DNA from: Macrostomum lignano
Lineage: Eukaryota
Assembly (NCBI GenBank): GCA_002269645.1
Contig: NIVC01000773.1
Location: forward strand, 387,671-424,464
Length of the DNA: 36,794 nt
Direction of reading: 5' to 3'
Below are positions 1 to 36,794 of this stretch, piece after piece (positions within the stretch are counted from its first letter, which is position 1; each line of letters opens with the position of its first letter). The position numbers were made by a program, and so were the translations under genes. A model generated the notes under the pieces. The model worked only from the letters and a program-made list of their open reading frames with translations, was not told where the DNA came from and searched no databases.

Positions 1-73
1 AACGGAGCCGACAAAGCCGCAAGCCCGGCGCCAGCTGCAATCAAGACGAAACCGCAAAAAATTGTCAAGTCAC
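1..73 (+). CDS. PLAT gene exon (partial), NGADKAASPAPAAIKTKPQKIVKS
   Basis: Open frame from base 1; donor C|GTGAGT at 73/74 is phase 1 and joins 1624 as CGT (Arg). Confidence 0.65.
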
Positions 74-3000
74 GTGAGTCCGTTGATTATTTGATATCGA
101 TTGGTTATTGAGTGTGTCAGTCCCCAGTGTGAGTGTGTCAGAGTCACCGGTGTGAGTGTGTCAGAGTCACCGGTGTGAGTGTGTCAGAGTCACCGGTGTG
201 AGTGTGTCAGAGTCACCGATGTGAGTGTGTCAGAGTCACCGGTGTGAGTGTGTCAGTCACCGATGTGAGTGTGTCAGAGTCACCGGTGTGAGTGAGTCAG
301 AGTCACCGGTGTAAGTATCAGAGTCACCGGTGTGAGTGTGTCAGAGACACCAGTGTGAGTGAGTCAGAGTCACCGGTGTGAGTGAGTCAGAGTCACCGGT
401 GTGAGTATCAGAGTCACCGGTGAGTGTGTCAGAGACACCAGTGTGAGTGAGTCAGAGTCACCGGTGTGAGTGTCAGAGTCACTGGTGTGAGTGTGACAGA
501 GTCACCGGTGTGAGTGTGTCAGAGACACCAGTGTGAGTGAGTCAGAGTCACCGGTGTGAGTGTCAGAGTCACCGGTGTGAGTGTGTCAGAGTCACCGGTG
601 TGAGTGTGTCAGAGTCACCGGTGTGAGTGTGTCAGAGTCACCGGTGTGAGTGTGTCAGAGTCACCGATGTGAGTGTGTCAGAGTCACCGGTGTGAGTGTG
701 TCAGAGTCACCGGTGTGAGTGAATCAGAGTCACCGGTGTGAGTATCAGAGTCACCGGTGTGAGTGTGTCAGAGACACCAGTGTGAGTGAGTCAGAGTCAC
801 CAGTGTGAGTGAGTCAGAGTCACCGGTGTGAGTGTGACAGTTTCACCGGTGTGAGTGTCAGAGTCACCGGTGTGAGTGTGTCAGTATCACCGGTGTGAGT
901 GTGTCAGAGTCACCGGTGTGAGTGAGTCAGAGTCACCGGTGTGAGTGTCAGAGTCACCGGTGTGAGTGTGACAGAGTCACCGGTGTGAGTGTGTCAGAGT
1001 CACCGGTGTGAGTGTGTCAGAGTCACCGGTGTGAATGTGTCAGAGACACCAGTGTGAATGAATCAGAGTCACCGGTGTGAGTATCAGAGTCACCGGTGTG
1101 AGTGTGTCAGAGACACCAGTGTGAGTGAGTCAGAGACACCAGTGTGAGTGAGTCAGAGTCACCAGTGTGAGTGAGTCAGAGTCACCGGTGTGAGTGTGAC
1201 AGTTTCACCGGTGTGAGTGTCAGAGTCACCGGTGTGAGTGTGTCAGTATCACCGGTGTGAGTGTGTCAGAGTCACCGGTGTGAGTGTGTCAGAGACACCA
1301 GTGTGAGTGAGTCAGAGTCACCGGTGTGAGTGTGTCAGAGTCACCGGTGTGAGTGTGTCAGAGTCACCGGTGTGAATGTGTCAGAGACACCAGTGTGAGT
1401 GTGTCAGAGTCACCGGTGTGAGTGTGTCAGAGTCACCGGTGTGAATGTGTCAGAGACACCAGTGTGAGTGTGTCAGAGTCACCGGTGTGAGTGTGACAGA
1501 GTCACCGGTGTGAGTGTGTCAGAGTCACCGGTGTGAGTGTGTCAGTGTCACCGGTGTGAGTGTCAGAGTCACCGGTGTGAATTTGTCAGTCTCTGAACTG
1601 AAAGAGTCATCAACAACCCCCAGGTGGCCACTGGCGAGTTCAGATCGACACGCCGGGCGTCGGCCATGAAAGTTCGACAGCCGCGAGTTCCTCCCGTCGC
1701 CTCTTTCTCACCGTGTACGGCAGGCAGGGCTGCTCAGGCCCGCTGCCGCTGCTTCGCTCTCAAGCCCGCATTGATGAGGCAGAGTCAGACTTTGAGGTAA
1801 AATTTCAGTAAATTCTTATGTTTGTACATTTGTGATGGACACTTGAATTCTGCTCAGTAAATGTAGATGCAATTTGATATTTTAGGACAAAAATTTTACT
1901 TGAAGGATGATTCTGAGGTGAATGAGTCATCGAGCAGGTGTACATTAGGGACAGAGTTTATCGGGGTGGGGAATGAGTCATCGGCCAGGTGTACATTAGG
2001 GACAGAGTTTATCGGGTGGGGAATGAGTCATCGGGCAGGTGTACATTAGGGACAGAGTTTATCGACTGTAAATTCCGCTGCACATTGGATCAAAGATTAT
2101 TTTACTTAGCGAACAGTCCGAATAGCGATAAAAGATTTTTATGATTTTTATGATTATGAATGATTATTATTTAATCACAGGTGCACACGGGGCAAATTGG
2201 TGAGATTCTGAAAGTGCGGCTGAGCCTGGAGGCCCGACCTCGGAGTTCAGCGGCTGCCACGGTGGCCGCGGCGTCGGCCGCCGATCTGCCAGTCGGGCGT
2301 CTCGTCATGACCGACGCCGACACGGGCGAGGAGCTTCGGTTCGACTTCAATTGCTCGCTGGCCCGCGCCATGATGTGCAAGGAGCTGCCCGCCTTGGGTC
2401 GGGACGGGCGGCCTGTGTTGCCAGGTCTGTCTAAAGTTTGCCATGACTTCTACTTAAGTCTAGCGTTTTCTTCTAGCGTTTTGTACAGTGGGAGGCTGCG
2501 TACGGCTGTTCAGTCCAAGGACTGGGGGGTCGCCACACACCCTCAATTACCCCAGCTAATGCTGGCACCCATTTTATAGCTGGGTGAACTGAAACAATGC
2601 AGAGTCAAGCGTCTTGCTCAAGGACACAAATTGTTCCGAGTGGGTTGAGAATCGAACCCCCGACCTTTTAGTCGTAAGAGTAATGAAAATTACATTAAAG
2701 CTGTCGATCAAGCTGAAGTGAAAATGAAAAGTGCAGTGCCTGGCTCCACTCAGATAACGCCCAACTGCAATGGAGGTCATCCAATGGAGGTCAAGGTGGT
2801 CAAAGGCCCCCCAGGAAAGAGTCTTCCATGCTTGCCTGATGACATCTGCCATAGCTGTGCAAAGCACTGATTCATTGCGCGACCAAAATTCTCCAACTGG
2901 CCACAGACCCCTTTGGGCCATAGACAGTGCAAAGCCAGTCTTCAACAGCTTGACTCTCCCGAATTTAATTGCGATGCATTTAACAACAAAATGGGCACTG

Positions 3001-3330
3001 AAGGCGCATCACGGATGGAAATTTGACAGAAAATACCGCCTCCCGGAGCCGCTGTTTTGCTCTGTCTCGGGTTGCTAAGCAATGTGGATCAATTTTTTGG
3101 GGAGTGACTAAGGGAAAGAACGCCGAAAAGGGGAACTAAGGATTAAAAATGGGACGATAGGATGGAGAAGAAGCTCGTTAGGCTGAGTGGGGCTTCCGTT
3201 GTAGGAGGCGAAGAGGCTGCATGGAGGCGGGCTCGTGCGCGACCTGGGAGTGCGGGAAAAAGGACGTGCCGAGTAAAATCCCCAGGGAGAGGCGCGGGAA
3301 GACGAAACATTAATGCCTGCCATCATTGCT

Positions 3331-3377
<47 letters not shown>

Positions 3378-6300
3378 AATAGCGGGGCACCTATTCCATC
3401 ACCAATTGCAGTGGAGCGGTACACTCTGGAGGTGCACACAGGTGACCTGTACAACGCTGGCACCTCAGCCGCAGTCACCGTCACCCTTCACGGAGACCTT
3501 GGCGACACCGGACCCCGAGAACTGCTTTTCGATCGCGTTGACGATAAAGATTTTCAAGTTGCACCGTTTATGAAAGGACAGGTGCGGGCAGCTGACTAAT
3601 TTTTATGCTTTGATGCAGCTCTTTGTAGCTTATCTTTGTGCCGCTGCAGGCAGATTTCACTTTAATGATTAATTTTCAACTTCAAGGTGGACAAATTCTC
3701 ACTCGAGGCTGTGCACCTGGGCCGCCTGACCAAGCTGAGCGTCTGCCACGACGCCAGAGAGCCCGGACACGGCTGGTACCTGGACAAGGTGGCCGTGCGG
3801 CCGGAGTCCCAACCGGATGAAGCTGCGGAGTTTCTGTGCTACAGGTGGGCGGGATTTGGTTCTGCGATGGAGAGGCTGTAGATAAGAGTAATAAAACACT
3901 ACTTAGAGTAGAGGCGAGAGTTTGAGTAGACGATCTGGAGAAGAGGGCTTAGTGGCTGACATTAGGGACGTAAACAGAAAATTTGAATAGATTTAATGTA
4001 GTAGATAGAGCAATATTAGATTAAATTATGCAGTAGAGTAGAGTAGAGTAAAGTAGAGTAGAGTAGAGTAGAGTAGAATAGAGTTGAGTAGAATGTAGTA
4101 GAGTCGAGTGGAGTCGAGTGGAGTAGAGTGAAGTAGAGTGGAGTAGAGTGTAGTAGAGTGGAGTAGAGTGTAGTAGAGTGGAGTAGAGTGTAGTAGAGTA
4201 TAGTGGAGTAGAGTGGAGTATAATAGATCAGAGTTGTGTAGAGTAGAGTTAAGTAGAGTAACCCTCGCTAATCCGTCGCTCCAATCCAGGTGGCTGGACT
4301 CCGCCGAGGACGACGGTCGACTGGCCAGGGACCTCCGGCCGCTGCGCAGACAGTCGGCGGCCGCCGCCGCATCAGCCGGTGTCCCGCCGGACGAGCAGCC
4401 GGCGCTGCAGCAGCTGGAGCGGTCGTCCTGGCAGGGCATCGCCTGGATGTTCGAGAACAACTGCACCGTGCAGCTCTACTGCCCGGCCACTGGCCGGCCT
4501 GTCCGAGTGAACTCGGACACCAGCGTGGACGCGGCAAGGACGAACGATTTGAGCGAATCGGAGGCCGAGGGGAATCCAATGTGTGAGATTTAGATCTTGC
4601 ACGATGTCTTAACAACAACATAGCAACTAGGTAGCAACGAGCAACCAATTAGCTACGGCAAAACAACTGGTTGGCAACGGCATAGCAACCGGTATAAGAA
4701 TCGGCATAGCAACCAGTTAGCAACGACACAGCAACATGCTAGCAACGGCATAACAACCACTTGGCAACGGCATAGCAACCAGTTAGCAACGGCATAGTAA
4801 CCAGTTAGCAATGGCATAGCAACCAGTTAGCAAAGGCATAGTAACCAGTTAGCAACGGCATAGCAACCAGTTAGCAACGGCATAGCAACCAGTTAGCAAC
4901 GGCATAGCAACCAGTTAGCAACGGCATAGTAACCAGTTAGAAACGGCATAGTAACCAGTATAAGAAACGGCATGGCAACTAAAATCCTCATGGAACCTAC
5001 CTAAGGAATATGCGGTCATAAACAATGCATTTCAGCCTTCTTCACCGTGCTGGCAAAGCCAGATGGGTCGCGGATGTTTCGCTGCCTCGGCGCTCCAAAA
5101 TGCTACCTGGGGCTCAGCCCGAACGGTCTCATAAAAGGCCAGGTAAGGCGGCACCGTATTGACTGAGATCAATAAATACTGCTGTACTCTTAAGACTGTT
5201 TCAGTCTCACAAGACATCATCGCTCGGTTTTCAGTTTCTCATGACCGAGCATCAGGTTCAGGTACAGGTTTTATGATTTCTTAGAAACATGATCCGTTTT
5301 GTTCGACCACCACAAACTAAATAACATTAGAAATTATTGCACTGACCCTTGAAGTTTTTTATCGAATTTACCGATAGCAAAAATAAACAATTCCATTTTG
5401 CCCAACAATGTTACACTGTAGCTTTGCACTCAGCCTGTAGTTACATGATGCAATAAAATATACTTTATTTCTCTTCTCTCCTCATTTATATCTCACTCTA
5501 ATCTCTAGTCTCTAATCTCTAATCTGTCTTCTCTAGTCTCTGATATCTATTCTCTAATCTCTAGCCTCTTCATCTTCCATCTCTTTTTCTCTAATCGGCA
5601 ATCTATCATTTAATATCTTTCATTTCCATTGTTTTATGTCTAATATCTTATCTTCTCCTAATATGTCATAGTGTCACAATCATTCGATATAGAAAGTGAC
5701 CTGATTTCTTAGAAACAAACCTTCGCCTCCGGCCTCGTTTTGCTATTTTTGTTAGAGTTTGTTTTAATAATCCATCAGACTACCGGTAAACCCGCACCAG
5801 CCGCATGCGGGACCTAATTATAACAAAGTATAATTATAACAAAATATAATTATAACAAAATATAATTATAACAAAATATAATTATAACAAAATATAATTA
5901 TAACAAAATATAATTATAACAAAATATAATTATAACAAAATATAATTATAACAAAATATAATTATAACAAAAAAACGAAAAAAAACAAATCGAACCAGGG
6001 CAAATCCGGTGCCCAATGCGAGTTCCGCCTGCGGCCTCACGAGCTGCTGCCGCGCTCCGTTGTTGTCGCATCGGCCAGGCGGCCGTCCCAGCAGCTCCTG
6101 CTCAATGCCGACGGTCGCCAGTCGACGTTGTCGACGTCGAAGAAAGCCGCAGCGGCGACTTCGCTGCCGCAGCCGCTGGTTCCGCACTGCCGCGGTCGGT
6201 TCCGGCAAGGCTCTGTGGTTACCATGGCAACCAGTAGGGAGCAGGCGCTGGCGGTTGAGCAAGACGGCCGCCGCCTGAACGGGGCTGGTCGGCGAGGCCG

Positions 6301-9300
6301 GGTGGCGCTCTTCAGGGTGCGCCGACTGCCCGATGACGAGGGCGAAGGCTACGATGACGGCGAGGGCCGGACAGCGCTGCGGATGTTCGAATCGGTGCTG
6401 CTGCCGGAGCAGTTTCTGCGGCTGCGGGACGGCGAGTTCGACTGCCTGGTTGGTTGCTATGCTGTTGCTATGCTGTTGCTATGCTGTTGCTACGTTGTTG
6501 CTATGCTGTTGCTATGCTGTTGCTATGCTGTTGCTATGCTGTTGCTAGCTGTTGCTATGCTGTTGCAATGCTTTTGCTATGCTGTTGCTATGCTATTGCT
6601 ATTGCGTTGCCATGAGGTTGCTATCAGAGCGCGCATTTTTTAATTTTTAATTTTCAGGGCACCGGGGACGTCAGCTGCCATTTCAAAGTGGAAAAATTCA
6701 AAACAGGCGCTTTCGTCACCCTGCGCAGCTGCTCCAGCGGCCTGTGGCTCGGCTTCGAGCCGGACGGTCGAGCGGTACCAGTGAGCGATGACGCGGAACC
6801 GAATGTTCGGCTCTATCCGGAAGTTTTGACCTGTGAGCAATGTGGAATAGCCACTGGGAGCTGACTGGGAGCTGAGTAGGGAGAGTCAATAGCTGAGTCG
6901 GGAGAGTCAGTAGCTGAGTAGGGAGAGTCAATAGCTGAGTAGGGAGAGTCAATAGCTGAGTAGGGAGAGTCAATAGCTGAGTCATGAGAGTCAGTAGCTG
7001 AGTAGGGAGAGTCAATAGCTGAGTAGGGAGAGTCAATAGCTGAGTAGGAAGAGTCAATAGCTGAGTAGGGAGAGTCAATAGCTGAGTAGGAAGAGTCAAT
7101 AGCTGAGTAGGGAGAGTCAGTAGCTGAGTAGGGAGAGTCAATAGCTGAGTAGGGAGAGTCAGTAGCTGAGTAGGGAGAGTCAGTAGCTAAGTAGGGAGAG
7201 TCGGTAGCTGAGTAGGGAGAGTCAATAGCTGAGTAGGGAGAGTTAGTAGCTGAGTAGGAAGAGTCAGTGACTGAGTAGGGAGCACCAAAAATGCTGTTGT
7301 CATGAATGTGTTATTGTAACTTGAGTTGAGTGCACTATTCTACGCCGGGCCAGTCTGGCCGGCATCTTTCCCCCCCCCTCCTCAGATATTTTCTGACTCA
7401 ACCCCCTTTCACTTCTGCGCGTGCGTATCCTCCCCCTCTCTGCCTAGGCCTTTTCCGTTTAGTCAAACCCCCCTTGCTCTGTGTGCGCCCCGTGCGCCCC
7501 CGCCCCATTCTTTTGTTAGCTTTGCTGCCCCGCCCCTGTTTGTGATTGGCTGCCAGTCCCAGTCTGCCGTGCTGCGCCCCGGCGATTGGCTGGTACGGCT
7601 CATGTTTTTTCTATGCTGATGTCTAAGCCCCTTTTCTGCCTTTATCCCGCGCCCTCAACCCCCAGTTTGCTGCCTATTTATTCTGACCCCCTTGAGACCC
7701 CATTCTCGTCATCTTCGTGGCTCTCCGGTGATTTTGCCAGCGTTGGTTGCTATTAAGTGTCCGAATTGTCCTACAAATACAATTAAAGACTATCGATACT
7801 CCCACTGCTCTGTCGGCGCTGTTCCCGAGTTGTACGACTGAAATCGCGCCGGTAAGCCTTCCAATTTGCAAGTCATTTGGGTCTGCATCTGTACTAGGCA
7901 CCTTAGAGGGATTAAGTGCGTCGTACGCCGGTCCCAACCCAAGCAGCTCTGCGTCGTACGCGAGTCTGTAGGCTGTCGTGCGTCGTACGCTCGAGCAGCC
8001 TGGTCCTGACGGACACCGCGTCGTACGCGTGTCAGTGGAGGACCGCAGCCAGGTTCAGTGCGCGAACCCGGGTCTGGGAAAGGGGCACGAAAGGACCGAG
8101 CCCTTGAGCCCCATCACAACACTGTAATAGAAAAATTCATTAAATTCTCCATAATAATTTTCACACATGCACAGTCGGCAGCCCGAAGCCTCCTCCAAAG
8201 GCGCCGCTGCCGCCGCCACCGCAGCCACTGAAGTCGGAGTCGCCACCGCCACCACTGCCTTCGAAGCCCCAGACGCCGCCGCCGCCGCCACCGCCAGCTC
8301 TCGGCCCAGACGAATGGTTGCTGGGCTTCGCTGACTTCGATGCCAAGAAAAGCAGCGTCGGCCAAAACTTGGCCAGCATGGAGGCCACCGTCTGCTTCGG
8401 CTCGGGCGACGCGGCAGCGACTGCCTCGGCGACAATTTTGCCTCAGTCTGGCGGCGAGGTGCGGCTTCGACTGGCCTTGAAGTCCGCGTCGGCTGACGAG
8501 GCGGCGTCCAGACCGGAGCTGTGGAAGCTGCGCCTCGACCTGATCCCGCGGGATCCTCGGCTGGCGGCGACATGGCAACCGCCTCCGACGCTGCGACGTC
8601 TGTTGCTATGGAAACCGGCGCTTCAAACGACCAACCAGGCGAAAGCGTCGCTATCGATAGAGTTTCGTCTGCCGGCCGCGGCTCGACTTTTCTGGCCGGC
8701 GGCGTCGGCGCCTGGAGACGCGGCGAGCGCGCAGGCGAGCCTGGAGGTGCCGGCCGGCCGACAGGCGGTGGCGGACTATCAGCTGCGACTGGTGACGCTA
8801 AAGGCCTCGACATCGGCTGACGGCGGTCCACTGCAAGGTTGCCTCCGGCTGGAGCTGGTCGGCGACCTGGGCGACACCGGGCGACGGGCCATCAGTTTGC
8901 CGGCTGGGGGCCTCGGCAGCGTCGACGGAGAGGTTTGTGGAATTAGGGAATTCCCGGATTGGAATTTGGGGATCCCCCGATTGGAATTTGGGAATTCCCG
9001 GATTGGAATTTGGGGATCCCCCGATTGGAATTTGGGAATTCCCGGATTGGAATTTGGGGATCCCCCGATTGGAATTAGAGAATTCCCCGACTGGAATTTA
9101 GGAATCTCCCGATTGGAATTTGGGAATCACTCGATTGGAATTTGGGAAATCCCCAGATTGGAATTTGGGAATCCCTCGATTTGAATATGGAAATCCCTCG
9201 ATTGGAATTTGGGAATCTCTCGATTGGAATTTGGGAATCCTCCGATTGGAATTTGGGAAATCCCCAGATTGGAATTTGGGAAATCCCCAGATTGGAATTT

Positions 9301-10907
9301 GGGAAATCCCCAGATTGGAATTTGGGAATCCCCCGATTGGAATTTGGGAATCCCTCGATTGGAATATGGAAATCCCTCGATTGGAATTTAGGAATCCCTC
9401 GATTGGAATTTGGGAATCCTCCGATTGGAATTTGGGAAATCTCCATATTGGAATTTGGGAAATCCCCAGATTGGAATTTGGGAATCCCCCGATTGGAATT
9501 TGGGAATCCCTCGATTGGAATTTGGGAAATCCCCAGATTGGAATTTGGGAAATCCCCAGATTGGAATTTGGGAAATCCCCAGTTTGGAAATTGGGAATCC
9601 CTCGATTGGAATTGGGGAATTACCCGATTGAAATTAGGCAATTTCTTGATAGAGGAATTAGGGAATAATTAAGCTACGAATTTAGCTTAAATATCTTTTC
9701 GGTCTTGCCTGTACCAAAAAAATCATAAGATGATGTCATTCAATCAGTTTATTTACCTAATATGCCTATAAATCTGATTGACAGGTACTCGAAGTGCAGC
9801 TAAGCGCAGTGGATCTGGGTCAGCTCAGGCTGTGCCGAATCTCCGCCGACAGTCGCGAAGCCTCGGGAGCCTGGAACTGCGACCGCCTCATTGCTGCCAG
9901 GCTGGGTCCGGGCTTCTCCGTCACCGACTTCATCTGCTGTGATTGGCTGCGGCCTCGGGGGGAGCCGGACGGCAGAGCCGAGCGAACTCTGCGGCCCGAC
10001 GGTGAGGCCCGAATTCCTGCCCTGCCTGCGGCTGGGGACATTGGCGTTTGGGGATCTTTTTGGAATTGGGGATCAGTTAGGATGCAGGAAATCATTTGGG
10101 AATCCTTGGCGATTTGGAATTTTAGGGGTTATTTTGTACTTGGGATCATTTGGGACTCGGGAATTAGTTGGGACTTGGGAGCATTTATCTGGGATTTGGG
10201 GGGTTAGTTGGGATTAGGGGGGATTTGGGGGGGGGTTAGTTGGGATTTGGGGGGGATTAGTTGGGATATGGGGAATTAGTTGGGATATTGGGGAATTAGT
10301 TGGGATTTGGGGGACTAGCGGGGATGTGGAGAATTTGTTGATAAGCATCACTCGAAACAACTAAGGATGTGAGTATCCCATTTCAGGTAAAAATTTACAC
10401 GTACATGCCATACTTTCAGAGTTCGCACTCACTCGAAAAGAAATCGGGTATATAATACAATTGTTTCAATCCAGCAGCAGCTTCCACAAGTCCGCCCAGC
10501 TCATAAAATGCATTCATCAAATTTTGTTGTTCATTTGTTACAAATGTTTTGCAATGCCCGTAAAAAGGTTGGCTGACTTTATTTGAGTGAGTAGTATTGC
10601 CGGGTTTAGAACGGAAATGGACTTCCTCTCAAAGGTGTCTGATGTGGGATGCTGGGAGGCACCGTAGACTCCATGAACCTCCATAATAAGCTGAGTCCTG
10701 CTCAGGACTTTTTTGTTTCCCTCTCCCCTCTCTTCCTCGTTCTTCCCTTCTCTCTCTCTCCATCCTGCTTTTGCCATCTCTGTTTCTCTTCTCTCGTTCT
10801 TCCCCAACTCGCCCTCTACCCCTATAACCCCCGCTCTCTCTTCCTCTCTCTCATCCAACTCCTCTCTCCCCTCTCCCCCTCTCTCTCTCTCTCTCTCTCC
10901 CCTCTCT

Positions 10908-10943
<36 letters not shown>

Positions 10944-13900
10944 CCCCTCCCTCTCTCCTCCCTCTCTCCCCTCTCCCCTCTCCCCATCTCCCCTCTCTCT
11001 CCCTCTCTCCCCTCTCTCTCTCTCTCTCTCGCCCCCTCCCTCTCTCCTCCCTCTCTCCCCTCTCCCCCTCTCCCATCTCCCCTCTCTCTCCCCTCTCTCT
11101 CTCGCCCCCTCCCCCCTCTCTCCCCTCTCCCCCTCTCCCTTCCCCTCTCCCCCTCTCCCTCTCCCCCATCTCCCCCTCTCTCCCCTCTCTCCCCCTCTCT
11201 TTCTCGCCCCTCCCTCTCTCCCCCTCTCCCCTTCCCATCTCCCCTCTCTTCAATTCCTCTCTCCTTGCCCTCACCTTCTGTCTCCCTCTTCCCTCTTTTT
11301 TTCTCCCCCTCTCTCCCTCCCCTTCTCCATCATCCCTCCCCAGCAGCGCAGAGCCACAAGCCCCAGCCGATCCGCCCGCAGATGCACTGGTGGTCAGTCT
11401 GACCTCCAGAGCCATTGCCAATGCCAGAGCGGAACTTCTGTATGAACTAACGGCATCAGGTCTGCTGCAGACTCGAGTACTTTTATATGTACTTTTGTAG
11501 AGCTTAAAGTACAGCATGCTCTGAGTGTACATCGATCTGTATAAATTCTGACTTATAAAAGCAATATCTTATCAAAGTAGATTCTGTGGGCTTGGCACTG
11601 CTTCCTGTAGCTGCTTTGGTCAGCTGTTATGCGTTATGCACAGCTTCTATTTCTGTTATGCCTGCTCTTGCACAGATCTCGTGATGCAAATCTCTGCTAC
11701 TAATCCAACAAGTTCATTTTGGTGTTGCCAACCCCTCCCCGTTGAACACAGAACCTCTGACGGAGGACGACGACCTAGAAGGGATTCAAGAAGATGGTGA
11801 GCCAAATTTGCCGTTTTGAGCTTCTGTCTGATGCTTTTGGTGGAAGTCTAAGTTGTCACTGGCTGTCAATTGTCACTGGCTGTCAATTGTCACTGGCTGT
11901 CAATTGTCACTGGCTGTCAATTGTCATTGGCTGTCAATTGTCACTGACAGTCAATTGTCACTGACAGTCAATTGTCACTGGCTGTCATTTGTCACTGGCT
12001 GTCAATTGTCACTGGCAGTCTATGAAGATATTACAACGACTAAAACAATCAAATCAAAATGTTGCAGCCCGCAAACTCATTGACGCCATCACGGAACAGG
12101 CAGCTAAAAGAGTTGAAGAGCTGCATGAAGGTAGTAATCACTAAGTATAATTGCACTAAGCTACTCACAATCAGTAGTATATATCTAAGCACTACATCTA
12201 CTAAGTTAATTATAACCACGAATTTATAAATTGTCAGCATAAGTTCCTGATAAGATTTGCACGATTTTTCACCCAAATTTAAGTTTTTCAAAAACTCCTT
12301 AATTTCTCGGAATGCAATACTCTTTGTAACAACGAACATTTATTTTCTGTAGCCAACAACTTCATGCGCAGTTTAACTACTGGCAGTAGGCAAGCTTAGA
12401 ATATGCTAGTTGATTTGAACGGATAGTGAAGATTACATACTGAAAAACTAGAATGCTCTTGTCTCTTTTAATTGGACCCACAGCGCCGCAAAGTCTGTTG
12501 TCTGAAATAGCAGACACAATTGCATTTAAGTTGGAGGACCTCTGCTGGGAAGGTATGAGACACCCACAGCCCTTCACGCAGCATTATGCGTAGCCTCATT
12601 CGTAAAATGATTGATTTATAGTTTCCTAATTAACTGTCACAACTATTTTATTTGTAGTTTACCTAATAGCTTTAGTACTCAGCGAACTTTAATTCAACTT
12701 TTTTAGCTATAAACCCTTAGTTTAACCTGTTCACTGGCTCCACCTTTGAACCTTTATAGTGGGCCACCCTAATCACCGTTTTTCATACTTTCAATCAGGT
12801 GTTTGTTTCTCGAGATCAACAAAATTTAACATAGTGCCAGTGAATTTTGGCAATTCTATATACTCTATGCTACTAATAGTAGGTAGTATTGCTTACATGT
12901 AAAGCGCAATCAATGCTTATGGTTCTATAGCATAACGTCACTTTTGAATTTTGTCTTAGCTTTATTTTGGTGATTTACAATGACTCAATTAATTGTTGAT
13001 CAGACAAATGCACAGTGCGCTCTCCTAGCCAATGCTATTTTCATCCTGTACCAATTTCATTCCAGGAAACGCGGTCGGCTCCGAGAAAAAATCTGGTAAG
13101 TTTCAAATTAGCCTACTGTTAGTAGACAAGTGCGAATGCGAATCTAAAATACGAATGTTTGAATTATGAGAAGTAGAAAATGAAATTAACTTTTGCCACA
13201 ATTTTTCAACTCTTCCCCTTCAGAGCGAAGTGGCGGCCAGAAAAATGGCTTCTAAAAGCAGCAGTGTTGCCAACAGCATGGCTCTCTGCTTTATAGATAT
13301 TTTCCTTGCAAAAACTGCTATTTTCTTTCCTGTAATTTTTTTATATATTTATTTAACTAGCATGTAAATCTGAGCTCAGCTAGATAGAAAAATAGTTAAC
13401 TCAAAATAACAAATCAAGCACAGAGTTTCTGGCCTACTCAAGACGCACAACTCAAGGCATAACATTTTTTAAAGAGGTATGTTCAGCAAATTTTAAATGT
13501 AATTGACAATGTAAAACTTATAAATGCGGTAGTTTAAGAAGTGATGCATGACGCATGACGCGCAGAGGAGGTTCTGCGCACCTCGAGCCGATGCTAGTGT
13601 GGCTTGCCTAGAATTTAATGACAGCTTCGCTTTTATAATCAGTTCGTGTCAGTCTGGCATTTGTTGTGCTAAAAAATGTACGATAAAAGAGGATTAAATT
13701 TTTCTTTGAGCTTCATTTATTTTAGCCTTGGCTTTGAATGCTCAGATGAATGAGCTTAGCTTATAGGCACCGCAGTGTCGTCGTTCCGTTTTAGTTATAA
13801 TGCACTTAGAATCGGTCCTTACGACTACGAGCTAAGTCTACAGTTTATCGTAGAAAAACAGCTTTAAAAGGCTTAAATTATCTGTAAAGGAATTACCTCT

Positions 13901-16900
13901 AAGTTTAATACAATTAATATTAAATGAACAACGAATTTTTGGCCCTCTAATTTAATCGCTCGAATCCCTCGAAGTTCAAACAGAGCAGATAAGCAGATAT
14001 CCTAGTCGAGAAAGAGATAAAACATGATAAGATAAAAAGATAAGCTGGGTGACAATAGGGGTTTTGAGGGGGGTTCCTTTGAGGGGTAGAAAGGAGTAGG
14101 ACACTTAAAATGTACACACAAAACAGAGGGTCGCGGCTGAATGTACATTTGTGCGTGTACATAGAAAGAAACAAAACTTGCCCGACTTCGGCAAGCGGGG
14201 AAGGAAAAAAACGGGGTGTTAAGCTGGGCGGTTTTGGGCTTTACGTTGTCCGCTTTTATGTACATTAGGAGTGTCTGTTGACGCAAAGATGTACGAGCGT
14301 ATCGATCGCAAAGGGGGCCATCACAAGCTCGAAAAATCAAATCGTCGAAAACTGATTTAGCAACCACTCACAAGCTCGAATAGGGTTGGGGTTAGAGCTT
14401 GTGCCTTTAGGGTTAGGGTTAGGTTAGGGTTGGGGTTAGGGTTAGAGCTTGGGGTTAGGGTTAGAGCTTGGGGTTAGGGTTAGAGCTTGGGGTTAGGGTT
14501 AGAGCTTGGGGTTAGGGTTAGAGCTTGGGGTTAGGGTTAGAGCTTGTGCCTTTTCGAGCTTGTGCCTTTTCGAGCTTGTGATGGTGGTTGCTAAATCAGT
14601 TTTCGACGATGTGATTTTTCGAGCTTATGATGGCGACCCATAGCAAATACACGGAATCAGTGCAGTCTACATTTACAAATTGTATTTAGAATATTCTAGA
14701 ATAAGAATTCTAGAAGGGAAATCCGCGGGTTTTCTATTTTTAGACTGCAGGCCTCCATCTAGACCGTGTTTTTTATTTAGTGGAATCCCATCTCGTCCGT
14801 TGCAATGCTCTGCCCGAATGGGTTATAACATCTCTCACTCTCGCTTGTACAGCAAGAAATTCCAAGCTTGGCTTTTAACGAGAGTATAAAGGAAAGCCCA
14901 GAAGTGAAAAGGAGTTTAAAAAAACCGGAACCAGGGCATTGAAGAATGCCTTTGATAATTTGCATAGTAATCTGCTAATAAATATAACAACAAAAGCTGG
15001 TAGACAAAGTGCAGGAAACCAATTATCAGCAAGCATCTCCCCCATCTACCAGACAGCAACTGGCAGCTGACACTCAGCAGCGGGGAGAAAGGCTGCCAAC
15101 CGGACACTGAGATCTCGCTGGTCATCTGCGGAGATCGCGGCGAATCTGACGTCTACGAGATCAAGAAGGCGAAGCAGCGACTGCGCCTGTTCCCCGACTG
15201 CGACATGGAGTTCCCGCTGCGGCTGGTGCGGAGTCAGATTGGCGAGCTGTACAAACTGCGGCTGCAGATGTCCGAGTCTGCGGTGACGAGTGGTTTGTTA
15301 AAGAGGTGAGTCGGCTGCTGTTTGATGCCGCTTGCAGCTTCGCACAAATAGTTCAACTGTACTTTGATCTTTTTTACCTGCTTCACAGATCACCTTGGAG
15401 CACCTGACGCCGGACTTTGAGCTGCTGCGGTGCCCGGTGAACCGCTGGTTCTCGCGACTTCGCGAGCCGTTCGAGGTAGTGCACGAAGTGCTGCTAATTG
15501 AGCACTTAAAAGGTAAAAACTTATGCTTTACCTGTTCGCAGAATTGGATTGCTTTTTGAATTTTGAATTTCAACTTCTGAGGGGAATCCCACCTAAATAG
15601 GAATAGGAAACCCCATTAAATAGGAATGGAATCTCACCTAAATAGGAATGGGAAACTCCATTTAAAAAGGAACAGGGAATCCCACCTCAATAGGAATGGG
15701 GAATCCCACCTAACTATGAATGGGGAATCCCACCTAACTATGAATGGGGAATTCCATCCCAATAGGAAAGCGGAATCCCACCCACCCAGGAATGGGGAAT
15801 CTCTCTTGCATAAATCTCATGGCGAATCGAAGCGCAAATCCCATCTGTTCCCCAGCAATTGAACGCCTCCCAAAGCCCTAAGATCCGACAATGAGCCCCG
15901 CAACCCGCTCCCCGCACCCAGTGGTCACCTATCGGGTCAGCATCTCCAGCCAGCGCGCCCCCAGTGCCTCGGCGCGCCCATTCATTCAACTCTGCGGCAG
16001 CGCCGGCCACTCCGGAGCGCGCCGCCTCCACCGCCGCCGTCCCGTCGAGGACGCGGCTGACTCCGCTGCAGCAGCCACTGCGACCGTGGACGCAACGGCG
16101 AGCTTCGCCCTGAGCTGCGTGAGCCTCGGCGAGCTCAACAAGATCCGCGTCGGACTTGAATCTCCGGCAGACTCGGACGCTTGGATCTTCGACCTGGTGA
16201 CGGTCGAGGAGGAAGGGACTGCTAAGCAGTGGAGCTTCTGCAACAGTCTCGAGCTCTACCCTACTCAGGCGTCCGTGACTCTCGAACCGCTGGGACCAGC
16301 CGGGTCAGTTGAAGGCCTTCGCCCGGTGGACTGGCTGGTGGAGCTGCAGGTGTCGCTGGAATCAGGCCAGCATCAGACTGGCCAGCTGTTTTTGGCGCTG
16401 TATGGAGAGCGCGGCCACACCAGGGACGTCTGCTTGAATCCGGACGGCGGCCAGGTGCTGCGGTGCGGGGAGCGGCAGGTTCGTTGCTGCATCTCTGGAT
16501 GGCGTTCCGGGGTTTTCGACAGTCTGAGGCGAGAGACTGGGCTTTATTGAGTTGCCAGAGAGAGTCTGGGCTAGCGTGAGAGAGTCTGGGCTACTGTGTT
16601 AGAGTCTGGGCTACTGTGTTAGAGTCTGGGGTAGCTTGAGAGTCTGGGCTAGCGTGAGAGAGTCAGGGCTAGCGTGAGAGAGTCAGGGCTAGCGTGAGAG
16701 TGTCTGGGCTAGCGTGAGAGTGTCAGGGCTAGCGTGAGAGAGTCTGGGCTAGCGTGAGAGTGTCTGGGCTAGCGTGAGAGTGTCAGGGCTAGCGTGAGAG
16801 AGTCTGGGCTAGCGTGAGAGAGTCAGGGCTAGCGTGAGAGAGTCAGGGCTAGCGTGAGAGCTGAGGCAAATCATTCGCGCACGCCCAACTAAAATTTTCA

Positions 16901-19900
16901 GAGCTTCAACCTACGCCTGTCGAATGTTGGCAAGCTGACAAAAGTTCGGCTCTCAGCCCAGGCCGATCACCATTGGGACAACTGTCTGCTGAGCTCGCTC
17001 AGCCTCACCGACCAGTCAGATGATTCGTCATCAACGCCGCTCGTGAGTGCCGCGCTGAACTGCAGATTCGGTCGCGAGCCGGACGCCCTGCTGTGCAAGG
17101 AGATCCCCCTGTTGCCGGGTGACTCCACTCGGCTGTACTTTGTGTACATCCGGCCCGGCCAGGAGTTCGGCACCGCCACTGATGCGAACTTTTTTGTCGA
17201 CGTGCACGGCGAGCGCGGCAACACCGGCCGGCGGGCGCTGCTGTTGGAGTCTTCGCCAGCCGATAGCGGCGGCGGTGGAGGCCGCTGGTTCACCCACGGG
17301 GCTACGCGAGTGTTCAGAGTTGAGGCGGCCGATCTGGGTCAGATCGAGGCGGTGATCTTCGGCTTGCTGGTGGGGCCGGAGCAGCAGCCAGCAGCAGCAG
17401 CCAGGTCCGGATGCGGGATCTTCTTAGACAGAATCGCCGTGTGCGAGCAGGGCTCAGACCTGCTGGCCACGTTCCCGAGCGGCCGCTGGCTGGAGAGCTC
17501 CTTAGGGGACACTCAGGTGAGACGGGCTGCTGCTACTACTAACTAGTAGCGAGTAGTGAGCTCATTAAACATTGGGGCCTGAGCAGTTGTCCATTTAGCA
17601 TTGGAGTCTGGGCGCCTGTCCATTGAGCCGTGGAGTCTGGGCGCCTGTCCATTGAGCCTTGAAATCTTAGCACCTGTCCATTGATCATTGGAGTCGAGCA
17701 TCTGTCCATTGAGCATTAGAATCTGAGCACCTGTCCATTGATCATTGGAATCTGAGCACCTGTCCATTGAGCATTAGAATCTGAGCATCTGTCCATTGAT
17801 CATTGGAATCTGAGCAACTGTCCATTGAGCATTAGAATCTGAGCACCTGTCCATTGATCATTGGAATCTGAGCATCTGTCCATTGAGCATTAGAATCTGA
17901 GCATCTGTCCATTGATCATTGGAATCTGAGCACCTGTCCATTGAGCATTAGAATCTGAGCACCTGTCCATTGAGCATTAGAATCTGAGCACCTGTCCATT
18001 GATCATTGGAATCTGAGCAACTGTCCATTGATCATTGGAATCTGAGCAACTGTCCATTGATCATTGGAATCTGAGCAACTGTCCATTGATCATTGGAATC
18101 TGAGCACCTGTCCATTGAGCCTTGTAGTCTGAGCACCTGTCCATTGAGCATTAGAATCTGAGCACCTGTCCATTGATCATTGGAATCTGAGCAACTGTCC
18201 ATTGAGCATTAGAATCTGAGCACCTGTCCATTGATAATTTGAGTCTGAGCAACTGTCCATTGATAATTTGAGTCTGAGCAACTGTCCATTGATAATTTGA
18301 GTCTGAGCAACTGTCCATTGATAATTTGAGTCTGAGCAACTATCCATTGAGCCTTGGAGTCTGACCGCCTGTCCATCGAGCCTTGGAATCTGAGCACCTG
18401 TCTATTTAGCATTGGAGTCTGAGCAATAGCCTTTGTACCTTGGCGCGAAACCCGCTGCCACTCTTCCAGGTGCACCTGAAATCGCCTGAGCTGCTGCACC
18501 GAAGTGAGACGGAGCCGCAGGTGGACAGCTCGGCCGGCCCGGCTGTCCTGCGGCTCCGCACCAGCCGAGGCAGCTCGTCGACCTTCCGCGGCCCGGTGTG
18601 GGTCACCTGCTTTGGCAGCAAAGGCAGCTCGCGGACTCAGCGACTGTCGGTGCGGGAGTCCGGCAAAGATTTCTCACCTGGCCAGGAGGCCGAGTTCCGC
18701 CTTGACCTGGACGGAGCCGGCCGGCTGGCCTTTGTCCGGCTGGAGGTAAACTCGGACGCGTCCGACTGGGAGCTGGCCGCCCTCACGCTGCGCTCGGCCG
18801 GCAACTGGCTGGAGACGGCCATCAACACGGTCAACGCCACGCTGCGCCGGTGGCCGAACCACCGCTTCGGGCTCAGCAGCTGCCTGGACGTCTCGCTGAC
18901 ACCTGGCCTGCTGCACGTGGACTATTATGTCGGCCTGCGGTGCCGCCGCACCGGCGACCTGCAGCAGCAGCGGCGGCGGCGTCGACAGCGTCAGCTTCGC
19001 CTGGAAATCGAGGGCCGGGGATTTTCCAGCGGCGCCCGGCTGTTGAGCCGCTCGCTGGCCGGCCAGGAGCTCCGGACGGCGGCGGCGACATCCTCGACGA
19101 CGCAGCTGCACGCCTTCCTGGTGCGCAGCGTCCACCTGGGCTGGCTGACTGGAGTGCGCTTCAGTCTGGAGACTGAGCAGGGGGAGCCAGAGGTCACGGC
19201 GGCGGCGGCCAACCGGGTCGCTTCCGCGGCGACTGGAAGCATCAGCGGTGGCAACTCGGAGGCCGATGATGAGGAGTGGCAGTTCGAGGAGGTAAGTCGG
19301 TGCTGCATGCATCAAACTGCAGTCAGTCTGTTCGCATTGGGAGTTTTTGGGCCCTGACATTCTTGTCATCAGACATGTTGAGAAATGTACACATGTACAT
19401 AAGACATGTACACACTAGCTCTGTCTTGTGGGCTGGGCCTCATGGGCATGGGTCTCATAACTGGCCTCTACTCAATAGGCAGGGGGCCCTACTCAAGAGA
19501 CAGGGGGCCCTACTCAACAGACAGGGGTCCTACTCAACAGACAGGGGTCCTACTTAAGAGACAGGGGTCCTAATCAAGAGACAGGGGTCCTACTCAACAG
19601 ACAGGGGTCCTACTCAAGAGACAGGGGTCCTACTCAACAGACAGGGGTCCTACTCAAGAGACAGGGGTCCTACTCAAGAGACAGGTAGACCTAGCTAGTC
19701 AAGAGACGTACCAAGGGACGCGGGCACACACCAAGACATCCCATTGAATTCCTGTTGCCTCCCATTGCCAGGTGCTCGTCCGTCCTGGCCTGTTCAACCT
19801 CGCCGAGCTCAGCTTCGTCAGCGGCGACGCCGACTGTCGGTTGAGCGCCACCCAGCCGGACATCCGTCTGGGACCTCCGCAACGGACCGCGGCAAGCGCC

Positions 19901-22900
19901 GCCCTCACTGCAGCGGCGACCGCGGCCTCCGCCTTCCCAGCCAGCAGTGGCCGCTACCGGCTGGCTCTCCGGCTCGGCCACTCAGCCGCGACCTCATCGA
20001 CAACGCCGATGCCCGGGACGACTCCGTCGCCTGCGCCTTCGTCACCGTCGGCTGGAAAATCTGGCGACAAAGGCGACGCAGACAATCTGGGTGGCTGCTG
20101 CCTGTCCCTGACGCTGCACGGCAGCCTCGGCACCAGCGGGCCGCACCGACTGCACGAGCCCGGCCGCCTGCCAGCCGCTGGTGAGCAGCTGCAGCTCGCC
20201 TCAGTCGGCTCCGGCGGCTTCGGCGACCTCGGCAAGATCAGCCTGCAGCTGGACTCGCACCGGCCTGAAGACCAGGTGCACCTGGCCTCGCTGCGGCTCT
20301 CGGATCTGGAGCAGCCGCTCGACTTTTTCTTCCCGCTGGACTGCAGCCTGGAGGCCGGGCAGCAGGCCGAGTTCAACGCCTCGAGGCCGGGCGTGCCGCA
20401 GGCGGTGTCGCTTGACTACCGGGTCAGCCTGCGGCTCGGCTCGGCCAGGAACTGCGGCTCATCGGCGGTGACCTCGATGAGGATCGTGCTGCACGGCGAT
20501 CTTGGCTCCTCGGCGCCCGGCCGCCTGCTGAACCTGCGCCTGCTGCCCGGACAGACCGTCAGCCGCAATGTCCGCTGCCTGTCCGTCGGCCACCTGCACT
20601 CCGTCACGATCGGGCACGAGCAGCGCGGCGGCGGCCAGGGCGTCTATCTGGACTCCGTCAGCGTGAGCTGGCGCGATCGGGCACCAGAAAGCCGGCGGTT
20701 CCGCTGCCAGCGATGGCTGGACAGCGCCTGGGGCGACGGACAGACTCAGGCTACGCTGACGGACTCGGCGGAGAGCTCGGATGGGGAGAAGAAGCAGCCG
20801 GGCGACCTGCTGTACGAGCTGGAGGTGCACGCCGAGCCGCTGCAGCGACTGCAGGTTTGAATTTTCCACAGAGGATTTCCTTTGGGGGATTTTCCACAGG
20901 GGATTTCCGTTGGGGGATTTTCCACTGGGGATTTCCGTTGGAGTATTTTCCACATGGGATTTCTGTTGGGGGATTTTCCATAGGGGATTTCCGTTGGAGG
21001 GTTTTCTACAGGGTATTTCCGATGGGAGATTTTCTACAGGAATTTCCGATGGGGGATTTTCCGCAGGGGATTTTCATTGGGGGATTTTTCACTTTGGATT
21101 TCCGTTAGGGGATTTTCCACAGGGGATTTCCGTTGGTGGATTTTCCACAGGGGATTTCCGTTAGGGGATTTTCCACAGGGGATTTCCGTTGGTGGATTTT
21201 CCACAGGGGATTTTTCGCACGGGATTTCCGTTGGAGAATTTTTCATAGGGAATTTCTGTTGGGGGATTCCCCCCCCGTTGGATTTCCTTTCTGGGGTCTC
21301 CGAACGAGGGGATTCCTCAGTCCAAGGTGACGGATTCCCGCAGGCCAGTCGAGGACTTCGCGTTCGGCTGCACCCCAACGCCAAAGACGACGCGGCAACG
21401 GCGGCAACCGCCGATTCGTTGCCAGCCGCGCCGCTAAAGCGACACCAACTACAGGTCGACGACGTCAACGATTCGCAACGGCAGCGCTGCCTGTACACCT
21501 TCCGGTACCCACAGCTGCCCCGTGTGGCCGCCCTCAGCCTGTGGGAGGACAGCGAAGACTTCGAAGACGAGGACAAAGGAGGCGAAGTCACCGACATCGA
21601 CGGAGTTGAAGAGGCGGCGGCGGCGGAGGCCGTCACGTCAACCCCGCTGGCCGTGACGCGGCTACGACTGCTGCAGGACCATCGCGACCGGTTCGCCTTC
21701 GTGTGCAGCCGGCCTGCGCAGCTGCGGGTGGGCGGCGGGCCGCCAACTCGCTTCGCCCTGCTGGCGGTGCCGACCTACCCGGAGGCGGACAACGGCGGCA
21801 GCGGCACGAGAGAGTCGCGCGGTCGGTGGCGAGTTCGAATCGAGTCCGAGCTGACAGTCGAGTCGCAGCAGCCGCCGGCTGTCTGGGCGGCGCTCGTGAC
21901 GCCAGAGGACGGCGAGTCCAGCAGGCAGCGGCTGGGCGGCTTCCGCGGCGACGGCGTCGAAGACTTCGAGCTGAAGTTCGAGAACGCGCCGGACTGCTCC
22001 GACGGGGTTTACAAAGTCCGACTGGGTCTGGAGCTGCCTGTGGATGGCGAAGGAGGCGACGGTGCTGCGGGTGCCGCTGCATTCGCGTGGCGACCGAGAA
22101 AGGTTTGCGGGTCATTGGGTGTGGAGTCCAAAAGTGTCAGGGGGTCCAAAACTGTCAGGGGGTCCAAAACTGTCAGGGGGTCCAAAACTGTCAGGGGGTC
22201 CAAAACTGTCAGGGGGTCCAAAAGTGTCAGGGGTACAAAAGTGTCAGGGGGTCCAAAAGTTTCAGGGGCTCCAAAAGTGTCTGGGGGTCCTCAAACTGTC
22301 AGAGAAGGTCAAATAGTGTCAGAGGGTCCAGAAGTGTTAGAGGTGTTACGAGGTCCAATATTATCATTGTCATAAAGTGCCAAAATCAGTGTCAGGGGGG
22401 GCGGCTTAAAATTTAGGAGTAGTCAAGACGAAAGTCTGTAATCATTGTAGATTTTAGTCCATCACTTACGAAATCATTTTTATTTTACTCTACTAGCAGT
22501 AGAAATCATAAAAATTTTCATGTATAAATGTAAAAATAATTAATTTTTTTAATACTCTACTTATAGTAGAAATATACGAGTACTGAAAAGCCGTATGAAC
22601 AAAATTAAGTAAAATTGAATTTTTACTATGATATCCTACTTGTGCACACTTCAAACATTTTTATTTCACCGCTTAGCTGACATTCCAAGACCTGGACACC
22701 GAGGCCAGCTTCGAGTCCGCTGTGCAACTGCCCGAACCTGCCAGCGGCCTGCGGCCAGGCAACTGCCTGGAGATTCAAGCCGACTGGCCGGGAGCCCTGC
22801 TGCTGCCCGCCGCGGTGTACCTGGTGCGGCTCGTCCCGCTGGCCGATGACTTGCCGGGGCCGCCGACCGTCTGGCTGCAGCTGTTCGGCGAGGACGTCGA

Positions 22901-23177
22901 GCTGCTGGCGCGTCAGTCCAGCGGTCGTCGGTTGCTGCTGGCATCGCGACTGGTCAGCGGCGACGGCGGCGGCGGCACCTGCTGGGAGGTTCGCCTCAGC
23001 GCCCTGGACCTCGGCCGGGTGAGCCGGCTGGGTCGGGGTGCGACTACGTCGCCTTGTTGCAGACATCGGCGAAGCTGCCGGAGACTCGGCGGTTCCCGGT
23101 GGGGCGGGCGGTTCAAGCCGCCGCCGAGGACGAGGAGCTCGAACTGTTTGAAGCTGCGCGCTGAGCTGAACTTCTGA
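1..23177 (+). CDS. Multi-exon gene (5' end outside window): PLAT/LH2-repeat protein with FGF-like beta-trefoil region, LOXHD1/RP1-long-isoform-like; ~2,600 aa in window if all exons are included
   Basis: Repeated PLAT signature (Y-x-V-x-V-x-TG ... V/L-x-L-x-G-x-x-GDTG-x-R-x-L ... LG-x-L-x-K-L/V-x-L ... W-x-L-D-x-V ... F-x-C-x-RWL) across ~25 exons whose GT-AG boundaries join in phase, apart from two frame lesions. Family assignment from established knowledge; orthology not determinable by eye. Confidence 0.85.
110..1591. repeat. Minisatellite, 21-23 bp unit GAGTCACCGGTGTGAGTGTGTCA, ~1.5 kb
   Basis: Direct inspection; fills almost the whole first intron. Confidence 0.95.
1624..1796 (+). CDS. 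PLAT gene exon, GHWRVQIDT...LFLTVYGRQGCSGPLPL...DFE
   Basis: CCCCAG acceptor, GAG|GTAAAA donor; N-terminal half of a PLAT repeat. Not in the ORF track. Confidence 0.8.
1920..2064. repeat. Tandem repeat, 50-51 bp unit, ~3 copies
   Basis: GAATGAGTCATCG..CAGGTGTACATTAGGGACAGAGTTTATCG starts at 1920, 1971 and 2021. Confidence 0.9.
2181..2424 (+). CDS. PLAT gene exon, VHTGQIGEILKVRL...CKELPALG
   Basis: TCACAG acceptor phase 0, CCAG|GTCTGT donor phase 1; C-terminal half of a PLAT repeat. Confidence 0.85.
2520..2705 (-). mobile_element. tRNA-derived CORE-type SINE, degenerate
   Basis: On -: B-box GGTTCGATTC (2658-2649), then GTGTCCTTGAGCAAGACGCTTGACTCT...CAGTTCACCCAGCTATAAAATGGGT, resembling the CORE domain of MIR-like SINEs. 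Confidence 0.6.
3335..3375. repeat. (CTGT)n microsatellite, ~10 copies
   Basis: Direct inspection. Confidence 0.95.
3412..3581 (+). CDS. PLAT gene exon, ERYTLEVHTGDLYNAGTSAAVTVTLHGDLGDTGPREL
   Basis: Canonical PLAT N-half; TTGCAG acceptor, CAG|GTGCGG donor. Confidence 0.9.
3687..3844 (+). CDS. PLAT gene exon, VDKFSLEAVHLGRLTKLSVCHD...GWYLDKVAV...FLCYR
   Basis: Canonical PLAT C-half; phase 0 acceptor, phase 2 donor AG|GTGGGC. Confidence 0.9.
4033..4260. repeat. (GTAGA)n pentanucleotide microsatellite with variants
   Basis: Direct inspection. Confidence 0.95.
4290..4582 (+). CDS. PLAT gene exon, WLDSAEDDGRLARDL...WMFENNCTVQLYCPATGRPVRVNSD (end of PLAT, start of trefoil)
   Basis: TCCAG acceptor completes R-WL; T|GTGAGA donor phase 1. 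Confidence 0.8.
4615..4980. repeat. Minisatellite, 22 bp unit GGCATAGCAACCAGTTAGCAAC
   Basis: Direct inspection. Confidence 0.9.
5036..5142 (+). CDS. PLAT gene exon, FFTVLAKPDGSRMFRCLGAPKCYLGLSPNGLIKGQ (FGF-like trefoil strands)
   Basis: TTTCAG acceptor phase 1, CAG|GTAAGG donor phase 0; YL-x-L-x-x-x-G resembles the FGF YLAMxxxG strand. Confidence 0.8.
5815..5972. repeat. Near-perfect 16 bp AT-rich tandem TAATTATAACAAAATA, ~10 copies
   Basis: Direct inspection. Confidence 0.95.
5999..6448 (+). CDS. PLAT gene exon, GKSGAQCEFRL...LRMFESVLLPEQFLRLRDGEFDCL (trefoil repeat)
   Basis: AACCAG acceptor phase 0, 150 open codons, CTG|GTTGGT donor. Confidence 0.8.
6218..6231. promoter_or_regulatory. 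Consensus RFX X-box GTTACCATGGCAAC inside a coding exon
   Basis: Matches GTHNYY-AT-RRNAAC; function not shown. Confidence 0.35.
6449..6625. repeat. GTTGCTATGCT-based repeat starting at the splice donor
   Basis: Direct inspection; core is the reverse complement of the 4615-4980 array core. Confidence 0.9.
6658..6832 (+). CDS. PLAT gene exon, GTGDVSCHFKVE...VTLRSCSSGLWLGFEPDG...LYPEVLT
   Basis: TTTTCAG acceptor phase 0, T|GTGAGC donor phase 1. Confidence 0.8.
6853..7282. repeat. Minisatellite, 21 bp unit AGCTGAGTAGGGAGAGTCAAT, ~20 copies
   Basis: Direct inspection; source of the LTLPTQL antisense ORF. Confidence 0.95.
7298..8121. mobile_element. Probable solo LTR, 824 bp
   Basis: Begins TGT, ends ACA, flanked by identical CTGT (7294-7297 and 8122-8125), i.e. 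a 4-bp TSD; non-coding, compositionally distinct, with internal GATTGG boxes and short direct repeats. Confidence 0.55.
8175..8932 (+). CDS. PLAT gene exon: Pro-rich linker, divergent PLAT, then YQLRL...LELVGDLGDTGRR
   Basis: GCACAG acceptor phase 1; open for 252 codons; GAG|GTTTGT donor phase 0. Confidence 0.8.
8602..8615. promoter_or_regulatory. Consensus RFX X-box GTTGCTATGGAAAC inside a coding exon
   Basis: Matches GTHNYY-AT-RRNAAC; function not shown. Confidence 0.35.
8935..9666. repeat. GATTGGAATTTGGGAATCCCC-type minisatellite (~10-11 bp subunits, ~21 bp unit)
   Basis: Direct inspection; starts at the donor. Confidence 0.95.
9785..10001 (+). CDS. PLAT gene exon, VLEVQLSAVDLGQLRLC...AWNCDRL...FICCDWL
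   Basis: TGACAG acceptor phase 0, G|GTGAGG donor phase 1; PLAT C-half. Confidence 0.85.
10030..10335. repeat. Degenerate G/T-rich repeat (TTAGTTGGGATTTGGGG-like)
   Basis: Direct inspection. Confidence 0.75.
10712..11340. repeat. ~630 bp polypyrimidine/polypurine tract of (CT)n and C-runs
   Basis: Almost exclusively C/T on +. Confidence 0.95.
11352..11459 (+). CDS. Symmetric (phase 1-1) 108-nt exon, PQAPADPPADALVVSLTSRAIANARAELLYELTAS
   Basis: GCGCAG acceptor after a ~630-nt pyrimidine tract; CAG|GTCTGC donor; open in the frame set by 10001. Confidence 0.55.
11752..11796 (+). CDS. Symmetric 45-nt microexon, EPLTEDDDLEGIQED
   Basis: ACACAG acceptor, ATG|GTGAGC donor, phase 1-1. Confidence 0.6.
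11853..12020. repeat. Minisatellite, 17 bp unit TGTCACTGGCTGTCAAT, ~10 copies
   Basis: Direct inspection. Confidence 0.95.
12068..12130 (+). CDS. Symmetric 63-nt microexon, ARKLIDAITEQAAKRVEELHE
   Basis: TTGCAG acceptor, AAG|GTAGTA donor, phase 1-1. Confidence 0.6.
12353..12385 (+). CDS. Possible symmetric 33-nt microexon, ANNFMRSLTTG
   Basis: Strong acceptor TTTTCTGTAG; weaker donor A|GTAGGC; phase 1-1. Confidence 0.35.
12484..12552 (+). CDS. Symmetric 69-nt microexon, PQSLLSEIADTIAFKLEDLCWE
   Basis: Pyrimidine tract plus CCACAG acceptor, AAG|GTATGA donor, phase 1-1. Confidence 0.55.
13066..13095 (+). CDS. Symmetric 30-nt microexon, GNAVGSEKKS
   Basis: TTCATTCCAG acceptor, CTG|GTAAGT donor, phase 1-1. 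Confidence 0.6.
13224..13255 (+). CDS. Candidate alternative terminal exon, ERSGGQKNGF-stop
   Basis: Strong acceptor TTTTTCAACTCTTCCCCTTCAG, phase 1; TAA at 13253-13255, then AT-rich UTR-like sequence. Confidence 0.45.
13560..13598 (+). mobile_element. Possible Helitron 3' terminus
   Basis: GC hairpin GCGCAGA-ggaggt-TCTGCGC (13560-13579), then 14 nt, CTAG and T. 5' end not identified. Confidence 0.35.
14317..14634. mobile_element. MITE/foldback-like element: ~65 bp inverted repeats around a TTAGGG-rich core
   Basis: 14317-14380 is the reverse complement of 14569-14634 with few differences; core of GGGTTAGAGCTTGGGGTTA/TTAGGG units. No clear TSD. Confidence 0.75.
15053..15305 (+). CDS. PLAT gene exon with a 1-nt frame lesion, SNWQLTLSS...ISLVICGDRGES...IGELYKLRL // GDEWFVKE
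   Basis: CTACCAG acceptor phase 1, GAG|GTGAGT donor. Length 253 nt is one short of joining 15389 in frame. Missing from the ORF track. Confidence 0.8.
15389..15512 (+). CDS. PLAT gene exon, ITLEHLTPDFELLRCPVNRWFSRL...VHEV
   Basis: TTCACAG acceptor phase 0, AAG|GTAAAA donor phase 1. Confidence 0.8.
15580..15805. repeat. Minisatellite, ~24 bp unit GAATGGGGAATCCCACCTAA(A/C)TA(G/T)
   Basis: Direct inspection. Confidence 0.85.
15883..16478 (+). CDS. PLAT gene exon, VVTYRVSIS...LGELNKIRV...WIFDLV...LFLALYGERGHT
   Basis: CTAAG acceptor (an in-frame TAA upstream fixes the boundary), CAG|GTTCGT donor phase 0. Confidence 0.85.
16558..16860. repeat. Minisatellite, 20 bp unit GAGAGTCTGGGCTAGCGTGA, ~15 copies
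   Basis: Direct inspection. Confidence 0.95.
16902..17516 (+). CDS. PLAT gene exon, SFNLRLSNVGKLTKVRL...YFVYIRPG...DVHGERGNTGRR...FPSGRWL
   Basis: TTTTCAG acceptor, 205 open codons, CAG|GTGAGA donor. Confidence 0.85.
17570..18425. repeat. Minisatellite, 29 bp unit GTCCATTGATCATTGGAATCTGAGCACCT, ~29 copies
   Basis: Direct inspection. Confidence 0.95.
18470..19291 (+). CDS. PLAT gene exon, VHLKSPE...VWVTCFGSKGSS...VRSVHLGWLTGVRF...WQFEE
   Basis: CTCTTCCAG acceptor, 274 open codons, GAG|GTAAGT donor. Confidence 0.85.
19466..19685. repeat. Minisatellite, 20 bp unit GGGGTCCTACTCAAGAGACA, ~11 copies
   Basis: Direct inspection. Confidence 0.95.
19772..20854 (+). CDS. PLAT gene exon, YRLALRLG...LTLHGSLGTSG...IGHEQRGGGQGVYLDSV...FRCQRWLD
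   Basis: TTGCCAG acceptor, 361 open codons, CAG|GTTTGA donor. Confidence 0.85.
20858..21310. repeat. GGGGATTTTCC/GGGGATTTCCGTT-based minisatellite
   Basis: Direct inspection; fills the intron from donor to acceptor. Confidence 0.9.
21344..22102 (+). CDS. PLAT gene exon, ASRGLRVRL...WRVRIES...VYKVRLGL...FAWRPRK
   Basis: CCCGCAG acceptor phase 0 (alternative AGs nearby), AAG|GTTTGC donor. Confidence 0.75.
22126..22400. repeat. Minisatellite, 18 bp unit GTCAGGGGGTCCAAAACT, decaying toward the 3' end
   Basis: Direct inspection. Confidence 0.9.
22677..23177 (+). CDS. Last PLAT gene exon, LTFQDLDT...VYLVRL...WLQLFG...LDLGRVSRL; stop at 23177 (direct) or 23164 (shifted frame)
   Basis: GCTTAG acceptor phase 0. 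The C-terminal frame is ambiguous (see findings). Confidence 0.7.
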   Translation: MTFQDLDTEASFESAVQLPEPASGLRPGNCLEIQADWPGALLLPAAVYLVRLVPLADDLPGPPTVWLQLFGEDVELLARQSSGRRLLLASRLVSGDGGGGTCWEVRLSALDLGRVSRLGRGATTSPCCRHRRSCRRLGGSRWGGRFKPPPRTRSSNCLKLRAELNF

Positions 23178-23256
23178 TCTAGCTACTTAATACGGTAATA
23201 CGATGCAGCACTTCAAGACTGCCAGAGTGTACATGCCTGATGGTTTGAGTTTGGGG

Positions 23257-23320
23257 CTGATGTACACCCTGTGTGAACTGATGTACACCCTGTGTGAGCT
23301 GATGTACACCCTGTGTGAGC
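23257..23320. repeat. 21 bp tandem CTGATGTACACCCTGTGTGA(A/G), 3 copies
   Basis: Direct inspection. Confidence 0.9.
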
Positions 23321-24372
23321 GTGTGTATAAGTGCGTGCCCTTCGTACAGTTAGTTTGTTAGAGGCAGGGGGACGTGTGCACCCTGGCGCACTTCAAGCGA
23401 CATTGTCACACAACCGGCGAGAGGCATTGCTGCCCACTCCGCCGACTCTCCTGAGCAGGCGCACAAGCGCGCGGATACGTACGCAGTCATACGCACAGGC
23501 ACACACTCACACAGGAGTGTACAGCGGCCCTAACTTTATTTATCGTTAGGCATGTACACTTCACTGCGCCTTGGGGGGTTGGCCCTCAAGCTGGGCGTTA
23601 ACTGCACGAGCAGAGCCAAGCCGAGATTCCAATTCAGGCCCAAATCAAATCTGACTGCACTTGGAATCGAGCCTGGGCCGCTGGCACATAAAAGCTGCAA
23701 TTATCATTGAAATCTCTTTTGCAAAGATGCTGAAATTCAAAGCGTCACAACATCATCTTACCACTATGAGTAGACGACACGAATGTTTATAATATTTTTA
23801 TATCAGCTGGCTTGAGTTAGTTCAGATAGGTTAAAAACCCGGGCTTGGCCTTCAATATCCTAATTTAACTAATTAATTACTACTGTTAGTAATGAGATTG
23901 GATCTGAGATGCTTTATATTGGTGTGCTTCTATTCCTATTTCATTTTTAAAGATTTTTATCTCAGCTTTTTTCCACTTTTTATTCTCCGGATTGAGTTTG
24001 TGATTTTTATTAATATTATAATATATCTTCTTATTCTATCTTGGCTACTACAGTGCATAAGCAGCCTTGGTCCCTAAGTCCCATGCACCCCATGACAGCT
24101 TTATCCTAAATGTTTATTTTTATCAATTCCAAATATTATTTTACACCTATATAAAATGCATGGTCGCGTGTTGACAACTTTTTTATTATCATATCTGTGA
24201 CAAGCAATATCCGTGAGTGCAAGAAATACATTGTGTGCACTATTTTTAGACGCTTAAGTCTCCTTGAAGTCTTATTTATTGATGTTTAACTCTTTTAAAA
24301 ATGATTCCATGGATTTCTGATAGCTTTATTTATTTAATAGTGGCTTGTGATGAGTCTTCACCACATTTTGTG

Positions 24373-24751
24373 CTCAAAGTGGCGCCCCTGATACCCAAAG
24401 TGGCGCCCCTGATACTCAACTTGGCGCCCCTGATACTCAAAGTGGCGCTTCGATACTCAAAGTGGCGCCCCTGATACTCAAAGTGGCGCCCCTGATACTC
24501 AAAGTGGCGCCCCTGATACTTAAAGTGGCGCCCCTGACATTCAAAGTGGCGCCCCTGATACTCAAAGTGGCGCCCCTGATACTCAAAGTGGCGCTTCGAT
24601 ACTCAAAGTGGCGCCCCTGATACTCAAAGTGGCCCCCTGATACTCAAAGTGGCGCCCCTGATACTCAAAGTGGCGCTTCGATACTCAAAGTGGCGCCCCT
24701 GATACTCAAAGTGGCCCCTGATACTCAAAGTGGCGTGATACTCAAAGTGGC
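24373..24751. repeat. Minisatellite, 21 bp unit CTCAAAGTGGCGCCCCTGATA, ~18 copies
   Basis: Direct inspection; intergenic. Confidence 0.95.
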
Positions 24752-24839
24752 AACTCAAGCAAGTTTTCTTCAACCGCTTTCAACCCAGCAAAAAAGCACA
24801 CGGCCAAAACTCTGTGCGGTCAGTTTGGCTTGTGAAAAA

Positions 24840-25050
24840 TGAGCTCATCGTATTAGTAAAAAATTGAATATTCCGTCAGCAGTGTATTATAATAAATTTG
24901 AAAAAGCGGGCGTTTTTCGAAAAATATCACAAATATTTGTTAATATTTGTCATGCAACAGCAGAAAGCGACTGGGACAGTGGCAGTATAAAAAAGAGAAA
25001 CAACGCTAAATTAAAAAAACTACTCCAACACTCTTTTTCTTTCGTTTGAG
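24840..25050 (+). mobile_element. Possible Tc1/mariner transposase N-terminal HTH remnant
   Basis: AHRISKKLNIPSAVYYNKFEKAG resembles the I-x-K-x-L-x-I-x-x-STV...KF...G first HTH; no TIR found. Confidence 0.25.
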
Positions 25051-25387
25051 ATGTAAAAAATCTATGAAAAAAGTAGCAAAATACGAAGCACAAAGTCACA
25101 TTTTGATTTTGTTTAACTGTTCTGTTATTTTTAAGCGTGTCGAAGAGCATTGAACAAAGTAAAAAGCGAATTTTATCAAGGTACGAAAAGTGTTGAATAA
25201 AAACATATTGATCAGTAAGCGAAAACTCAGTCAGAAAACACGCAAGGTGGAACGCTGATTTACAAAATAATCACCTTCGAGTAAAGTTGCAGATAGTTAA
25301 ATTTGACAAAAGTTGAGTAATTCACTTAAATTTAACCGTTTCTAGATGTGTCACTTGCGAAATATATATATTTGCTTGTCTGCTTAA

Positions 25388-25393
25388 TTTATT
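25388..25393 (-). terminator. Candidate polyadenylation signal (AATAAA on -) for the EFCAB6-like gene
   Basis: TTTATT on +, ~180 nt past the stop codon; position only. Confidence 0.35.
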
Positions 25394-25574
25394 CAGTAGT
25401 ATGATTAGCATTTTTCGCACTTTAGCATCCCCAACAACAGATCGATAATTTTCCATCTTCACTTTGAAAACCAACGAAAAACGCTAATTTAGCTACTGAT
25501 AGTAGAACAAACGCATTTTTCTAGTTAGCTTTGCCCAGTATATCAAGCAAAACAGAAGAAGATACAGCGATTCA

Positions 25575-34355
<8,781 letters not shown>

Positions 34356-36794
34356 CTGAAACACTGAGCATATTATTGCAGCATGTATCCTATAAACTGC
34401 ATGTAGCACGTCGGAAAATTAAACGAAATTAAAATATTTAAAGATCACTAGTTACATCAACTTCAAAACAGATTTTAGACTTAGCAACATAAGAAAACAT
34501 AAAAACAACTTAAACTTGGTTTATTTGTAATAAAAGCTGTAGTTTATTAAATTTGTGTAAGCAATTAGAGAATTTTGTTTCACTGATCTAGTTCTTTAGA
34601 ATTAGTGGCAGAAATTTAAAATTAATTTTCTTCTCGTTTTTTATTATTACTAATTAACTTGATCTGAACGTTTTTTCGCATTTGTGTTTCTAATTTGACA
34701 TTTTTCTCCATTCCTACTTCATTTCGCGGCAGTTTTTTGAAGCAAGTGTGCTTGTCAGCTTCTGAAGTGTGCTTCTTCTATTTGTATCTTGTACACTTTT
34801 GATTTTTTGGAAGTCTTAAGTCAAAATTTACTATATTTTAATCCCAGATTAAACTACTTTATTTTAGTATAACTGTCGAAGTGAGTTCTGTGATAATAGC
34901 CCTAGTATGAATAGGCCTAGGCCTTACCCCTTGTATCGTATGCTTGACTGACAATATTGGCATAACATCGGTTTGTTGCTCTATTTTTTTCTCTGAATTA
35001 TTCAGGCATTAATATTTTTGGTATTCTAAATTATTTTTTGGCATTTCCAAATTTGCAATATAGCAATCTGCTTTACTTTCTTGCTTCAAACTATTAAGGC
35101 CTACGCTGCCATTTTTGGACTGATAGTTTAAATACTCTGGAAAGTAATTTTCAGCAGGAAACCAAAGTTATGCCACAATATTCTGTTAATTTTTTATAGG
35201 GCCTATTTTAAATTTTGCAATGCCATTTATATTTTTAGTATTTATTTATTTTAGTATATCTAATTTAGTATTTTAATCAATAATATACAAGCTTATATTT
35301 GCATACTAAACTCATGTGCTTTCAATTAGGATAGGCCTAAATACCAATGCAATGGTTTGGGTCTTAACTAGGCCCTAATTTCTTGGCAATGGTTTTGATC
35401 ATTTATTTTAAATGAATTTATTTTTGTCGCCTAGGCCTATGGCCCTTCTTTGCCTTGGCTTTTGAGAAAAATAATTGAAAAAATAAGTTAGGTGAATTAT
35501 TTTCTTTTTATTTAACTCTTAAATATAATTTGTAAGATTTTTAAATTTTACAAGATAAATATATGCTAAGGGCATTTCCGCCAAATAGGGACACAAATTG
35601 TGTCCGAGTGTGCAAAGAAGAAGAAAAATGTTGAAAACAGGAAATCTAACTAGAATTTGTTATTAAATTTCTTTTTTTATCTTGTAGAAGCACAAGAAAT
35701 TTTCTGGTAACAATAAAAGTTGCCGATAAAAGTTATACTGATCTAAGAAGACGATTAATACCGTAGGAGAATAAAATTTTATATTGAGGCGTAATTGCTT
35801 GCTTATAATTAACTTTCTTTCAGTCAATAATTTTTTAATTGTTTCTTAATGCTTTTAATCAACTTTTTAATTCAGATTTTGTTATTTTGCGCATAAGTTC
35901 ATACAATATTTTTTAACTTTGTCAAAATGTTTTTTTCTGCGCGATATACCGAACGTAAATCTCTAATTTTACTTTTCAGTAACTAGCCGATCACCGTAAT
36001 TATTCAGAAGTTCCAGTGCAACTTTGCAAGCAGCAAGAAATGCATATGCTTCTACAATCTAGAGAAAGTTTTTCTGAAGCAATATTACAAATAAATGTGG
36101 GGAAAATTGATTTAATACTATGTAAATTACTATCTACATACTATAGTGCAAAATGTAAATTACATTTTTATTGATAAATAAACAAGAAATTAATGTGAAA
36201 CTGTTTTATTTTCCAGCTTTTATACCTAATGATAGTCTTGTAAGACTGATTTTGAGAAAAAAAACTAGCAAAAATAAAATAAAGGGTACAACATGAAAAT
36301 ACATCTCGTGTAAGTAGTGTGCTTACTACATTTAAATGTTAATATTTAAGGTATTTTGACAGATTACAGTTCAGCAGACCACTTTTTGTGAAGCTCTGTA
36401 TGTCGGCAATCCATAAATATATTGTTTTCAGCTGATAAAAAGCACTAAAAAAAATTATTGGGTACAACATGAGTACAATCTGTGGTTAAGATGTCACATC
36501 GAAAAAAAATCAATGTCTTAGAAAAATGTATTAAGCAAATTCTATTGCTAAAAAATATACTGATACATCATCGCAAAGATGTTTTCCTTCATTTAAGCTA
36601 AAAAACGTGAAGATTGAAAGCCTTATGAGTAAATGAGAGGGTACAACATGAGTACAAATGATGCAAAACTTACCGTTTTACTTTTTGGTTAGCAAGAAAA
36701 CTGATAAAAATCAATGACTTCTTGCAGGTTTTGTGACGAAAAGGAATGATTTTAACAAAGTTTAATGTGTTTTTTTCATGAAACAAAGAGAATT

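What the first reader, a model, noticed from the sequence alone, without database searches (positions are those of the whole stretch)
11352..13255. Hidden cassette of symmetric phase-1 microexons encoding amphipathic, AKAP-like helices
Seen: between PLAT exons ending at 10001 (phase 1) and starting at 15053 (phase 1) are six small AG..GT-bounded segments of 108, 45, 63, 33, 69 and 30 nt. All are multiples of 3, phase 1-1 and open in the same frame, and most are absent from the ORF track. Three encode amphipathic helices: ALVVSLTSRAIANARAEL, ARKLIDAITEQAAKRVEEL and SLLSEIADTIAFKLEDL. The first aligns with the AKAP79 RII-binding helix pattern (SLVKNAIQLSIEQL vs SLTSRAIANARAEL). Known: AKAPs dock PKA regulatory D/D domains via such helices, D/D-domain partners are abundant in axonemes, and flatworms have micro-exon genes built from symmetric exons. 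Inference: a combinatorially spliced docking linker that lets a PLAT scaffold carry a variable number of PKA/RIIa-domain anchors.
Basis: partly seen in the sequence, partly recalled or inferred. Interest (0 to 1): 0.72.

Follow-up and report, generated by a model that had tools for sequence, protein, structure and literature searches.

The report
Spliced helix cassette between PLAT domains
A flatworm gene for a giant PLAT-repeat protein hides a string of tiny in-frame exons that encode short helices between two of its domains; most of them are real and evolutionarily old, but the idea that they dock protein kinase A is only compatible with the sequence, not shown.

Summary
The window is Macrostomum lignano DNA. 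Those criteria alone prove little, because 184 segments in this 5-kb intron meet them. Four of the six (E1 108 nt, E2 45, E3 63, E6 30) are exact exons of UniProt M. lignano PLAT-protein models. E1-E3 have counterparts in a 37%-identical M. lignano paralog. E2 and E3 repeat an exon pattern of the amphioxus LOXHD1-like gene: a PLAT exon ending in phase 1, a 45-nt acidic microexon, then a phase 1-1 exon that opens with an amphipathic helix and is skipped in RefSeq isoform X3. E5 (69 nt) is in no model, but it has strong splice sites and resembles the helix-B exon, so it is probably a duplicated helix exon. E4 (33 nt) has no support. The helices carry small aliphatic residues at the AKAP positions 2,5,6,9,10,13,14,17 (7/8 here, 8/8 for both helices of the paralog). 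That pattern is generic: the excess over shuffles is not significant, and there are no Pfam or PDB matches to AKAPs. Verdict: a real, conserved, probably alternatively spliced helical linker; PKA/D-D docking is untested.

The parts
9785..10001 (+). Upstream PLAT-domain exon (…VLEVQLSAVDLGQLRLCRISADS…RTLRPD), ending in phase 1
   Evidence: P0001 residues 220-292 map here at about 100% identity. The donor is G|GTGAGG. The amphioxus and Physella orthologs have an intron at the same position and phase, after …RTLPLK and …RTLMVQ.
10700..11340 (+). About 640 nt of CT-rich low-complexity tract running up to the E1 acceptor
   Evidence: CT-type arrays 10834-11249. That it acts as a regulatory polypyrimidine tract for E1 is inference only.
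11352..11459 (+). E1, 108 nt, phase 1-1: PQAPADPPADALVVSLTSRAIANARAELLYELTAS (helix A)
   Evidence: Exact exon of UniProt model P0002. The P0003 model also joins the upstream exon to it, and P0001 skips it. AlphaFold predicts a helix at P0002 residues 12-37. The paralog P0012 has a helix A at the same place. It matches 7/8 AKAP positions, with a low hydrophobic moment of 0.26.
11752..11796 (+). E2, 45-nt acidic microexon, phase 1-1: (E)PLTEDDDLEGIQED
   Evidence: Exact exon of P0001 and P0002. It ranks 2/184 on the splice matrix and has the best codon log-odds. Amphioxus has a 45-nt phase 1-1 acidic microexon at the same position (L001 40774-40818). Physella has a 30-nt one. Mammals have a 15-residue linker there.
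12068..12130 (+). E3, 63 nt, phase 1-1: (A)RKLIDAITEQAAKRVEELHE (helix B)
   Evidence: Exact exon of P0001 and P0002. It is homologous to helix B of paralog P0012: BLOSUM62 local score 51, reached by 1/1000 shuffles, and blastp E = 2e-5 in the family set. It is the top hit in the whole six-frame window for the paralog helix. The helix spans the E2/E3 junction. The window DARKLIDAITEQAAKRVE matches 7/8 AKAP positions.
12353..12385 (+). E4, 33 nt candidate: (A)NNFMRSLTTG. Probably not an exon.
   Evidence: It is in no model. The donor is weak (GTAGGC) and it ranks 14/184. Codon log-odds are about 0. It has no similarity to anything in the paralog or the family.
12484..12552 (+). E5, 69 nt candidate, phase 1-1: (T)PQSLLSEIADTIAFKLEDLCWE. 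Probably a duplicated helix-B exon (helix B').
   Evidence: It is in no model, but ranks 3/184 on the splice matrix, with the 5th-best donor and 17th-best acceptor of the intron. Against paralog helix B it scores 34, which 0/152 chance AG..GT peptides, 0/509 intron 22-mers and 1/1000 shuffles reach. Against E3 it scores 25 (0/152, 1/509, 8/1000). It is the second-best hit in the six-frame window for the paralog helix, although that E-value is 3.7. Codon log-odds are about 0. It is the only match to the 12-residue AKAP motif.
13066..13095 (+). E6, 30-nt microexon, phase 1-1: (G)NAVGSEKKS
   Evidence: Exact exon of P0001 and P0002. It ranks 1/184 on the splice matrix and has the best donor in the intron (GTAAGT).
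15053..15305 (+). Downstream PLAT-domain exon ((D)SNWQLTLSSGEKGC…), starting in phase 1
   Evidence: P0001 and P0002 map here, and Pfam PLAT is matched. The intron position is the same as in amphioxus (…Q|GDWKV) and Physella. It contains a 1-nt frameshift relative to the models at about 15282.

Best explanation
The 5-kb 'intron' between two PLAT-domain exons of a Macrostomum lignano LOXHD1-like gene carries the exons for the inter-domain linker. The gene belongs to the family whose full-length members combine doublecortin domains, many PLAT domains and an FGF-like beta-trefoil.

The linker exons, in order:
- E1: helix A.
- E2: an ancient 45-nt acidic microexon.
- E3: helix B.
- E5 (probable): a duplicated helix-B exon.
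- E6: a 30-nt tail.
- E4: most likely a chance open segment, not an exon.

The two introns that bound the linker are in phase 1 in flatworm, amphioxus and snail. Every linker exon is a multiple of three, so any subset can be spliced in without changing the frame. The cell can therefore vary the length of the linker and its number of helices by exon skipping.

What is shown: the exon structure, its presence in annotated models, and its conservation. What is inferred from models that differ from each other: variable inclusion.

The helices keep small aliphatic residues on one face in two paralogs and in amphioxus, while the other face varies. This points to a binding surface. The partner is unknown. 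It could be another protein, with a D/D (RIIa or DPY-30 type) domain as one candidate, or the neighbouring helix or PLAT domain.
For: Identity and annotation
- The organism and gene come from UniProt A0A1I8J1M3 (P0001) and A0A1I8JCX5 (P0002), which map at about 100% to the window.
- P0001 joins 10001-E2-E3-E6-15053. P0002 has E1-E2-E3-E6-15053. P0003, from a 94-98% identical copy, joins the upstream exon to E1.

Conservation
- The paralog A0A1I8GTT1 (P0012, also M. lignano, 37% identical) has helix A, an acidic stretch and helix B between the same two PLAT domains.
- In the amphioxus locus L001 the PLAT exon ends in phase 1. It is followed by a 45-nt phase 1-1 acidic microexon, then a 171-nt phase 1-1 exon that begins QAKKIVEVVLQKSVKAL, then a PLAT exon starting in phase 1.
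- RefSeq isoform X3 lacks exactly those 57 residues.
- Physella has the same phase-1 boundaries and a 30-nt microexon. Mole and pangolin proteins have a 15-residue linker there.

Exon quality
- Splice-matrix ranks are 1, 2, 3 and 7 of 184 for E6, E2, E5 and E1.
- Codon log-odds are positive for the four annotated exons.
- E5 resembles helix B more than any chance peptide does.

Helices
- AlphaFold predicts helices over E1 and over E2/E3.
- Residues at positions 2,5,6,9,10,13,14,17 are ALVLTAIA (E1), ALIITAAV (E3), PLLIAIAL (E5), VLVAIAVL and ALVIAVAM (paralog), and AIVVLSVL (amphioxus).
- Only 3 windows in 103,161 residues of the family set match 8/8, and two of them are the paralog's linker helices.
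Against: - No RNA reads or transcripts could be examined, so exon use rests on gene models whose basis I could not check.
- P0002 and P0003 are fragments, probably from other copies or assemblies, so the E1 difference may come from modelling rather than from alternative splicing.
- E5 has neutral codon usage, and its HMMER E-value against the paralog helix is not significant on its own (3.7).
- Sequence similarity between flatworm helix B and the amphioxus helix is weak (score 25, reached by 50/1000 shuffles), so that helix could have arisen independently in a conserved linker slot.
- The helix was found only in M. lignano and Branchiostoma among 86 family proteins.
- The AlphaFold model has low confidence (pLDDT 43).
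- The window copy has a 1-nt frameshift in the next exon, so this particular copy might be decaying.
Confidence: 0.72

Rival explanations
1. One reading: the helices are AKAP-type anchors for the D/D domains of PKA regulatory subunits, or of RIIa/DPY-30-domain proteins such as ROPN1 or SPA17-type. Splicing then sets how many anchors the PLAT scaffold carries.
For: - The defining AKAP feature is a 14-18-residue amphipathic helix with conserved hydrophobic positions 2,5,6,9,10,13,14,17 (PMC12083921).
- E1, E2/E3 and E5 match 7/8, and both paralog helices match 8/8, almost entirely with A, V, L, I or M.
- E5 matches the 12-residue motif that I recalled for RII binders.
- The helices are acidic and proline-free, and the aliphatic face is conserved between paralogs and amphioxus.
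- Tandem anchoring helices are known in AKAP220 and SKIP (PMC12083921), and in the axonemal AKAP RSP3 (PMC2169452, title and abstract only).
Against: - The pattern is that of any amphipathic helix. Composition-matched shuffles of the linker reach the observed count with P = 0.07 (18-mer) and P = 0.34 (12-mer).
- A helical EF-hand control protein in the same window also gives hits.
- No AKAP family is matched in Pfam at E <= 10.
- PDB searches with the linker and the helices return only de novo helical bundles and unrelated enzymes, not AKAP peptides.
- Position 10 is Thr in E1 and E3.
- No binding or co-folding test was possible.
- Nothing shows that this protein is axonemal.
Confidence: 0.15
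2. The helices form a purely structural spacer. Helix A and helix B (and B') pack on each other, or on the flanking PLAT domains, as a hairpin or small bundle. This sets the distance and orientation between domains or mediates self-association, with no external docking partner.
For: - The nearest PDB sequence matches are designed helical hairpins and bundles.
- Two helices separated by an acidic loop are kept in both paralogs.
- E1 is weakly amphipathic (moment 0.26) and rich in Ala and Ser, as in packed helices.
- Other family members manage with a 15-residue linker here, so the helices are an optional insert.
Against: - Amphioxus has a single helix followed by about 40 disordered acidic residues, which cannot form a hairpin by itself.
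- A skippable exon fits a regulated interaction better than a core structural element.
- No confident 3D model was obtained.
Confidence: 0.25
3. Minimal reading: only E1, E2, E3 and E6 are exons, and they are constitutive. The differences between models are annotation artefacts. E4 and E5 are chance open segments, or E5 is a dead relic of an exon duplication.
For: - 184 segments meet the formal criteria by chance.
- E4 and E5 have codon log-odds near 0 and are in none of the three models.
- P0002 and P0003 are fragments with odd ends.
- The paralog goes straight from helix B into the next PLAT domain.
Against: - E5 has the 5th-best donor and 17th-best acceptor of the intron. It is open only in the required frame, and it is more similar to helix B than any of 152 + 509 control peptides.
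- P0001 skips E1 although E1 is intact in the same DNA.
- Amphioxus has a RefSeq isoform that skips the helix exon.
Confidence: 0.3

Closest known systems
Branchiostoma 'lipoxygenase homology domain-containing protein 1-like' isoforms X1/X2 versus X3 (XP_066274368/70 versus XP_066274371; locus L001)
   Same: - Same family: PLAT repeats are matched by HMMER, and the full-length protein has DCX, PLAT and FGF-like domains.
- Same linker slot, with phase-1 introns at the same positions.
- A 45-nt phase 1-1 acidic microexon, followed by a phase 1-1 exon that opens with an amphipathic helix whose aliphatic residues fall in the same register as E3.
- That exon is present or absent in annotated isoforms.
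   Different: - Amphioxus has one helix in one 171-nt exon with a long acidic, Ser-rich tail.
- It has no helix A before the microexon and no duplicate.
- Sequence similarity of the helix to E3 is weak.
M. lignano paralog A0A1I8GTT1 (P0012)
   Same: Helix A, an acidic stretch and helix B lie between the same two PLAT domains. Helix B is clearly homologous to E3.
   Different: - Only 37% identical overall.
- The acidic stretch is longer.
- There is no counterpart of E4, E5 or E6 in the model.
- Both helices match 8/8 AKAP positions, against 7/8 here.
- Its gene structure could not be examined.
AKAP anchoring helices (AKAP79, AKAP-Lbc/Ht31, smAKAP, AKAP220, SKIP; axonemal RSP3)
   Same: - Amphipathic helices of 14-18 residues, with paired small hydrophobic residues every 3-4 positions (PMC12083921).
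- An acidic context.
- More than one helix per protein, as in AKAP220, SKIP and RSP3.
   Different: - No detectable sequence relationship.
- No binding data.
- No FA/YA motif of RI-selective AKAPs at positions 1-2.
- The number of helices would be set by exon choice, which to my knowledge is not described for AKAPs.
Conserved alternatively spliced microexon and small-exon cassettes in linkers of animal proteins (own knowledge: the neuronal microexon programmes described from 2014 onward)
   Same: Exons that are multiples of three, are deeply conserved, and lie in surface or linker regions where they modulate protein interactions.
   Different: - Only E2, E4 and E6 are microexon-sized.
- Tissue regulation is unknown.
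- No reads were examined.
   Same: They are found in flatworms and have symmetric small exons that allow combinatorial skipping.
   Different: MEGs are small secreted parasite proteins, with most of the coding sequence made of microexons (own knowledge). Here a six-exon linker sits inside a giant intracellular multi-domain gene, and the arrangement predates flatworms.

Membership tests
AKAP (A-kinase anchoring protein) | A 14-18-residue amphipathic helix with hydrophobic residues at positions 2,5,6,9,10,13,14,17 (PMC12083921) | tested here: met
   E1, E2/E3 and E5 match 7/8, and both paralog helices match 8/8. A helix is predicted for E1 and E2/E3. Specificity is low: shuffles reach the observed count with P = 0.07, and a helical control protein also gives hits.
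AKAP (A-kinase anchoring protein) | Direct binding of the helix to the D/D dimer of PKA RI or RII, sensitive to disruptor peptide or helix-breaking proline | not testable with these tools
   No multimer prediction or assay is available.
AKAP (A-kinase anchoring protein) | Sequence relationship to a curated AKAP family or a solved AKAP peptide | tested here: not met
   Pfam at E <= 10 gives only DUF1932, below its cutoff. PDB phmmer gives only de novo helical proteins and unrelated enzymes.
Alternatively spliced symmetric small-exon cassette | Every exon is a multiple of 3 and in the same phase as the flanking introns | tested here: met
   The same phases are seen in amphioxus and Physella.
Alternatively spliced symmetric small-exon cassette | The exons are used in mRNA | tested here: inconclusive
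   E1, E2, E3 and E6 are exact exons of UniProt models, but the evidence behind those models could not be checked. E4 and E5 are in no model.
Alternatively spliced symmetric small-exon cassette | Isoforms exist that differ by inclusion of the exons | tested here: inconclusive
   P0001 skips E1, while P0002 and P0003 include it. Amphioxus X3 skips the helix exon. No reads were examined for M. lignano.
Schistosome-type micro-exon gene (MEG) | Most of the coding sequence is built from many symmetric microexons in a small secreted protein (own knowledge) | tested here: not met
   The cassette is one linker in a multi-PLAT gene whose other exons are of ordinary size. The family is present in chordates and molluscs.
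LOXHD1-like / DCX-PLAT repeat family | Tandem PLAT/LH2 domains | tested here: met
   Pfam PF01477 is matched in P0001, P0002, P0003 and P0012. Eighty-two family hits were found with phmmer.
LOXHD1-like / DCX-PLAT repeat family | N-terminal doublecortin domains and an FGF-like beta-trefoil, as in the amphioxus and toad proteins | not tested
   These are seen in P0004 and P0010. The M. lignano models are fragments and the 5' end of the gene was not reconstructed. P0003 aligns to the beta-trefoil region of relatives by eye only.

The most novel reading that the evidence does not exclude
A microtubule-associated (DCX-domain) multi-PLAT giant protein is a previously unrecognised, splice-tunable multivalent anchor for D/D-domain proteins (PKA-R, or RIIa/DPY-30-type ciliary proteins). 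It carries one to three AKAP-type helices. Their number is set by inclusion of symmetric phase-1 exons, and in Macrostomum it was expanded by exon duplication (E3 to E5). The core arrangement, a 45-nt microexon followed by a skippable helix exon, would date back to the bilaterian ancestor.
Probability: 0.12. Interest if true: 0.75.

Novelty: new member of a known kind. Interest (0 to 1): 0.5.

Why it matters
The finding shows that a reader working from raw sequence alone can pick out real small exons that ORF-based views miss.

It also defines a conserved linker module in the poorly studied LOXHD1-like (DCX-PLAT) family. The module is a 45-nt acidic microexon followed by a skippable exon that encodes an amphipathic helix. 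It is shared by a flatworm and amphioxus, and the phase-1 intron frame is also kept in a snail.

If the helix is a docking site, the family gains a testable partner-binding function, and exon choice would set the valency. Even if it is not, E5 is a candidate unannotated exon, and the locus is a clean case of exon duplication inside a linker.

Tried and rejected
I used P0001 instead.
- The look-up of encoding contigs for P0001, P0002 and P0004 returned nothing on record. No M. lignano homeologous locus or transcript contig could therefore be compared. P0085 and P0005 did work.
- The search for homologous proteins with the paralog linker found nothing. With the amphioxus linker it found only two mammalian fragments.
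- The Pfam hit DUF1932 on the linker (18 bits, cutoff 25) was rejected as noise.
- The PDB hits (designed TIM barrel, designed bundles, cypovirus polymerase) were rejected as helical composition matches.
- The 3.8-kb Physella intron was scanned for a hidden helix exon, and nothing was found.
- E1 versus paralog helix A is not detectable by blastp or phmmer, with a BLOSUM score of 19 reached by 150/1000 shuffles. Helix A homology therefore rests on position only.
- A literature search for DCX-PLAT proteins in cilia returned nothing relevant.
- I could not retrieve how the UniProt/WormBase models were built.
- The MEG analogy was considered and rejected.
- A calmodulin-binding helix was considered and rejected, because the helices are strongly acidic.
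Full report
**What is in the sequence.** I read 9800-15300 and translated every candidate.
- The six segments are exactly as described: E1 11352-11459 (108 nt), E2 11752-11796 (45), E3 12068-12130 (63), E4 12353-12385 (33), E5 12484-12552 (69), E6 13066-13095 (30).
- Each follows AG, precedes GT and is a multiple of three. Five are open only in the frame that continues phase 1; E6 is open in all three frames.
- The upstream exon ends at 10001 with one base of a codon. The downstream exon starts at 15053 and supplies the other two.
- Joined, the six give EPQAPADPPADALVVSLTSRAIANARAELLYELTAS-EPLTEDDDLEGIQED-ARKLIDAITEQAAKRVEELHE-ANNFMRSLTTG-TPQSLLSEIADTIAFKLEDLCWE-GNAVGSEKKSD.

**Is it more than chance?**
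- On the formal criteria alone, no. The 5,051-nt interval contains 184 AG..GT segments of 27-120 nt that are multiples of three and open in phase 1. The other two phases give 152 and 153.
- On a generic metazoan splice-site matrix the six rank 1 (E6), 2 (E2), 3 (E5), 7 (E1), 14 (E4) and 38 (E3) of 184.
- I trained a codon-usage log-odds score on clear coding sequence of the window against its introns. It is positive for E1, E2, E3 and E6 (0.17-0.65 per codon, about the top 5% of chance candidates). It is about zero for E4 and E5.

**Annotation.** A protein search with the hypothetical spliced peptide found two UniProt entries of Macrostomum lignano, both called 'PLAT domain-containing protein'.
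- They map to the window at about 100% identity.
- A0A1I8J1M3 (P0001) joins 10001 to E2, E3, E6 and 15053.
- A0A1I8JCX5 (P0002, a fragment) has E1, E2, E3, E6 and 15053.
- A third model, A0A1I8FS84 (P0003), comes from a 94-98% identical copy. It is frameshifted near 9960 and then reads E1 in the wrong frame, so it too joins the upstream exon to E1.
- Four of the six segments are therefore exact annotated exons, and the models disagree about E1. E4 and E5 are in none of them.
- I could not establish how these models were built. No transcript or read data were reachable.

**Relatives.** A phmmer search of P0001 against 1.84 billion representatives gave only 82 hits.
- One hit, P0012, is A0A1I8GTT1, also from M. 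lignano. It is a 37%-identical paralog.
- Between the same two PLAT domains P0012 reads …HKVDDLVKQAINLAVEELQREEEE-PELAHIAEDPSEEPTAPEEEEIDDL-AKEAKFLVEDIADQVAKRMEGIHEE-YDWQLRV… That is helix A, an acidic stretch and helix B, then the next PLAT domain.
- Helix B is clearly homologous to E3: BLOSUM62 local score 51, reached by 1/1000 shuffles, and blastp E = 2e-5 in the family set.
- The larger relatives are named 'LOXHD1-like' (Branchiostoma, Physella, Lampetra) or 'oxygen-regulated protein 1' (Bufo). The two scanned (amphioxus, toad) have two doublecortin domains, many PLAT domains and an FGF-like beta-trefoil.

**The amphioxus comparison** is the most informative result.
- RefSeq isoforms X1 and X2 carry …DSAEDSYEE-QAKKIVEVVLQKSVKALTNPGQQYDDADSDFAPESNSERDREADTNTDSLSETEPEQ-GDWKV… in the same linker. 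Isoform X3 lacks exactly those 57 residues.
- In the genomic locus L001 the PLAT exon ends in phase 1 after …RTLPLK. M. lignano ends after …RTLRPD.
- A 45-nt phase 1-1 acidic microexon follows (40774-40818, EERPVPSDSAEDSYE).
- Next comes a 171-nt phase 1-1 exon (41773-41943) that opens with the helix.
- The next PLAT exon then starts in phase 1 at GDW, where M. lignano has SNW.
- This is the same logic as E2 (45 nt, acidic) followed by E3 (helix).
- With the registers aligned, the residues at the aliphatic positions are AIVVLSVL in amphioxus and ALIITAAV in E3.
- Physella keeps the two phase-1 boundaries and has a 30-nt phase 1-1 microexon. I found no helix exon in its 3.8-kb intron.
- Mole and pangolin proteins have a 15-residue linker at this place.
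- Among 86 family proteins, the helix is present only in M. lignano and Branchiostoma models.

**E5 and E4.**
- E5 is not annotated, but it has the 5th-best donor and 17th-best acceptor of the intron.
- Its peptide aligns to the paralog's helix B (LLSEIADTIAFKLEDL over LVEDIADQVAKRMEGI) with score 34. None of 152 chance AG..GT peptides, none of 509 intron-derived 22-mers and 1 of 1000 of its own shuffles reach that score.
- Against E3 it scores 25 (0/152, 1/509, 8/1000).
- When the paralog helix is searched against all six-frame translations of the whole window, E3 is first and E5 second. The E5 E-value is 3.7, which is not significant by itself.
- I read E5 as a tandem duplicate of the helix-B exon. 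It is either still used or recently retired, and I put the chance that it is used at roughly two in three.
- E4 has a weak donor, neutral codon usage and no similarity to anything. I regard it as a chance segment.

**Helices and the AKAP idea.**
- A single-sequence AlphaFold2 model of P0002 has low confidence (mean pLDDT 43). It places helices over residues 12-37 (E1) and 47-74 (end of E2 plus E3).
- A 2025 survey of AKAP helices gives the defining feature as a 14-18-residue amphipathic helix with conserved hydrophobic positions 2,5,6,9,10,13,14,17 (PMC12083921).
- E1 (PADALVVSLTSRAIANAR), E2/E3 (DARKLIDAITEQAAKRVE) and E5 (TPQSLLSEIADTIAFKLE) match 7 of 8. Both paralog helices match 8 of 8. 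Almost all of these residues are A, V, L, I or M.
- In 103,161 residues of the family set only three windows match 8/8, and two of them are those paralog helices.
- The pattern is nevertheless that of any amphipathic helix. Shuffles of the linker reach the observed count with P = 0.07, and P = 0.34 for the 12-residue motif, which only E5 matches.
- A helical EF-hand protein encoded in the same window also gives hits.
- No AKAP family is matched in Pfam at E <= 10. PDB sequence searches return designed helical bundles rather than AKAP peptides.
- The sequences are therefore compatible with D/D docking, but they are not evidence for it. No binding or co-folding test could be run.

**Conclusion.**
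- New here: the linker is a conserved module of phase-1 symmetric small exons. Its helix exon is skippable in amphioxus and apparently variable in M. lignano. The helix exon has probably been duplicated in this gene.
- The most likely mechanism is that exon choice sets the length and helix content of an inter-PLAT linker whose conserved aliphatic face is a binding surface.
- The partner is unknown. A D/D domain is one candidate (about 0.15). Packing of the helices on each other or on the PLAT domains is another (about 0.25).
- The comparison with schistosome micro-exon genes does not hold.

Noticed in passing
window 15270-15310: The downstream PLAT exon reads GCGGTGAC, where models P0001 and P0002 require GCGGGTGAC (…SESAGDEWFVKE). 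As it stands the window frame runs into a stop (…SAVTSGLLKR*). This 1-nt difference could be an assembly error, an allele, or a decaying gene copy.
   Followed up: partly
window 9955-10001 and 11349-11399: Model P0003 (A0A1I8FS84, a 94-98% identical copy) shifts frame near a G-run at about 9960. It then reads E1 in frame 0 to a stop (…QRRSHKPQPIRPQMHWWSV). It is a broken model, but it still links the upstream exon to E1.
   Followed up: partly
window 10700-11340: About 640 nt of CT-rich low-complexity sequence ends a few bases before the E1 acceptor. Such CU-rich tracts can bind polypyrimidine-tract-binding proteins that repress neighbouring exons. Whether that applies to E1 was not tested.
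   Followed up: no
window 11853-12020; 14290-14650: A 17-nt unit (TTGTCACTGGCTGTCAA) is repeated about 10 times between E2 and E3. A telomere-like array (GGGTTAGGGTTAGAGCTTG, 7 copies) sits between inverted repeats and looks like a small transposable element.
   Followed up: no
window 29530-34390, minus strand: A second gene encodes many EF-hands, including Pfam EF-hand_11 (PF08976). To my recollection that domain is the type found in EFCAB6/DJBP. It has long exons and lies tail to tail with the PLAT gene.
   Followed up: partly
window 26650-28550 and 30090-30670; also 9001-9642 and 10159-10340: There are very long GACA-type microsatellite arrays, which read as DRQT or CLSV repeats in translation. 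There are also 19-22-nt G-rich tandem repeats inside introns.
   Followed up: no
L001 40774-40818; L002 about 18427-18456; P0089/P0090: A microexon-sized linker of 10-15 residues sits between these two PLAT domains in M. lignano and amphioxus (both 45 nt), Physella (30 nt) and mammals (15 residues, EMQIDHQPKIQEEAN). Wherever the DNA was available it is in phase 1-1.
   Followed up: partly
P0089, P0090 (Smutsia, Talpa): Mammalian genomes carry short annotated fragments of this DCX-PLAT 'LOXHD1-like' family that are distinct from LOXHD1 itself. Whether they belong to an intact gene was not examined.
   Followed up: no
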